A DNA stretch of 64,000 nt from Promethearchaeia archaeon (GTDB lineage: Archaea; Asgardarchaeota; Lokiarchaeia; Sigyniarchaeales; SOKP01), in contig JAHQWK010000001.1 of the NCBI GenBank assembly GCA_029856145.1, forward strand, positions 585,474 to 649,473. The letters run 5' to 3'. The translations under genes were made by a program, and so were the position numbers. The notes beneath the pieces were generated by a model that worked only from the letters and a program-made list of their open reading frames with translations, was not told the DNA's origin and made no database searches. Below are positions 1-64,000 of the stretch, one piece after another; position 1 is the first letter of the stretch, and each line of letters starts with the position of its first letter.

Positions 1-92
1 CATTTTACTAAAATATATAAAATCTAACTTAGATTAAATTGTTAGAAAAAAGGTATTAAATTTTTTAAAATAAAATTTAGAGGAGACTTATT

Positions 93-437
93 TTGTCAGA
101 ATTCGAACAAAAAGTATTGAAATTACTCGAAGAAATTAATAATAAACTAGATAAAGTATTGAAAGCTGAGCCTATATCTGTAAGTTCAGCACCAGTGGCA
201 TCAGCAGCACCTTCTCCTGCGGCTTCAACAGTTAAACCTTCTGCTATAGTTGACAAGCAAGAGGAAGAAGCACGAATGGAAGAGAAACCGCCTGTTGAGG
301 GCCGAAGAGTCTGTCCTGAGTGTGGAGGAACCGCGTTTGCCACACACGAAGATAAAGGCCAAGTTTTACATCAAATGGGTGGCGTAAAGATTTATGCTAA
401 GAAATACGTCTGTAAGCAGTGTGGATACACTTTTTAA
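93..437 (+). CDS. small protein: N-terminal coiled coil, Ala/Pro/Ser linker, C-terminal zinc ribbon
   Basis: CPEC...CKQC zinc ribbon; AGGAG upstream of TTG start; poly-T tract after stop. Confidence 0.8.
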   Translation: MSEFEQKVLKLLEEINNKLDKVLKAEPISVSSAPVASAAPSPAASTVKPSAIVDKQEEEARMEEKPPVEGRRVCPECGGTAFATHEDKGQVLHQMGGVKIYAKKYVCKQCGYTF

Positions 438-596
438 TTTTTTTTTTTAAATTTTATTAAATCTTCTGAAAACTATGATATTTTTATAAAAACACCTATT
501 ATTAAACCTTTAAGTTAGATTTTTAATTTCTTTATACTTTAAATTCTTAATTAGAAATGTTATAAGGTACATGTGGTGCAGAATTAAATTCCTCAA

Positions 597-1670
597 ATGA
601 GAGTTAGTAAATGGATTCAATACATTAAAAGCTTTATTTTAAATAATTTTACCAGCCAAAAAGTTCCCTATTCTGCTCAGATAGAATTGACTCTGCGTTG
701 TAATGGGAAGTGTCCATTCTGTTCAATTCATTCTTTACCCGAATCTATTCTGGGTACTGATATGACTACTGAACAAATAAAATATTTAATCGATGAGATA
801 GCTAAATTGGGAGTACTCTCTCTTTCTTTTACAGGTGGTGAGCCCACATTAAGAAAAGATTTACCAGAATTAATTTATTACACGGGAGTAGTACACAATT
901 TTATGAATGGTATCGCTACTAATGGATATTTATTACCTAAATTATTTAAAGAACAAAAAATTGAAGGCTTGGATTATGTTTTACTTTCGCTTGACTATCC
1001 TACAGCAAAATTGCATAATAAAATGCGAGGAATTAAAGTATTTGATAGAGTTATTGAATCTATTAAATTAGCCAATAAGCATGATATCAAACCTATCATA
1101 AGCACAGTGGTTATGAAAGATAATATCCACTTATTGGATGATATTTGCCAATTAACTGAAAGATTAGGGTGTTCAATTGAATTATATCCCTGTGAAGATA
1201 TAATAAGGGATTTCCCTAATAAAAGTTACCAAATCCAAGATATTCAAGAAATGATACCGGAAATATCTGTATGGGCGAAATTAATACGATCATTAAGAAA
1301 AAAATACAATAATATTTTAACTGATCCAATAAGCGTTGAAGTGGTTGAGAAAGGAGGTTTTGGTGGATTCCCAGACCATCATCAAAATATTCTACGCTGT
1401 CATGTCGCAGAAGCGTATATATTCATTAGTCATGATGGATTTATTAATTATCCTTGTAAAATTCATCCAATTCTAAGTTACAATTCTTTAAAGTATCCAA
1501 TATCGAGTATTTATAACTCTCATAAAGTAAAAGAAATAATGAAGATGCATGATAATTATCATTTCTGCAAAAATTGTCGTTTGGGGTGTGCTATCGCATC
1601 ATCAATCCCAACTCGTTGGAAAACGGTTTATGCTAAGTATATTAAAGGCTTTTTAGAAGGCAAGTTATGA
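597..1670 (+). CDS. radical SAM protein with SPASM/twitch-like C-terminus
   Basis: CNGKCPFC (CxxxCxxC), SFTGGEPTLR, C-terminal Cys cluster CKNCRLGC. Confidence 0.9.
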   Translation: MRVSKWIQYIKSFILNNFTSQKVPYSAQIELTLRCNGKCPFCSIHSLPESILGTDMTTEQIKYLIDEIAKLGVLSLSFTGGEPTLRKDLPELIYYTGVVHNFMNGIATNGYLLPKLFKEQKIEGLDYVLLSLDYPTAKLHNKMRGIKVFDRVIESIKLANKHDIKPIISTVVMKDNIHLLDDICQLTERLGCSIELYPCEDIIRDFPNKSYQIQDIQEMIPEISVWAKLIRSLRKKYNNILTDPISVEVVEKGGFGGFPDHHQNILRCHVAEAYIFISHDGFINYPCKIHPILSYNSLKYPISSIYNSHKVKEIMKMHDNYHFCKNCRLGCAIASSIPTRWKTVYAKYIKGFLEGKL

Positions 1671-1740
1671 TAGTAAATGTCATTGCACAATTCAAAAAAT
1701 TTAATTAAAAACATAGTTTTCCTAATATAGTGATGAAATA

Positions 1741-2313
1741 ATGTCAGCCATTATAGTAATTATTCAAATAGTATTCATTACGCTAGGGATGATTGTCCTA
1801 GGGATGGTTCTTAATCATTTCTTAGGATTAACAAAAGAAGTCTTACAAGATATGAGGAAAAAAGCTTTAAATTTTCGAGAACGTATGAAAAACGCTCAAC
1901 TTATAGGAGATTATGAACAATTGATACAAACACAGCAGGAATCAACTGTGTTTATGAAATCAATAATGAAGAAACAGATGATTCCCTTATGCTTGAGATG
2001 TATCATTTTTATTGGTATTTTTATGGTTCTAGGAATGATTTATGTAGATTATGAGAGTGGATTGCTACCATTTCCAATTCTAATTTTTGGTAGTGGTTGG
2101 TTAGCTATTTACCTAATCTTTTCAGTTTACTTTTCCTTATTTATATGGGGGGTGAAAAAACTTACAGGGATGGGAGGTAAGACGAAAAATTCTGTGAAAG
2201 AAATCATGGGGCTTGTCTCCCCCCAACAAGATACAGGACTCTCTTCATATCCTACTTCCAATATACCTGATATGCCGAGAAGAGATTCTTGGAAAGAGCG
2301 TATTGAAGAATAG
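1741..2313 (+). CDS. EMC3/TMCO1 (DUF106, Oxa1 superfamily) membrane protein
   Basis: TM1, cytosolic coiled coil, MKKQMIP, then LPFPI..GWL.IY; three TM helices. Confidence 0.7.
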   Translation: MSAIIVIIQIVFITLGMIVLGMVLNHFLGLTKEVLQDMRKKALNFRERMKNAQLIGDYEQLIQTQQESTVFMKSIMKKQMIPLCLRCIIFIGIFMVLGMIYVDYESGLLPFPILIFGSGWLAIYLIFSVYFSLFIWGVKKLTGMGGKTKNSVKEIMGLVSPQQDTGLSSYPTSNIPDMPRRDSWKERIEE

Positions 2314-2362
2314 GACGATCATTATAATTAATTTTTTAATTTTTTGTTAGTTTAAAATAACA

Positions 2363-2656
2363 ATGAAGCGAAATTTTGTATTAAACCTAATTTTCATTGC
2401 TCTATTTATCCTTTTTTTGGTTTTATCGATAGTAATTGATTTCTTTTTTTTTATCCCTATTATATGTTTCTTACCCTTCTCTTTTAGAACAATTAAAAAA
2501 AACAGTACATATTTTGAAGAGAGATCAACTCAAACTTCATCATATACGGATTCTAGAAATTCAGAAATAAGATATTGTCCGAGATGTGGTGGAGAAATAA
2601 CAAAATCTATTGCAAAATATTGTTATCATTGTGGAGAAAAATTAAATAATAAATAA
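2363..2656 (+). CDS. membrane-anchored zinc-ribbon protein
   Basis: N-terminal hydrophobic hairpin; CPRCG..KYCYHCG. Confidence 0.8.
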   Translation: MKRNFVLNLIFIALFILFLVLSIVIDFFFFIPIICFLPFSFRTIKKNSTYFEERSTQTSSYTDSRNSEIRYCPRCGGEITKSIAKYCYHCGEKLNNK

Positions 2657-2669
2657 CATGTGGTAAATT

Positions 2670-3173
2670 ATGGTTGAAAATAATGATATTAAAAGACAAA
2701 TGACGCTTTATTTTATATTTGCTGCAGCTATGATTGGACTTAATTACTTAATTCAAAAATTAAATGAAATCATTGCTCCAATCATTTGTGCTAGTTTAGG
2801 GTCAATTGAATTCTTTCAAGTATTCTATTGCTCTACTAACCCATTTAATATGCCAGAATTAGTTGGTTCTATTGTAGCAGTTGGAATTACATATTTTATT
2901 AAGTTCTTCTTAGATAAATATCTAGTTTTTAAAAGAACTGGCACCGGAGCAAAACAAACATCAATAGAATTTACTAAATATCTTGGCTTCGCAATTCTTA
3001 CTACAATAGAAAATATTGGAATTCAATTTTTATTAACAAACTTTCTAAATGCTCCACTCGAAATAAGCGTGATTATTGCACTTAGTATTGGATATATTTC
3101 GAAATTTTTTCTTGATAGAAAATTTGTTTTTGTAAAAAATTTAGAATTAGATATAGAAAATAATAAAATTTAA
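2670..3173 (+). CDS. GtrA-family membrane protein
   Basis: Internal repeat KFFLDK/KFFLDRKFVF; four TM helices. Confidence 0.75.
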   Translation: MVENNDIKRQMTLYFIFAAAMIGLNYLIQKLNEIIAPIICASLGSIEFFQVFYCSTNPFNMPELVGSIVAVGITYFIKFFLDKYLVFKRTGTGAKQTSIEFTKYLGFAILTTIENIGIQFLLTNFLNAPLEISVIIALSIGYISKFFLDRKFVFVKNLELDIENNKI

Positions 3174-3198
3174 TAGATCGAAAGGTGATTTTAAATAT

Positions 3199-4293
3199 AT
3201 GACAGAGGAAGATCGTGAGGAAGAGAATGATAAATCTATCGTTGACGCTTTGGGTCAACTGGGTTGGGTAGAAGAAAAGGAAGAAAAAGAGAAACCTTTA
3301 GAAACTGAAGATAATCTTAAAGACCAACTCAATTTCTTTATGGAAGAGAACAAAAGGTTAATAGAGGAGATTTCTGAAAAAATTGAAAAAATTCAAAATT
3401 TAGAACAAAATATTCAAGAATTATCTCAAAAAGCAGAAGATAATGCTACCCAGAGTCAGGCCGTTCAAAAATTATATGAAACAATTGAGAATAGAAATGA
3501 TGACATTGAAAATTTAAACTCTACTCTTGAGGAGCAATCGTCAAAATTCAATACAATAACTAATGATCAAGTTGAAAAAATAAAAGAATTAACTTCTCAA
3601 ATTGAGCAATTTCAATCGGAACAAGCGAAGAATCAGGATTTACTAAATAAAATAGATGAAAAAGAAATCATGATTAAAGAATTAAAAGAACAATTACAAT
3701 TCCTTGAAACTGATTCAATCCAAAAATCTAAGTTTGAAAAACTTGAAGTACTTATAGAAAAAAAGGATGAAATCATAACTGAAAAAGAAAAATCGATTTT
3801 TACCATTGAAAATGATTTAAAAACATCTAATCAGAAAATTCATGATCTTCAACAACAATTAGAAACATTCAATTTAGTAAAGAAAGATCTTGAAAAAAAA
3901 GTAGAACGAAATAAGACTTTAGTTGTGGAAATTGAAGAATTAAAACAAAAAAACATAACTATCCAAGAATTAATTGAACGGTATGAAGAAAAGTTAGAAG
4001 AAGCACATAAAAAATCCGGAAATTTAACGGGTAAATTTGAATTAGAGCTAGCTAATATGCGAAGTATGCTTGATGACAGATCGCAGGAGATAAAAAGCAT
4101 GAGAGAACAGTTAAAGGAATTACAGAGTAAAACAGGTGATACAATACAAAAAGAAGAGAAGTTTTTAAGCGACCTTCAACAAATAAAAGATGAAAAATTA
4201 AAATTAGAATCAGATCTCGAAGAAAAAAATAAGGAAGTAATTGAACTAAAAAAGAGAATCAAATTAATGCGCAGAGATATTCAAAAATCTTAA
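3199..4293 (+). CDS. long coiled-coil protein
   Basis: E/K/Q-rich heptads over about 320 aa; AGGTGA SD upstream. Confidence 0.75.
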   Translation: MTEEDREEENDKSIVDALGQLGWVEEKEEKEKPLETEDNLKDQLNFFMEENKRLIEEISEKIEKIQNLEQNIQELSQKAEDNATQSQAVQKLYETIENRNDDIENLNSTLEEQSSKFNTITNDQVEKIKELTSQIEQFQSEQAKNQDLLNKIDEKEIMIKELKEQLQFLETDSIQKSKFEKLEVLIEKKDEIITEKEKSIFTIENDLKTSNQKIHDLQQQLETFNLVKKDLEKKVERNKTLVVEIEELKQKNITIQELIERYEEKLEEAHKKSGNLTGKFELELANMRSMLDDRSQEIKSMREQLKELQSKTGDTIQKEEKFLSDLQQIKDEKLKLESDLEEKNKEVIELKKRIKLMRRDIQKS

Positions 4294-4366
4294 TTCAAAA
4301 TGGTTTTGCTTTACTATGTATGTAAAATCATTAAAAAAAGAGAAAAAATAAAATTATTAAAAAACC

Positions 4367-5374
4367 TTATTTTTCGCGCCACTCAATTCCACATTGGCCG
4401 CATTTATATTTTTTTCCGTACACTCGAGGGTAGTCTAATATTATATTGGACTTATCAACAGTCTCATGAATCATGTGAGGGTCATCAGTAGAGCATTCAG
4501 GGCATTTTCGGCGACCTTCAACCTTCTCAATCGTTAAAATCGTGCTGTCTGTTCTACCAGGTATTCCTGGCGCAGCACCAGAAGCCTTCACCTCAGAAAT
4601 ATCCGCTTGTACTTCTTCTGGAGAAACATCTTTAACTTCTGACTTAAATTCTGGTTGAATTGCCGCCGCAATCCTATCATCTTCATCTTCTCCTTCTAAT
4701 ACAGATTCAGCTTTTAATTGTACCGCATCAGATTCCTTATAATCTACCCCTCTCGCTAAAGCTGCCATAAATTCTGCATCATCTCCTTCTTCAAAGATAG
4801 TTTCTTGCTGTAATCCTGCCCTATCAGCATCTATAGCACGTCCCCATTGACCTGATTTGACACGTTCTTTCACATTACTTGTACTTCCTTGCCAAATATA
4901 CACTTTATTGCCTAAATCAGCAACAAAACAATCTTCTGAGTCTAATGATTCTTTTTTAAATGGGATTTGAATCATTTTCATCGCATTGATATCTTCAAAT
5001 TCTTCTGAAGAAACTCGATAAAGAGCATTTTTCCATTCTGTAAAGCCCGCCCAATCACCCGTAGATACATCTTTAAGTAATGTTTTAGCGTAGTTTTTTT
5101 CAACAATTTTCATTGTGCCCATTGGATTGATCGTTTTCATAAATTCTTTTGATTCTTGTCCTTGATCTACTGTAATTATTTTAGCAGCGCCACCACGTTG
5201 TTGGTCGAGTGTTCTTGCTTGAGCAGCACCTGCGGTCTTCTCATCTACTGAGCATTTATTACCTATCCAGACATATATAGTTCTTTCGTCATCTAAAAGG
5301 TAAACGTCTCCGCTGGAAAAGACTGGTTTATTGATTGCATTTAAATTTCCTTGATCAATAAGAAAAAGTTTCAT
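4367..5374 (-). CDS. gelsolin/villin-like protein (two gelsolin domains, acidic linker, C-terminal zinc ribbon)
   Basis: FSSGDVYLLD..IYVWIG..S..EK and LDSEDCFVADLG..VYIWQG..S..ER gelsolin motifs; DQGQES/EEGDD; CPEC..CGQC. ATG at 5374 preferred over GTG at 5386. Confidence 0.9.
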   Translation of the reverse strand: MKLFLIDQGNLNAINKPVFSSGDVYLLDDERTIYVWIGNKCSVDEKTAGAAQARTLDQQRGGAAKIITVDQGQESKEFMKTINPMGTMKIVEKNYAKTLLKDVSTGDWAGFTEWKNALYRVSSEEFEDINAMKMIQIPFKKESLDSEDCFVADLGNKVYIWQGSTSNVKERVKSGQWGRAIDADRAGLQQETIFEEGDDAEFMAALARGVDYKESDAVQLKAESVLEGEDEDDRIAAAIQPEFKSEVKDVSPEEVQADISEVKASGAAPGIPGRTDSTILTIEKVEGRRKCPECSTDDPHMIHETVDKSNIILDYPRVYGKKYKCGQCGIEWREK

Positions 5375-5507
5375 CTTTAATTTCACTTTTTTAATTTTTA
5401 ATAAATTTTTTTTTAATTACATTATGAAAATAAGTCTATAAAAGTTTTGATAAAAACTTCGGTAATATTACTATATTATTACCTTTAAAGAAGATGAAAT
5501 AAAGCCT

Positions 5508-6884
5508 TTAAAAATCATTTAGGGCTGAATTAATTCTTTTAATCAATTCCGGGATTTCACTTAGATCTATAGAGCAATAAGCAATGCGTATACCGTTAAT
5601 ATTCTCATCCAATTTTTCAATTGGTATTATTCCTACTTTATATTGTTTTAATAAGCGATCTGCGAATTCTGTTGCTTTAATTTTATTAGCATTTAAATTT
5701 AAAAAGACAAAAAATCCACCTGAATTAGGATCAATTGACATATTTGGATTATTTATTTTTAATAACTCGGAATTAATACAATCATATCTTTCTTTGAGTA
5801 AATTTTGTACTTCCCTTCTTGATTGCATGATTTGTTCCATTCCCTTCTCATGGAATAACTTATGGATGAGTACTTGGTAGAAACTGTTGCAATTTGATAT
5901 TGTTGCGCGAATGAAACCTTCTAATTTATTATGGATTTCATCCTTTAATATTTGTAATTCTCCATTGTTTTCTATCCAGCTTGGTTTTAAACCTAATGTG
6001 ATAAAACCAATCCGGCCTCCATAAATCAAGAGTTCCTTTGTGATTCCATCCAATTTAATTGGAATGACATTTTCATCCAACTGGTGTAGGTCATAGAATA
6101 TTGATCTATTTAACACATTATCTTTAAATACGTATGGCTCATATGCGTCATCAACTAAAACAATAATAGGTTTTTCATGAGTTAGTTGACTTTCTTTTAA
6201 CATTTCAACAAGTGTGGAACCTTCTTCTGTTGTAGGAACATATCCTGTAGGATTATTAGGAAAATTCAAAAGGATGACTATTTTTTCTTGAATTTTAGCA
6301 ACGTCCTCAATCGCTGTTTTTAATCCTTCGATATTTATCCTGTTATTTTTAAAAAATTCAAATGATTTACTTTTCGCACCAATGAATTTGCTAATAATAT
6401 TATCATAATTTCCCCATCTCTTATTTGGTACAATAATAGAATCACTTGGATTTAAAAACAGTGAGCAAGCTTGAAAAATTCCATTAGTAATTCCTCCTGT
6501 TATTACTGGAGTGGTTATATATTTATTTAACCGAGAAAATAAAATATCTTCCTTATTACTATATAATGATTTCTGAACTATCCATTCTTTCCAAATTTCC
6601 CTTGTTTCTTGTAATCCACCAATAGAAGTATAAGGAACGATTTCTTTAACAGTGAGCCTTGAATAATCAGTGATCTCTTTCAGATAACATGGTAACCAAT
6701 CGTTACTTCCTCCATCAATAAAATCCTTTTCAAATCCATAAGCGGCTCCAAGCGTCCCTATCAATTCTGCTTCTTCTCTTGCTCTTTTCGCCCAATAGAA
6801 AATCCCCTCTGGAAGGAAAATTCTTTTCCCAATTTCTGAAAAGGCTTTGTATATTGGGGTTTTTTGTATAATGCTAAAGTTCAT
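5508..6884 (-). CDS. class I/II PLP-dependent aminotransferase
   Basis: NFPNNPTGY, DDAY, DGITKE..YGGRIG (Schiff-base Lys). Confidence 0.9.
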   Translation of the reverse strand: MNFSIIQKTPIYKAFSEIGKRIFLPEGIFYWAKRAREEAELIGTLGAAYGFEKDFIDGGSNDWLPCYLKEITDYSRLTVKEIVPYTSIGGLQETREIWKEWIVQKSLYSNKEDILFSRLNKYITTPVITGGITNGIFQACSLFLNPSDSIIVPNKRWGNYDNIISKFIGAKSKSFEFFKNNRINIEGLKTAIEDVAKIQEKIVILLNFPNNPTGYVPTTEEGSTLVEMLKESQLTHEKPIIVLVDDAYEPYVFKDNVLNRSIFYDLHQLDENVIPIKLDGITKELLIYGGRIGFITLGLKPSWIENNGELQILKDEIHNKLEGFIRATISNCNSFYQVLIHKLFHEKGMEQIMQSRREVQNLLKERYDCINSELLKINNPNMSIDPNSGGFFVFLNLNANKIKATEFADRLLKQYKVGIIPIEKLDENINGIRIAYCSIDLSEIPELIKRINSALNDF

Positions 6885-7001
6885 AATAAATACATCAATT
6901 TTTAAAAATTATAAAGAAACTTATCTAGGAATGAATAATTTTGGAAAGTAATTGAAATTTATTTGCTGAATTTAAATATTAAAATAAATTAACAAACAAT
7001 T

Positions 7002-7463
7002 ATGAATAATGAAAATAATTTAAGCGATTCTGAAAATGAAAAAATAAATGAAAAGCACTTTCAAAAAGGTAGGCAAAACTTCATTGATGGAATCAAAGAT
7101 GGATTTGAAAATTTTAAAACTTCTTTAGAAGAAAAATCAAAGAAAAATAAAGAATTATGGGAAGAAAATAAAGAAAAAGTGAATAAATTCTTTAATGGAG
7201 TTAAGCAAGATTGGGAGAGTAAGATCAAAGAATGGAATACAGAAATGGAACAACGAAGGTTGGAAACAAAAGAACAGTGGGATGCTCATAAGAAAAAGAT
7301 AAGCCAAGATTTCAAAAATTGGCAAGAAAAGACACAACAAAAATGGGAAGAAGGAGTGAAGGCAGTTAGAAAGGGATTTTTTCGAGCGTATTTATGGACT
7401 TTACTGTTAATAATTCCAATTATAATAATTTTAGTTATCATAATTCGAATAATAGGATTTTAA
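7002..7463 (+). CDS. tail-anchored protein with amphipathic helical repeats
   Basis: Charged helix with periodic W/F residues; single TM at the extreme C-terminus. Confidence 0.7.
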   Translation: MNNENNLSDSENEKINEKHFQKGRQNFIDGIKDGFENFKTSLEEKSKKNKELWEENKEKVNKFFNGVKQDWESKIKEWNTEMEQRRLETKEQWDAHKKKISQDFKNWQEKTQQKWEEGVKAVRKGFFRAYLWTLLLIIPIIIILVIIIRIIGF

Positions 7464-8120
7464 ATGATTGAGATCTTCACTATATCCTTTATTGTTGCTC
7501 TTACTGGTGCTTTATCTCCTGGACCCGTATTAACATTCACGATTTATAAATCGCTTAAGAGTAAAAATCCTTTCGCAGGATTTTTTATTGTTTTGGGTCA
7601 TGCACTTTTAGAATTTTCTTTGATAATCTTATTATTGTTAGGAGCTTCCTTTCTTTTCCAAAATCTTCTATTTTTAATAATGATTGGAATAATTGGAGGT
7701 ATTTGTTTAATGATTTTCGGGTTTCTTACTATAAGAGAAGTATATAAAAAACAATATGAAATTAAATTTAATCTAAAAGAAGAAAATATGAGTGGTTTTA
7801 AGGGTAATAGTTTTCTTGGAGGTATATTTTATTCAATATCAAATCCTTATTGGGCGTTTTGGTGGGCAGTCACAGGCTTGACAATTATGATCAATTTGAA
7901 TATATCATTTCAAAATCCACTAGGTTTATTGTTATTCTTTCTTGGGCACGAATTAGGAGATTTTATATGGTATGTTCCAATTTCTCTTTTTGTTTATTTT
8001 GGAGGCAAATCCTTAAACTCTAAGGTTTATAAGTATGTTTTAATTGTTTGTGGAGGTTTTATGATAGCCTTTGGTATTTATTTAATTCTTAATGTCACCA
8101 TTTTCCCTCCAAGTGTATGA
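7464..8120 (+). CDS. LysE-family translocator
   Basis: ALSPGP, G..LGH, SISNPYW. Confidence 0.9.
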   Translation: MIEIFTISFIVALTGALSPGPVLTFTIYKSLKSKNPFAGFFIVLGHALLEFSLIILLLLGASFLFQNLLFLIMIGIIGGICLMIFGFLTIREVYKKQYEIKFNLKEENMSGFKGNSFLGGIFYSISNPYWAFWWAVTGLTIMINLNISFQNPLGLLLFFLGHELGDFIWYVPISLFVYFGGKSLNSKVYKYVLIVCGGFMIAFGIYLILNVTIFPPSV

Positions 8121-8174
8121 TCTAATTAATAGCTTGGATTTTTTAAGAAATAGTTATGAATTAAAAAAATTTCT

Positions 8175-10226
8175 CTAATATCTTTCTAATCCTTGATCTT
8201 CTTCAATTTCAAATAAATCTGAATGAGGTTCAAGAAAATGGTTTTGACACATGGGACAAGAATTATATTTTGAAAGCCAAAAGGCAACACATAAATAGTG
8301 ATATGTACTCCCACAGAAAGGACATGTTATTACTCTATCTTTAGCAAAATTAATAAATTTATGGCACACTGTACATTGAACATCCGAAGCAGAGATTCCT
8401 TTCCTTAATTTAACTCTATTTGTTAGAATTGTCTCCAATTTTGCTGCTTCTACTTGATAAAGTCCTAAAGAATTATTTAATTGATTAATCTTTGATTTAA
8501 TCTCTGAAATTCTTTCTTTCAACTCCTCCTCTGATAATTTCTCCGCTAAGAATGATGATAATGCAAAATTTAAAGGTAAACCTTCAAAATTTTCTGTTTG
8601 TTCTGTGATTTCAGTAATAGTAGCAAATAAAATTCCTTCTTTTTCTATTAAATCTTTAAAACTTTTAAATATCTTGTTAAGAAGCAATGACATTAGAAAT
8701 GTTAGTTGCTGTCTTTTTCTATTTAAGCTGTCTTCCCAATATTTTATTACTTGATAAATATCTACATCATTAGTTTTTACAGAATCTAATCTTTTGAATA
8801 CAGAGTCTTTAATTTTCTGGATTTTGATGTTATAATCATTTAGAATTTCTCTAATCCTTTTTAATTGAGGAAATTCTTCTTTTATTATGAATGATGCTTC
8901 ATCCTCATAAACTCTTATTAAATCATTCACTTCAGAGATTTTATCTGAGATAAACTTTCTTATTTCGACTCTTATTTCTTCATCCTTAACTGTCTTAATA
9001 AAACTTAAATATTCGTTTTTTCTGCGAAAAATTTCAGAAGAAACATTCGAAAATATTTTTCTTAACGAAGCTGTAATATTTTCATATGGATTTAGGAAAT
9101 TCTCTATATTTAATATCCAATCTTCAATTTCATTAATTTTTGCAGAAAAATTTTCAATTTTATTATAATAAAAGCTAGTTATTTCTTCAAATTTTTCTGC
9201 CTCAATTACATCATGGATTTTTTCTTGGAAACTCTTTTCCAACCCTAAAATATAATAGTCAACTATTTTTGGTAAAAAGGTGCCTATTTTTTGTTCTTTA
9301 AGAGTTTTTAAATTAATACTCGAATCCTTTTCTTTTAAATCAAAATCTTCGATTTCAACAAATATTTCCTGTAATTTTTCTTCAATTATTCGTCTAAGCA
9401 AAGGAGTAATAAAATTCTTAAGATTTTGTATAACTTCTTTCCTTTCGAGTATGTTAATGAATTCTTCTCCCTGAAATACTTCAAATATCTTATTTAAATA
9501 TAAGAGATGGAGTAAATCAGAATAAAATTTAATCTTATTCTCATCTTTTGAATAGAAAAATTGATAAATTTCTTCAAAATGAAAAGTTAGGATTCGCTCT
9601 TTTTTATCCTTCTTCCTTTTATTCAGAAATACATCATTTAGACTTATAATGAAAGTGACTAATTCTTTAATTTCACTCCATTTTTCTATCGAAAGAGGTA
9701 TCTTATTTAATTTAAAATTTAAATTCTTAATTCTATTAATATCAGTCCAAAGAGTTGTTGAATCCTCATGAACAGATTTAATATCTTTAATCGATTGCTG
9801 GATTTCGGACCCCAGATGAGTACTCTCTTTAAGATGATCTTCTATTTTCTGTAAAGGGGCGTCTAATGCTGTGCTTTTTTTTGCTATCCTTTTTACATTC
9901 CTGATGTTTGAGCTGAGATTTTGTAGATTATTCGAAATAACTTGTAATTCTTCCAATACTTCGTTTTTTAAATAAAAGTAATCTGAGCTTTCAGTAGACA
10001 ATAAATAACTTTCTGCAAAATTTTTCAGATCCTCTATATAACTCGAATAATGACCATAAATGTCAGTAGAAAGGTGAAGTTTTGATTTTAAATAATCTTC
10101 TATTTTAATGCCTTCAGAATCTTCAGATTTAAGTTTTACAACCATTTCCTTAATGGTTATAATCTCATCTTTAGTGAATCCATGAATCTCCCTTGTATCA
10201 TTAAATCTATTATTGGAAAAATTCAA
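8175..10226 (-). CDS. helical protein with C-terminal C4HC3 RING-variant finger (putative E3 ligase)
   Basis: CTVC..CPFC-x4-H-x2-C-x3-W..CPMC. Confidence 0.75.
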   Translation of the reverse strand: MNFSNNRFNDTREIHGFTKDEIITIKEMVVKLKSEDSEGIKIEDYLKSKLHLSTDIYGHYSSYIEDLKNFAESYLLSTESSDYFYLKNEVLEELQVISNNLQNLSSNIRNVKRIAKKSTALDAPLQKIEDHLKESTHLGSEIQQSIKDIKSVHEDSTTLWTDINRIKNLNFKLNKIPLSIEKWSEIKELVTFIISLNDVFLNKRKKDKKERILTFHFEEIYQFFYSKDENKIKFYSDLLHLLYLNKIFEVFQGEEFINILERKEVIQNLKNFITPLLRRIIEEKLQEIFVEIEDFDLKEKDSSINLKTLKEQKIGTFLPKIVDYYILGLEKSFQEKIHDVIEAEKFEEITSFYYNKIENFSAKINEIEDWILNIENFLNPYENITASLRKIFSNVSSEIFRRKNEYLSFIKTVKDEEIRVEIRKFISDKISEVNDLIRVYEDEASFIIKEEFPQLKRIREILNDYNIKIQKIKDSVFKRLDSVKTNDVDIYQVIKYWEDSLNRKRQQLTFLMSLLLNKIFKSFKDLIEKEGILFATITEITEQTENFEGLPLNFALSSFLAEKLSEEELKERISEIKSKINQLNNSLGLYQVEAAKLETILTNRVKLRKGISASDVQCTVCHKFINFAKDRVITCPFCGSTYHYLCVAFWLSKYNSCPMCQNHFLEPHSDLFEIEEDQGLERY

Positions 10227-10344
10227 CTTGATTTTACCCCTCGTTAATACATGAGAATCTAATAATTAGTAAACTTTCATTGAATAAATTCTTATTGGTA
10301 AAAAAGCAGAATATCTGAAATATAAAAATAAAGGGTATAAGAAA

Positions 10345-10962
10345 TTATTCTCCTAATTCTTTAATCTCTAAATATTTTTCTTTTGAGCCATCAGCTTTAA
10401 TAATCAAAATATCAATACCATTTCCCGTCATGGCATCCCGAGCGATTGAGTTTCTGATTGCTTTTTCTACCAGCTTTTCACCAGCAGTCACAGTCATATC
10501 TTTCTTATAATCCGCTTCCAAAATACCAATTGAAAGTAACATACCTGTTCCAGCAGTTCCATAATCATCTTCCATAAGTGAACCAAGTGCATCAAGTGTG
10601 TATAGTTTTGGCCCATCTGCATCCATTCCAGCTATAATAAGATTTGTATATAAAGGGGCCATTTTCCTCGAATATAAGTAGTTAGACACTAATTTTCCCA
10701 TACTTCTAGTAGAAATTCTCTCACCTGTTTCTAGCTCATACAAGTTTGCTTGTGCCCGGAGAATCCGTACTAATATCTGAAAATCACCTATGAGCCCGTA
10801 ACATGTTAAACCAATATAATCGGTAATCTTAAAGACTTTTTGGGTCGATTTATTAGTGACTGTGTAACCCCATGTAGCTCTTCTATCATTTCCAAGCACA
10901 ACACCATCTTTACATTTGATTGCTACACCCACTGCGCCTGGAACCATTATTTCTTGCGACAT
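10345..10962 (-). CDS. psmB: proteasome beta subunit (lacks catalytic Thr1)
   Basis: KCKDGVVLGNDRRAT, KVFKI, LYTLDALGS, GTG, RDAMTGNG; PGAVGV replaces GTTTVG. Confidence 0.92.
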   Translation of the reverse strand: MSQEIMVPGAVGVAIKCKDGVVLGNDRRATWGYTVTNKSTQKVFKITDYIGLTCYGLIGDFQILVRILRAQANLYELETGERISTRSMGKLVSNYLYSRKMAPLYTNLIIAGMDADGPKLYTLDALGSLMEDDYGTAGTGMLLSIGILEADYKKDMTVTAGEKLVEKAIRNSIARDAMTGNGIDILIIKADGSKEKYLEIKELGE

Positions 10963-11766
10963 TTTTTTTTCTCTTTTTAGGATTTATTACTCAAATTAGG
11001 CACTATTTTGATAATATAAATAATCAGATTTAATTAAAATTTTTCTTTTAAATTATAATATTTTACCATTATTCTCTAAAAATTAAAGTTTTTTATTCCC
11101 ATGATAAATTTATGATTTTTAATATTTCAATCAGCATTATAATCTCTAGATTGAGATTAATTTTTCTTTCTTAATTCAATTATGGCTAAATTGATATGAT
11201 CGGATAATTAATAATATGTCATAACATGAGGATTATTTTTTTTAATAAGAAATTTTATAATTCTTCATTAAATCTCAATAAACCCTATATTAAAGAAGGT
11301 TTATTCAATATCGATATCAGAATAATTTTGATTCTATAAAAATTAATGCATCTTTTTCGAATGGTTGACTATTATATGATCACATAATTGTTGACATCAA
11401 CATTTGTTGCGGATCACTTTTATCAATTATATATTTATTAATTCGCCACTAAGTCATAGCGAAACTAAGATAAAAAGTAAATTTATCAAATTTAATATTT
11501 GAATAATGGTGATAATAAAAAAAACATTTCATATCTTCACTATGATCAACAGTCCGATGATCATAGATGATGACTATTTTTTTATAATAAAAATTTTTTG
11601 TCGTAAATTTTTTTTCATTTAACTCATGAAACTCTTCTGATTTGCCATAACATTTAAATAACTCTTCAGATATTATATTATCTAAGACACTTTACTAATA
11701 ACTTCAAAAAAAATTAAAAACTTAAATTTTTAAAAATTTTAGTAAAAAATATTGGAGGAATAAAAA

Positions 11767-11985
11767 ATGGCTAAAAAGAAACATTCTTTCGCATGGAGTC
11801 CAATTCGCCGATTAATGAAACAACAGGGTGCCAGTATAGTAGCTCGAAATGCAGTTGATTTATTAATTGATCATTTAGAAAAAACTGCTACTGCTTTAAC
11901 CGAACAAGCAAGGACATTTACCATGCACGCAAACAGGAAGAAAATCACTAAAAATGATCTTCTTCTATCAATTAAATACAAATAA
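11767..11985 (+). CDS. archaeal histone (HMf-like fold)
   Basis: PIRRLMKQQGA.IV...A...HANRKKITKND (R-T-D clamp); GGAGG SD. Confidence 0.95.
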   Translation: MAKKKHSFAWSPIRRLMKQQGASIVARNAVDLLIDHLEKTATALTEQARTFTMHANRKKITKNDLLLSIKYK

Positions 11986-12332
11986 AAAGATTTTTTGGGC
12001 TAAAAACAAATTATAATTCTTTACTTTTTTTTCTTTTTTATTTTTCATAGCTATAAAGAGATTGATAGATTAAATTTTAATTACACCCGTTCTTAGATTT
12101 TCACGGGATGATTCATAACTTAATCATTTTCAATTACTTCAATTAATTCCTTGTAGATCAAAATCTTAAAATTAAAAATCACGAGAAATTAATCAACATA
12201 TCAGAAAAACAAAGCAGTCAGAGAATTAAAATTTTAATTCTAATTATCATATAGAATTATAAGACAAAAATTAAAAGAATTATAATAAAAAATATTTAAG
12301 AAAAAATCAATCATTTTTGTAGGAGATACTAG

Positions 12333-13988
12333 ATGGGAAGGAGATCTTGGATTCATCTTATAAAATCAAAAGAGGAAGCCTTCAGAATAAGAGAATTCAT
12401 TGAAAAGAGTAAATATTATATATTTATAGTCTGTGGTGCTTTAATTGAAGATTCGCTTAAAGATGTTTGGGGTAATAAATATGGTATTGATGGTATGATA
12501 ACTCCTGCATTATTAACACAATCAGATGGAAGCTCAGTAATTGAGGAGATGATTAAACAAGAAATAATATATGGGAGTAGAACTGTTGTACTAGATAATT
12601 TAATTTCAGAAGAAATTGAAGTAACTGAACACGGGTGGAAAATTAGAAAAGCACGTTATATGTCATCTCAAGAATTTTTTGATTATATAGATAAAGAGAT
12701 GGTGCCTAAAATTTCCAAATTGAGGAAACGTGAGGATCTTACCTCATTAGATATTAAAAAACAGATAATTTATTCGCTAAAACATGGTGATCATCATAGA
12801 TTACATCATTTAATTTTATATAAACTCCTTAGATTCTTAGATTTAGAAGATTTTGAAGAATTATGGAATAAATACAATTTAAAATTAGTTCGGCTTTTTG
12901 CTAAGGATATAAGAATACTTAGAGGTGAATTTTTCCAAGATATTACCTTTCCAGATAAATTCTCTGAATTTCTACAACAAAAAATTATTGAAATTATCAT
13001 TAAAGGAGAAAACGAGCAAATAGAAGATTTGATTTGGCTTAAATTATATCAATTTTTGGATGTTAAAGATTTAAAGACCTTACCAGAAGATAAACTCCTT
13101 AATTTTATTGAATTATTTTATACAACTATTAATAAAGTTAGATATGTAGATTACGTTATTGAAGAGATTGAAATATTTACTAAAAAAGTCGGGAATTCCC
13201 TATCTCCTTATTTTAGAAAACTTATTAAACACATAATTAAATCAAAGGATACAAATAGCATTTTAAACCTCATTCTTAATCGTTGGACTTACATGCTTAA
13301 CAAACAAAGTCTGATGGATCTTTTAAGGGATTCAGAATTAGACTTTTTTAACATTCTAATTAAAACAACGCAGGATTTAGGTGATTATTACGGATTTAAT
13401 AAAGAAATTGATGATACTATATTTGAGTATATTTTAGAGATAGTAACCCCTTCAGAAGCGGAAGCTCTGAAAGATTTAAAATCTTTGATTAAAGAAGGAT
13501 TTATTATTATGTATAAAAGAGATATAGATAAAGAAATAAATAGTATAGTGAAAAAAGATAATCACATAGTAAGTATAACCATTCAGGATAGTCAACTGGA
13601 AAAAGTTCCAGAGTCAATTGGAATGCTTGAATATCTTAAAGAGTTTGTAATAGAAAAAGCAAAAATAACTCATCTCCCTGAATCGATTGGTAATTTGAGA
13701 TCACTTAAAACTCTTGAAATACATTCATGTGGATTGAAAACAATTCCAAACTCTATAGGTAATTTGAAATCACTTGAGGAATTGTATTTAAATGGCAATA
13801 ATCTAGCAATACTTCCAGATTCAATTGGAAATCTACAATCTTTAAAAATTTTAGATTTATATGGAAATAATTTGAAGACACTCCCCTTATCAATTGGAAA
13901 TATTACATCTATAAATAAAATCAATATAGGAGAAAATCCTAATTTGATCTTGCCAAAGAGTCTGAATCAATTTAATATTAAAAAATAA
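12333..13988 (+). CDS. leucine-rich-repeat protein (C-terminal LRRs)
   Basis: About six 23-aa LP.SIGNL.SL..L.L..N.L repeats; AGGAG SD. Confidence 0.9.
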   Translation: MGRRSWIHLIKSKEEAFRIREFIEKSKYYIFIVCGALIEDSLKDVWGNKYGIDGMITPALLTQSDGSSVIEEMIKQEIIYGSRTVVLDNLISEEIEVTEHGWKIRKARYMSSQEFFDYIDKEMVPKISKLRKREDLTSLDIKKQIIYSLKHGDHHRLHHLILYKLLRFLDLEDFEELWNKYNLKLVRLFAKDIRILRGEFFQDITFPDKFSEFLQQKIIEIIIKGENEQIEDLIWLKLYQFLDVKDLKTLPEDKLLNFIELFYTTINKVRYVDYVIEEIEIFTKKVGNSLSPYFRKLIKHIIKSKDTNSILNLILNRWTYMLNKQSLMDLLRDSELDFFNILIKTTQDLGDYYGFNKEIDDTIFEYILEIVTPSEAEALKDLKSLIKEGFIIMYKRDIDKEINSIVKKDNHIVSITIQDSQLEKVPESIGMLEYLKEFVIEKAKITHLPESIGNLRSLKTLEIHSCGLKTIPNSIGNLKSLEELYLNGNNLAILPDSIGNLQSLKILDLYGNNLKTLPLSIGNITSINKINIGENPNLILPKSLNQFNIKK

Positions 13989-14282
13989 TGTATTTTAGAT
14001 TAGTAAAACGACAAAAGAATTCAAAAATATTAAAAATTAATATATAAAATTTTACTTAAATATTAATAAAGACAATTCTAAAATCTGTTCTCAAATTATT
14101 AGATTAGAAGTTCACAACGATGCTATTTGCTATTTCTTATTTTTCACTGATAAGAGTTTAATATTTCTATCTTCCATTAAGTATTCTAGTGTATTCTTCC
14201 ACATCTTCAATTTTTCTTTGACAGATAATATATCGTTTAATGTATAATATTTGTTTGAAAAGCGTTTTAACAATGCTGTAGT

Positions 14283-14336
14283 AATCGTAAGAAAATAACT
14301 AAAAACGACTTGCTTTTGTCAATTAAATACAAATAA
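14283..14336 (+). pseudogene. 3' remnant of a second histone gene
   Basis: Encodes NRKKITKNDLLLSIKYK*, identical to the histone C-terminus, with only synonymous codon differences; similar downstream T-rich tract; in-frame stop just upstream and no start. Confidence 0.8.
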
Positions 14337-14472
14337 AGAAATTTTTTAGACTAGAATAAACTTTATAATTTTTTTTCTTTTTTTTTTTCTTTTTTCTAAT
14401 AACTTTATCTAATACTATTGCAGTTCCCTTAAGACTTCCGACTAATTCAAATAATTTCTTTAAGTTCGTATC

Positions 14473-14601
14473 TTATGGATAATCAAATTTTATTTTGTAG
14501 AATCTATCCTCAATAATTCCTCCACATTGTCTCGCGATCCTAGTAGCCTCGGGTACATTTTGACCTGATGACCTAGAATTACAACAAAATTCAATAATCA
14601 T
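14473..14601 (-). pseudogene. short ORF or decayed gene (MIIEFCCNSRSSGQNVPEATRIARQCGGIIEDRFYKIKFDYP*)
   Basis: Strong GAGGTGA SD before ATG; protein-like sequence continues past the TAA after a frameshift (KKLFELVGSLKGTAIVLD). Confidence 0.45.
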
Positions 14602-14849
14602 GATTTCACCTCTAATAATCAATTTTAGCTTTTAAAATAAACTTGATTTTATATTCATCACTCCAGAACTTTAAATACCTTTAAATATTTTCCTCAATAC
14701 AATGGTATACATTTCCAATTTTGACCTTTAAATAGGCAAAATGAATGAAATCTAATATTAAATGGAAAAGATGAAAAAAAAATTAAATTTAATTAAAGTA
14801 GAGAAATTACTTTTTGGATTTACAGAATAAAAAAGTGGGTAATGACAAA

Positions 14850-16271
14850 ATGATTAAAAATAACAAAAAGGTTATTATATTAAGCGCGATATTTCTCCCA
14901 TTTATGATTTGCGCAATCAGTGGTAGGCTAGTTCAATCTAATAATGCTAATTTGGAAGAAGTTAATGAAATTAATAATGAATTTAAAATAAAAATAGCTA
15001 GTGGATATACTCCTATTTATATCCATATAGATGCCAGTGTTAATGATAATTGGTCAAACACCGCTAGTAATTGTGATTGGTGTTATGAAAAAGATGGAGT
15101 TTATTACATTGAAAATTGTTCTATCGATGCTTCACTTTCTCCTACTGGAAGTGGAATCTTTATTAATAATTCCAAATATGTGAAATTCATAATCCAAAAT
15201 TGCAGTGTTTATAATGCTGGTTCTGATCATCTTGATGCAGGGATTAAATTAGAAAATACATGCAATGGAACTTTAATAAATAATGACTGTTCAAATAACA
15301 ATTTTGGAGGATTTCTTTTAAATAATGGATGTAAAAATAACACCATCTCATGGAATACAGCAAATAACAATCATGCCGTTGGTATTTATAGCTTTGATCA
15401 TTGTAACAACAATACTATTGACTTTAATATTGTTAGGGAAAATGATGATGTGGGTATTGTTTTAGAAGAGTATTGCAATAATAACACAATTTTTAGCAAT
15501 ATTGCTAAAGATAACGGAGATTTTGGTGGTATTTATTTAGAGGATTATTGTAATGACAACACAATTTATAATAATACTGTTGGTAATGATCTAACTACAG
15601 ATCAAAATTTTGGAATTTATTTGTACTGGAATTGTGATAAAAATTTAATCATGAATAACACGGCAAGTAATAATTATTGGTACGGGATAAGCTTTGAAAT
15701 GGCTTGTGATAACAACATACTTATCAGTAACACTGCTAACAATAATGGTCGATATGGTATATATATAGAAAGGTGGTGTGATTATAACAATATAACAAAT
15801 TGTGAAATACGATACAATACCATAGGTTTATTGTTGGAGACTGGATGTAATAATAATACGTTCTTTAATAATAAAATCATAAATAATTCACAATTTGGGG
15901 CTGTTATAGAAAATTATACTGATGAATGCATGTATAATCTTTTTTACAGGAATATTTTTAATAATCCCCTCGGGATTAATGCTATAGATAATTGTTCTAA
16001 TAATCGTTGGGATAACGGAATAATAGGAAATCTATGGCATGATTATAATGGTAAGGATGAAAATAATGATGGGATAGGAGATACACCATATAATGGAATT
16101 GGAGGAACAGGGGGTGCTCAAGATAGATTTCCAATATGGGATGATGGTGTAGAGATTAATCCATTCCCGATTGAATTAATTATTATCATATCAAGTATTA
16201 TTATAATTGCTGGTACAACATTATCAATTGGGTTTATATTTTGGAAGAGATCAATAAAGAGAAAATTATAA
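14850..16271 (+). CDS. cell-surface parallel beta-helix (NosD/CASH-like) protein with C-terminal TM anchor
   Basis: Signal-like N-terminus; repeated GI.L...C.NN.I..N; GNLW.DY.G.DENNDGIGDTPY; C-terminal TM plus basic tail. Confidence 0.88.
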   Translation: MIKNNKKVIILSAIFLPFMICAISGRLVQSNNANLEEVNEINNEFKIKIASGYTPIYIHIDASVNDNWSNTASNCDWCYEKDGVYYIENCSIDASLSPTGSGIFINNSKYVKFIIQNCSVYNAGSDHLDAGIKLENTCNGTLINNDCSNNNFGGFLLNNGCKNNTISWNTANNNHAVGIYSFDHCNNNTIDFNIVRENDDVGIVLEEYCNNNTIFSNIAKDNGDFGGIYLEDYCNDNTIYNNTVGNDLTTDQNFGIYLYWNCDKNLIMNNTASNNYWYGISFEMACDNNILISNTANNNGRYGIYIERWCDYNNITNCEIRYNTIGLLLETGCNNNTFFNNKIINNSQFGAVIENYTDECMYNLFYRNIFNNPLGINAIDNCSNNRWDNGIIGNLWHDYNGKDENNDGIGDTPYNGIGGTGGAQDRFPIWDDGVEINPFPIELIIIISSIIIIAGTTLSIGFIFWKRSIKRKL

Positions 16272-16414
16272 AATAAAATTATTTTTTTCTTTTTTTTAAT
16301 TATATAATTTAATTTCGTTTTAAATTGATTTACTTCTAATATTTTGAAAAATTGGAAAACTTTTAAATACTATGTAGAACTAACAACTAGAATAAATCTT
16401 AGAGGACGACAGAC

Positions 16415-18418
16415 ATGGCTTATTTCAAGAATATAGTATTGGTCAAGGCGGAAGGAAATTATTTTGATGCTAGCTTTTTTGAAGCAAACATTCCTCTTTG
16501 TTATCTTAGCGCAGTCATAAAAGATCACGTGAATTCTGTTACAATGCCTATGGATATGCGTATAGATCTTAGACCATTTGAAAAATATGAAAATCATTTA
16601 GTAAAAATGGAAAAAGGAGGTGGGAAATGTGATCTTGTAGGAATTTCAACTATGACAGCATCATTTCCCAACGCAATAATACTTGCTAGAATAGCAAAAA
16701 AACATGGTGCTTATGTTGTTGTGGGAGGTTATCATCCTTCTGCTCTTCCTGAAGCAATGTTTAATGTCCCAGAAATTGATGCTGTTGTTCGTGGAGAAGG
16801 AGAAATGACTTTAAAAGAACTTGTTCTAAACGGTCCTTCAACCTTCGTTAAAGGATTGAGCTTTAGGGATGAAAATGGGATTATTTGTCATAATCAGGAC
16901 CGTGAAAGGATAATGCATCTCGACTCGTTACCATTTCCAGATAGGAATTTGCGTCCAGAGAACCCTATCTTTAATAAACACGAAGTCGTAGTTACATCAC
17001 GCGGTTGTAATGGTACTTGTACATTTTGTGCAAATGATGCTGTACACGGTCGATGGCGAGGTCGTTCCCCAGAAAATGTTGTTGCAGAATTGAAAATGCT
17101 ACAAAAAAAACACCCAGACTTATCTACAGTCCATATATGGGACGCAAATTTTATGCAAGACAGCGAGAGAGTCGCTAAAATCATTAATCTCATCAAAGAA
17201 AACAAAATTTACTTCAAATATTTCTGTGAAATGCGCGTAGATCACATAACTAAACACCCCGATTTAATCAAAAGATTAGCAGAAATAGGAATGGAGTGGA
17301 TAGCAATTGGTATTGAAAGTCCGTATCAAGAGCGTTTGAAAAAATTAAAAAAAGGGATTACTACTTTTGCCGTGGAAAAGGCTATCGAAATATTGAAGGA
17401 GAACAAAATTAAAATTGTAGGATATTTAATGATAGGCGATCCGGACGAGACAATGGAGCAAGTGAAGGAGTATCCCGTATATGCAACGAGAGTTGGCATA
17501 GATAAGATCATGTTAGCCATACAGACACCACATCCAGGAAGCTTATTGTTTAAGGAGATGGCTAAGGAAGGAGCCATAACGTCATATCAATGGGAGAAAT
17601 ACGATATAGGTCATTCAGTAGCAAAATTGAAAAATATGACGAATCATGAATGTGAGGTTCTCATGGATTGGTGTTGGGGAAAATATTATAGCCCTGAATG
17701 GGCGTTTTCCCGAGAGAGATCGCTAAAAGAAGCATTTTTTCGATATTTGTCCTTTGTTTGGATTGGTTATCCTGGTTTTTTTATTCACGCACGTTCTAGA
17801 GAGACTGTTGAAGAAAATTTAAGAGCATATATCTCAGCAATGCAAGGTTATTATGATTTAAGCAAGTATGAATATACAGATGCAGATTATCTCGATGATC
17901 TAAGGGGGTATAATTTTCAATTGACTTTTCGTTTCAGTAATGGAGATGATATTTCTTTGTTAGCTTCAATAGATAAAAACAGCAAGCTAGTGATTGAAAT
18001 ATTTAATGGAAAAAGAAAAGATGTATTTCTCGATTTTACACTTAATTCAAGTGATTTCATTGATATTCTTAAATCCTTACCCTTACAAATTATTTCGCTC
18101 GTACATTGGGCGGGGTTTAATTTTAACAACTTGAAAGCAAACATTCATGTCTTTAAGACTTTCTTGTCTATGGTTGCAAAAGCAGTTCGATTGAACACGA
18201 TAAATTATAAAAAATTAACAAAATATTTAGTTGTAGGAACAAAATTTCTTCCTAAAAAATTATATGAACTAATCAGAGAAGAAATTCCAATTTTCAACAA
18301 TAAAAAGAAAAGTGAAGTATATGAAGATAATTACATGAAAGCTATAACAAACTCGGTTAGAAATGTTTTATATAAAGTAATACTGTTCCCTTTCACAATT
18401 CTCGTTCCTGTTGACTGA
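16415..18418 (+). CDS. B12-binding radical SAM protein
   Basis: VVGGYHPS, VRGEGE, TSRGCNGTCTFC, GIES. Confidence 0.92.
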   Translation: MAYFKNIVLVKAEGNYFDASFFEANIPLCYLSAVIKDHVNSVTMPMDMRIDLRPFEKYENHLVKMEKGGGKCDLVGISTMTASFPNAIILARIAKKHGAYVVVGGYHPSALPEAMFNVPEIDAVVRGEGEMTLKELVLNGPSTFVKGLSFRDENGIICHNQDRERIMHLDSLPFPDRNLRPENPIFNKHEVVVTSRGCNGTCTFCANDAVHGRWRGRSPENVVAELKMLQKKHPDLSTVHIWDANFMQDSERVAKIINLIKENKIYFKYFCEMRVDHITKHPDLIKRLAEIGMEWIAIGIESPYQERLKKLKKGITTFAVEKAIEILKENKIKIVGYLMIGDPDETMEQVKEYPVYATRVGIDKIMLAIQTPHPGSLLFKEMAKEGAITSYQWEKYDIGHSVAKLKNMTNHECEVLMDWCWGKYYSPEWAFSRERSLKEAFFRYLSFVWIGYPGFFIHARSRETVEENLRAYISAMQGYYDLSKYEYTDADYLDDLRGYNFQLTFRFSNGDDISLLASIDKNSKLVIEIFNGKRKDVFLDFTLNSSDFIDILKSLPLQIISLVHWAGFNFNNLKANIHVFKTFLSMVAKAVRLNTINYKKLTKYLVVGTKFLPKKLYELIREEIPIFNNKKKSEVYEDNYMKAITNSVRNVLYKVILFPFTILVPVD

Positions 18419-18685
18419 TAATAGATTTAAGCTTTCTTTTTTATTCTCTACCTTTTATAATTTCAAAATGTAATAAGTGTGCTGAATATATCGTTGATGG
18501 TGATAATTACAAAGAGAGAACCTTAATCATTGAAAGAAAAGCTCGAGGATGTGGATTTAGAGTCGAAAAAATTGAAACAAAGAATTCTTATCACCTAAAA
18601 TTTTATGGTGATATACAAGATCATGTTGATGGTTTTGTTGAATTATGTTATAAGGATAATTACAATCTTTAATTTTAAGTTTTAA

Positions 18686-19246
18686 TTATTCAGTTTGAAG
18701 TCGTTCTCCCAATTTATAATAATTGAAGTCACCTCCAGTAGTCCAAATAATTGGATGTATCTTCCTCCAATCGAGCTTGACGTTATCCTCTTCCTTAATA
18801 GTGTATTGTTGATTTACATAAGATTTAATTACCTTACCAATAATTCCTTCACCATCGCCATAGTCGAGGATTTCATGTACTTCACATTCTATATTTACTG
18901 GACATTCACGAATCATTGGGGCTGTTTTTAATTCTCCGTAAAAATTATCAAAGAGGGAACTTTTATCAATATCCCGTCCAGATTTACTTCCACAAATATT
19001 TGTTTTTTCCACGAGATCCTCTGAAGGGATATTTACACTAAAGGTCATATTCTCATGAATTCCGATTGTAGTATAGCGTGTTGGAGATAAACTGAAGAAA
19101 ATATACTTGCCAAAATCAAATGGACAGCTATACCCAATTACCAGATAATTAGGCTTATTATATACATTTGCTCCTACCAAAATCACTGGTAGTGGACTGA
19201 GAAGATTTCCTTCAACAATTTGTTTATTTAAATTTACTTCTTTCAT
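18686..19246 (-). CDS. flavin reductase-like (flavoredoxin) protein
   Basis: P.PVILVG, FSVNIPS, CGSKSGRDIDK, APMIRECPVNIEC. Confidence 0.9.
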   Translation of the reverse strand: MKEVNLNKQIVEGNLLSPLPVILVGANVYNKPNYLVIGYSCPFDFGKYIFFSLSPTRYTTIGIHENMTFSVNIPSEDLVEKTNICGSKSGRDIDKSSLFDNFYGELKTAPMIRECPVNIECEVHEILDYGDGEGIIGKVIKSYVNQQYTIKEEDNVKLDWRKIHPIIWTTGGDFNYYKLGERLQTE

Positions 19247-19259
19247 TTTTGATTATTTT

Positions 19260-19919
19260 TTATAGTTTTTTTACAATATAGTCAAGGATACAGGTACGTC
19301 CTGTATTGAAATAATTTCCTTGCATGATATGCCTTTTTTCTTTATAAATTATCTCAAAATCTTTACAATATTTGTCAGGTTCATCATCATCATAAAAACT
19401 ATGAAGAAACTTTCCATTACCTTCTATAGTTATAACTTCACCTGGGTTTTGTTCTATTCCATTACCATAATGATTATCGTCCTTCGAAAGGAAGTTTATA
19501 TAACAAAGTCCCTCTTTTTTCAGCACTCTATACATTTCTTTGATGGCAATTCCACTATCAATCTTATTTAAATGAAAAATAGAATTATAAGAAAATACAA
19601 AACTAAAAAAATTAGACTCAAATGGTATTTTTCTCATATCAGCTTTAATAATTTTTAGTTTTATTCCATTTTCTTCACAATACTCATTAGAATAGTTAAT
19701 AGAATCTTCCGAAATATCAATTCCATAAGTTTCAAATCCATTCTCATGAAAAAATGCAAGCTTAGGATTTGAACCACCAGCTCCACAATCTAAAATTTTT
19801 TTTTCTAAAGGCACTGAATTCGTGAATCTAAGGAAATTATACAATGAAGAGGGATAAAAATTCTGGATCATTTTCCATAAATACCTCATATCTGTTAGTT
19901 TTTTAATAATATTTTTCAT
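19260..19919 (-). CDS. class I SAM-dependent methyltransferase
   Basis: ILDCGAGG, GIDIS, ADMRKIPF, EMYRVLK. Confidence 0.9.
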   Translation of the reverse strand: MKNIIKKLTDMRYLWKMIQNFYPSSLYNFLRFTNSVPLEKKILDCGAGGSNPKLAFFHENGFETYGIDISEDSINYSNEYCEENGIKLKIIKADMRKIPFESNFFSFVFSYNSIFHLNKIDSGIAIKEMYRVLKKEGLCYINFLSKDDNHYGNGIEQNPGEVITIEGNGKFLHSFYDDDEPDKYCKDFEIIYKEKRHIMQGNYFNTGRTCILDYIVKKL

Positions 19920-20497
19920 GAAGTTTTATACTTTTTACCAATCTCAAATGCGGGGGCAAGTTTTTCGCCAACTTTCCAATAATTGTTCAGTGAATATGTA
20001 TAGGTTTTTAGTTTAGCAATGTCTGGTATCCCTTCTGTTAAATATTCCTCATCTGCATAAGCATTTACTACTTTTCCGATAAAAATTTCATGACCTTCCT
20101 CGATCTCCACTAATTCCTTTATCTTAAAGCTTTTAACCAACTCACATTCAAGATTTAGAGGTGAGAGACTAACCATTGGTGCTGTTTTAAGATCCCCGTA
20201 AAAAACATCAAATACTTCTGATTTATCTATTTCTTTTCCTGAAACTATGCCACAATAATCAATCATTTCTGCCAAATCTTCTGAGGGTGTATTAACGCTA
20301 AATGTTTCATTTTCCTTAATACCAATATTAGTATAATGAGTTTCGTAAGAAGCTATTGAAATTAATGGTGGTTGACTTTCGACAATGCCGACATATGCAA
20401 GTGTCTCAAAATTCGGTTTTTCATTCACATTTGCCCCGATAAGAGCAACTGGCATAGGAAATAAATAAGCTCTTGGAGGAATTTTATTTTTCTTCAT
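19916..20497 (-). CDS. flavin reductase-like (flavoredoxin) protein, paralog of 18686..19246
   Basis: PMPVALIG, FSVNTPS, CGIVSGKEIDK, PLNLEC, HEIFIG. Confidence 0.9.
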   Translation of the reverse strand: MKKNKIPPRAYLFPMPVALIGANVNEKPNFETLAYVGIVESQPPLISIASYETHYTNIGIKENETFSVNTPSEDLAEMIDYCGIVSGKEIDKSEVFDVFYGDLKTAPMVSLSPLNLECELVKSFKIKELVEIEEGHEIFIGKVVNAYADEEYLTEGIPDIAKLKTYTYSLNNYWKVGEKLAPAFEIGKKYKTS

Positions 20498-20639
20498 TAT
20501 ATCACACTTTTAAGATCTATGTATAGAATAGGATTTGATAACATAAATAGATGAAATTCTTGAACTTAGAACGAACTTTAAACTTATTTTCTAATTTTAA
20601 ACTATAATTTATCACTGAATTGGAATATAAAATGAAATG

Positions 20640-21002
20640 TTAGCCACAACAACCAGTATTTGAATTATCTTCACTGGTTGGTCCACAGCCACATGAATTT
20701 TCAATCGCTTTACCTTTTTTTGCATTTTTAGCTACACCTCTCGCATTCCACAAACATCCACACCCTTTTCGTTCATTCAAGATAATTGCTTGAGTTGGGC
20801 AATTTCTCTTACAAGCACTGCATTCTGTACATAGCTCAGGTCTTGGTATTTCATATTTTCCAGAACTATGGGGTTGTGGAAGTCCAAATGGGCACACTTC
20901 AGCACATAGACCACAGCCATTACACACATCTTTATCAATAAAGATTAAAATATCTTTAACAAATTCAGTAAAATCAAATGATTCAAAATTTGTTTCTGTC
21001 AT
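20640..21002 (-). CDS. hgcB: 2[4Fe-4S] ferredoxin, HgcB-like
   Basis: CNGCGLCAEVCP and CTECSACKRNCP; GCGC; Cys-rich tail ending GCCG; directly downstream of the hgcA-like gene; GAGGT SD. Confidence 0.7.
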   Translation of the reverse strand: MTETNFESFDFTEFVKDILIFIDKDVCNGCGLCAEVCPFGLPQPHSSGKYEIPRPELCTECSACKRNCPTQAIILNERKGCGCLWNARGVAKNAKKGKAIENSCGCGPTSEDNSNTGCCG

Positions 21003-21040
21003 TTTACTTACCTCCTATTTATGTACATCTTTTATTTTTT

Positions 21041-22708
21041 TTAAATATATATGGAAAATAAAAATCCTAAAGCTAGAAAAATCAAACTTAGGACAAATAA
21101 AATCTTATTAATTAAATTAAAAATTGGATATTCCTCTTGGATTTCTCTTGGGCTTGTAGCCATTGTGTAACCACTAAATGACATTATTGAAAAGAATGTA
21201 ATCCAAAAATAAAAGCATAATTGCCAGAGAGTATAAAATATGGAGTTATGGATCAAATAAGACAATCCTCCCAAGAAAATTATATTAATTATCCCAAAAA
21301 AAATACCTTTAAAAATAAATCTCCTAGTGAATCTTGAAATTGGGAATAACAGCGCAATAATAAAATTTGATATAATTATCCAAAGCGATAGCTCACCAAT
21401 CCACCATAACTTGTTAAACCAAGTTAGGATCGAGAATAGTAGAACTAATCCAATTAGAGGTAGGATAAATATTTTTCGAAATAAAAATGATGTATGAGTT
21501 ATTCCCCCACGAATTCGATGGAATAATGTAAATTTAGCTAATTTCATTCGGTCAGGTTTTTGAGCAGGATTTTCATCAAGAAATTGAGGTATAGATTTTG
21601 ACCAAACTGGTCCGTATTTAACTCTAAAAGGGAATTTTTCTGAATTCTTCGGAAGTTGAGGTATAGCTACACCTCCAGCTGAAAGTTGTGGCAGTAATAA
21701 TGTTTTTTTTTGAGTTATATTTTTTATCCCTGTTGCTTCTATTGCCTCAAGAAGTTGCATATTTCCAAAATCATTACCACGAGCGGCACACCATACATTT
21801 ATGCCGTTTGAATCAATACACAATACCCACGCATCAAGTCCTTTAAGATCACGCATCACCTTAATATAAGTAAATTCATAATTAGCGGTGACAATTATAG
21901 GCGATTTTTCATTAGGATTTCCAGATTGATAAATCCCGGGTTCGATAGGAACACGATCAACTTGTCCAGTGAAAATACAACGATAAATTCTTAATTGAGA
22001 TCGAAGTCCCTTAAATCTCTTTATTTCGGGCCTATAATACCCCGGTTCATTAGTTCCCTTATCATTAATTTTTTGTAGTTCTATCGCTTGGATTGATCCA
22101 TGCTTCCATTTTATCTGAGTATTGATTTTAAAACCGATTGGGTCTAAATATTTAAGAAACCACTTAACAAGATAAGTACTTTTTAAACGTAAACGTCTTA
22201 ATTTCTTTTTATACCGCCATCTTTTAAACTTAAACAGTAACTTCCAAAATCCAGAGGGAAAAAATTCAGCGGCTAAAATTAAACGACCATTTGGTTTCAA
22301 TGATTTCCATACGTTTCTAAGAAATAATTGCTGTTCTAAAGGACGAAGTTCAGATAACATAAATTTACTTACTACAATATCTTGAGAACCGTCTGGTGTT
22401 GGTAAATCGGTAAATGAACCTGTTTGATATAATAGTTTTCCACCAGATAAATCCGTTGGATAATTCTTCATAGCATAATCAATCATTTGAAAGTTTCTGT
22501 CAATTGCAATTACATTATTCCCTTTTTGCACCATTTTTGAAGCAAGCAAGCCTGTACCGCATCCAATTTCTAATATAGATTCGGAACTATTAATTCGATT
22601 TATAATCCAGTTCTGAACTTCAATATTTACTCCTTTTGTTAAGGCAGTAAATTTAGAATCGTAAGTTTCTGGCTCTTCTTCTAGTTTTCGCATATAAACG
22701 ACGGCCAT
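21041..22708 (-). CDS. hgcA: fusion of class I SAM methyltransferase, HgcA-like corrinoid domain and TM domain
   Basis: ILEIGCGTG..LKPNGRL (MTase); VTANY, GINVWCAARG (motif at 21782-21799), LPQLSAGGV, VKYGPV (HgcA/CdhD corrinoid domain); about five TMs with FSGYT..TSP. Confidence 0.75.
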   Translation of the reverse strand: MAVVYMRKLEEEPETYDSKFTALTKGVNIEVQNWIINRINSSESILEIGCGTGLLASKMVQKGNNVIAIDRNFQMIDYAMKNYPTDLSGGKLLYQTGSFTDLPTPDGSQDIVVSKFMLSELRPLEQQLFLRNVWKSLKPNGRLILAAEFFPSGFWKLLFKFKRWRYKKKLRRLRLKSTYLVKWFLKYLDPIGFKINTQIKWKHGSIQAIELQKINDKGTNEPGYYRPEIKRFKGLRSQLRIYRCIFTGQVDRVPIEPGIYQSGNPNEKSPIIVTANYEFTYIKVMRDLKGLDAWVLCIDSNGINVWCAARGNDFGNMQLLEAIEATGIKNITQKKTLLLPQLSAGGVAIPQLPKNSEKFPFRVKYGPVWSKSIPQFLDENPAQKPDRMKLAKFTLFHRIRGGITHTSFLFRKIFILPLIGLVLLFSILTWFNKLWWIGELSLWIIISNFIIALLFPISRFTRRFIFKGIFFGIINIIFLGGLSYLIHNSIFYTLWQLCFYFWITFFSIMSFSGYTMATSPREIQEEYPIFNLINKILFVLSLIFLALGFLFSIYI

Positions 22709-22776
22709 AAGCAAACACTCTATTATTAATACATTAATTTTTATTTTAAAACACTTGAAATATTAAAGAGATCAAT

Positions 22777-23346
22777 TTATTTTTGTAGTAGTTTTGCTGT
22801 TTTTAGAATATTGAATCCAAGAATTTCTGCTTGTTTTAACCGGTTTTCTTGGTTTAAAATATCACCTGGCTTGTCAGCAACAGCTTTTACCCCATGTAAT
22901 TCACCAGGAACACATATAATTCCACATGAGAGCATCCATGCATGAATGGCATTAATTGTTATTGCTTGACCTCCCGATGTTCCATTACCAACCGCGATAG
23001 CTCCTCCTACTTTCCCTTCTAAAGGTTTTTTGACCTTTACCGCATAATGTCTATCAAGTAAGGAGAGTAATTGAGCACTAACATTTAGGTAATAAACAGG
23101 ACTTGAGATTATAATTGCATTACACCATCGAAACGCATCATAAATCTCTTGCATATCGTCATTAATAATACAAGTACCAGTTTCCCTACATGAGTCGCAG
23201 GCATTACAAGGTTTAATTTCTAATTCGCTTAAAAGGAAAATTTTAACATTCCATGCATTATTTTCAAAAGGTTTTAGAGCATATCTTAGGAGGAGTTCAC
23301 TATTCCCTTTCTTCCTAGGAGTCCCTGATATACCAATAACATTCAT
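22777..23346 (-). CDS. iron-sulfur flavoprotein / NADPH-dependent FMN reductase family
   Basis: ISGTPRKKGNS, CNACDSCRETGTC, DDMQ, SPVY. Confidence 0.9.
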   Translation of the reverse strand: MNVIGISGTPRKKGNSELLLRYALKPFENNAWNVKIFLLSELEIKPCNACDSCRETGTCIINDDMQEIYDAFRWCNAIIISSPVYYLNVSAQLLSLLDRHYAVKVKKPLEGKVGGAIAVGNGTSGGQAITINAIHAWMLSCGIICVPGELHGVKAVADKPGDILNQENRLKQAEILGFNILKTAKLLQK

Positions 23347-23429
23347 TCTTTTTCACACTTAATAATAACTTTATTATTATAATCCTCTTTAGCGCCTTCG
23401 GAACAACAACTTTGATCTTTATCTCCCAT
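23343..23429 (-). CDS. 28-aa Cys-Cys peptide (MGDKDQSCCSEGAKEDYNNKVIIKCEKE)
   Basis: GAGG upstream of ATG; its TGA overlaps the next gene's ATG (ATGA coupling); below the ORF-track size cutoff. Confidence 0.55.
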   Translation of the reverse strand: MGDKDQSCCSEGAKEDYNNKVIIKCEKE

Positions 23430-23496
23430 TTTTTATTGCCTCTTTAATTCATTTTTAAATTTTATTTTTAAGCTATTGAAGTACTAATAGAATGTA

Positions 23497-23520
23497 TCAC
23501 ATAAAAATATTTCGATGTGA
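23497..23520. promoter_or_regulatory. candidate ArsR/SmtB operator (24-bp imperfect palindrome)
   Basis: TCACATAAAAATATTTCGATGTGA matches its reverse complement at 20/24 positions; lies between divergent arsR and the hgcA-like operon. Confidence 0.7.
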
Positions 23521-23604
23521 ATTTAGATTTATAAATATGAATAAAATTTTTATAATTTCATTCCTTCTATTATAGTAACAATACAAAAATACAATGATAT
23601 TTAG

Positions 23605-23997
23605 ATGAAAGTAGAAAGAAAGAAAGAAATTAAAGACACATTATGTGGATGCAATGATTGTTCTAATGGTGATACATACTTCGAACGCCTACAACAAATT
23701 GGAAAAGCTCTAAAATTTGATCAAAAATTAAATTCGCTGTCAACATTTTTTAATGCTTTAGGAAACAAGGAACGTTTAACTATACTGACAGCATTAAAGA
23801 ATAAAGAACGTTGTGTATGTGAACTAGAAGCGATCTTAGATAAATCTCAACCTTCAATTTCTCACCACCTTCGAGAACTAGAAAAAGTGGGCTTGATTCG
23901 AGGGTGGAAAAAAGGGAAATATACCTACTATACCTTATTAAAAAAAGAATTTGAAATGTATTTGGCAAATTTTAATCAAGAATTTAGTTTTGAATAA
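23605..23997 (+). CDS. arsR: ArsR/SmtB metal(loid)-sensing repressor
   Basis: FNALGNKERL, CVCELE (alpha3 site), SQPSISHHLREL..GL; extra N-terminal CGCNDC. Confidence 0.88.
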   Translation: MKVERKKEIKDTLCGCNDCSNGDTYFERLQQIGKALKFDQKLNSLSTFFNALGNKERLTILTALKNKERCVCELEAILDKSQPSISHHLRELEKVGLIRGWKKGKYTYYTLLKKEFEMYLANFNQEFSFE

Positions 23998-24052
23998 ATG
24001 AAAAAACAGAAAGAATTCTTTTAAATGCAACAAAGAAAAAGAAGAATTAAGA

Positions 24053-24709
24053 TTAAATAGATTCTGAATGCTTCTTTAGCATATCTGCGTTTGTTTTACC
24101 CATTCTTACTGCTAGCTCAGCTATAATTGAATCAAGATATACAAATGCCGCAATTTCAAATTGGGTTCCCTCAGTAGTTAAGATTGCGGTATCATCTTGA
24201 GGATCAGTACGATCTCGTTTTGTTCGCCCCTTTAATTTAATAGTAACATCAGCAATCCTTCCAATAATTGATTCTGTATGAGATGTTATTGACACAATTG
24301 CATATGGTTTTACAGTATTAACATAATTCTCTAATAATGATACTACAATCTTGGTAGTTCCCGATCCTGAGAGTACAATCAATATATCATTTTTAGTAAC
24401 TGCCGGTATTGAAGCTAAATTGGTCACCATATATACCTCTGTTCCAAGATGGACTAAACGTGTGGAAAAGGCTTGAAGTATAAATGCACTCCTCCCAGAA
24501 GCGAGTAAAAAAAACTTTCGCTTGTTTATAATACCATCATAAACTAACTCAATGAATTTTTGAGTAAATTTAAAATGTTTATCCTTCTTGAGATGTTCAA
24601 CATTTTCATCAAGATTTTTCATAAGTATCTCCATAGCACGAAAAAGGGTTTCTTTCGCTCTACCATTTACTTCAATCTGGTTTTGTTCCATGTTAGTTTT
24701 ATCAACCAT
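24053..24709 (-). CDS. hxlB: 6-phospho-3-hexuloisomerase (SIS domain)
   Basis: ASGRS, RLVHLG, LSGSGTT, GTQFE, C-terminal KH. Confidence 0.85.
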   Translation of the reverse strand: MVDKTNMEQNQIEVNGRAKETLFRAMEILMKNLDENVEHLKKDKHFKFTQKFIELVYDGIINKRKFFLLASGRSAFILQAFSTRLVHLGTEVYMVTNLASIPAVTKNDILIVLSGSGTTKIVVSLLENYVNTVKPYAIVSITSHTESIIGRIADVTIKLKGRTKRDRTDPQDDTAILTTEGTQFEIAAFVYLDSIIAELAVRMGKTNADMLKKHSESI

Positions 24710-24886
24710 AATTATTTTCGATGTTTTTAATCCAATATTATATATAAAGAAGGATATAAAAAATACATTTTGGTTAATATTATTTTAAATTTTAGATATT
24801 AAAATACCTTGTATTAAGAGATTGATTAAGAAATTTGATATTTGCTAATAATGAAAGAATTAAATATCCTATAAAATATTATTAAT

Positions 24887-24956
24887 TGTGCCCATTTATA
24901 GTGTCTTTATGAGATTAATTATTAATTCGATGATTATTGATCTCCAAATGGGCACA
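24887..24956. repeat. 70-nt intergenic inverted repeat / long hairpin
   Basis: Perfect 11-bp TGTGCCCATTT/AAATGGGCACA enclosing a second stem GAGATTAAT/ATTGATCTC. Confidence 0.7.
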
Positions 24957-24989
24957 CATATTTTAGAATGAAATTCTGACAAATACTAA

Positions 24990-25859
24990 CTAGATTAAAA
25001 GAGCTCCAATTGCAGCACAAAATTCAGAGTTTTTTAAGAAAATTGCTTTTTTATTTTTTACTTTACATAATAGAGATAAGACTTTCTTTAAAATCCTATT
25101 TTCTTTTAAAAATCCACCACAAAACACGATATCTGTTACATCATTATTAGCTGCTATAACAGTAGCAATTGTACCTAAATTCTCACCAATCATGCAAATT
25201 ATAGAATTAATAAAATCTTCTTTCTTTAAAGACTCATTCTTAAATTTCATGTCAATCTTGCCTAATGAAGCTGCTGTGAATTCTCTAAAAAGTAGATCCA
25301 CTCTATTATCTTCGAGTGAGTATATATCTGAGACTTTTAAATCGACTTTATATCGATTTCCCTTTTTAGCTAAATTTATTGCTTCTTGGAAATCATTTAA
25401 ATTGAATAATAATTTTATTATACCCATAAAAAAACCTCCCCCGAGAGCTGAGCCTCCCAAATGTTCAATGTGATCACTTTTTAATACAATCGATGTCCCT
25501 GTTCCTATAGTTACTACTATTGACCTTGAAAGATCTTTCTTTTTTTCCAGACTATAGAGAAATTCGATGCCTTTAACATTCGCATCGAATTCGTTTATTA
25601 AATTTGCCGTAAAATTTTTGGAATATTCTTTATATAAATCAAAGCTCTTTCCCCCTGTAAAACTGAAAATATTGAATTGACCTTTCTTTAATTTTAAAAA
25701 TTCCTCGATTGTGGCAATACTAGTTTGTGTTGGAAAAGAAGTTAAAATTAATTCTTTCCCTTCTAAATATGCAAATTTCGAAAGAGTTTGTCCTATATCG
25801 ATCCCTAGCTTATCTGAGGGAATTTTAATAATATTATCGCTTAGATTAATTTTTAACAT
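24990..25859 (-). CDS. type II (Fumble-like) pantothenate kinase
   Basis: GIDIGQTLSK, FTGG, EFDA..KG, IGTGTSI, LGGSALGGG, VDLKVSDIY, AASLGK. Confidence 0.88.
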   Translation of the reverse strand: MLKINLSDNIIKIPSDKLGIDIGQTLSKFAYLEGKELILTSFPTQTSIATIEEFLKLKKGQFNIFSFTGGKSFDLYKEYSKNFTANLINEFDANVKGIEFLYSLEKKKDLSRSIVVTIGTGTSIVLKSDHIEHLGGSALGGGFFMGIIKLLFNLNDFQEAINLAKKGNRYKVDLKVSDIYSLEDNRVDLLFREFTAASLGKIDMKFKNESLKKEDFINSIICMIGENLGTIATVIAANNDVTDIVFCGGFLKENRILKKVLSLLCKVKNKKAIFLKNSEFCAAIGALLI

Positions 25860-25920
25860 CCTACCTATTACTTAACTTAAAATTCAATTCTTTCATTATT
25901 TTATATTATTAATTTAATAA

Positions 25921-27408
25921 ATGAATTGCTTAACTACATTCTTTATGTTAGTCCAATCAAAATCAAAGAAAACTGAAGTTGTGATAAGTAAAGGTAATAC
26001 TCCAAAAGAAAGTTTATTAAAAGGAATTGAACAACTTGGAGGGATTTCTAAATTTATTAGTAAAGATGATAACATTTTTATTAAGTTTAATTTAAACCTA
26101 CCAGGAGGTTTCCCCACAAACACAAATTTTGATGTGCTAGAAACACTTATCACCTCTTGTAAACAAGCAGGAGCTGATAATATTTATTTAGGCAGTTTTC
26201 CGATTAGGGGAATTCCAATTAAGATTATTTCAGATTTATTAAACCTAAAGGAGCATTTTGAAACTCTTGGAGCAGAATTGGTATTTCTAGATAATAGTGA
26301 TATTTTTGAGAATAAGGATATTAGCCAAGATCAATTAAAGAAAATTAAGTATGAATCGCTTACTCCAGTGGAAATGAATGGTAATGAGTTTTTTATCCCA
26401 GCCATAATTCTTAATTCAAATAAATTCATATCTGTTAATCAACTTAACGTAAACCCATTATTCAAGTTAAACCTATCTTTATTAAACTTATATTCAATCG
26501 TTCCTCCGAGATATCGAGTAATTGGAAAAAATGTAAAAGAGAATATTTCTCATAATCAATATAAGAAAGATTTAATATCGAATATTTTAGATATTTATGC
26601 AATTAAACAACCTAATTTAATTATTAATGATATATTTTACATCTTAGAAGGTGCTGGTCCTTATATATATAAAGATTCTAAAATAAAAACGACTAATTTA
26701 ATGATTATCGGAGATGACGCAATTGCGGTTGATGTGGTTACATTAAACACATTAAATCTTGAAATTAACAGTAGTGAGTTAATATTACAAGCAAATAATA
26801 GAAATATTGATGTTCCCAAATTTTCTAATATCAAAATTTTAGGAGAAAAAGTTGAAGATACTAGGACTCATGTTGAATTATGTGTTTCAGAGCTTGAAGA
26901 TATTAAAGTAAGGAATTTTACCATTAGTTCAGGTAAAATTTGTTCCGGATGCTTTAAACAAGCTTACCATTTATTAAATTTCATGAAAACATATATGGGA
27001 AAAGATCTAAAATATAATGTCAATAATTCCTTTTTAATTGGTGAAAAACCACCAGAGCCAAATCAAGCAAATAATTTTTTCCTTTTTGGAGATTGTGCCA
27101 TAAATAATACAAAAAATTACAAATTTAGGAAAATTATTATAGAATCTAAAAAAGATCTCATAGGAGGAGCAAAAAGTAAGATTTTAAAGGAATCTAAATC
27201 CAAAAAGAAAACAAAAATTAAGGAGAAGCAAAATAAAAATATTTTAGATTTACCTGGTTGTCCTCCTAATATTTTTAATTGCTTGGAATTAATATTGAAA
27301 TATTTTGGTAAGAAAGAGGTACCTAATCTAAACCTATTTGCAAATATTAACAGATTTTGGATTACTGGGAACTTAAATAATAAATTAAAACTCTGGGAGG
27401 CGCTCTAG
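25921..27408 (+). CDS. DUF362-family Fe-S protein
   Basis: IKFNL, LEGAGP, DAIAVD, CSGC, FGDC, LPGCPP; start may be ATG at 25945. Confidence 0.75.
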   Translation: MNCLTTFFMLVQSKSKKTEVVISKGNTPKESLLKGIEQLGGISKFISKDDNIFIKFNLNLPGGFPTNTNFDVLETLITSCKQAGADNIYLGSFPIRGIPIKIISDLLNLKEHFETLGAELVFLDNSDIFENKDISQDQLKKIKYESLTPVEMNGNEFFIPAIILNSNKFISVNQLNVNPLFKLNLSLLNLYSIVPPRYRVIGKNVKENISHNQYKKDLISNILDIYAIKQPNLIINDIFYILEGAGPYIYKDSKIKTTNLMIIGDDAIAVDVVTLNTLNLEINSSELILQANNRNIDVPKFSNIKILGEKVEDTRTHVELCVSELEDIKVRNFTISSGKICSGCFKQAYHLLNFMKTYMGKDLKYNVNNSFLIGEKPPEPNQANNFFLFGDCAINNTKNYKFRKIIIESKKDLIGGAKSKILKESKSKKKTKIKEKQNKNILDLPGCPPNIFNCLELILKYFGKKEVPNLNLFANINRFWITGNLNNKLKLWEAL

Positions 27409-27412
27409 TTAA

Positions 27413-28993
27413 TTGATCAATAAAAAATTCAAGGATAATTGGTTAAAGATACTAAAGTTCAATGCAAATAGAGATATATTGGAAGATCCTGAGAAAGTAA
27501 AGGAATATTTTAGAATACCATTTAGCCCAATATCTATAAATGCTAATCTCTTGTATCAATTTTTTGAGCTTTTATATCCAAAATTTATAAATGACCAACA
27601 GAATATTCTTGATATAATAATATCAGATGATGATAAAAAGAATAAGGTTCAAAATTTATTTCTATATAAAACTAAGAAAGCGGGTATTCATGAGACTGTA
27701 GAATCCCTCCCTAATAATATAATTCGAATTAAAAGTCTAGAAATTGAAAACTTGGATGAAGTATTTGATAAAGTGCAAAAAACTATAATAAAAGAAAAAA
27801 GTGTCCGAATATCATCAATTCGTTTTTTTAGAAAAGAAGCTATTGATCTAATAAATAAACATTGTGAAGGGATAGAAGAAATCTCAATATATGAGTTTTT
27901 AGAGCGCTCTATGGGTTTAGTTCAAAAAATTATTAATCAAGATTTAGTTTTAATTTATCCTGAACCTATGGTTATTAAATTTCTTAGAAATAGTTTAGTA
28001 TTGTTAGATAAAATCCAACTCCAAAACTTATTTAAAATCATAGAAGAAATTTTCCCTGAATTCAATCTTTCTTTACTAATAAATGGAAGTGGTATAAAAG
28101 TAATAGTTCATTTGCAGAAACAGTTATCTAAGTTTGGAAAATCTAATTTGGCAATAAATTTCTTAACTCCAGATGAGTTAGGCATTAACCTAAATAATTC
28201 AAACATAAAGGATAATTTAAATTTAATTCAAAAGAAATTAAAAACTGAAAATACATATTATATAAATCAAAATGATATTATCTCTTTTGTTTCAGATTCT
28301 TTCGAGCTCTCAGTTCCATTAAAAAAAGATAACGTACTATTTTTACTTCAAAAAGCTTTATTTGGTTATCGAAGTTTTGAGAATCACTGGGATATGGTTC
28401 CACGTCCTAAAATTTACAAAACATTAATTAGATTTATAATTCGACTATTTGGGTTTAATTTAAATCTTAAAAAACTCTCACATTGGGCAATTCCCGATTT
28501 AATTTTTAATTACATTGATTTTTACATAGGACTAAATTCTAGAGTCTTATTTATTATTACTGATCAAGAAAAAAACAAGAATGGGAAAACATCTCGAAAT
28601 AATATTTTTAAGAACTCATGTAATAACATTTTTCTATTAAAATTTGAAGAAAGTACATTAAAAAATATAACAACAATTGATAAAGAAGAGCTTTTTTCAG
28701 GTACATATAACTCAATATATTCAATTAAAGAAAAAGTAGCAGAAAAATTTGGCTATACTTCCGCTGTTATTGTTTTTGATAAATTTCTGCTTCAGAATAT
28801 CATTAAATATTTTATTTTCAGCCATTCGAAATTTTCTTTTTTCCCTCGATTTAAAACATTGAAGATGTTGAAGAACGAGAAGTTTTTTAGGATACATCCG
28901 GAATTTTCATTTTATACATTAATTAAAAAGAGGAGAACAACAGCTCTAATAAAATTATTATTACCAATATTAATTGATAAACATGAATTTTAA
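27413..28993 (+). CDS. hypothetical protein
   Basis: 526-aa ORF, GGAGG upstream, co-oriented; no motif recognised. Confidence 0.7.
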   Translation: MINKKFKDNWLKILKFNANRDILEDPEKVKEYFRIPFSPISINANLLYQFFELLYPKFINDQQNILDIIISDDDKKNKVQNLFLYKTKKAGIHETVESLPNNIIRIKSLEIENLDEVFDKVQKTIIKEKSVRISSIRFFRKEAIDLINKHCEGIEEISIYEFLERSMGLVQKIINQDLVLIYPEPMVIKFLRNSLVLLDKIQLQNLFKIIEEIFPEFNLSLLINGSGIKVIVHLQKQLSKFGKSNLAINFLTPDELGINLNNSNIKDNLNLIQKKLKTENTYYINQNDIISFVSDSFELSVPLKKDNVLFLLQKALFGYRSFENHWDMVPRPKIYKTLIRFIIRLFGFNLNLKKLSHWAIPDLIFNYIDFYIGLNSRVLFIITDQEKNKNGKTSRNNIFKNSCNNIFLLKFEESTLKNITTIDKEELFSGTYNSIYSIKEKVAEKFGYTSAVIVFDKFLLQNIIKYFIFSHSKFSFFPRFKTLKMLKNEKFFRIHPEFSFYTLIKKRRTTALIKLLLPILIDKHEF

Positions 28994-29002
28994 CGTTATC
29001 AT

Positions 29003-29099
29003 TTATTTTATAAATCCTTTAGTTACTCAATAATTCAGCATTTAAAATAGCACTAACTATCCCTGTAGCACCTAAAATCCCTACTTTAAACTTTGTCAT
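29003..29099 (-). pseudogene. asd: internally deleted aspartate-semialdehyde dehydrogenase relic
   Basis: MTKFKVGILGATGIV (Asd N-terminal Rossmann motif) joined directly to SAILNAELL, then VTKGFIK* after a 1-nt shift (Asd C-terminus). Confidence 0.65.
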
Positions 29100-29302
29100 C
29101 AGAAAACCTATAGAAATTAATTTTCAATATTTTAAAAGAAAAAAAATACTTTTTACTCTATAATCAATTAAGGGCTATATTATATATTCTCAAAAATCTA
29201 TTTTTGTTAACTTTTTATTTTTAAAAATCTTTAAGTAAATAGAAATCAAGAACATATTTGAGATATAAAATTATTATTAACTATAATTATTATGTGATAC
29301 TT

Positions 29303-29833
29303 ATGCCAGGACCATTTGATGAACTAGAAAAAGAAGCAGAATTCTTAGAAAAACGATCAAAAGAAGAATTTAATCAGAAAAATTTTACATCAACGATTTC
29401 TTTACTTGAGGAAGCGAAAGAGATTTATTCGAAATTAGGATATAACGGCAAGATTGGAATGATTAAAAAACGTATATTCCAGGTAAAAAATTTAGTTAAA
29501 TTTGAGAAACAGGATACAATCGTAAAAACTAAAGGTGAATTTGAATTTCGGCAACGTGTTGATAAAGTTTTGGGAGAAAAAGAAAGATACGCTGATAAAA
29601 AACTGGCAGAACAGAAAACTTTGTCCACAGATATGAAGAATAAGCTTGAAAAGATCAATTTACTCCTAGAAAAGGCAGAAAAAGAAGAAAAATTAGGAAA
29701 ATATCCAAGAGTGATAGGAAGATATGAATATCTTTTAGAATTATATAAATCAATACCCAAAGAAATAGTAAATTTTTCTAAAGAAATTTATGAAATTGAA
29801 AAGAAAATTGCGATGTTTCGTGAAAAATTGTAA
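29303..29833 (+). CDS. helical protein with two TPR/MIT-like helix pairs
   Basis: EAE.LEK.SKEEF....F...I.LLEEA and LEKAEKEEKLGKY..VI..YE; ATG at 29303 preferred. Confidence 0.65.
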   Translation: MPGPFDELEKEAEFLEKRSKEEFNQKNFTSTISLLEEAKEIYSKLGYNGKIGMIKKRIFQVKNLVKFEKQDTIVKTKGEFEFRQRVDKVLGEKERYADKKLAEQKTLSTDMKNKLEKINLLLEKAEKEEKLGKYPRVIGRYEYLLELYKSIPKEIVNFSKEIYEIEKKIAMFREKL

Positions 29834-29878
29834 ATTTGCTAATTCTTTTTATTAAAAAAAAAAAGTTTATGAATTTTT

Positions 29879-30919
29879 ATGAAAAATCCTTTTAATAAAT
29901 TCTATCATGTTCCAAATTCAAAAGAATTTTTAGATATTGCTTTTAAAAGAGGGATGAAGAGTTCTGCTCAAGTCTCTCAGAATGCTCCAATACTAATTAA
30001 AGCAAAAAAGAAAGAATCTAAGCGTATAAAAGTTGCTATTGAAGAAATCATAGATAGAATTCTAAAAGTCATAAAAATGGTTCCAATTATCGATGATCTC
30101 CCTGATTTTTATAGAGAGTTAGCATCCATTTTAGTTAATATTGATGAATTGAAATTAACCCTAGGAAAAATAAATGGAATTTTACCCGTTCTTAGAAAAA
30201 TTAAACGAGAATATATTAAAAAATTAAATAGAATAGAAGCTCCAAAAGAGGGTGATCAATTACGAAGAGCTGCTTTTGGAAGGATATCCTCAATTATCAA
30301 TAAACAGAACAAAAATCTTGAATATCTAAATAAGATTAGAGGACGTTTGAGAGAAATACCTTCAATTGATTATACTATGCCGTGTGTAGTTGTTGCGGGA
30401 TATCCAAATGTAGGAAAAAGTAGTATAGTTAAAAATATATCAACAAATAAAAAAATAGAAGTGAAAGAATATCCCTTTACAACTAAAAAATTATACATGG
30501 GGCATTTAGAAATTGAAAGAAGATTTGATAAAATTAAAATTCAATGCCTAGATACTCCTGGGATTTTAGACCGTCCTATGGGTAAAAGAAATAATATCGA
30601 ATTACAGGCGATTTTAGCTTTACGCTTAATATCTGATCTTATAATTTTTGTTTTTGATCCAACTATAAGTTCAGGATATAGCGTTGAATCTCAAATTGAA
30701 TTATATAATGAAATTAGGTATAATTTTTCAAAGGAAGGTCAAATAGAAATTCTTATTATATTTAATAAAATGGATTTAGCTAGAGATTCAGAAATTCAAT
30801 ATTTAAGAGAAAAAGTAAACCTGAAGGAAAATGAATATTATTTAATTAACGCTCTTACGGGAGAGAATCTTGATAAACTAATTAGTGATTTAAAAGAACG
30901 ATACAGGGGTAATGAGTAA
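29879..30919 (+). CDS. NOG1-family GTPase
   Basis: LPDFYREL, FGRISS, AGYPNVGKSS, YPFTTK, DTPGILDRP..RNNIE, NKMD. Confidence 0.93.
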   Translation: MKNPFNKFYHVPNSKEFLDIAFKRGMKSSAQVSQNAPILIKAKKKESKRIKVAIEEIIDRILKVIKMVPIIDDLPDFYRELASILVNIDELKLTLGKINGILPVLRKIKREYIKKLNRIEAPKEGDQLRRAAFGRISSIINKQNKNLEYLNKIRGRLREIPSIDYTMPCVVVAGYPNVGKSSIVKNISTNKKIEVKEYPFTTKKLYMGHLEIERRFDKIKIQCLDTPGILDRPMGKRNNIELQAILALRLISDLIIFVFDPTISSGYSVESQIELYNEIRYNFSKEGQIEILIIFNKMDLARDSEIQYLREKVNLKENEYYLINALTGENLDKLISDLKERYRGNE

Positions 30920-31998
30920 TAATCATTTTGGGCCTGGATATTGGAGGAGCAAACACGAAAGCGGTTTTAATACACTTTAAAGATAAAATAATTGCTAAGT
31001 CTTATTTATATATAGAATATTTTCCATTCTGGGAAAAAACAATTAAAGAAATCCCTGAAATGTTAAGCAGAGTAATTGAAAATTTATTCGAAAAGAATAA
31101 CTTTAACCTAGAAATGATTGACAATTTTGCCGTTACCATTACAGCTGAACTTTCCGATGCATTCCAAACGAAAAGAGAGGGAATCTTAATAATTTTAAAC
31201 GCACTTAAAAAAGTATTTAATAAGGAGAGATTGAGATTTATTACAAATGAATGTAAATTTATTGATTATAGCATAGCTAAATCTAATTATTCCTCAATTG
31301 CAGCAGCTAATTGGGCGTCATCAGCTTTGTTTTTGGGAAAGTTTACACCAACATGTGTTTTAATTGATGCAGGTTCAACAACGATTGATATTATTCCTAT
31401 ATACGAATCAGTTCCAGTACCAAATGGAAAAGATGATATTTCTCGTCTAATAAACCATGAATTAATCTATACAGGAGGTTTAAGAGCGACAATTCCTTCT
31501 ATTTCTCATCATATTCCTTATAAAGGTAAAAGAATACGTGTGTCATTTGAAAAATTTGCGTTAATTTCTGATGTTCATAGAATTTTGAATAATATCACAG
31601 AGGAAGAATACATTAATGATACTGCTGATAATCGTTCAAAAACCTTAGAAAATTGCTACGCTCGACTTTCTCGGGTAATTTGTATGGACCTTGAAACAAT
31701 TTCAAAAGAAGATTTAGATTTAATAGCTAATTTTATTTATCAAAAACAATTAGATATTATTACAAGAGAAATTAGAGCTTTTATGGATAATCTTACTATA
31801 AGATTCAAGGAATTTAATGATAATCCTAAATTTGTAATAACTGGTTTATCTGCTGATTTTCTAATAAGAAAACCACTCCAAAATTTAGGATTTACCAATA
31901 TTATCAATTATGAGAAATTAACAAAAATTCCTGACAATATTAGCTCATCAGCTTTCGCTGTTGCGGGAGCATTATATAATCAAATACAACATACATGA
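30919..31998 (+). CDS. mfnF: MfnF-like ASKHA-fold protein (methanofuran biosynthesis / H4MPT-linked C1 pathway)
   Basis: LGLDIGGANTK, TAELSDAF..KREG, AAANW, DAGSTTIDIIP, LIYTG.LRA; start inferred at ATA 30919 (ORF track gives TTG 30928). Confidence 0.8.
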   Translation: MIILGLDIGGANTKAVLIHFKDKIIAKSYLYIEYFPFWEKTIKEIPEMLSRVIENLFEKNNFNLEMIDNFAVTITAELSDAFQTKREGILIILNALKKVFNKERLRFITNECKFIDYSIAKSNYSSIAAANWASSALFLGKFTPTCVLIDAGSTTIDIIPIYESVPVPNGKDDISRLINHELIYTGGLRATIPSISHHIPYKGKRIRVSFEKFALISDVHRILNNITEEEYINDTADNRSKTLENCYARLSRVICMDLETISKEDLDLIANFIYQKQLDIITREIRAFMDNLTIRFKEFNDNPKFVITGLSADFLIRKPLQNLGFTNIINYEKLTKIPDNISSSAFAVAGALYNQIQHT

Positions 31999-32005
31999 TA
32001 AAAAT

Positions 32006-32728
32006 ATGAAATATAAAACTGCTGTGTTTAAAATTGGAGGAAAAATCTTTGAAGATTTTGAAAATTTGAAATCTACAATTTCTCAATTGAAACAATTATA
32101 TGATGAAAATTTGATTGATAAAATAGTCTTAATTCCCGGAGGTGGCTCGTTCGCAAACTTTATTCGTAAAATATATAGTGAATTAAAGTTTACTGAAGAA
32201 ATTGCTCATTGGATGGGAATTATCTCTATGAACTATAATGGATTAGAGATAAGTAAGAAATTTCCTAGCTTACAAGTTATTGAAAGCTATGATAAATTAA
32301 AAGAAAACAGTAAAACTTTCTGTGTATTTTTACCTTACGAATTTATAAAAGAAAATGACAAATTGCCCCATAGTTGGGATGTTACATCTGATTCGATATC
32401 ATTATTCATAGCGAAAAAACTCGAATTAAATGAATGTTTTTTAATTAAAGATATTGATGGTATTTTAAATAATAAAAATCAGGTTATAAAAGAGATTTCT
32501 ACTTCAAAATTCAACGATATGAAAAAATCAGGTAAGTTAGCTGAATTTTTGTCTAAAAATAACGGATTAAAGGAAAAAACAACTCCAATAGATCCTTATA
32601 CAACGATTTTGATAAATAAATATAAGATTTCTTGTATTATTTTAAATGGATCAAAAAATTACCAGAGAATCTTAAATTACTTTAAATCAACTAAACCAGA
32701 AGATAAAATTTACACAAAAATCATATAA
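32006..32728 (+). CDS. mfnE: MfnE-like amino-acid-kinase-family protein
   Basis: VFKIGG, IPGGGSFA..IR, AHWMGI, LPHSWDVTSDSI, KDIDG; adjacent to mfnF. Confidence 0.8.
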   Translation: MKYKTAVFKIGGKIFEDFENLKSTISQLKQLYDENLIDKIVLIPGGGSFANFIRKIYSELKFTEEIAHWMGIISMNYNGLEISKKFPSLQVIESYDKLKENSKTFCVFLPYEFIKENDKLPHSWDVTSDSISLFIAKKLELNECFLIKDIDGILNNKNQVIKEISTSKFNDMKKSGKLAEFLSKNNGLKEKTTPIDPYTTILINKYKISCIILNGSKNYQRILNYFKSTKPEDKIYTKII

Positions 32729-32868
32729 AAAACTATTCAAGCAAAATAGCTTGGGTTTAATGATAATTTTGTTAAATTTTAGGATTAAAATTAAAGTTTT
32801 AATTAAATTGAACTTAAATTATAATTAATATAATAATTAAATTCAACAAAAACAAGAGTGAAATCAAC

Positions 32869-33369
32869 ATGGATATTGAAGAAATGAAAAAAAATGCAGA
32901 ATTTCTAATAAAAAATATGAAAGGGATGGAAATTCCTGGATCTACAACTGTAAACATTAGATATAGAAATATGGTTAATTTTGCTAAAGTTTATGGCATA
33001 TCAGATCCCAAATATATTGGGTCAGAGGAACAAGGCGTTGTCGCATGTCATGCGTTTGCTAACTATTTTACAATCAAAGCAATTTACAAATTGCTTTTAG
33101 GGTTTAAATTAAATCAAGATGGCAAAGAACGTGGAATTATGCTTGATCCAGGTAAACTTTTACATGCAGGTAATCGATATAATTGGGAAGGATGCGTTGA
33201 TGTCAATCCTGGGGATAAACTAACAGTTACAGGAAAATGTACTGCTGTAAAGTTAGTAGAAAAAAATATGATGTTGTTTGCTGATTTTTTAGTACATGTT
33301 AAAAATCAAAATAACAAACCAGTTTGTGATATTACAATTTCTGCTGGTTTTCGTAAAGGAGGGTATTAA
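32869..33369 (+). CDS. MaoC-like hot-dog dehydratase, N-type subunit
   Basis: FAKVYG..DP.Y, LLHAG..Y....V.PGD.L. Confidence 0.8.
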   Translation: MDIEEMKKNAEFLIKNMKGMEIPGSTTVNIRYRNMVNFAKVYGISDPKYIGSEEQGVVACHAFANYFTIKAIYKLLLGFKLNQDGKERGIMLDPGKLLHAGNRYNWEGCVDVNPGDKLTVTGKCTAVKLVEKNMMLFADFLVHVKNQNNKPVCDITISAGFRKGGY

Positions 33370-33370
33370 A

Positions 33371-33919
33371 ATGGTTAAAATCTCAGATTTGGAAGTTGGA
33401 CAAGTATTAAAAAATGAATTTGAAGGAATCACAAGAGATCTACTAAAACAATACGCAAAGGCATCAGGAGATACGAATCCTATTCATACTAATGATGTTG
33501 TGGCTGAAAGAGCAGGACTTAAAGGGGTTATTGGTCATGGATTACTAAGTTTTGGCTTTATTTCGAAATTATTCGAAGATTTTCTCGAACATGGGAAATA
33601 TGGGAAAATGATTGATATTAAAGTACAAATGCGAGGTATGGTAAGGTGTGGTGATCTTCTCATCACTGAAGCAACAGTTAATAAGATTGAAGGTAAAAGA
33701 GTACATTTTGACGTAGTACAAACAACCGTAACAAGTGTTGATATAAAGGATAAAGATGGTAAGGTTTTAAAACAATTTGAAGCTGGTGAAAGAGGTTATA
33801 TATCAGAAAAAGATATTGAACGAGGTTTAGTAAAGACTAAAGAAGTACCCGAAGGAACTTTAACTTATCGAGAAAGAATAGCAACTCCTGGAGAAGCTAT
33901 CATTGAACTTTTTGAATAG
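33371..33919 (+). CDS. MaoC-family dehydratase
   Basis: YAKASGDTNPIHTND..A..AGL..VIGHG; true start at ATG 33371. Confidence 0.9.
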   Translation: MVKISDLEVGQVLKNEFEGITRDLLKQYAKASGDTNPIHTNDVVAERAGLKGVIGHGLLSFGFISKLFEDFLEHGKYGKMIDIKVQMRGMVRCGDLLITEATVNKIEGKRVHFDVVQTTVTSVDIKDKDGKVLKQFEAGERGYISEKDIERGLVKTKEVPEGTLTYRERIATPGEAIIELFE

Positions 33920-34194
33920 AAATAAAAAAATTCTATAAAACTTTTAATATCTTAATCTTTTTTTATATATCTTTCAAATATAATGCGTATTCTTCCAATA
34001 ATTACAGTTATTGAAATTTTGAATTTTAGAAAGATTTAGTTATATCATTTATTTATAGATTTAATCAACGAACTATGGTAAGAGTAGATAGTTCCTTTGA
34101 AGTATCTAATATAAATATAAATATTTATACTACTTTGATAGAAGAGATATTTGAAATAATAATTTAAAAAAAAAAATTCTGTTTTCCTACCACA

Positions 34195-37167
34195 TTGACA
34201 ACCCAAGAACCCTTAGACTCCCAAGAACCCTTAGATACCGAAAAAATAGAGAGTTTAATTATAAATGGGTATAATGAAAAGGCTGCTGAGGAATTATTTG
34301 GAATTATTGAAAATTATAAAAACCATTCCGATAAAGAATTAATTTATCGAAGTCTTAGCTTACTAAATTTAATTTGTGATAAATCTCCTTCGATTTCGAC
34401 GAGATCAATAAAAAATTTAAATCAGTTTGTTAACGATTCTGATTCTTGGATTAGATTAGTTTCATTAGAAATCTCATATCAGATAAGTTTGTTTAGACCT
34501 AATCTCTTACTTGAATTACTTGAAAAAATTCGAGGACGTTTATATGACCAGGATCCTTCTGTAAGGAGACTAACTGTAAAGATCATAGGTAATCTGATCT
34601 TATCTTTATATATAGAAACGGGTGAATTACAAGAAATAGTTGAAGAATACACAGAGAAACTAATGGATAATGACTGGAAAGTTAAATTAAATGTAATTAA
34701 AACAATCCAGAGGGTTTTAAATCAAGATTATACGAAAATTCGAAATTTAGAACCTCTATTATCAATGGTAATTATTAATCTAAGAGATGAAGATGATGAT
34801 GTTGCTAGAGCAGCAGCAGAGCTTTTGAAAATTCATGGGACATATTTCTTGACGAAAGAGAAGATATTTTATATCTTATTAAACCTTCTCTATAATGAGG
34901 AGAATCGTGTTAAAGAACTCATTATTTGGCTTTTTGGAGAAATTGGTAAAGAAAAATCATCAGAGATAATCTCAATAATCCCAAAATTGATTAATATCTT
35001 AAAGGAAAAAGATTATAGAATTCAGTCAAAAATTATTGAAGCACTTGTCAATATTGCTGAAAATAATTTTGATCAAATTTGGGCAAATTTATTGCATTCT
35101 CTATTAGAAGCAAGTGATTCTAATTATAGAAATTCTTTAATAAATGCAATTTTTCATCTTTGTCGAAAAAATATTATTGAAATATTTCCATATTTGTTTG
35201 AGGAATTAGAAAATCCATCTGAAAATATTAGAGAAGGTATTGCATTAGTATTTAAACGTTTATTTGAAGAATACCAGATTGAAATAGAAAATGAAATTAC
35301 TAAAATCATCTACCAGTTAGAATCACGATTTTGGCGAGAAAGAAAGAAGACTATCATATTATTACAAAATACATGTTTTATCTTAGAAAGTAAAAAAATT
35401 GCGGTGTGGATTACAATTGAATTGAACAATGCTTTAAATATTGAAAAAGATCCAGAAGTTAAGGATGAAATCATTTATACATTAAAAAATATTAGGTCAA
35501 AATTTTCAGATATTGACGATACTATTGAAAGAATTAATAATGAATTATCCATATTTGAGAAGAGAATTGTCGAATTTCAAAAAATTCCTGCTCAATTTAG
35601 AGAAAAATTAAATTCATATATTCAGAATTTCAAGTTTAACGATACAGAGATTCAGTTAAATAGAAAGTATAGTAAAATTCTCAAAAAAATCAAAAAATTT
35701 GATAATATTATTAAAAAATTTGACTACAAAAGATTAGCATTCGAATTAGTCGAAGACTGGGAAGATACAAGAGTACAAATTATTGAAGAATTAAGTATTA
35801 TTAAAGGCTTCATCTCAGAAATCTGTGAAGAGAAAAAATCCGAATTTGTTTCGAATTTGAAAGAAAAAATTAATGTATTAACTAATCGCGTTGATGTTTT
35901 GAAAGCAGAGTTTGAATATATCAAAGAAAAAAAATTCGAAATTGAAATTGATGAAGGAGTATCTAATGTTGAATTTATCTATAGCCAAGATGATAAACTT
36001 GGATATATAACACAGATAAGAAAAAAATTATTTAAACTAGATGGTGATATTAGAGAATTACTAATAGGTAACGTTGAATTTAATGAAATCTTCAAAGATC
36101 TTCTGCAAAAATGGGTTGAAACTAAAATTGACATCCAAGAGTATTTGAATGACCTAGATCGCCAAATTAAATTAATGAAAGATAAACTGATCAATTATTT
36201 AACTCAGCCAGGAATAATTACTGAAAGTGCAAAAAGCACTGAGTTCAATGGAATTAGTAATGAATTAAGCTTTCAACTACTTCAAGGACATATACAATCA
36301 ATCATTACAGAGAGAATTGAAGGTATGAAAAATTTCAATGAGGATTTTACTAAATTAATCGAAAAACTTGATACCCTAATAAAAAAAAATGAATTTTCAG
36401 ATGCACAAAGATTACTAGAAATGAATTCAACCCAAATTCAAAACTACATCGAAGATACTGAAAAACAAATTGATGCAATTATAGGAAGAGAAAATGTATT
36501 TGAAGATAATAATGTTTTTAATTTATATATAAGACCCTATCTTAACAAAATTAATGCCTTAAAAGAATTATTAATAAATCGATTAAAAAATTTTGTTAGA
36601 AAATCTAATAATAAGCTATATCTAAATCAGATTAAATACTACCTCAAAATGATTAATCCCATTAAGTTAGATCTACTTGCTAATTATATTAAATTAGATA
36701 TCGAACGATTAAAAGACTTAGTTCTTAAATTTATAAGTAAGAATAAGTTGAATGCTAAAATTATAAATGAAAAATTATATTTCCAACAAATTGAATCCGA
36801 GATACATGACTCAAAAGAAATTCTCTTCTTTAAGAACATAAAGACAATCGGAAATGAAATTTATCTCAACTTTAAATTAACTAATCCCTCAAATTTTGAT
36901 TTCAAGGATTTGCAGATATCTCTAAAGGTACCCTCTTATCTTAATTTTCAACGAAAAGAAAGTTTTCCAAAATATCTACAATTAAATGAATTAAAACCTG
37001 GAAAGAATTTCCAATTCAATTATGTGCTTAAAGTAGATAAACAGAAAGAGCTTAAGAAAAACCTGTTTGACCCTTCGGCTGATGAAATTAAACTGGACTT
37101 ACATTATAGAGATGAATTCGATATTGCCCGAAAGACTACAAAACATATAGATTTATTTATTCGATAA
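34195..37167 (+). CDS. HEAT-repeat / coiled-coil / PCI-like / Ig-like appendage protein
   Basis: HEAT units (DSDSWIR, DQDPSVR, DNDWKVK, DEDDDVA, NPSENIR); PIKLDLLA..I....L...I....LNAKI winged helix; C-terminal beta-sandwich. Confidence 0.75.
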   Translation: MTTQEPLDSQEPLDTEKIESLIINGYNEKAAEELFGIIENYKNHSDKELIYRSLSLLNLICDKSPSISTRSIKNLNQFVNDSDSWIRLVSLEISYQISLFRPNLLLELLEKIRGRLYDQDPSVRRLTVKIIGNLILSLYIETGELQEIVEEYTEKLMDNDWKVKLNVIKTIQRVLNQDYTKIRNLEPLLSMVIINLRDEDDDVARAAAELLKIHGTYFLTKEKIFYILLNLLYNEENRVKELIIWLFGEIGKEKSSEIISIIPKLINILKEKDYRIQSKIIEALVNIAENNFDQIWANLLHSLLEASDSNYRNSLINAIFHLCRKNIIEIFPYLFEELENPSENIREGIALVFKRLFEEYQIEIENEITKIIYQLESRFWRERKKTIILLQNTCFILESKKIAVWITIELNNALNIEKDPEVKDEIIYTLKNIRSKFSDIDDTIERINNELSIFEKRIVEFQKIPAQFREKLNSYIQNFKFNDTEIQLNRKYSKILKKIKKFDNIIKKFDYKRLAFELVEDWEDTRVQIIEELSIIKGFISEICEEKKSEFVSNLKEKINVLTNRVDVLKAEFEYIKEKKFEIEIDEGVSNVEFIYSQDDKLGYITQIRKKLFKLDGDIRELLIGNVEFNEIFKDLLQKWVETKIDIQEYLNDLDRQIKLMKDKLINYLTQPGIITESAKSTEFNGISNELSFQLLQGHIQSIITERIEGMKNFNEDFTKLIEKLDTLIKKNEFSDAQRLLEMNSTQIQNYIEDTEKQIDAIIGRENVFEDNNVFNLYIRPYLNKINALKELLINRLKNFVRKSNNKLYLNQIKYYLKMINPIKLDLLANYIKLDIERLKDLVLKFISKNKLNAKIINEKLYFQQIESEIHDSKEILFFKNIKTIGNEIYLNFKLTNPSNFDFKDLQISLKVPSYLNFQRKESFPKYLQLNELKPGKNFQFNYVLKVDKQKELKKNLFDPSADEIKLDLHYRDEFDIARKTTKHIDLFIR

Positions 37168-37354
37168 ATTTACATGAAGATTTCAAATATTTATATTCTT
37201 TTTTTCTAACTATAAGATATTTTAACGAATTTATTTATAATATAATCTCGTTTATCGGAAAAATAAATAAAAAATATGGAAAAAATTAATATATATATCT
37301 ATTCTATCTTACTCTACCAGTAAATTTATGCAAATTTATAGAACGAGGTGAAGA

Positions 37355-38389
37355 ATGCAAGAAATTGAGAGTTATCGATTAACTTTACAGACTAAATTGT
37401 TCGGGTGAAATTGTAAATTATCAAGGGAAAAATTAGAAGAACTCCTGACTAATGTTGGACTAAATAGTGATTTTGAAGATTCTGCTCTTATCCCTGTACC
37501 AAACACTAATCTTGTCATGGCTAAAAATATAGATATATTCACACCTATTATTGACGAACCCGAAATTATGGGAGAGATTGCTGTTGCTAATGTTACCAAT
37601 GATATATTTGCTCTAAATGTCCCAGAAATATCTGGTATGCTCGTATTTCTAGGAATAAAGAAAAATATGCCTATGTACATAGCAGAAGGAATATTAAATG
37701 GAATCAAAAATTTCATGGAGAATAAACTAAATTCGAAAATTCTTGGTGGACATACAATATATTCAGAATGGCCATTAATAGGAGGAGAAGCCTCGGGATT
37801 TGTAGATAAGAGCAAGATTATTAAAAAAGATTTTGTGAAAGATGGTGATAAGTTAATTCTTACAAAGCCAATAGGAAATCAAGCAATTATGGCAGCATAT
37901 AGACTTCAAAAAAACAATCCAGAACTCTTGGAGAACTATTCTATAAACGAGATTGATGCGTCTATAGATCTGGCTGTGAAATTAATGATTACGCCTCTTC
38001 AAGATGTTGTAAAAACTATTCATACATATAATGATATTTCATTTATTCATTCAATGACTGATATCAGTGGTTTTGGTCTCGCAGGACATTTAAAAGAAAT
38101 GCTTCAAAATTCGCATCTCTCAGCAATAATCGAAAAGATTCCTAGTATTAAACTGACAAGTGATTTAGCTTATGAATTTGGATATAAATTTGATGAATGT
38201 GAAATGCCAGAAACTGCGGGTGGGATGCTTCTATCTGTTGATCACGAATTTGCTGAAGAATTTTCACAGCGACTTGATAGTGAATACGGTGTGGAAAATT
38301 GGATTATAGGCACGATCGATAACATGAATAAACCTAAACATGTTCGCGTTTCCAAAAACGTTGAGCATATTGAAATTACAAAAATTTAA
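37355..38389 (+). CDS. selD: selenophosphate synthetase, selenoprotein (Sec18), copy 1
   Basis: GAGGTG SD and ATG at 37355; RLT..K.FG-U(TGA 37406-37408)-NCK; ED.A, DIFTP, NDIFA, GGHT, LTKP.G, TDISGFGLAGHL, PETAGGML. Confidence 0.93.
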
Positions 38390-38461
38390 CGATGTCAATG
38401 AAATAAGCAGAAACACATCATTGTGAGCGCTTATTGAGAATTCTGTTGTGCAACAGCATCG
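38390..38461 (+). promoter_or_regulatory. SECIS element (eukaryote-like) of selD copy 1
   Basis: CGATG/CATCG basal stem; ATGA..GA core; AATAAGC/GCTTATT helix; AAA; CACA/TGTG apical stem; extra hairpin CTGTT/AACAG. Confidence 0.85.
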
Positions 38462-38621
38462 AATATAATTGGTTGTTTTTACTTCTTATTTTTATTATTA
38501 TTAGATTTATTTATCGATAGAATTGATAAATAATATCGAAAGTTTTTATAGATAGTTAGAATTTGATTTATTGACTAACTATTAATCAAAATTTAATAAA
38601 AATCATAAAAAGTTGAGGTGT

Positions 38622-39650
38622 ATGGACAAAGAAACAAAATATCGATTAACTACAGATGTAAAGATACACGGATGAAGCTGTAAACTCAGGCAAAACGATT
38701 TAAATGATTTATTAGCGAATGTGGGATTAGCGGGAGACATCGAAGATGCTGCGATTGTACCCATACCTAACAGTGATTTGGTTCTTGTGAAAAATATTGA
38801 TATTTTCACGCCCATTATTGATGAACCCGAAATAGCGGGTGAAATTGCTGCGTGTAATGTTACAAATGATATATTTGCAATGAATGTTCCTGAGATATCG
38901 GGAATGCTTGTATTCTTAGCAATAAGTAATAGAACTCCAATAAAAGTAGCTGAAGGGATTCTAAAGGGTATTAAGTATTTCATGGAAGAAAAGATAAATT
39001 CTAAAGTGGTTGGTGGGCACACCATTTATAGCGAATGGCCATTAATGGGGGGTGAAGCCTCTGGATATATACATAAAGATGCCATTATTCAAAAACAAGG
39101 AGTAAAGAAAGGAGATAAATTAATTTTAACCAAACCAATAGGATTACAAGCAATTATGGCATCCTATAGGATTCTTAAAGACTTTCCGGAAATGTTAGAA
39201 CAATATTCGACTGACGAACTTCAAAAATCTATAGATCTTGCTATAAAAATTATGACAACTCCTAATCAGAATGTTGTCAAAGCAATACACTCCTACGATG
39301 ATTTTTCATTTGTCCATGCATTAACTGATATTACTGGATTTGGCTTAGCTGGTCATACTGCTGAAATGCTTCAGAATTCTGATCTCTCTGCAATAATAGA
39401 AACCGTGCCCTCGATAAAATTTTCTGAAGTAATATCTCATGAGTTAGGATATGCTTTTGATGAATGTAGATGCCATGAAACTGCGGGAGGCATGCTTATT
39501 GCCGTTGATCCTACTAGTGTAGAAGATTTCACAACAACACTTACAAGTAATAAAATTTCTAATTGGATCGTGGGAACAATAGATAACGTTCAGCCGGGTT
39601 TAGTTAGGATTTCAGAGAATGTTCAAAATATTGAATTTACAAAAATTTAA
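38622..39650 (+). CDS. selD: selenophosphate synthetase, selenoprotein (Sec18), copy 2
   Basis: GAGGTG and ATG at 38622; RLT..K.HG-U(TGA 38673-38675)-SCK; same SelD motifs as copy 1. Confidence 0.93.
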
Positions 39651-39723
39651 AGATGTCGATGAGATAAGTTGAAACACTTTATAGTGGGGACTTATTGAGA
39701 ATTCCACTTGCATGGTGGCATCT
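39651..39723 (+). promoter_or_regulatory. SECIS element (eukaryote-like) of selD copy 2
   Basis: AGATG/CATCT basal stem; ATGA..GA core; GATAAGTT/GACTTATT; AAA; CACT/AGTG; extra hairpin CCAC/GTGG; compensatory changes relative to copy 1. Confidence 0.85.
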
Positions 39724-39870
39724 AAATTGAAAAATGTTCTTCTGAAAGGGAGTTAAAGTTTTATATAATTAATAAAATCATCATACCATTTGTAAGGTCT
39801 AACTTCCCCAGAATTATTTTTTTTTTTTAATTATTATGCTTTATAACTTTTATTAATAAATCCTTAAGAA

Positions 39871-40836
39871 CTACTGATTCTTTAGTTTATTTAAGAGATC
39901 TTCTATTTCTTGGTAAAGTTCAGGATAGAATTTTTTAAAAAGCCTAAACCAATCCTTTCCAAGCATTCCTCCAGCAATAAATCCGCATAAAAATCCTAAA
40001 AAGAGAAGAAGTTCGGGGGTTAAATGAAAAATTTCGACTGGGAAAAGCTCCAATCTATATATTACAGTACTTAAAGCTATACTAGTTAATACTATTGCAA
40101 AACGAAACATTTTATGCTTTGGAATTTCAAAAAAATGAAGATTTTCTCCACCTAATTCGTTGAAAATCGCTGATTTATATTTAATACTAGAATCTTCTTC
40201 TTTTTCTGTGTGTTTTTCAATGAATTTACCTTGAAGTAAATCATTCCAATCTCTAAATAATAAAAAACCTCCAAAAAATAGAAAATAAAATAGAAAAAGG
40301 AAAATAATCTCTAATATAAAGTTAAATTCGTTCAAAAAAACTTCATACTGAGAGAGAACAAATGATAAAATCATTAAAACGAATGTAACCAACATTAATA
40401 CAGCACCCAAGAATGACTCATGGATGTGGTATTTCCCTTCGAATGTCTTACCTACATATTTTGAGCTATCCTTTCTGATATAATATATAGTGAAAAGGAT
40501 CATTCCCGGAGGTATTATTGCATATACAAGAAAAACAATAAAATCCCAAAAATCCCACCAAAATGGTAACCAATTGAGAAATCCCTTTAAAATGTAGTAA
40601 GTATAGAATGATACTCCAATTATGATTATATATATCGTTATTTTTCTATATAATTCAATATCAATTATAAACATAATAAAAATGAAACTTATATTAATAA
40701 TAAGAATCGAAATCATTCTAATAATTATAAATTCGAAAGATTCTACAGTATATAACTGTTTCATGTAAAAATAGAGAATTAAACTAATAGAAATTAAAAC
40801 TGCTAAAATTATAAGACTAAATTTCTTTTGCATCAA
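39871..40836 (-). CDS. polytopic membrane protein of unknown function
   Basis: About eight TM segments; YHIHES motif; repeated RDW/KDW. Confidence 0.7.
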   Translation of the reverse strand: MMQKKFSLIILAVLISISLILYFYMKQLYTVESFEFIIIRMISILIINISFIFIMFIIDIELYRKITIYIIIIGVSFYTYYILKGFLNWLPFWWDFWDFIVFLVYAIIPPGMILFTIYYIRKDSSKYVGKTFEGKYHIHESFLGAVLMLVTFVLMILSFVLSQYEVFLNEFNFILEIIFLFLFYFLFFGGFLLFRDWNDLLQGKFIEKHTEKEEDSSIKYKSAIFNELGGENLHFFEIPKHKMFRFAIVLTSIALSTVIYRLELFPVEIFHLTPELLLFLGFLCGFIAGGMLGKDWFRLFKKFYPELYQEIEDLLNKLKNQ

Positions 40837-41007
40837 AATAAATTATGTATTAAATTACTCCTTATTAAAGCTTAGTTTAAGCCCATAAAAAAAATTATAT
40901 TTCACGCTCAAGATTTTGAAAAGTACAAGAAAATAGTACCCCTCATAGAGAATTTAAAAGGTGTAATGAATGGCTAACTTCTGCATATAACTCCTTAAGA
41001 ATTTTTA

Positions 41008-41814
41008 TCACATTGAATTGAATTCTCTTTCCTTAATCTTGCCGTTAAGGCTTACGACAATTTCCCTTATTTCATTTAGGACTTTAGCAACCAGTTGTTC
41101 ATCGTTCTCTATATTAAAAGCAGTTATTGAAACCTCAACCTGAACTGCTAAACCAATTCTGGGATGAGTTTTAATCCATAGTTGAGGATATTTTTCTTCA
41201 AGTTTTGAAATATAGGGAGCAATTTGAGATTCTCCAATTCCCATAAAAGTGAACCCCTTCTCCATAAATTTACCTTGTTCTTCTTTCAGAATTGGTATAA
41301 TTATATTTCTAAAAATCGATTTCATCTCAGCGGGCACACCTGGCAAAATAATAACAGTAGTATCTCTTTCAATAATTTTTACACCCGGAGCAGTACCTAC
41401 AGTATTAGGTAAAGGAGTAGAGTTTTGCGGCAAATGTGCCATTTTTTCCCTTTCTTTTGTCATACCTTCAAGTTTTAAAAGACCTTTATGATAAGCACGT
41501 TCATAAGTTTTCTTAATTGAATTATAAGCTTTTTCGTTTAATATGAGTTCTCGTCCTAAACCTTTAGCAATACCTTCCAAAGTCATATCATCAAAAGTAG
41601 GACCAATACCTCCTGATGTTATTATTATATCAGGTTTTCGTTGCAATATTTTTTTAAATGTACTTGAGATCGTTTCTAGATCATCACCAATAGTGGTAAT
41701 TCTTTTAACTTGATGTCCATACTTCGTGATTCTTTTTGCCATCCAGTTTGAATTTGTATCTTGAGTCTTTCCAATAAGGATTTCATTTCCAATCATTAAG
41801 AGTTCAATAATCAT
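41008..41814 (-). CDS. CinA/MoeA-like molybdopterin-binding domain protein
   Basis: IGNEILIG...DTN, GDD, SGGIGPTFDDMT, GTAPG, LPGVPAEM. Confidence 0.9.
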   Translation of the reverse strand: MIIELLMIGNEILIGKTQDTNSNWMAKRITKYGHQVKRITTIGDDLETISSTFKKILQRKPDIIITSGGIGPTFDDMTLEGIAKGLGRELILNEKAYNSIKKTYERAYHKGLLKLEGMTKEREKMAHLPQNSTPLPNTVGTAPGVKIIERDTTVIILPGVPAEMKSIFRNIIIPILKEEQGKFMEKGFTFMGIGESQIAPYISKLEEKYPQLWIKTHPRIGLAVQVEVSITAFNIENDEQLVAKVLNEIREIVVSLNGKIKEREFNSM

Positions 41815-41920
41815 AAGAAAATCATCAAAAAATTCTTGTTATGTTTAATTTTATAAAACTTGATATTTTTTAATTAATTTACTCAATTACCAATAGATTA
41901 AATAAAGTGTTATAAAAAGA

Positions 41921-42460
41921 ATGACGATTGAAATCGATGACGCAGGGACAGGAGACCTTGTAGGAGATGCATTTATTGGTCTTCTAAGGAAAGAAACCGG
42001 AGAATTAGTTTTTAAGGCATTACCCGTTGAGCTTTTTCAAGGTGAAAACTGGCAAAACAAGAAACCGTTGGAAGTTACTGTTGATCTAGTACGAGAGGGA
42101 CTAAAAGAACTAAATTTCCATAATCATACTGAAAAAGTAGAACTTTGTAGGGGGAATATTTTCGATAAGGTAAGGTATTACTTTATAGAAGAAGGTATAA
42201 ATTACGAAGATGCTATAGTTGAGGGAAAATTACAGGATGCTGTAGAGGGAAAATTAATTGAACATCTTCGAAATGATATAGGAGTGAGGTCAAGACAATT
42301 ATCTACTAGAAGCGGAGCCAAACGCTTCTTTATTTTGTTTAACTGGGTTACTTATGATTTTTATAAGAGAGAAAAATATGTAAAGTCAGGATTTAAAAAA
42401 TGGAATACGGTATGGCGGGATCGAGCAATTGAAAAATATAATAAAATAAAGAAATCTTAA
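41921..42460 (+). CDS. hypothetical protein with an RNase HII-like N-terminal motif
   Basis: IEIDDAGTGDLVG resembles RNase HII IDEAGRG; the remainder is not typical of RNase HII. Confidence 0.5.
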   Translation: MTIEIDDAGTGDLVGDAFIGLLRKETGELVFKALPVELFQGENWQNKKPLEVTVDLVREGLKELNFHNHTEKVELCRGNIFDKVRYYFIEEGINYEDAIVEGKLQDAVEGKLIEHLRNDIGVRSRQLSTRSGAKRFFILFNWVTYDFYKREKYVKSGFKKWNTVWRDRAIEKYNKIKKS

Positions 42461-42529
42461 ACGAGGAAAAATCCGTCTTCTTAGTAAAAATTTTCTTATA
42501 AAATTAGTTTGTTAATTTATCTTGATCTT

Positions 42530-43219
42530 CTAATCTAGATTTGTTCCACAATTTTTACAAGTTTTATCTGTAAGCAAGTTCTTATCATATCCACAAGCAA
42601 AACAAATCTTATTCTTACCATCTTTAGTTTGCTCAAAATTAAGCCTATCTTGTCGTTTAGAACCTTCTTCTGAACCTTCTTGTTTTTTAACTTTAAAATA
42701 GTCGCTATCTAAAGCTTTATCAAGTTGTTTTTTTACAAAATCTTTATCATGAGGTGTGACTATTTCAAAATCTTCTGAGGTTTCAATTTCTTTAAATCCT
42801 TTAGGTAAGCTTTTAAGATCAGAATCTTCAATAATTTTCTGACTACTACTAGTATCTGAGCTTGAAGCTGTTGTTTCAATACTTTCTTGTCCTTGAAAAT
42901 CTTCACTCTCACTTTGAATAGTTTCAGATGAAAGTTCTACGTGTGTAGTTTCTTGCGGAGATACAATATTTTCCATATATAATTCTTTTTCTAATTGCTT
43001 TGATTTTAAGATTTTTACATGTTCAAAAATTCCTTTTGTTCGATTCATAAGCATGTTTCTGAATGATGCATCGAGTTTTGGATTTTTCGATAAACTAATT
43101 GTCATTTCAGAAATTTCTAACCATAGTTTTATAGCTGATTTAATATCACCATTTTTTTCATATCTTTTTGCTGTCGCTATCCTAACTGCTAGCTCTTTAT
43201 TAAATTGTGTAATGTCCAT
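42530..43219 (-). CDS. MIT-like three-helix domain, acidic linker, C-terminal zinc ribbon
   Basis: LAVRIATAKRYEKNGDIKSAIKLW...R...I.EHVK.LK; CFACG..CKNCG. Confidence 0.65.
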   Translation of the reverse strand: MDITQFNKELAVRIATAKRYEKNGDIKSAIKLWLEISEMTISLSKNPKLDASFRNMLMNRTKGIFEHVKILKSKQLEKELYMENIVSPQETTHVELSSETIQSESEDFQGQESIETTASSSDTSSSQKIIEDSDLKSLPKGFKEIETSEDFEIVTPHDKDFVKKQLDKALDSDYFKVKKQEGSEEGSKRQDRLNFEQTKDGKNKICFACGYDKNLLTDKTCKNCGTNLD

Positions 43220-43385
43220 AATGGAATCTTTTTTTTCTTCTTTTAAATACAATGTTTACAAATAAATTCTAATATAAAATCTTTATTCGAATGTTGATAC
43301 AAAATTTAATATTTAAAATCACTATTAGTTATATAAGTGTATATTATGTCTCTGAGAACATTAACTACTTAAGAGCAATTGATTT

Positions 43386-45275
43386 ATGACAATTCATCCA
43401 TTTTCAGTTAATGAAATTAATAATTTAAGAGATTTTGTAGAAAAAAATGGATGGAAAATAGAGGCGGGTGTAGAAGATTACTTTCGGTATAGTATAAAAA
43501 AAAAGAAATTAGTCCTTTTCACGATTAAATTTCCAATAACTTTCCCTATAAGAATTAATATTCCTTTTGAAGTTGTAAATTTTCGTCTTTCAATAGCCTT
43601 TCAATTTTGGAATTTAAATCAAGAGATTTTTATTCTAATACTTTATCTGATGAAAGCCATTAGGAATTTGGCATTATCATTAACTTTGGAAAATAAATTC
43701 CCATTAGATGGAAAAAAGCAACAACTTGGAGATTTATTAAATTTAGTAATTCCAGAACTTATAAAAAATGAAAATGAAAGCACTTGGTTAAATCGCATAA
43801 GAATTTCACTGATGAATAAAAGAGATAAATTAAAAGATTATTCTGATCAAGAATTAAACCAACTTCTAAATTTCCTACAAAATCTTGGATTAAAACCGAG
43901 CTTTAAAACACCTTGGGATTTGAAATATGGAATTCCTAAAATTCGAACCTCTGAAACCCTACTTTTTTCAAATGAAGGAAACTATGATGAATTTTTTATT
44001 TTAGAGAAGGGTTATTTTACGTATTTTAAAGACCTCGAATATAATAAATTTTATCTCAGAAGCTTTTTCGATAGTTATACTCCATATATACTAAATGAAT
44101 TATTTAGTGATATTCCAGAGTTTAAATTAGAGATATTTGTAGAAAATTGGGTTAAATTTTCACGTCAAATATTGAATTCTTTAGTAGAAATTCTAAAAAC
44201 AAGAGAAATCAACCTAACAGAATTTATTCAATTTCGTCCAGAAAAAGAACTTTTATATAATCCTCATAATTTCGTAGAGGATCAAAATAATTTTCCTTTT
44301 TCTGCTTTAAATTATGAAAGTTCCATAACAAAAGAGCTATTTTCTATTAATAAGGATCTATTTAATAACCCCCCTACTAATTTTGAAGTAATAGAATCGA
44401 TGAATCAATACATTGAAGTTGAAGAATTAATAAAAAATTATAGATTTGAAGAAGCTGCTAAAGTTCTAAATGAATTATTAAAAGTGTTTAATAAAAATCA
44501 ACAAAAAAAAGTAATTATATCAATTCTCCTTAAATTAACAAAGATCGCGACACTCTTAAACCATGATGATACAGCTATTAATTATTTACAGAATGCATTA
44601 GGCGTTGCAAAATCTGGAGAAATCTCAGTAGATTTGATTATAAGAGTACACTATAAATTAGGAGTAATTTATTATAAAAGGAAAGATTTTGAAAAGGCAT
44701 CTAGTCATTTTAACATTATTATTAATTTTCTAGAAAAAGAAGAAATTTCAGTTAATAAAGAAGTATTTTTAGGCTTAGCTAATCTTTATATTGGTTTAAT
44801 TTTTTTGGAACAAAATAAAATTGTTGAATCTAAACTCCATTTCAAGAATGCTTTTCGCATTGGAAATGATCATTTGAAAGTGAAAATAAAATATTTTTTA
44901 CTTCGTGGTACTTTTTATAAAAATCATGGTAATTTCTCACTTACTCAAAAATATCTTAGAGGAGGATTAGACAATGTAGATCTAGATTTTGAAAATGAAG
45001 AAATTCTTAAAGCTTTAACAGACTTAATTCTTGAGTTATCTGAATTCTACATCCATTATAGAAAAGATGGAAGAAAAGCTTACAGCCTATTGAAGAATCT
45101 AGAAAAACAAATAAGATTAAAAGAAATTAGTAATATGAAAAGAGCAGTACGTTGGAATTTACTAATGAGTGATTACTATATTGTATTTGGAGTTGATCGT
45201 GAAAAATCTCATTTTTATTTGAAGCAAAGTCAAAAGATAAAAAATCAACTTCAAACTATAGGAGTAGTCGATTAA
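43386..45275 (+). CDS. TPR-repeat protein
   Basis: HYKLGVIYY...DFEKA..HF, LYIG.IF...N...S..HF..A in the C-terminal half. Confidence 0.75.
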   Translation: MTIHPFSVNEINNLRDFVEKNGWKIEAGVEDYFRYSIKKKKLVLFTIKFPITFPIRINIPFEVVNFRLSIAFQFWNLNQEIFILILYLMKAIRNLALSLTLENKFPLDGKKQQLGDLLNLVIPELIKNENESTWLNRIRISLMNKRDKLKDYSDQELNQLLNFLQNLGLKPSFKTPWDLKYGIPKIRTSETLLFSNEGNYDEFFILEKGYFTYFKDLEYNKFYLRSFFDSYTPYILNELFSDIPEFKLEIFVENWVKFSRQILNSLVEILKTREINLTEFIQFRPEKELLYNPHNFVEDQNNFPFSALNYESSITKELFSINKDLFNNPPTNFEVIESMNQYIEVEELIKNYRFEEAAKVLNELLKVFNKNQQKKVIISILLKLTKIATLLNHDDTAINYLQNALGVAKSGEISVDLIIRVHYKLGVIYYKRKDFEKASSHFNIIINFLEKEEISVNKEVFLGLANLYIGLIFLEQNKIVESKLHFKNAFRIGNDHLKVKIKYFLLRGTFYKNHGNFSLTQKYLRGGLDNVDLDFENEEILKALTDLILELSEFYIHYRKDGRKAYSLLKNLEKQIRLKEISNMKRAVRWNLLMSDYYIVFGVDREKSHFYLKQSQKIKNQLQTIGVVD

Positions 45276-45290
45276 AATAACTACATTTTG

Positions 45291-45497
45291 TTATCTTCTT
45301 TTATATTGAGCCCTTTTAGCCCCAAGACTTTCCTTCTGACCTCCAAACTGACTTTTTACTATTCGCTTTACATATAATTCTCGGAATCGCATTCTTGGAG
45401 GTTTTTTCTTCTGAGCATTCACTCCTGTCCTTTGAATTTTCGGAGTCTGCATCTTGACCTTGCCCGCCTTAGTTAAGCTACCATGCGAACCGGGTAT
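45291..45497 (-). CDS. rps30e: 30S ribosomal protein eS30
   Basis: PGSHGSLTKAGKVK.QTPKI...PR.R.R..Y.KR; GGGGTGA SD; start appears to be ATA; missed by the ORF track. Confidence 0.9.
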   Translation of the reverse strand: MPGSHGSLTKAGKVKMQTPKIQRTGVNAQKKKPPRMRFRELYVKRIVKSQFGGQKESLGAKRAQYKRR

Positions 45498-45719
45498 ACC
45501 TAATCACCCCGTTGCGCTTTTGGAGCCATTTCCCTTATTAAACAAGTCTGATGGATCAAAAATTGCAAATAATTCATAATTATTTTAAAATAAGGAACAA
45601 TTACTAAAAAGTTTTGTTAATTTTCTAATAAAATCAAACTTAAAGATTTAAACTCAAATTAGATTAAATCTGATTGTTAATCAAGCCCAAAAATCCCAAG
45701 ATTCTTACATTTTTAATAA

Positions 45720-46148
45720 TCAATAAATCTCACCTTCGAAATAAAAAGGAAAATAATATTTTGTCTTAACACCTGAATTTTTTAAATTAACCTTGAAATT
45801 GTTGACATATTCTTCTTCTAAGGGATTTCCACGTAAAACTACTTCTTCTAAGTCTGGTAATTTATTCAAACATTTAATTTCAGATATATTATTAGATTGA
45901 AACGATATACTTCTTAAATTTGTAAGGTTATCCAATCCTTGTATTTTTGCAATCTTATTGTTATAAAGTTGTAATTTTAGTGGTTTCATCAACTTGAATC
46001 ATTACAGTTTCACCTGGAAGTATATTATCGCCCGATTTTTGCCTAATTTCATTAAATTCTAATTGGGCCTCAAAGGACCAAAACCTTAATCTTGACCATA
46101 GTAAAAACCTTAAATATCGGACTCCAATTTTTTATTAAGTTTTCTCAT
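45720..46148 (-). pseudogene. truncated or decayed LRR gene
   Basis: About three SDS22-like LRRs in 45720..45992; upstream frames broken by stops; 5' boundary approximate. Confidence 0.5.
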
Positions 46149-46189
46149 TATTTCTTTAATTAAATTTAATTCTAATTCATGCTAAAATC

Positions 46190-46348
46190 ATGTCTGATAA
46201 AAAAATATTTGCGTCAGAAGCCAAAGATCTTGAGAAAGCCGAGGAAAAGATCCTATATAGTGATAATAAAATAGTTTGTTTCGCATGTGGAGAAGAAATT
46301 GATAATAGTACAAATATTTGTCCCTATTGCAAAACAACTATTGGGTAA
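46190..46348 (+). CDS. 52-aa zinc-ribbon protein
   Basis: MSDKK...VCFACGEEID...ICPYCKT; below the ORF-track cutoff. Confidence 0.7.
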   Translation: MSDKKIFASEAKDLEKAEEKILYSDNKIVCFACGEEIDNSTNICPYCKTTIG

Positions 46349-46425
46349 TTTTTTCATCCAAATATCTTAAAGTTAAAGAAAAATTATAATCTATACAAAT
46401 TAACTTATAAAGAAAAGGAATTTCT

Positions 46426-46923
46426 GTGAACTTTAGTAGTGGAAGCATAAAGAAAAAAAGCCATTTGGGTATTTGGATGTTAGTGCTTATTATAATTATA
46501 TCCCTATGCTGTATATTATCTCTGCTAATAAACCCAATTTGGTGGATTCTATTGCCAATATCAATATTCTTAATTATTATAGGTCAAATGACGTCACGTT
46601 ATTTCTGGTTAGAAAGAAACATTTGTCCTAGTTGTAATGCTCCTATAAGTAAATATGGTGAATTTTGTAGAAATTGTGGTCTTAAATTATGGTTCAAGTG
46701 TCTTTCTTGCGGAAAGTATTTACGAGTTGATACTAAATTTTGTGATAATTGCAATGTTGAACTTGAACACACTGTTAAAGAAAGAGAGATTTTTAAACAT
46801 GAACCTTTAAAAAAAGGATCTCCTTTACACAAAATAACTAATTTCTGTTCTAATTGTGGTAAAGAACTAAAAAACCAAGAAAATATTAAATATTGTGAAG
46901 AATGCGGAGAAAAAATACAATAA
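46426..46923 (+). CDS. membrane-anchored multi-zinc-ribbon (DZR-like) protein
   Basis: Two TMs and six CxxC motifs. Confidence 0.8.
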   Translation: MNFSSGSIKKKSHLGIWMLVLIIIISLCCILSLLINPIWWILLPISIFLIIIGQMTSRYFWLERNICPSCNAPISKYGEFCRNCGLKLWFKCLSCGKYLRVDTKFCDNCNVELEHTVKEREIFKHEPLKKGSPLHKITNFCSNCGKELKNQENIKYCEECGEKIQ

Positions 46924-46927
46924 ATCC

Positions 46928-47251
46928 CTATTTAATTATTTGATCTCTACTTTTGGAATTAAATAGAAATGATAGTAAAATCCATAGTGCCAGATAGATA
47001 AGAATATTTCGAATATATAATAGTAAAACTTCATTGTAATAAGCCAATTTTAGGAAGTAAACTGAAAATAACCAAGATATATTGAAAGAAATAATATAAA
47101 GAACAAATTTCCTTGATCATGTTTCTCTTCTCTTCCAAATCAAGTAAATCTCTACTACTATAGGAGTTATATGAATATAATCGTAATATAGAAATAAGAA
47201 AAAGAATTCATAAGAAATAATTATTCCAAGGGTTACAATTGAATAGATTAG
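46928..47251 (-). pseudogene. 5'-truncated paralog of the membrane protein at 47704..48291
   Basis: LIYSIVTLGIIISYEFFFLFLYYDYIHITP...WKRRET*SRKFVLY aligns with the intact gene; TGA at 47117-47119 replaces a Leu codon (TTG). Confidence 0.85.
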
Positions 47252-47313
47252 GATTAGGGGTCTAAAAATTTTTCAAATCTTATATTTAGAAACTATAAGG
47301 AAAAAAAAAATTA

Positions 47314-47538
47314 CTAAGAGAGATTTGCGTAATTCATAGCAATTGCTATTACAATTATTAATATTGCGAAAAACAGGATACAAGATAGACAGCAAAACTT
47401 TATTTCATGTCCTACAATATCTCTCCTTTTATTAGAACTTATTTCCTTACCACATCTTGGACAATATGATGGGATTCTCCAAGACGCAGATAAGTAAATT
47501 CTTTTTCCACAATTTGCACATTTAGGTCTTAATACCAA
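47314..47538 (-). CDS. small zinc-finger protein with C-terminal TM
   Basis: CANCG..YCPRCG plus hydrophobic tail. Confidence 0.7.
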   Translation of the reverse strand: MVLRPKCANCGKRIYLSASWRIPSYCPRCGKEISSNKRRDIVGHEIKFCCLSCILFFAILIIVIAIAMNYANLS

Positions 47539-47703
47539 TTTATTATTATCTTTTATGAGGTTTTTTATATAATAGTATATATCTTTATATACATATATAT
47601 AATAGATTATTTAAATATACTGAATTGAAAGTTTGAGTCTTTAAATTTTAAAAAATGAAGAGTATAATAATATTAAAATCTGTTCTTATCGAAGTACCGC
47701 CAT

Positions 47704-48291
47704 TTATGCACCTTTCTCTTTGTTATCCTTTTTTTTTTTAAAAAGAAAAGATAAGGCTACCCATAACGTAGAATAGATGATAATATTTCTTATATAAATT
47801 ATTAAATCCTCATTATTGTAAGCCAACTTTAAGAAATACACAGAAATTAGCCAAAAGATATTAATTGGAATAATATAAAGAACAAACTTCCTTGACAATG
47901 TTTCTCTTCTCTTCCAAATCAAATAAATATCTATTATAACAGGAGTTATATGTATATAATCATAATAAAAAAATAAGAAAAAGAATTCATAGATGACTAT
48001 TATACCAAGAGGTATAATTGAATAAATTAAAAAATTATTTATGTATGGATTATCACGATAAAAAAGCCATGCCAATGAAAGTGAGAAATACCATTGGCTT
48101 AGAGTGAAAATAACTAAATTTGTGCCAGGATCTCCATGCTGCCTAACTCCGTAAAGAAAAGTGTCCAAAGGTTGCCACGAAAATGGGATTAAAAACTGGA
48201 ATATTATTGATATTATTGTAGCAATCGTAATTTGAATTAAAGTTATCTTTGTTAGACTTAGATCGTTCAATTTAAATTTAGATTTAATCAT
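47704..48291 (-). CDS. membrane protein of unknown function
   Basis: About six TM segments; HGDPG motif. Confidence 0.75.
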   Translation of the reverse strand: MIKSKFKLNDLSLTKITLIQITIATIISIIFQFLIPFSWQPLDTFLYGVRQHGDPGTNLVIFTLSQWYFSLSLAWLFYRDNPYINNFLIYSIIPLGIIVIYEFFFLFFYYDYIHITPVIIDIYLIWKRRETLSRKFVLYIIPINIFWLISVYFLKLAYNNEDLIIYIRNIIIYSTLWVALSFLFKKKKDNKEKGA

Positions 48292-48404
48292 TGAATTTTC
48301 AAATTTTTAAATCATTATTATTTTTACTAAATTATCAGAATCGCGTGTTATGATAAGAAAAAGATATAAATTTTATACATTCTTTTATAAATTAACTTCT
48401 CAAT

Positions 48405-48570
48405 GGGGACTTGGTGTAGTTTTCCAAGCAATATCGCTTAGTAAGCACAACCCGGTGGCACAGCAGGCTCCAGATCCTACAAGCAAAAGCTGTTCCGTGG
48501 ACACCTGTCGGTCGGGGGTTCAAAATGGATTGCCTACGGCGCATTCCATGATCATATCCCTCAGTCCCCA
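48405..48570 (+). tRNA. tRNA-Trp(CCA) with three introns (15/16: 48420-48450; 37/38: 48474-48502; 58/59: 48524-48555)
   Basis: Spliced 74-nt cloverleaf: acceptor GGGGACT/AGTCCCC+A, D stem GTGT/GCAC, anticodon stem GCAGG/CCTGT with loop CT-CCA-GA, T arm GGGGG-TTCAAAT-CCCTC; BHB-like junctions; T tract downstream. Confidence 0.9.
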
Positions 48571-48678
48571 TCTTTTTCATGCTAATCAATTACATTTCCG
48601 TCATTCGATAAGAATAGATTAATTTACACTTAGATAATATAGGTGATAATCGAATTTTATTAATTTTTTCAAAATTTC

Positions 48679-48762
48679 AATGAGGGAATATTTTCGTGAA
48701 AGCCCGATTTCACGCTCATTTTTGTCTTCTCAAAATCCTAAATATTTTGAGGGTAAAAATAA
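48679..48762. terminator. paired hairpins between convergent transcription units
   Basis: CGTGAAA/TTTCACG inside ATGAG/CTCAT; CTCAAAAT/ATTTTGAG; function inferred from position only. Confidence 0.35.
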
Positions 48763-48766
48763 AAAA

Positions 48767-50671
48767 TTAGAGGTTTTTTAGCCTCTCTTGTTCTTTTTGC
48801 TTCTTTTTTTCTAATTTTTTCTTTTGCTTTTCTAGCTTTTTTCGCTTTTTTGCTTCTAGTTTTGCTACTTTTTCTTTTTGTTTTCTTTCTTGTTTCAATC
48901 TTTCAAGTTCTTGTTTTTTTTTTTCAATAGCTTCTATTTCTTTCCTCTCCTTCTCTATACGTTCTTTTTCTAATCTGATTTGTTCTTGCTTTACCTTTTC
49001 TATTTTTTCTAACCTTGCTTTTTCTAGTTGTTCTTGCCTTCTCCTCTCCTCTTCCTTTCGAATTCTTATCAGACGTTCTCTTTCTTGTCTTTCCTTTTCT
49101 TGCTTTTCTCTTATTTTTCTTTCCCTTTCCATTCTTTCAATTCTTTCCTGCTCCAAACGAATACTTTCTAATCTTTCTCTTTCTTTTCGAGCTTCTTCTT
49201 CAAGGTCAAAAATCCATTTTCCTACTGTTCGGAGTAATTCTTGTTTTTCTTTTAATGGTAATCCATAGTTTGGTTCCTTTTTCAAGAAGATGTTAGCATG
49301 TTTACTCATTTCCCATATTTTTTTCTGTTCGGTTGTTGTTGCGCTTACACCTATTTGCCTCATACTTTCTCTAGCGATTTCAAATGCTTGTCCAATAGAT
49401 CTCATTTCGTAGTCTTCATCTATAACTTTTCTAAGATATAATAAAATTTGTTTAACGTCAGGCTTAGGGGGATTTGGTAATGGTTTAGACTCTACCTTTT
49501 TGGATTTTAATGTTTCTAACTCAAATTTTTCTTGTTTGTGGTCGGGTATTTTTATGGGGCTAATACTAGGTTGTTGAATATCATTTTGGAGAAGATAAGC
49601 GGGGTACTCTTCTGTTTTAGACAAAACTGGGGTCTCTTTTTTTGCTTTTCTTTTAAATTGGACGGGCCAACTGACAAAGGAATACAAACGGTCTTCTGCA
49701 GAGGTAAAAATAGATTCTTTAGACGTTTTTGTATTGATTGATTTGCTTTTTTTCGAAGAGATTTGTGGTATATTGGAGTTTAGCATTGTCGATGCCTTTT
49801 CTGTTATAGAGAAGAGATACATTGGATCATACTCAAGATTAGAATAAATACTTTTCAAATAGTCAATATTACCTTCTATAACACTGAGATTTACATGAGA
49901 TATTGTTTCTTGTAAATGTTGATCTGCTGCAAAAATAATTCCATCTAATCCAGCTGTTGAATTTAGGTAAGAAGTATCGGGATTTCCTCTCATTTTATCA
50001 GAAACTAAAATTTGATTGTAAAAATCCCAATGTGTACTCAAAAGCATATGACCATCTTTAGCAATTTGATAGGAATCGTCTTTACGGATTCTTTCCATCA
50101 TTTCCAAAAATATATCTTTATTAGGTATGAAAACATTTCTCATTAATGCCCCTTTTATGAAAGTTAGATGATTCTCTGATTTATAAGACAAGTCTACAGG
50201 GACTTTAATCACTTTTTCTGCTATGATAACATCTCGATCTTCTTCTAAAGTTATATTTCCTGAAGTAGCCATGTGGTCATATACAAAGTCTGATAGTACT
50301 AATCCTGTCAATATTCTATTATCGGTAATATATTTACCAGATTCTAATTCAAATTTTAGGAAATAATATCCTAAGCCAAATAGGTAATGAAGCGTTCCTT
50401 TTGCAGTCTCAATTGAATAGTCATAACCGCTTAAAAATATAACTGCATCTGAGACTATTTTTGACACTGGATGATGGACATAGGTTCCTAATGTAGGATA
50501 ACCTAATAAATCACTCCAACTAGGTATCATAAAAAGAGAGTCATGGGGAAATAATTTATTCTCCTTTTTTTGTTTTTCAATTCTTTCTTTTTCAAGCTGT
50601 TCTTTTTCAAATCGCTCTTTTTCTAACCTTTCATTTTCCAACTGTTCTTCATTTATTTTCTCTATTCCCAT
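48767..50671 (-). CDS. hypothetical protein with globular N-terminal domain and E/K/R-rich single-alpha-helix-like tail
   Basis: ERLEK-type repeats at both ends; globular domain FMIPSW.DLLGYPTLG. Confidence 0.75.
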   Translation of the reverse strand: MGIEKINEEQLENERLEKERFEKEQLEKERIEKQKKENKLFPHDSLFMIPSWSDLLGYPTLGTYVHHPVSKIVSDAVIFLSGYDYSIETAKGTLHYLFGLGYYFLKFELESGKYITDNRILTGLVLSDFVYDHMATSGNITLEEDRDVIIAEKVIKVPVDLSYKSENHLTFIKGALMRNVFIPNKDIFLEMMERIRKDDSYQIAKDGHMLLSTHWDFYNQILVSDKMRGNPDTSYLNSTAGLDGIIFAADQHLQETISHVNLSVIEGNIDYLKSIYSNLEYDPMYLFSITEKASTMLNSNIPQISSKKSKSINTKTSKESIFTSAEDRLYSFVSWPVQFKRKAKKETPVLSKTEEYPAYLLQNDIQQPSISPIKIPDHKQEKFELETLKSKKVESKPLPNPPKPDVKQILLYLRKVIDEDYEMRSIGQAFEIARESMRQIGVSATTTEQKKIWEMSKHANIFLKKEPNYGLPLKEKQELLRTVGKWIFDLEEEARKERERLESIRLEQERIERMERERKIREKQEKERQERERLIRIRKEEERRRQEQLEKARLEKIEKVKQEQIRLEKERIEKERKEIEAIEKKKQELERLKQERKQKEKVAKLEAKKRKKLEKQKKKLEKKKQKEQERLKNL

Positions 50672-50757
50672 AATACCAACTCTAAATATATTTTTTAATT
50701 TAAAAATAAAAATGATTTTTACATATTATAAATACTTACTATTAATTTATGATTTTA

Positions 50758-51051
50758 TCATTTTTTCTCAATATTTTTCGGCTTCCAGTATACACGATTC
50801 ATTAATAGTGGATTAAGCTTGATAGCACCTGGGTTCGGGCACTCATCTACACAGCAACCGCAATACCAGCATTCTCCGGGATATAGTACGATTGGAGGGT
50901 TTCCTTTCTCTGGATTTGGTACAAATATATCTATTTGGCATACTTCCATGCATCTATTACACCCATTGCAAATATCAGGATTAAATATTATAGGATTCGA
51001 AATTCCTGGTTCGGGAATTGCATAAACTTTTTTATCCATTATTTTATTCAC
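50758..51051 (-). CDS. 2[4Fe-4S] ferredoxin, AprB-like
   Basis: CNGCNRCMEVC and ECWYCGCCVDECP; overlaps the stop of the flavoprotein gene. Confidence 0.85.
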   Translation of the reverse strand: MNKIMDKKVYAIPEPGISNPIIFNPDICNGCNRCMEVCQIDIFVPNPEKGNPPIVLYPGECWYCGCCVDECPNPGAIKLNPLLMNRVYWKPKNIEKK

Positions 51052-52991
51052 CCTCCAATATAATTTTTATTATGAGATTCGTAGTTCTCTTTAAGAGAAC
51101 CATAATAATCAATGGGCTTTTCACCAATCTCTACTTGGTTATTCTCAAGTCTTACTGTAATAAATTTATGCCACTCAGGCGGATCCATTTCTGGATAATC
51201 TGATCTCTTAAAGTGCAACTGCTTAGAGCTTGCTTTCCGCGCTAAACAAGAATGAATTATTAACTTAGCATTAGTAAGTATATTTAGAACTTCCAGTGAG
51301 CGTATTAATTCATGAGGATTAAGAGCACGTAACTTAGGTGCTTCATTTTTTTCCATTTGATCTAAGTGTTTTAATCCAATATTTAAGAGTTCTTCGCTCT
51401 TTATCGCACCACAATAATTTTGCATAATTCTTGTAATATGCATATTAAATTCTTTCCACCCTATTCCATTCTCTCTATTTAAAAGGGAATAAATACGAGT
51501 TTTTTCTGCTTCTACTTGATGATAATCTATCACAGCTTCAGAGATTATCATCGCATAATCAGCAGCGTGCCTTCCAGCGTAATAACCCGTAGCTGCGGCA
51601 TGACCATTGCAATCTGAAGCAAATAGTTGATCACCAGCAGCATAAAGTCCTTCTAGATTTGTTCTCAACTCCCAATCATTAAAAATTCCACCGGGAACTC
51701 CGAAAAGTTGCCGTTCTCGTGGTAGAAAAGAAGCCGATGTCCATCCTTCTCCATAACTTTGAAGTAAATCACGATTAGGATTAAAATCTTCTCTTGTATA
51801 GGTATCCAGTATTGGAATTTTTGATTTTCCTTCTTCTCCTACCATTAAACCCCAGATTGCCTTTCGTTCAAGTTCGGGCATACTAGGCAAATCAGCATAA
51901 AAAGGTAGTTTAAAACCTTGTTTTAAAAGATCTTCAAATGGAAGAGTATCAGGTCCTAAGTATTTGTACAAATGAAAATCAGATTCACCCCCTCCTTTTA
52001 GGAAAAGTTTTTGCCCTGGAGCTGGTCGATATCGTTGAGAAATTTTTTTAAGTATATTGCCATCCCTATCAATCCATGGAACCTCTTTACCGTTCGCATC
52101 AACCATTGAACAGGCATACCATGTATTATGAGTATTACCAGTTCCATAAGGAGGAAAGCTTCGCTCACCCGACCATAGTCCTCTTAAGGACTTTTCCATC
52201 ATAGCAAATTCGACACCTGCTTCCCAACCCATGGCATGACCGTCCCCCATACACTGAAGTGGACGGAATTCAGAAATTCCTGGAAATCCTGGAGAAAAAA
52301 GCCAAATTCGCGTTGGACGAGCCATGGATAATATGGTTGCTTTGGCTTTAAAAATAATATATTCACCCGTTCGTCCATTTACCCCTATTCCTCCAATAAT
52401 CTTTGCTCCTTGCTTACCTCCTTCTGTTAATAAACTTGTAGCCATAGTTCTATCATAAACCTCAACACCTAAGCGTTTACATTCCTTATAAAGAGCTGGC
52501 TTAAAGGTTGTTCCCCATACTCGTAAGGTGTACTTATTTTCATAGTCATAAGCGAATAAGAATTTAGTTTTTTCATCTCTAAACTCAGCACCATTAAACT
52601 CATCTTCCGTGTCCCTAATCTTCCCGCCCATTTTTTCCAAGTCTAAAAGTCTATCATAACCTTCCCTACATTCGATGTAATGTGAAATTCCATTATTATA
52701 GCCATTATGATCTTCAATCATAGCCATTGTGAGCTCTTCGGGGGACACCTGTGAACAAGGATTGGTTGTTGCGGATTCCCAATGATCGCATCCAGATCCA
52801 CCTGCACCACTTCTTATTGTTGCTCCTTTTTCAACAAGAGCTACTTTTACTCCTTTTTTTGCCGCGGCTATTGCAGCCCAACAGCCTGCTATTCCTCCCC
52901 CCAAAACTAAAACATCAGAGGTTATTTCTTTTTTCGTATTCCATTTTATAGGATAAGGCCATTCAAATTTATTAAAAATTTGGTCTCTCAC
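51048..52991 (-). CDS. FAD flavoprotein of the AprA/SdhA/FrdA superfamily (AprA-like)
   Basis: DVLVLGGGIAG, EKG...RSGA, GDGHAMG, GLYAAGD, ARKAS...H.RSDYP. Confidence 0.85.
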   Translation of the reverse strand: MRDQIFNKFEWPYPIKWNTKKEITSDVLVLGGGIAGCWAAIAAAKKGVKVALVEKGATIRSGAGGSGCDHWESATTNPCSQVSPEELTMAMIEDHNGYNNGISHYIECREGYDRLLDLEKMGGKIRDTEDEFNGAEFRDEKTKFLFAYDYENKYTLRVWGTTFKPALYKECKRLGVEVYDRTMATSLLTEGGKQGAKIIGGIGVNGRTGEYIIFKAKATILSMARPTRIWLFSPGFPGISEFRPLQCMGDGHAMGWEAGVEFAMMEKSLRGLWSGERSFPPYGTGNTHNTWYACSMVDANGKEVPWIDRDGNILKKISQRYRPAPGQKLFLKGGGESDFHLYKYLGPDTLPFEDLLKQGFKLPFYADLPSMPELERKAIWGLMVGEEGKSKIPILDTYTREDFNPNRDLLQSYGEGWTSASFLPRERQLFGVPGGIFNDWELRTNLEGLYAAGDQLFASDCNGHAAATGYYAGRHAADYAMIISEAVIDYHQVEAEKTRIYSLLNRENGIGWKEFNMHITRIMQNYCGAIKSEELLNIGLKHLDQMEKNEAPKLRALNPHELIRSLEVLNILTNAKLIIHSCLARKASSKQLHFKRSDYPEMDPPEWHKFITVRLENNQVEIGEKPIDYYGSLKENYESHNKNYIGG

Positions 52992-53112
52992 TCGTTATTT
53001 CTCCTTTTTAAATTTCAAATTTAAATCTATTAAGTATTTCTAGAACAATAAAACAAATAAAGTAATTTGATAAATATAAATAATAACAGAAATAAATTTC
53101 AATTTTTAGATT

Positions 53113-53490
53113 ATGTATAAAATTGAGAAAATAGGAAAATATCATCTCTATACAAAGATAATAGGTACATTTCCACCTTCAGTAGCGAAAAAATTCATTG
53201 ATGAATTTGAAGAAAAGACGAAAAATCTAAAAATGTTTTCAGTAATAGTTGATGGATTAGACTTCATATTATTAAATCTCAAATCATTTGAAATTGTACT
53301 AGAATTTCTTAAAAAGAATAATGATAGATTAGTTAAGTCTGCATATATCATTGCACGAAATCCTGTTTTGGATAAAGAAGCTCAAATCTTGTTAGATAGA
53401 GCAGATTCTCCAAAAAGGAAGATTGTAGAAAATCTTGATGATGCTAAAAAATGGATTGGTATCAGTGAAATAAAAATAGAAAAAGATTAG
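53113..53490 (+). CDS. STAS/SpoIIAA-like small protein
   Basis: SVIVD, KSAYII, ENLDDAKKWI terminal pattern. Confidence 0.6.
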   Translation: MYKIEKIGKYHLYTKIIGTFPPSVAKKFIDEFEEKTKNLKMFSVIVDGLDFILLNLKSFEIVLEFLKKNNDRLVKSAYIIARNPVLDKEAQILLDRADSPKRKIVENLDDAKKWIGISEIKIEKD

Positions 53491-54317
53491 CCTTCTCTTT
53501 TAATTTCTTTATCATTATAATTAATATTTAATCTTTTTTTACACAGTTCAATAGCTTTTGGATTATTATCTACCCCAATCCATTTTCTATTCAATTTATT
53601 AGCTGCCGCTAAAGTTGTACCTGTTCCACAAAAAAAGTCAACTACAAGATCTCCTTTATTCGATGAAGCTAAGATGATACGTTCCAATAATTTTTCTGGT
53701 TTCTGAGTAGGATAACCAAGATATTCTTTTGATCTTGTAGTGGTTTGAAAAGAATAGATATCATTCCAGACATCCCCTAGAGCATTGCCAGGTTTTTCGT
53801 CTAAATATTGTTTTCCCCCTCTTCTTTTTCTATAAAGACGTCCGTTTTCATCTTGATAGCGGAACATTTTTCTAATATATTCTTCTTTATATGGCGTATA
53901 TTGCTTGTTAAAAGTAAAAATATCAGATTTTGTATAATATAAGATAGTGTCATGTTGGCGTACCCATCCTTTTACTTGACTTTTAAATCCAGACACACTT
54001 CCTACATTCCAGATAATTTCTCTTCTAAAATTTATTCTGCCAAAAATGTTATCACATAAAACTTTTAATTCAAAAGCTGCATTCGGATCACAGTGACAAT
54101 AAAAACTTCCAGAATTTTTGAGAACCCGATACATCTCCCCAATTCTCGTCTTCATAAAATTAATATAATCATCGAGGGAATTCCATAAATCAGAAAACTC
54201 TTTATAATCCACTCCACTAAAAAAAGGTGGATCTATATAGATTAAATCAATTGAATCGGAATCAAGTTTTTTTAGAAATTCTAAGTTTTCTGCCAAATAG
54301 ACGGAATTAATTTTCAT
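53487..54317 (-). CDS. N4/N6 DNA methyltransferase (beta class), apparently orphan
   Basis: LIYIDPPF; YPTQKPE.LL.RII; DFFCGTGTT. Confidence 0.92.
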   Translation of the reverse strand: MKINSVYLAENLEFLKKLDSDSIDLIYIDPPFFSGVDYKEFSDLWNSLDDYINFMKTRIGEMYRVLKNSGSFYCHCDPNAAFELKVLCDNIFGRINFRREIIWNVGSVSGFKSQVKGWVRQHDTILYYTKSDIFTFNKQYTPYKEEYIRKMFRYQDENGRLYRKRRGGKQYLDEKPGNALGDVWNDIYSFQTTTRSKEYLGYPTQKPEKLLERIILASSNKGDLVVDFFCGTGTTLAAANKLNRKWIGVDNNPKAIELCKKRLNINYNDKEIKREG

Positions 54318-54354
54318 ATAAAAATTAATAATAATATATCGAGATTAATATATT

Positions 54355-54738
54355 ATGGAAAAAGAACGATTAAATAAGAATTTCTTGGCTGAATTCAAAA
54401 AATATAATTTTTCAAGAATACGAGAGAATAAAATTTATTTAGTTGGCTCTATTCGCTTTAAAGATTATTTTATTAAAATTGAATCAATATTGCAAATTAT
54501 TTATAAAAAACTTGTAAGTATCTGTTCGGTAGACGGTTTAATAAATAAAGAAAAATCTTCAATTGAAGAATGGGATAACCTACAAGAAATAGCACTAAAA
54601 AAATTGCATGATCAGGAAGCTATATTAGTGATTGAGATTAATAATTATATTGGTGAACAATCTAAAGAGGAAATAGAATATTTTAAAAATAATTTGAAAC
54701 GGCCTATATATTTTTTATCGAAATTGAAAATTAGTTAA
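54355..54738 (+). CDS. hypothetical protein, nucleoside-deoxyribosyltransferase-like flavodoxin fold
   Basis: IYLVGSIRF...AILVI....YIGE.S.EEIEY....PIYF pattern. Confidence 0.5.
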   Translation: MEKERLNKNFLAEFKKYNFSRIRENKIYLVGSIRFKDYFIKIESILQIIYKKLVSICSVDGLINKEKSSIEEWDNLQEIALKKLHDQEAILVIEINNYIGEQSKEEIEYFKNNLKRPIYFLSKLKIS

Positions 54739-54940
54739 TTCTTAAATCTAATTATTAATAACTTTTAAAAGAGAAATATAGTGCCCTTTCTTTTTCATTT
54801 AACCTTTAAAGGTTCCTTTGAATATGATTAAAAATCAATAATCTAAACATCTCAACATATTTTTAAGACCTATCAGCTTAATATCTTCAAATTCGATAAA
54901 TTGTAATATCTAAGTACAAGATTGAGGGTTTCAAACTATA

Positions 54941-55912
54941 ATGGAATTGTTCCAGGTTTTTTGGGACGACCAAAAGAAACTTTTTTTAGAATTCAAAAAA
55001 GAAGAGAACGAAAAACTAGTTTATCTCCCCAATAATATAAGACGCTTAAATATACAATTTGAAATTTCAAAAGAAGAAGTATTCTATAAAGAACCTCCTT
55101 ACCTTATTTCTATTAAAAAGATTTTTCATTCAGGTGAAACACTTGCCTTCACTGTTGATTTAGATTTAATCAATAATCTTGAAGATCTTCAAATTAAGAT
55201 TTTACGATTACATATTTTTCTAAACTCAGGTCAACGAATTGAGCATTCATTCAGAGAAACCTTTAAAGTATCTGAAATTGATTTTAATGAGGAATGCTAT
55301 ATAGGATTCGAATTTGAGGATTTGAACCCAAACAAAAATCTAAGAAGTACATTTACCCAAGAAAAAATCTATGAAGAAATTAAAACAAACTTTAATAAGA
55401 GCGAACAAAAAAGAACTGTTATATATGAAAAGAAAAGAGTTGAAAATATTCCTGAAGATTTTTCCATAATTTCAATGGTCAGTGAAAGCAATAAGTCTTT
55501 AAAAAACATTGAAGAACAACTAAAAAATTTAGCAGTCATATTGAAAAACATGAGTTTCAATAATACTCAGTATCTCCCCCCAATTCCTGTTAAAAGGAGT
55601 CAAGAGCCTGGTATTGAAAGAATAAGAAGACTCCCTTCTAATTCTAACTTACTTCAAAGTGGAGCGCCTTCAGCAAAAATTTTAGTAATCAAAGAAATGA
55701 AATCTATTTTTAAAAATTCTATCGATGAAAATACTGATTTTAATATAAAAAACATTTTAAAACCTATGAGCGAAGAAGATCTTAAAGCTATTACACTTTC
55801 TGACGAACTTTTAATGAAGAAAGAACAAGAATCTATAAAAAATCAAATTAAACGATTAAAAAATAAACAAAAGGAACCACTTGCGCTGGAGAATTTAAAA
55901 GAACCTCAATAA
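54941..55912 (+). CDS. hypothetical protein
   Basis: 323-aa ORF with GAGGG SD; no motif recognised. Confidence 0.7.
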   Translation: MELFQVFWDDQKKLFLEFKKEENEKLVYLPNNIRRLNIQFEISKEEVFYKEPPYLISIKKIFHSGETLAFTVDLDLINNLEDLQIKILRLHIFLNSGQRIEHSFRETFKVSEIDFNEECYIGFEFEDLNPNKNLRSTFTQEKIYEEIKTNFNKSEQKRTVIYEKKRVENIPEDFSIISMVSESNKSLKNIEEQLKNLAVILKNMSFNNTQYLPPIPVKRSQEPGIERIRRLPSNSNLLQSGAPSAKILVIKEMKSIFKNSIDENTDFNIKNILKPMSEEDLKAITLSDELLMKKEQESIKNQIKRLKNKQKEPLALENLKEPQ

Positions 55913-56057
55913 ATCTTTTCTCACACTTTCCTTATAATAGAAGAAGATTATAATTATTTTTGAATTATTATTACCCAATTAATTACTAATAAATCTTTTT
56001 CTTTAATCGAGTATTAAATTATTATTAGGATTTGTTAATTCAATTGAGGTTAAAAAA

Positions 56058-56834
56058 ATTTTATTAAATTATTTTATAGGAACAGCAGGAAGTGGAAAAT
56101 CTACACTTACAGGAGAATTAAAAGAATATATTGTAAATCGGGATCCAGAAATATCTGTTATTACTATCAACCTAGATCCAGGAGTAAGGATTCTTACATA
56201 TGCTCCTGATATAGATATACGAGATTACATTGTTCTTGAAGAAGTTATGGAAAAATATGGATTAGGTCCTAATGGAGCTATGATATTAGCCTCTGATATA
56301 ATGGTAAATTATTTAGACGATTTAAAAGATGAGATAGATGAATTTAACGCAGATTGGATTTTAGTAGATACTGCTGGTCAATTAGAATTATTTGCTTTTC
56401 GTGAAACTGGTCCACTTATAGCAAGTGCTTTAGGATTTGGTTCAATTCAACGAGCAGTAAGTTTTCTTTTTGATTCAAATCTTGTATTAAGACCAAATGG
56501 TTTTATCTCCACCTTACTTTTAGCTGCTTCTGTTCAATTCCGCTTTAGAGAGATTCCTCAAATTAATATTCTCTCAAAAGTAGACCTTTTAGATGAAGAT
56601 CAAATTGAAATGATTGTAAATTGGAGTCAAGATTTTAAAGCATTAGAAGAATCTACTAGTGAAAGAGAGAGTGGATTAATCAGAGAATTATCAATGAACT
56701 TATCAGAAGTGTTTACTCAAATGGGTTCAACTGCAGAACTAATGCCTTGCTCAATTAAAGAAGAAAATGGGCTTGATTTATTATTTGGATATTTACAGAG
56801 GATTTTTGATTCAGACAAATCTAAATTTTATTAA
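56058..56834 (+). CDS. GPN-loop GTPase
   Basis: GTAGSGKST (upstream of the ORF-track start), NLDPG, LGPNG, DTAGQLELF, SKVD; start inferred at ATT 56058 after GAGGT. Confidence 0.9.
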   Translation: MLLNYFIGTAGSGKSTLTGELKEYIVNRDPEISVITINLDPGVRILTYAPDIDIRDYIVLEEVMEKYGLGPNGAMILASDIMVNYLDDLKDEIDEFNADWILVDTAGQLELFAFRETGPLIASALGFGSIQRAVSFLFDSNLVLRPNGFISTLLLAASVQFRFREIPQINILSKVDLLDEDQIEMIVNWSQDFKALEESTSERESGLIRELSMNLSEVFTQMGSTAELMPCSIKEENGLDLLFGYLQRIFDSDKSKFY

Positions 56835-56856
56835 AATAATCAAATCATTCAAAAAA

Positions 56857-57954
56857 ATGAAAATTATTGGCCCAATAGCTGGTATCGGTTCAAGATTACG
56901 CCCATTTACCTTAAGTAAACCAAAAGCATTCTTAACAATCGCAGGTAAAACTGTTCTGGATCATATTCTTAGTAAATTTAGTAAAACTTTTGATGCGGAT
57001 ACTGAATTAATTTTAATAGTAGGTTATAAAAAAAGACAAATAATGGAGTATATCAAAAAGAACTATAGTGAAAAATTTAACCTAACATTTATTGAGCAAA
57101 TTCCAAGAGGATATGAAGAAGGAATACCATATTATTGGGGTTTAGGGGAAGCCATCTATTTAGCACATTCAAGATTCAAAAAAGCAGAATCAAAAAATGC
57201 GAAAGAAGATAAAAGAAAAGGATCTCTTATTTTCTTGGGTGATATGTTACCTCTAGATGAGTATTCTTATCTAATGTATAAATATTGGGAATCTGATGTA
57301 GATGGGATAATTACCGTAATGAAAGTTCCTAAAGAAGATGCAAGCTCTTACGGTATTGTGGTTGTAAATGAAAATAATCTAATAAAAAAATTAGTTGAAA
57401 AACCTAAAGAGTTTGTATCAAACTTAGCTATTGCAGGACCATATTCATTTTCAAATACTGCTACATGCGCACTCTTCAAAAATCTTAAAAAATATCTGGA
57501 CCAGAGAACTGATGATTCGAAAGAAATTTATATGACAGATAGTTTACAGGATCTTGTAGACCAAGGATTTAAAATTGCCGCGGTAGAATTAAAACAAGGA
57601 ATCTTAGATTTTGGGCGCCCTTCTGAACTTTTAAAGGGAAATAAATATCTTTTAGAACAAAATTCTAGTAGGGTTGTTGATTTTCCAAAATATAATATAA
57701 CCATAGAGAGAGCCTTTTTAAAAAATCCTTGTTTTATTGGAGAAAATTCTAAGATTATAAATTCTGTAATTGGTCCTTATGTCTCTATTGGTAATGACTC
57801 CTACATTGAAAATTGTATTTTAGAAAACAGCGTTATAGAAACGAGAGCTTATCTTAATAATATTATCTCCCAAAACTCGATTATCGGTAGTAATGTAAAG
57901 GTTGAAAATATTAGTAAAGATAATTTGATTATTGGGGATAAAAGCGTCTATTGA
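56857..57954 (+). CDS. sugar-phosphate nucleotidyltransferase (RmlA/GlmU-like) with C-terminal beta-helix
   Basis: AGIGSRLRPFT.SKPK, GLGEAI, LGD, YGIV, VEKP, DFG; start at ATG 56857. Confidence 0.92.
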   Translation: MKIIGPIAGIGSRLRPFTLSKPKAFLTIAGKTVLDHILSKFSKTFDADTELILIVGYKKRQIMEYIKKNYSEKFNLTFIEQIPRGYEEGIPYYWGLGEAIYLAHSRFKKAESKNAKEDKRKGSLIFLGDMLPLDEYSYLMYKYWESDVDGIITVMKVPKEDASSYGIVVVNENNLIKKLVEKPKEFVSNLAIAGPYSFSNTATCALFKNLKKYLDQRTDDSKEIYMTDSLQDLVDQGFKIAAVELKQGILDFGRPSELLKGNKYLLEQNSSRVVDFPKYNITIERAFLKNPCFIGENSKIINSVIGPYVSIGNDSYIENCILENSVIETRAYLNNIISQNSIIGSNVKVENISKDNLIIGDKSVY

Positions 57955-58089
57955 ATAATTTTCTTATTGTTATATATTAAAACTTGGAAATTATGAATGA
58001 TAACTTCTATATATTATAATTAAATATTAATTCTAGAAATATTAAAATACTACATAATAATAACAAGAAATTGAGAAGGTAAAAAAAAA

Positions 58090-58932
58090 TTACTCTACAT
58101 GAACACCTAATTCTCTTAATTTCTTTATATCACTTCTAAAATTATGAGGTAACAGAAAGGCATTCATTTCTAACCACTCTAAATTCCTCAATTCAAACAA
58201 TGGTTCTAAATTCTCGACTCTTATATTATGAAGATATAAATGCTTTAATCTATGAAGACTACTTAATGGCCTTAAATCAGATATAGGATTATTAGATAAA
58301 TATAATCCTTCAAGATTAATCATTCTCTCTATACCTTGTAGACTAGATATATTATTGTTAGACAAACCTAAGACCTTCAAAGATTTGAGTCCTTCTAGAC
58401 ATGAAATCTCATTAATCTCATTAGTATCTAGCCTTAATTTCTTTAAATCTTTAAGATCTCCTAAAGCCCCAATTACCTTAATCTGGTTATTAGATAAAAT
58501 CAAATCAGACAATTTCTGAAGATCTTGAAGATTCTCAATTTTCTTTATTTGATTTGAAGCTAAATTTAAGTATTCAAGATTTATTAAACCATCCAAACCT
58601 TCTATCTTATAAATTTCATTTTTCATCAAAGAAAGAGATTCTAATTTCTGCAACTTTGATAATCCGTCAATCTTAGTTATTTTATTACCAGATATATAAA
58701 GACTTCTCAAATTAAAGAGACTAACAAGATTTTCAATCTGAGTAATCTTATTACTGGATAGAATTAATTCAACTAAATTTGGACTCCTAAGAGCTTCAAT
58801 CTTCTCAATGAAATTACCGGAAAGATTTAAAGAAGCTATACCCGAGATCCTTTCTAACTCTTGAACATCTCCAATTGATTTAATCCCACGATAACTTAAA
58901 TCCAATTTATTATACAGCATATGTACTCTCAA
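58090..58932 (-). CDS. SDS22/internalin-like LRR protein
   Basis: About eleven 22-aa L..L.LS.N.I..IE.L repeats. Confidence 0.92.
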   Translation of the reverse strand: MRVHMLYNKLDLSYRGIKSIGDVQELERISGIASLNLSGNFIEKIEALRSPNLVELILSSNKITQIENLVSLFNLRSLYISGNKITKIDGLSKLQKLESLSLMKNEIYKIEGLDGLINLEYLNLASNQIKKIENLQDLQKLSDLILSNNQIKVIGALGDLKDLKKLRLDTNEINEISCLEGLKSLKVLGLSNNNISSLQGIERMINLEGLYLSNNPISDLRPLSSLHRLKHLYLHNIRVENLEPLFELRNLEWLEMNAFLLPHNFRSDIKKLRELGVHVE

Positions 58933-58967
58933 ATATAAGAATTTATAATTTATATAAAGAAAGTTGA

Positions 58968-61900
58968 TTATAAAAAATTATCTTCCCTTAGACATGAATA
59001 AGGATTAGAAAAAAATGCTCTAAACTGACTACGTGTATTAATAGTCGGATGTATTTGGAAAAATTCAATTGCTTCTCTAGTAGTTAAAAACCGATGCTCA
59101 AATAATCTTCTAGTATCCCTATTATGGGAATTAGGAGTCTTATAACCAACTGAGCGAAAGCTGTTATAAATCTGTTGAACGCTTGGCAACCCTTTGATTG
59201 ATCTAAATGAATTCACGATCGATGTAAAAACAACTTCTTCTCTGCCCTTGGCCCAACTTGTATAATAGTTTTCTACTTGTTCCTTCAAATAACCATATTC
59301 CATTCCTAAATCCTTTATGGCATCATTAATATGCATATATTTTATCAAATAATGGTCAATTTCAGCCTTAGTCAAGGTTTTAACGTTAAATTTGCCTTTT
59401 TCTGCATAAAAAACTTGTCTAAATTCCCTTAGATTAGTGATTGTAGGATGGGTCTTAAGGAAATTTACTGCATCCAAGGTATTGAGACTATTGAACAATC
59501 TTCTGCTGTAAAGATTATGACTATTAAAAGCTTGACTTTCGGAATAACCATATCTTGACCAGACTCTCTTTGCTAAATTGTTTATTGATTCCTTTGATGC
59601 ATCCCAACCTCGATATTCTTCAATGATGTATGGCGTCAAATAATAATCTTTACAATCGAACCAATAATCAAATCCTATCTGAGCTCTAATTTGATCTGAT
59701 AGGCTTTTTCGTATTGCGTGGTATGACTTACCAGACAAAATTGATCTAAAATAATCTGACAATGCTGCCGCCTTTATAGAGAATATATTCTCTAATAAAT
59801 AAAAAATTGTAGCTAATGGTAATACATCTTCATAAATCCCCTCATGTACCCAATAAGTTCCAGACCCTGCCCTAGATATCTCTAATTGACTCCAATCTTG
59901 ATTAATTATCGTTAACAGCTCACCAAATGTCTTCCCTCCAAAAAAAGCTTTAATTCTTTCACCTATAAAACGACCAAAGGCAGAATTAATCTCAAAAAGT
60001 TCATACCCTTGCTTAATTAGAGATTCTAACATTGGTCTTAAAAATAAAATTTGGGCTTCTTCAAAATTACCAAAATAATCATTAATTCTACGACGAACTG
60101 TTGTCTCTGATACATACCAACCTTGTTGTCTAAGTAATTGTGCTATCTCCTTAATATTTAATCCCATGGCAACATATTGAGCAATGAACAACATTGGGAG
60201 CTCTATTCTATTACGCCCTAGATTTCCTCCTGCTAGCATATTAAGGCCATCGCTAATTAAATTAAACTCGCTGATAAAATCGTGCTCAGCTTTGCGTAAT
60301 GACCTTTGGCTAAAAGCAATTCTCACAACCCTTTTCTTGAAGCCAAGGTTATCATCGTTAAGTATTGCAAAAATTTTGCCCCAATTCCAAGAACCACTCG
60401 CATGTTTGTAATCATCTTCCATGAAACTTCCACCTTCAAGAAGAACATCCCATACTTCTTGATCGAAATCCCGAGTCATACTAGGATGTTTAATTGCATT
60501 CTTTACAGCCTTTTCCCATCTTACAGTCAAAGAAGTAATGGTTAAACCACCATATTTAGACCCTCTCGGACTAATAATCTCATAAACAATTCCGTACCAT
60601 AAAAGCTTTCTACGCCCTTGGATTGAAACAAGATCATCAAAATTCTGGACATCCTCCCTTTTTATAATTTTATCTGTACTGCTAAGCCTCCTTTGCAAAC
60701 CTTTAAAACCTAACTGCCTTCTAATTGTCTTAATATAGCTTAAATGATTATTTACGATTCGCTTTGCTTGACCCTTAAGATTTATCGTCCTTATATTAAA
60801 TCTCTTAGGTACTGAATGTAATACAGCTGCACCAGCAACTTGACCAGGAGTAGGAGTCCTATCATAGACCATCTCTGGTCCTAAAGCCTCTATTATAAGA
60901 CACTCAATCTCATTTTCCTCTATAAGATCAAGTTCTGTAGCAATAACTTGTGACTCAAAAATATCTAGGAGTTTATCGTTGATAACTTGCTGTTGAACCC
61001 TTTGCTGTCTCTGGTGTTTTGATTCTAAAATACCTTTAACGGCATCCTTTAATTCAAATAAACTGTCAGCTGAAGCTCCGCCGATAATCATAATATTGCT
61101 GAAAGCGGCAATATCTGAACCGAAAATACCGCCCATCATCGCACCCATAAACATAATCACCGTGAAGAAGCTATCACGGATATAATCTTTCCGATTATCT
61201 TTTTGAATTTGAGCTTCTTGTGCTTGTTGCCTCATTTCATTCATCTGCTCTATGGTTAGATGCTGTTGGGCAGCTGTATTCTGAAGATTCAGCGAAGTTT
61301 GGGGCTTTATACTTGCCCGCATAAACCGAGTGACTGCGCTGAAAAAGAACTCACGCCCGGTCTCAGCAAGTCCACTGAGGTATATTTGTGCTGTCTCGTC
61401 CCAACCAAGATCTGCTACAGCATTAGTTACGTAAGCCGAGATCCAGGGATCTACGAATACTTCTTCAATACTTTCGGAAATCATCGCAGTCGTGATTTTA
61501 AACATGTTATATCCAAGACCTCTAGATGCGGGATTAAGAAGGTTATTAAATAATTCTCCTGTATTCATTTTACTATAAAGATTAGCTAGCCTTTTTCCAG
61601 CAGTCCCTGCTTGAATCGCATCATCTAATTTATCAAATAGATTATTAGCTAATTTACTAAATGCTTTGTCAATTACAATCGTAGCGCCCATTACAATAAG
61701 AGTACTGATAATAGTGACAAATATGGTGTAGCAAGTCTCGGAAAGTCTCTGCTGAGTCTGTTCCGCAATGGTAAATTGGTATGTATATTCTAAAAGCGCT
61801 TGGTGGGCAGATTGCATGGTAGCAATTGTATTAGCTTCTTCTGGTGTGATGTCATCTCTCTCCACTGAAATATCCCTATATTTTTCTATGCAAAATTCGA

Positions 61901-64000
61901 GAATGATATGACCTTCGTACCCCTCAACATTGTTATATAGATCTTCCTTGCCAGTAAGATGTTCATCTAAAAGTATTGTAAAACTTGAATTTAAAATTAC
62001 TTCTCCTGTAATCGCATTAAAAATAAATTCCGGAATATAGTCAATGTCCAATGGGAGAATTTCTTGATTTCCAAGTGAATCGACATAATAAGGTACAATA
62101 TTCACGATATCTGACATAATTAAGCGATTCTCCACAGTATCTTCTGGGATCAACTGTATGATATCTGTAGTGCCATTATAGACTTTGTAAATGTGATAAT
62201 ACTCTTCTTCCAGGGCGTCATATTCTTCATGATTTACATATATAGGATAGTCAAGGTGAAACTCTGGAGCTAAAACTGTATCAGAATCGACAAACTGTAA
62301 TGAGGGTCTCACGCCAACCATGTACGGAATAAGGCGATCATATGAAACACTGTCTTCAGGATCGCTCTCAGTTGCCTTATATATCTCATCTTCTAAGTAC
62401 ATAATGGAATTTCTCATGTAAAGGGCTCGTGGATCACGGGGCTGAGTAAGACCTAAGCTATCTAATATAGGAAGTTGCTCAATAGATATTCCATAAAATT
62501 CCTCAATATCTTGATTGAAGAATGACATCAACAGTGGATCATCAAAATCCGAATATTGAAGATAAGATCGTGTCTGCTGAGAATAATCTAATAATAGCGG
62601 GTTAAACTGAGTGCCGAAATTGGCCGTCTTTTGTATATGAGCAGGAGCAAGAATGACCTCTCCTTCATAAATATGCTTGTCAGTCTCAGCCTTTACCGGA
62701 GTATAGATTCCTGCCATGCTTCCTTGGAGTGTATTTGGCATAATATCGCCAAAGTATCTATCCTGCCACCATTTCTCCGAGAGCGTCTCGGTGGTCTGAT
62801 ACTCCTCGTTATAAGTGGTCTGAGAAGCTAAATAGTTGTTTATCTCTTTCTGCTGTGCAATTGCGTACATAGAGTTAAGTAGCCAATAGACGAGCATACC
62901 GACAAGGAAACCGATAGCAGTTCCAATTCCAGGAAAAGAAGACCCAATTGTAGAACATGATCCTATTATCGCTATTGCAGTAATTTTTCCGACAACAAAT
63001 GCAGTTAATTGTGAAACTACTTGCCATGCGATATCGCCAATAATTTTCTCAGGAGAAAGGGATTCAGCAAACTGTTGAGAAGTAAGTTGCATTGCAAGTT
63101 TGATTAATTTACTGGAAGTTCCTGTATATTGCGATTTCCAGATGTCAAATAAAGAATCTCTGAATGTAGGCTCTACAAATACTCCATCATAACTGTCAGT
63201 ATCTTCATAATTAATTAATTTATGACCGGCATATTTTAAAGTCATTTTCAAAGCCTTGCCAATATCTGCGGTAGCCGCACTTGTAATAATATGTTTCTCC
63301 GTAATCATGACTTTATGAGGCTCGAAAAAGGAGTTTCCATCGTAATCAAACCCTATTCCGACCACTTCGCCATCAGAGTCGACAATAAAGATTGTACTGT
63401 GGAGTCCATCCCCATCTTCATCATAATAAAGGTACTTATACCCTTTAAGATTATCTGGAGCATATCCTTGAACATTATCATAATATACTCCCATCTCTGG
63501 AACCACCTCAATAACATTAGCAACAATCTTTTGCTCGGTTAAATAATCATTGATCCCTGTACCTTCATTATAAGTTGCAGGTATTGAAATAGCTTTCTGA
63601 GTCGCCAAAATATTATCAAATTCCATAGAATCATTAATTGTTATTCTTCTATCAAATATAGCTGAAACTCCATCTCTAGGATGGGAAAGGGATAAAAGAT
63701 TCTCAAGAGCAGGAATGTAAGAAGTAACATCATTGGAACTATCTTCATCTCCATTATCATTGATAACTGGCACAAGATTATTATCTAAGTTATATACTTC
63801 TGATAACTCGTTTGGAAATACATCATCATAATATCTGGTGTTTACAACCTCGCCGTACTCGAAATCTCTGAACGCATAGGACATACTTGAATCGGAAATG
63901 ATATATGTGGAATTCCTATATTCTGTCAAGTATCCATCATATTCTTTTTGACCACCTTCTAAGTTCTCAGAACTGTCACTTAGTTTGAAATGAATATGAG
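58968..64000 (-). CDS. giant multidomain protein (5' end beyond window) with acidic N-terminal region, hydrophobic helices, GIY-YIG nuclease, HTH and C-terminal repeats
   Basis: Frame stays open past 63929 to the window edge; DEDGDG/DSDG/DYDGN loops; three hydrophobic clusters; GIVYEI..KYGGLT..R..E..I..GLN..GG. Confidence 0.8.
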   Translation of the reverse strand, partial: HIHFKLSDSSENLEGGQKEYDGYLTEYRNSTYIISDSSMSYAFRDFEYGEVVNTRYYDDVFPNELSEVYNLDNNLVPVINDNGDEDSSNDVTSYIPALENLLSLSHPRDGVSAIFDRRITINDSMEFDNILATQKAISIPATYNEGTGINDYLTEQKIVANVIEVVPEMGVYYDNVQGYAPDNLKGYKYLYYDEDGDGLHSTIFIVDSDGEVVGIGFDYDGNSFFEPHKVMITEKHIITSAATADIGKALKMTLKYAGHKLINYEDTDSYDGVFVEPTFRDSLFDIWKSQYTGTSSKLIKLAMQLTSQQFAESLSPEKIIGDIAWQVVSQLTAFVVGKITAIAIIGSCSTIGSSFPGIGTAIGFLVGMLVYWLLNSMYAIAQQKEINNYLASQTTYNEEYQTTETLSEKWWQDRYFGDIMPNTLQGSMAGIYTPVKAETDKHIYEGEVILAPAHIQKTANFGTQFNPLLLDYSQQTRSYLQYSDFDDPLLMSFFNQDIEEFYGISIEQLPILDSLGLTQPRDPRALYMRNSIMYLEDEIYKATESDPEDSVSYDRLIPYMVGVRPSLQFVDSDTVLAPEFHLDYPIYVNHEEYDALEEEYYHIYKVYNGTTDIIQLIPEDTVENRLIMSDIVNIVPYYVDSLGNQEILPLDIDYIPEFIFNAITGEVILNSSFTILLDEHLTGKEDLYNNVEGYEGHIILEFCIEKYRDISVERDDITPEEANTIATMQSAHQALLEYTYQFTIAEQTQQRLSETCYTIFVTIISTLIVMGATIVIDKAFSKLANNLFDKLDDAIQAGTAGKRLANLYSKMNTGELFNNLLNPASRGLGYNMFKITTAMISESIEEVFVDPWISAYVTNAVADLGWDETAQIYLSGLAETGREFFFSAVTRFMRASIKPQTSLNLQNTAAQQHLTIEQMNEMRQQAQEAQIQKDNRKDYIRDSFFTVIMFMGAMMGGIFGSDIAAFSNIMIIGGASADSLFELKDAVKGILESKHQRQQRVQQQVINDKLLDIFESQVIATELDLIEENEIECLIIEALGPEMVYDRTPTPGQVAGAAVLHSVPKRFNIRTINLKGQAKRIVNNHLSYIKTIRRQLGFKGLQRRLSSTDKIIKREDVQNFDDLVSIQGRRKLLWYGIVYEIISPRGSKYGGLTITSLTVRWEKAVKNAIKHPSMTRDFDQEVWDVLLEGGSFMEDDYKHASGSWNWGKIFAILNDDNLGFKKRVVRIAFSQRSLRKAEHDFISEFNLISDGLNMLAGGNLGRNRIELPMLFIAQYVAMGLNIKEIAQLLRQQGWYVSETTVRRRINDYFGNFEEAQILFLRPMLESLIKQGYELFEINSAFGRFIGERIKAFFGGKTFGELLTIINQDWSQLEISRAGSGTYWVHEGIYEDVLPLATIFYLLENIFSIKAAALSDYFRSILSGKSYHAIRKSLSDQIRAQIGFDYWFDCKDYYLTPYIIEEYRGWDASKESINNLAKRVWSRYGYSESQAFNSHNLYSRRLFNSLNTLDAVNFLKTHPTITNLREFRQVFYAEKGKFNVKTLTKAEIDHYLIKYMHINDAIKDLGMEYGYLKEQVENYYTSWAKGREEVVFTSIVNSFRSIKGLPSVQQIYNSFRSVGYKTPNSHNRDTRRLFEHRFLTTREAIEFFQIHPTINTRSQFRAFFSNPYSCLREDNFL

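Follow-up and report, generated by a model that had tools for sequence, protein, structure and literature searches.

A CpaM-like methyltransferase fused to an HgcA-like corrinoid protein in a predicted arsenic regulon of Lokiarchaeia

Introduction

What is the substrate of a protein that joins a SAM methyltransferase to an HgcA-like corrinoid domain in one chain and is encoded opposite an ArsR-type repressor? The question is raised by positions 20,640–23,997 of the window, the 64,000-nucleotide stretch of contig JAHQWK010000001.1 (Promethearchaeia archaeon, assembly GCA_029856145.1) that was analysed. Such a system, which has the catalytic anatomy of HgcAB and pairs a built-in SAM enzyme with an apparently clear place in an arsenic regulon, offers a way to address how HgcAB arose and what its native role is. 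Asgard HgcA-like proteins were reportedly placed with the fused-HgcAB branch, as potential mercury methylators, by Zhang et al. in 2023. In the accessible literature, earlier work on Asgard hgcA-like genes was found to mention no fused methyltransferase, ars operon or operator.

Results and Discussion

Organization of the locus

Every part listed by a sequence-only reading of this DNA is present. The ArsR/SmtB repressor gene arsR (23605–23997, plus strand) encodes an α3 CxC site (Cys70-Val-Cys72) and N-terminal cysteines 14, 16 and 19, and its product scores above the NF033788 cut-off (77.5 versus 55). A palindromic candidate ArsR operator is located at 23497–23520. The remaining genes are on the minus strand: a 28-residue Cys-Cys peptide (23343–23429), which overlaps the start of the flavoprotein gene by 4 nt; an Isf-type iron-sulfur flavoprotein (22777–23346; PF03358, with a CX2CX2CX5C motif); a fusion protein (21041–22708); and an HgcB-like 2[4Fe-4S] ferredoxin (20640–21002). 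The fusion is a single reading frame without internal stops, 555 residues long from its ATG, with TTG at 22714 as an alternative start. It consists of a CpaM-like class I methyltransferase domain (about residues 1–215; 22064–22708), a PF03599 corrinoid-binding domain (about residues 239–390; 21539–21994) and a C-terminal membrane domain (residues 395–554; 21044–21526). A scan of the locus for bacterial promoters and terminators gave no signal clearly over chance.

The peptide and flavoprotein lie within about 690 bp (22767–23454, minus strand) that are missing in five close relatives (L005, L006, L008, L034 and L035) and are flanked by a 33-nt direct repeat with 79% identity (22734–22766 and 23455–23487). 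The flavoprotein gene shares 91% nucleotide identity with its copy at L036, where the fusion gene is just 68% identical, and of about 38 loci, only 3 have it beside the fusion. In MarR-type loci, peptides with two or three CC pairs lie upstream of the fusion, and the present peptide is a shortened relative of these. Judged by these comparisons, the pair is a recent insert, accessory and no part of the core, and for that reason the flavoprotein does not qualify as the general core reductant, the role that the sequence-only reading had given it.

Distribution of the fusion

The fusion is present in 112 of 161 Lokiarchaeia genomes, a count in which related genomes are not independent observations and from which one genome scan with a fused query, favouring loci that carry both domains, was left out. 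Two of the carriers, the cultured strains P. syntrophicum MK-D1 and Ca. L. ossiferum, have closed genomes (accessions QEE17993/QEE17992 and UYP44054/UYP44053), so that direct testing is possible. The best 120 homologs listed share 65–100% identity and are nearly all full length. This wide occurrence, which includes cultured strains, rules out an assembly chimera or a chance reading frame. At every complete locus examined, the fusion is paired with the downstream ferredoxin.

The methyltransferase domain

The N-terminal domain has the class I SAM fold, with GxGxG (22550–22570), Asp70 and Asp110 conserved. CpaM is its best methyltransferase family, ahead by about 90 bits, and the match spans model positions 2–215 of NF043040 with a score of 136.8, below the cut-off of 180. 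The fusion methyltransferases, with scores of about 140–157, make up a distinct CpaM-like subfamily and, like CpaM, are linked to an HgcA-like corrinoid protein. A fold similar to that of phospholipid N-methyltransferase 8ys9 was found (TM-score 0.75 by target). A literature search gave no paper on CpaM among the matches listed.

A SAM methyltransferase partner had been thought unusual; this view does not hold, since CpaM relatives accompany non-canonical HgcA paralogs in many phyla. Among 201 Desulfobacterota genomes, CpaM occurs only in those with a non-canonical HgcA paralog, and in all 11 of them. Moreover, fusions of the methyltransferase to the corrinoid protein arose several times independently. 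The domain was also considered as a fused ArsM and rejected: it scores 34.7 bits against the NF008823 cut-off of 263, the conserved ArsM-type cysteines are absent, and its sole frequent cysteine sits in the GxGxG loop.

The corrinoid and membrane domains

Against the HgcA model NF040863, the corrinoid part scores 167.8 bits (cut-off 275), whereas every one of the 33 canonical controls reaches E < 1e-81, which is about the cut-off. None of the 161 Lokiarchaeia genomes encodes a protein that passes this model, compared with 60 of 201 Desulfobacterota genomes; the putative methylator status of these abundant sediment archaea therefore rests on paralogs. An earlier tree, from which the first 327 alignment columns had been removed beforehand, grouped Asgard HgcA-like proteins with the fused-HgcAB branch and regarded them as potential mercury methylators (PMC10083202). 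In our tree, the canonical HgcA clade (support 100/99) leaves out the fusion, which falls in its own clade (100/100). A sister position of the two clades is not rejected (p-AU 0.075), and nesting of canonical HgcA has marginal support (p-AU 0.040). By profile and phylogeny, the corrinoid protein is thus not HgcA, as it had been called; what falls is the label, not the HgcA-like chemistry.

The cap motif NVWCAARG (21776–21799), noted earlier as a departure from the ...GK form, is a genuine clade feature: NVWCAAR is found in 119 of 119 homologs with the motif and is followed by Gly in 118, in place of N(V/I)WCA(A/G)GK. In canonical HgcA, the Gly is kept in 32 of 33 sequences and the Lys in 31 of 33. 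Cys307, the putative cobalt ligand, is invariant in 24 of 24 sequences. Additionally, Cys244 is invariant and Cys297 nearly so in the fusion clade, and neither is found in canonical HgcA. The AlphaFold2 model contains five long helices at residues 395–554, as in the HgcA membrane domain; hydropathy recovers four, and the top fold match of this domain is the HgcAB model 9a0b. A CdhE remnant was ruled out by comparison and tree (NF003195 score 68 versus 306), and separate CdhD and CdhE are encoded at another place in the host genome.

The ferredoxin

The ferredoxin scores 50.7 bits against HgcB model NF040864 (cut-off 99). It nevertheless has the features of HgcB, namely two CxxCxxCxxxC motifs, an equivalent of Cys73, C-terminal cysteines and a position next to the corrinoid gene, with every HgcB cysteine retained and one further cysteine gained. 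Cys81-Gly-Cys83 (within GCGC, 20754–20765) is invariant, Cys83 occupies the position of ND132 Cys73, and the Cys-rich tail ends in Cys-Cys-Gly (GCCG). Selenocysteine read-through in this tail was considered and rejected, since 65 of 67 rows end at TAA or TAG. A model of the fusion–ferredoxin complex scored 0.77 (best control 0.00), a passing mark that was reached by 58 of 80 solved pairs and 2 of 110 mismatched pairs; the runs share at least 82% of contacts, with a partner pLDDT of at least 68. The model supports binding of the ferredoxin to the fusion, with the qualification that its pass may reflect likeness, since an HgcAB model already exists. The self-contained SAM, corrinoid and ferredoxin architecture proposed earlier is borne out by these results.

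Place in the arsenic regulon

The arsR product, with its cysteine site, shares 51% identity with its paralog, the ArsR at the head of the acr3 operon in the same genome. With an operator position weight matrix trained on other genomes, the host genome being left out, the acr3 promoter ranks first in the whole genome (25.7) and the fusion promoter second (24.2), followed by the next site at 19.3; none of 300 shuffles reaches the fusion-promoter score. The ArsR control proposed earlier thus gains a predicted operator shared with acr3. Of 100 genomes with both genes, at least 43 have the fusion starting less than 200 bp downstream of acr3, an adjacency that spans several genera and two families. 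In the host genome, the ancestral operon is split and each half retained an arsR copy. ArsR also precedes CpaM fusions in separate lineages. The fusion operon thus apparently belongs to the ars regulon, under the same predicted operator as the arsenite pump.

Recurrent neighbours of the fusion include ArsC, ArsM, DUF166 and DUF2769, and a thioredoxin-like protein is often encoded in the operon, as is a candidate tandem-Sec protein. The minimum-energy fold of the candidate SECIS consists of two short hairpins and lacks the full canonical form. In 7 genomes the place behind acr3 is taken by ArsM, and 6 of these have no fusion, but genome-wide exclusion between the two was not detected (Fisher p = 0.86), and two operons (L044 and L049) contain both. 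ArsP, the methylarsenite exporter, was not found in the host genome; of 5 genomes tested, 4 lack it. No mer genes are among the recurrent neighbours in the loci examined. Of the inducers suggested earlier, arsenic and antimony are the likely ones, with no sign of induction by mercury; the earlier doubt over mercury as substrate is supported.

Proposed function and alternatives

The substrate of the fusion is probably arsenic or a similar metalloid and not mercury, because an HgcA relative fused to a SAM methyltransferase shares its predicted operator with an arsenite pump. On sequence grounds, a methyl relay from SAM through cobalamin to a metalloid is, as chemistry alone, rather probable. That the protein is a membrane-bound cobalamin-dependent methyltransferase of the arsenic regulon, methylating arsenic or antimony, is a reading we favour tentatively. 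The sequence of events we infer, from induction and cofactor binding to methyl-transfer direction and substrate, would start with As(III) or Sb(III) binding to ArsR, which would free the operator. The ferredoxin would dock on the corrinoid and membrane domains and reduce Cys307-ligated cobalamin to Co(I), which would be methylated by SAM bound to the fused CpaM domain. A trivalent thiophilic metalloid, captured by ferredoxin Cys81-x-Cys83 and the tail cysteines, would then take the methyl group. Methyl-arsenic or methyl-antimony would in this way be made without ArsM, with any mercury methylation as a side reaction. HgcAB draws its methyl group from SAM (PMC11588087), and arsenic methylation from methylcobalamin is a known side reaction of MtaA (PMC13262295). 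Purified HgcAB takes the SAM methyl without a separate methyltransferase (PMC11588087), so CpaM may have another role.

The absence of ArsP from the host and the lack of exclusion between ArsM and the fusion count against arsenic methylation, and the regulon could serve a different arsenic chemistry. Arsenic species might be reduced, thiolated or demethylated by Co(I) together with the ferredoxin thiols; methylarsenite, for instance, could be converted to arsenite, which Acr3 would export. SAM and CpaM would then only return oxidised corrinoid to its active state, a task that SAM has in methionine synthase. Consistent with this, the partner pump Acr3 exports inorganic As(III), ArsP is mostly absent, some operons contain ArsM together with the fusion, and thioredoxin-like and tandem-Sec proteins are frequent companions. 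In ND132, canonical hgcAB is upregulated by arsenic, yet no mono- or dimethylarsenicals are made (10.1101/2022.10.17.512643), which also counts against arsenic methylation; the hgcAB knockout is more sensitive to As(V), and the wild type makes a presumed thioarsenical. We consider such a chemistry unlikely, however: a dedicated methyltransferase fused several times independently seems beyond the needs of rare reactivation, and the neighbourhood has no conserved gene for a methyl acceptor. Passing a methyl group from methylcobalamin back onto SAH is unfavourable.

Most CpaM-corrinoid loci of other phyla lack ars neighbours, which counts against the favoured reading. The triad of CpaM, corrinoid protein and ferredoxin, found in many phyla without ars genes and beside Hdr genes in one Asgard family, might instead methylate a membrane lipid, quinone or protein thiol, or turn over halomethanes, with ars co-induction as a stress response. 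The likeness to 8ys9 fits this role, as does the halomethane dechlorination reported for HgcAB (10.64898/2026.04.26.720869). It is nonetheless unlikely here, as the ferredoxin of the fusion clade retains and extends metal-binding cysteines that non-ars lineages lack, and ArsR and the operator were retained after separation from acr3. A true mercury methylase, that is, a self-charging HgcAB with methylmercury as main product, is improbable, even though nothing that ND132 requires (PMC7305189) is missing among the Cys ligand, the membrane domain, the counterpart of Cys73 and the terminal Cys pair, canonical hgcAB is likewise ArsR-linked and the sister placement is not rejected. The protein fails the HgcA model that recovers all canonical controls, it falls outside the canonical clade with a cap motif that differs where HgcA is nearly invariant, mer context is absent at the loci examined, and the non-canonical paralog of P. 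furiosus, the sole tested one found reported, gave no methylmercury (PMC4646819).

If the favoured reading of a dedicated arsenic or antimony methyltransferase is true, most Lokiarchaeia would have an ArsM-independent pathway, and if the product is methyl-arsenic, arsM-based surveys would overlook a route in the 75 of 112 fusion genomes without ArsM. A further extension, somewhat unlikely as a whole, joins this dedicated methyltransferase to an ancestral CpaM-corrinoid-ferredoxin design from which HgcAB derived by loss of the methyltransferase; mercury methylation would then be a by-product of metalloid chemistry.

Comparison with known systems

ArsM (NF008823) resembles the fusion methyltransferase in its class I SAM fold and, in some genomes, in its slot after acr3. 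Their identity is merely 29% over 107 residues of the SAM-binding core, the fusion domain has none of the arsenic-binding cysteines of ArsM, and ArsM, unlike the fusion system, needs no cobalamin, ferredoxin or membrane domain. The corrinoid iron-sulfur protein CdhE/AcsC has a homologous corrinoid-binding domain but, unlike the fusion, lacks the cap cysteine and the membrane domain.

HgcA/HgcB (NF040863, NF040864) are similar in their cap-helix Cys corrinoid domain, five-helix membrane domain, ArsR linkage and adjoining 2[4Fe-4S] ferredoxin, which bears both a Cys73 equivalent and a terminal Cys pair and has a similar modelled interface. The fusion system differs in scoring under both cut-offs, its separate clade, the cap (RG for GK), the extra invariant Cys244, GCGC where HgcB has GVGC, and the N-terminal SAM methyltransferase, which has no counterpart in 57 of 60 canonical-hgcA genomes.

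CpaM (NF043040) and the HgcAB-like fusion protein (NF043039) comprise the same three modules, a methyltransferase, a corrinoid-membrane protein and a ferredoxin, and the fusion methyltransferase can be aligned to CpaM along its entire length. This system is a second paralog in many Lokiarchaeia, with ars genes absent at the 20 Lokiarchaeia loci examined, and its ferredoxin lacks the extra cysteines. Against NF043039, the fusion scores 170.8 bits (cut-off 285), so that it falls under the cut-offs of both models, and its fusion pattern is the reverse: here the methyltransferase is fused and the ferredoxin is free, encoded by a separate gene.

Locus organization and accessory genes

All five elements described in the sequence-only reading were found in place. 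An arsR gene (23605–23997, + strand) is divergent from a co-oriented run consisting of a 28-residue Cys-Cys peptide, an Isf-type flavoprotein, the 555-residue fusion (21041–22708, − strand) and, last, a 120-residue HgcB-like ferredoxin (20640–21002, − strand). The peptide and flavoprotein genes overlap by 4 nt, and the flavoprotein, fusion and ferredoxin genes are separated by 68 and 38 nt, respectively. The fusion comprises a class I methyltransferase (MTase), a PF03599 corrinoid domain with the motif NVWCAARG, and five C-terminal helices. Its AlphaFold2 model (pTM 0.84) has low confidence confined to the cap segment (residues 306–313), and a fold search with this model returned the HgcAB model 9a0b as best match, with class I MTases next.

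A region of the operon (22767–23454), bordered by an imperfect 33-nt repeat, is missing from five close relatives that align on its two flanks. The flavoprotein gene of this insert shares 91% identity with a copy that lies 5' of another fusion, in a MarR-type locus, although that fusion is only 68% identical to the one in the window, and the 28-residue peptide of the insert is a shortened version of the CC peptides in MarR-type loci. The flavoprotein may help the system at this locus; the fusion system is not dependent on it.

Immediately 3' of the ferredoxin, a second class I MTase lies between two flavin-reductase-like genes (18686–20497, − strand); these reductases follow the ferredoxin in the closest relatives only. 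A nearby B12-binding radical SAM protein (16415–18418, + strand; 667 residues) matched no curated family and is not kept beside the fusion in the loci of relatives.

Distribution

The fusion is carried by 112 of 161 Lokiarchaeia genomes (copies broken at contig ends included). Two of these genomes, from P. syntrophicum and Ca. L. ossiferum, are closed, and both have the gene order arsR, acr3, fusion, ferredoxin. The best 120 homologs listed share 65–100% identity, are almost all full length and are labeled as proteins of Promethearchaeota or of other Asgard archaea, and the ferredoxin follows the fusion in all complete loci examined. The fusion is a real, widespread variant of the HgcAB-like system. 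Within its MTase domain the L. ossiferum copy (L062:5997–7760) has a 34-residue insertion; its annotation is mitochondrial ubiquinone O-methyltransferase.

Arsenic link and predicted operator

In 43 of the 100 genomes with both genes, the fusion starts within 200 bp 3' of acr3, and its neighbors include ArsC, true ArsM, DUF166, DUF2769 and a thioredoxin-like protein. The operon is split in the window's genome: acr3, two small genes and one arsR are located on contig C9 (167.9–170.9 kb), and the fusion and ferredoxin accompany a second arsR, 51% identical to the first. A matrix of the operator, built from 21 arsR promoters of other genomes with the closest relatives left out, ranked the acr3 promoter first in the 3.55 Mb genome (25.7) and the window site at 23497–23520 second (24.2), the third-best site scoring 19.3. 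This shared operator, predicted from sequence, is the strongest evidence for the ArsR control proposed earlier, and the fusion system is probably arsenic-regulated. An ArsR-like gene likewise lies ahead of the CpaM fusion in one distant Asgard locus and in lineages of bacteria, where its product carries a C-terminal Cys-Cys; in one fusion subclade a Cys-rich MarR replaces ArsR, in one case together with ArsM. ArsM occupies the slot after acr3 in seven genomes, mostly of one genus, six of them lacking the fusion; genome-wide mutual exclusion of ArsM and fusion was not found (p = 0.86). ArsM is fused to a thioredoxin-like ars accessory protein in L230, L231 and L235, directly 3' of acr3 in the first two, in genomes without the corrinoid fusion.

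One gene of the acr3 locus (C9:170437 to ~170910, outside the window; also in L012, L018, L045, L054, L057 and L229–L246) stops at TGA in each of its 25 copies, the codons being arranged as TGA-TGA or TGA-Gly-TGA-TGA. If these TGA codons encode selenocysteine, the reading frame extends over another ~37 conserved residues, and a conserved AUGA..AA..GA element resembling a eukaryote-type SECIS lies after it. SepSecS is present in this genome, and the Asgard selenoprotein families listed in the portion of PMC11227280 consulted do not include the product. It is a candidate tandem-Sec metalloid-binding protein.

Relation to HgcA and CpaM

The corrinoid part had been read as HgcA, an identity that does not hold. 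The fusion scores 167.8 against the HgcA model (cut-off 275), 170.8 against the HgcAB-like model (285) and 136.8 against the CpaM model (180), and the ferredoxin 50.7 against the HgcB model (99). All 33 canonical controls have E < 1e-81 against the HgcA model, approximately its cut-off. None of the 161 Lokiarchaeia genomes passes the HgcA model, compared with 60 of 201 Desulfobacterota. Canonical HgcA forms a single clade (100/99) in a CdhE-rooted maximum-likelihood tree, and the window protein belongs to another (100/100); the AU test does not reject their being sisters (p-AU 0.075).

The methyltransferase of the fusion marks a system separate from HgcA. In a Desulfobacterota search that capped the candidates scored in each genome, CpaM was detected in 11 of 201 genomes, precisely those with a non-canonical HgcA paralog; 57 of the 60 canonical-hgcA genomes had no CpaM. 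It is adjacent or fused to the paralog in 10 of the 11, the eleventh apparently being split by contig ends. The MTase, corrinoid and ferredoxin modules occur across many phyla in several fusion patterns. CpaM loss on the HgcA stem is plausible but not established, since CpaM fusions are the nearest relatives of canonical HgcA (97/94) but a constraint uniting all non-canonical proteins is rejected only marginally (p-AU 0.040). Such a loss would agree with SAM being the methyl donor of HgcAB (PMC11588087).

The bacterial CpaM fusions nearest canonical HgcA (L139:5001–6590, L142:5001–6587, L145 and L118) are good candidates for an evolutionary intermediate; the cap motif reads NVWCSAGK in one of them, and an ArsR with a Cys-Cys end precedes two. 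Many Lokiarchaeia (L074–L093; MK-D1, L086:5735–7488) contain a second paralog system, which the window's genome lacks. In it CpaM stands alone, while the HgcAB-like protein, with motif NVWCGACG and without tail cysteines, is a fusion; ars genes are absent. Another Asgard family (L101–L108) has unfused CpaM-like, corrinoid and ferredoxin genes that in most of these loci adjoin heterodisulfide-reductase-like genes.

Proposed function and comparison with known systems

Asgard HgcA-like genes (PMC10083202) and hgcAB under ArsR control (10.1101/2022.10.17.512643) have been described, and NCBIfam has names for CpaM and HgcAB-like proteins; a non-exhaustive literature search found no description of the fusion, of its place in the ars regulon, of the operator it shares with acr3 or of the strict pairing of CpaM with the paralogs. 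The ferredoxin, modeled onto the corrinoid and membrane domains, scored 0.77 (best control 0.00); 58 of 80 solved pairs reach this mark, as do 2 of 110 mismatched ones. Contact agreement was at least 82% and the pLDDT of the partner at least 68. The modeled contacts include cap residues 307–310, the ferredoxin GCGC segment and tail residues 118–119; this pass may reflect likeness to the existing HgcAB model. The ferredoxin would reduce the corrinoid to Co(I), the CpaM domain would catalyze its methylation by SAM, and the methyl group would then pass to a thiol-bound metalloid.

Methylation of As/Sb by this system is a tentative reading, somewhat short of an even chance. Methylcobalamin-dependent arsenic methylation has a precedent as a side reaction of MtaA (PMC13262295); however, ND132, in which canonical hgcAB is arsenic-upregulated, yielded no methylarsenicals (10.1101/2022.10.17.512643), the window's genome lacks ArsP, and most CpaM loci in other lineages have no ars genes. 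A non-arsenic function of the family is doubtful, though it retains appreciable weight, and some other arsenic chemistry is slightly less likely still. A true Hg methylase is quite improbable. The predicted function can be tested in cultured strains.

Hg methylation in ND132 depends on Cys93 and the membrane domain of HgcA and on Cys73 and a terminal Cys of HgcB (PMC7305189); the window proteins have equivalents of all of these. Unlike HgcA, the fusion clade has an additional invariant Cys244, and the GVGC of HgcB is GCGC in its ferredoxin, where the CxC and one tail cysteine would be well matched to As(III)/Sb(III) in three-fold coordination, by analogy with ArsR chemistry. The MTase domain can be aligned with CpaM proteins over its whole length and, in contrast to ArsM, lacks ArsM-type cysteines.

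Follow-up and report, generated by a model that had tools for sequence, protein, structure and literature searches.

A conserved third arm in the SECIS elements behind the selD genes of Asgard archaea

The SECIS elements of Asgard archaea have been presented in the literature as a bridge between archaeal and eukaryotic selenocysteine decoding. Two such elements, each behind a selD gene, lie in a stretch of 64,000 nucleotides from a Promethearchaeia archaeon (contig JAHQWK010000001.1), the whole of which is called the window here. An earlier note on this DNA had read them as a pair of SECIS elements with compensatory changes in their stems and with an additional 3' hairpin that would turn each of them into a three-way junction. 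The question raised by the locus is whether this hairpin is a genuine part of the element and, if so, what it might contribute to the reading of UGA as selenocysteine.

Translation with TGA read as selenocysteine (U) and Pfam matches to AIRS and AIRS_C identified both genes as coding for selenophosphate synthetase: selD-A (37355..38389, 344 aa) and selD-B (38622..39650, 342 aa). These and all other window features described below lie on the + strand. Each gene contains a single in-frame TGA (Sec), located at codon 18. The two are tandem paralogs with 63% identity. Of the 36 genomes of the genus that were sampled, 34 carry the tandem pair with both TGAs; elsewhere in the order and class, most genera have a single Sec-selD. 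Close relatives of selD-B came from MAGs named Promethearchaeota or Promethearchaeia, that is from Loki-type Asgard archaea. A tandem of this kind (37355-39723; L001-L030), each copy with a Sec codon and a SECIS of its own, also occurs in part of the genomes from a sister genus, and the duplication is therefore older than the genus. Both tRNA-Sec and SepSecS are encoded in the genome. Aragorn found one tRNA-Sec, with the anticodon TCA, at 12915-13007, and SepSecS is located at G000:C8:11546-12703 (-); the two genes would adjoin if they share a contig.

SECIS-A and SECIS-B each begin at the base after the TAA stop codon of their selD gene. For both elements, the minimum-energy fold calculated with RNAfold was a three-way junction, in agreement with the genus alignment introduced below. 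SECIS-A (38390..38461) is closed by a basal stem P1 of 5 bp (38390..38394 paired with 38457..38461), which was paired in 90.6% of the cells of that alignment. U-C at 38395..38396 pairs with G-A at 38438-38439 and forms a short helix, referred to below as the C helix, followed by the segment 38397..38401 with a 3-nt bulge A-A-U and the G-A of the AUGA core, which would form sheared pairs with G-A at 38436-38437. Above the core, an upper (NC) stem of 7 bp (38402-08/38429-35) leads to an AGAAA bulge and a ministem of 4 bp (38414-17/38422-25). The 3' strand then runs through the core G-A, the G-A of the C helix and a 3-nt linker A-U-U (38436..38442) into the third arm P3 (38443..38456; CUGUU-GUGC-AACAG), which joins P1 without a linker. 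SECIS-B (39651..39723) has the same parts: P1 (39651-55/39719-23), C helix (39656-57/39699-700), bulge (39658-60), core G-A (39661-62 and 39697-98), upper stem (39663-69/39690-96), ministem (39675-78/39683-86), linker (39701-03) and a third arm P3 (39704..39718; CCACU-UGCAU-GGUGG) supported by RNAfold and the genus alignment. In both elements AUGA and GA flank the 7-bp upper stem, whose pairs covary in the genus alignment, and the apex consists of an AGAAA or UGAAA bulge, the 4-bp ministem and a 4-nt loop. The motifs quoted in the earlier note (AUGA, the AAA run, the 3' GA and GAGAAUUC) are present in both elements, as are the stems CGAUG/CAUCG versus AGAUG/CAUCU, CACA/UGUG versus CACU/AGUG and CUGUU/AACAG versus CCAC(U)/(G)GUGG.

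The assignment as SECIS was borne out by the Sec-selD context and by the features of the type II eSECIS-like class. Both elements lie in the 3' UTR and have the core (A/G)UGA...(G/A)A with an upper stem within the range of 7-15 bp; their apex shows unpaired A's, a ministem within 2-8 bp and a small apical loop. They are members of the group described as SPS lokiSECIS (Mariotti et al. 2016, PMC4989117) and as Asgard type II eSECIS-like elements (Huang, Xiao & Zhang 2024, PMC11227280), with which they share the position directly after Sec-selD, the AUGA..GA core, the upper stem of 7 bp, the unpaired A's and the ministem. A search of Rfam at the gathering threshold and with E values up to 10 returned neither SECIS (RF00031) nor another relevant family for the window elements. 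According to PMC4989117 and PMC11227280, SECISearch3 likewise gave no match to Asgard elements.

Folding energy contributed little to the assessment of the hairpin. Compared with dinucleotide shuffles, the z-scores were -0.11 for SECIS-A and -1.91 for SECIS-B, which is not above chance. As folding energy is a weak criterion in an AT-rich genome, the evidence has to come from comparison, and comparison supplies it. In an alignment of 51 copies from the genus (A2), made with plain MAFFT and no structural information, 91.8% of the cells at the proposed pairs were paired, as opposed to 26-48% with slid partners. P3 alone was paired in 98.3% of cells and displayed double changes at three of its five pairs, with the states C-G/U-A in 32 and 19 copies, A-U/G-C in 27 and 23 copies and U-A/C-G in 30 and 9 copies. 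RNAalifold, run de novo on this alignment, calculated a three-way junction with the same three helices. When mutual information was computed over 70 family copies without any structural input, two P3 pairs came first and second among all column pairs, followed in third place by a pair of the C helix. Furthermore, RNAalifold on a plain alignment of an unrelated GC-rich family again predicted this junction, with compensatory changes at four of the five P3 pairs. Thus, the covariation of the stems and the three-way junction claimed from the two window copies were both recovered in wider alignments, and covariation of the extra stem was found in the genus, in the family and in the GC-rich family. 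When mapped on a coding-sequence tree of the family, the P3 pair states had changed at least 6-13 times per position. Tree-aware independent contrasts in the family were all concordant (P3: 4/0, 4/0 and 3/0; C helix: 3/0), but too few to be singly significant (p 0.125-0.25). Every helix of the element, P3 and the C helix among them, has been preserved by compensatory changes.

In the GC-rich family (f12; L078-L093), the stop codon TGA of selD doubles as the core UGA of the SECIS. The 5' strand of the basal stem and the C helix thereby fall within the coding sequence, probably the reason why the C-terminal peptide ..ETEFP is conserved.

A survey of the 3' ends of 110 selD genes, confined to the phylum, extended this picture. 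Of these elements, 97 parsed into the same plan and represented 29 genera, 8 families and 50 distinct P3 stems, while 13 failed automatic parsing. The parser demands perfect pairing of P3, so the pairing rate of the survey is circular; independent evidence comes solely from the shuffle controls and the structure-blind alignments. In 29 of 30 genus representatives, no more than five of 100 dinucleotide shuffles of the 3' flank matched the arm plus basal stem, and for 22 of the 30 none of the 100 shuffles was as good. P3 adjoins P1 with 0 nt in 82/97 elements and is separated from the core GA by 5 nt in 74/97. A covariance model built from the genus (R1) found the selD elements of other families with E values from 1e-10 to 1e-3; its wide alignment (A4) contained reverse-strand and spurious matches and was excluded from all counts.

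These data bear on the reading that the hairpin is a product of chance or a relic of the selD duplication, its likeness in the two copies being due to shared ancestry. The identity of SECIS-A and SECIS-B (84% over 97 columns) and the weak energy z-scores fit such a history, but 29 genera, as well as five non-homologous SECIS elements within this one genome, have a paired stem of unrelated sequence at this position, which makes it extremely improbable. We also considered a hairpin at the transcript 3' end, acting as terminator or in RNA stability, which lies beside the SECIS and has nothing to do with Sec insertion. T-rich runs do follow both window elements. On the other hand, a terminator scan found nothing at this position, P3 sits inside the closing basal stem with the spacing given above, and it is kept in the GC-rich lineages in which the SECIS overlaps the coding end. 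Moreover, matches to the SECIS core pattern that do not lie behind selenoprotein genes are without the arm. A 3'-end function in place of a SECIS function is therefore very improbable. P3 is a real, conserved third arm of the known Asgard SECIS. As a separate observation, T-rich runs follow SECIS-A and a TATA-like box precedes selD-B by about 60 nt, which suggests that the two genes are transcribed separately.

The core pattern just mentioned is a loose one with 100 matches in the genome, seven of which are true SECIS elements (the two behind selD and five of type I). When the 100 matches were ordered by the energy of arm plus basal stem, the true SECIS elements occupied ranks 1-6 and 8. Three of the type I elements lie behind vhuD/frhD-like genes with two Sec codons and one behind a vhuU-like gene. 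The third arm is present in all seven, with seven unrelated stem sequences. The hairpin, first noticed in the selD pair, is accordingly not selD-specific. Orthologs of two type I elements across the genus keep the arm; here it is conserved with little variation and does not covary. The fifth type I element, also with a third arm, lies 3' of a 158-codon ORF about 414 kb before the window (L174:1138-1614 (+) = G000:C9:170437-170913). This ORF has two adjacent in-frame TGA codons (..VVHAD-U-U-ADV..) and gave no significant Pfam match. In two genomes (L026:1421-1500 (-) and L065 (+)), the stop codon of selD-B is followed not by the usual type II element but by a type I SECIS, with a 9-bp stem and an A-rich loop of 11 nt that ends in AG. 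This element, too, has a third arm, and its basal stem measures 7 bp; SECIS types thus appear to have been exchanged between genes with the junction kept. Two further candidates were rejected. A match of R1 with E 0.48 at G000:C22:76071-76147 (+) (= L053:1501-1577) carries AAUA instead of AUGA and is probably due to chance; its three-helix outline is similar, and it might be a decayed SECIS. A core-pattern match on C20 behind a 404-aa ORF was judged a chance match, the ORF having no in-frame TGA.

The second structural feature that emerged from the comparison is the short helix between junction and core. In the genus alignment (n=51), columns 9-53 are U-A in 50/51 copies, and columns 10-52 are C-G in 34, U-A in 16 and U-G in one, with no copy unpaired. 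In the GC-rich family, RNAalifold paired UCC before the bulge with GGA after the 3' GA. The register was examined in the 97 parsed elements: with a 3-nt bulge, at least two pairs next to GA can be formed in 91/97, as compared with 11-14/97 for bulges of 2, 4 or 5 nt. The -1b.-1n pair is C-G in 69 and U-A in 20 of the 97. The second and third bulge positions are strongly conserved (L2 = A in 84/97; L3 = U in 96/97) and correspond to the A-U of AUGA. The stretch GAGAAUU, which the earlier note had regarded as an invariant linker, is no mere spacer, since its G-A pairs with the U-C upstream as the C helix. Judged by its sequence, the core is a standard k-turn whose C helix of 2-3 bp ends in the junction. 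It combines a canonical helix, a 3-nt bulge and tandem G.A/A.G pairs as in Kt-7, box C/D and U4 k-turns, and as in these the 3b.3n position is often non-Watson-Crick. In contrast to them, the core has a C helix of just 2-3 bp that runs into a three-way junction, and the kink is predicted from sequence.

The identity of the 3b.3n pair allows a prediction about folding. A Watson-Crick pair at this position prevents k-turn folding by ions alone, while G at 3n or C at 3b allows it (McPhee et al. 2014, PMC4382518). A permissive pair was found in only 19/97 elements; the pairs of the two window elements are A-U and G-U, neither of which is permissive. Most elements are thus predicted not to fold in ions alone, and extra stabilization by the junction or by a protein would be expected.

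How does this architecture relate to known systems? With eukaryotic SECIS elements it shares the AUGA/GA core, the A-rich motif above the upper stem, the type I/II apex and the location in the 3' UTR. Eukaryotic SECIS (RF00031) is described as helix I, internal loop, quartet, helix II and apical loop. The window elements differ in their shorter upper stem, in a core that reads as a plain k-turn with a 3-nt bulge, and in the third helix at the place where the written descriptions of the eukaryotic element have an internal loop only; in this respect the description of the hairpin as an addition to the eukaryotic plan was correct. For the Asgard elements themselves, the text of PMC4989117 and PMC11227280 models core, upper stem and apex only, and that of a 2026 review (PMC13188914) describes the same three parts. 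The region below the core is given as 'internal loop and lower stem' in these texts, in which 'three-way' does not occur and 'hairpin' does not occur for Asgard elements. Relative to this published text on lokiSECIS, the 'loop' region of the window elements holds a covarying 2-bp C helix and a covarying third arm. A literature search for SECIS together with 'three-way junction' yielded nothing relevant. The elements as such are known eukaryote-like UGA/Sec signals; what these published text models are missing is the third arm and the C helix.

Two other RNA classes were compared. Like a k-junction (Wang et al. 2014, PMC4005666; Li et al. 2023, PMC10573300), the element combines a k-turn with a third helix on the non-bulged strand. 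In a k-junction, the third helix lies opposite the bulge and is joined by about 2 nt directly after A1n (PMC10573300). In the elements studied here, the C helix (with its paired G-A) and three unpaired nucleotides separate P3 from A1n; we therefore rejected membership and regard the structure as a k-turn next to a junction, not as a k-junction proper. The euryarchaeal SECIS (eaSECIS) consists of two stems with a conserved GAA_A bulge between them and three S-S pairs in the upper stem. This class was rejected as well: the A-rich bulge has no constant G (column 24 of A2 shows G, A or U), and three consecutive G/C pairs are absent.

On its freely varying stem, the third arm carries a conserved loop. 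This loop reads G-Y-R in 92/97 copies, where about 32 would be expected from composition, and G-C-R in 81/97. The apex G-Y was found in 96/97 copies and in 49% of shuffled arms. The mutual-information scan of 70 family copies revealed no tertiary partner of the P3 loop beyond the helices and a paralog-linked background. G-N-R-A-like loops are common simple stabilizers of hairpins, and conservation of the P3 loop therefore need not mean recognition.

Taken together, the locus is very probably best explained by two working Asgard SECIS elements of type II, the usual form for selD, each a three-way junction of P1, the k-turn arm P2 and a P3 capped by a G-Y-R loop. Such an element would recruit the Sec decoding machinery and cause UGA codon 18, which lies some 1 kb further upstream, to be read as selenocysteine; the tRNA-Sec and SepSecS genes and the conservation of the TGA among orthologs lend this indirect support. 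In the model, the 5-bp P1 starts right after the stop codon and is followed by P2 with its 2-bp C helix, the 3-nt bulge N-A-U, tandem G.A/A.G pairs, the 7-bp upper stem, the A-rich bulge and the ministem. After the 3-nt linker, the 5-bp P3 with its G-Y-R loop runs straight into the 3' strand of P1. A C helix of 2-3 bp seems too short to stand alone, and P1 and P3 may clamp it so that the k-turn adopts and holds its kink. In addition, the archaeal SECIS reader, whether a factor or the ribosome, may find a second point of contact in the P3 loop. Since P1 directly follows the stop codon, ribosomes that terminate there should open this stem together with the 5' half of the k-turn. P3, about 55 nt downstream, should stay folded and could seed refolding. 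The function of P3 would accordingly be that of a scaffold, a docking site or both.

P3 might be purely architectural, clamping the junction without any sequence-specific contact, its loop being a stable cap. The need of the short C helix for support speaks for this, as do the many P3 loops that are GNRA-like and thus of a common stable type (GCAA, GCGA, GUGA) and the lack of a tertiary Watson-Crick partner in the scan. The conservation of the second loop base (C in 81/97, Y in 92/97) is narrower than stability alone needs, and many loops of the genus (GCAC, GUGC, UGCAU) are not GNRA yet keep G-Y. We regard a solely architectural arm as possible but rather doubtful. A somewhat better case, although one we hold to be short of even, can be made for P3 as mainly a platform to which a dedicated SECIS-binding protein or the ribosome docks, the k-turn alone being insufficient for recognition; the earlier note had suggested a protein-binding element, possibly specific to Asgard archaea. 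This reading draws on the conserved G-Y-R loop on a freely varying stem and on the 3b.3n pairs, most of which predict no folding by ions alone under the rule of PMC4382518. Furthermore, PMC4989117 and PMC13188914 state that SBP2 was undetected in Lokiarchaeota and that archaea lack SBP2. No candidate protein was found to set beside these arguments, and the selD neighbors in the window are unrelated. These comprise a HEAT/PCI protein, a MoCF domain protein and three ORFs without a Pfam match, and the Pfam search revealed no RNA-binding candidate among them. The more specific proposal that the archaeal SECIS reader docks on the G-Y-R loop is put forward tentatively; this reader could be a protein, the ribosome itself or an extended part of the Sec elongation factor. 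If the proposal holds, the archaeal ancestors of eukaryotes would have used a SECIS platform with three arms, built on a k-turn that depends on protein, and the arm would have disappeared from eukaryotes once recognition had passed to SBP2.

With the three-way junction as the conserved unit, search models limited to core, upper stem and apex would discard information, and comparisons with eukaryotic SECIS would need revision. The arm stem and the arm loop would provide two clean handles for binding and reporter work. A concrete prediction follows from the 3b.3n pairs, namely that folding of the k-turn requires either a protein or the junction.

The HEAT/PCI neighbor is a 990-aa protein encoded directly upstream of selD-A (34195-37167 (+)). 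It contains HEAT repeats, an adaptin-N-like region and a weak PCI match, and its architecture is eukaryote-like.
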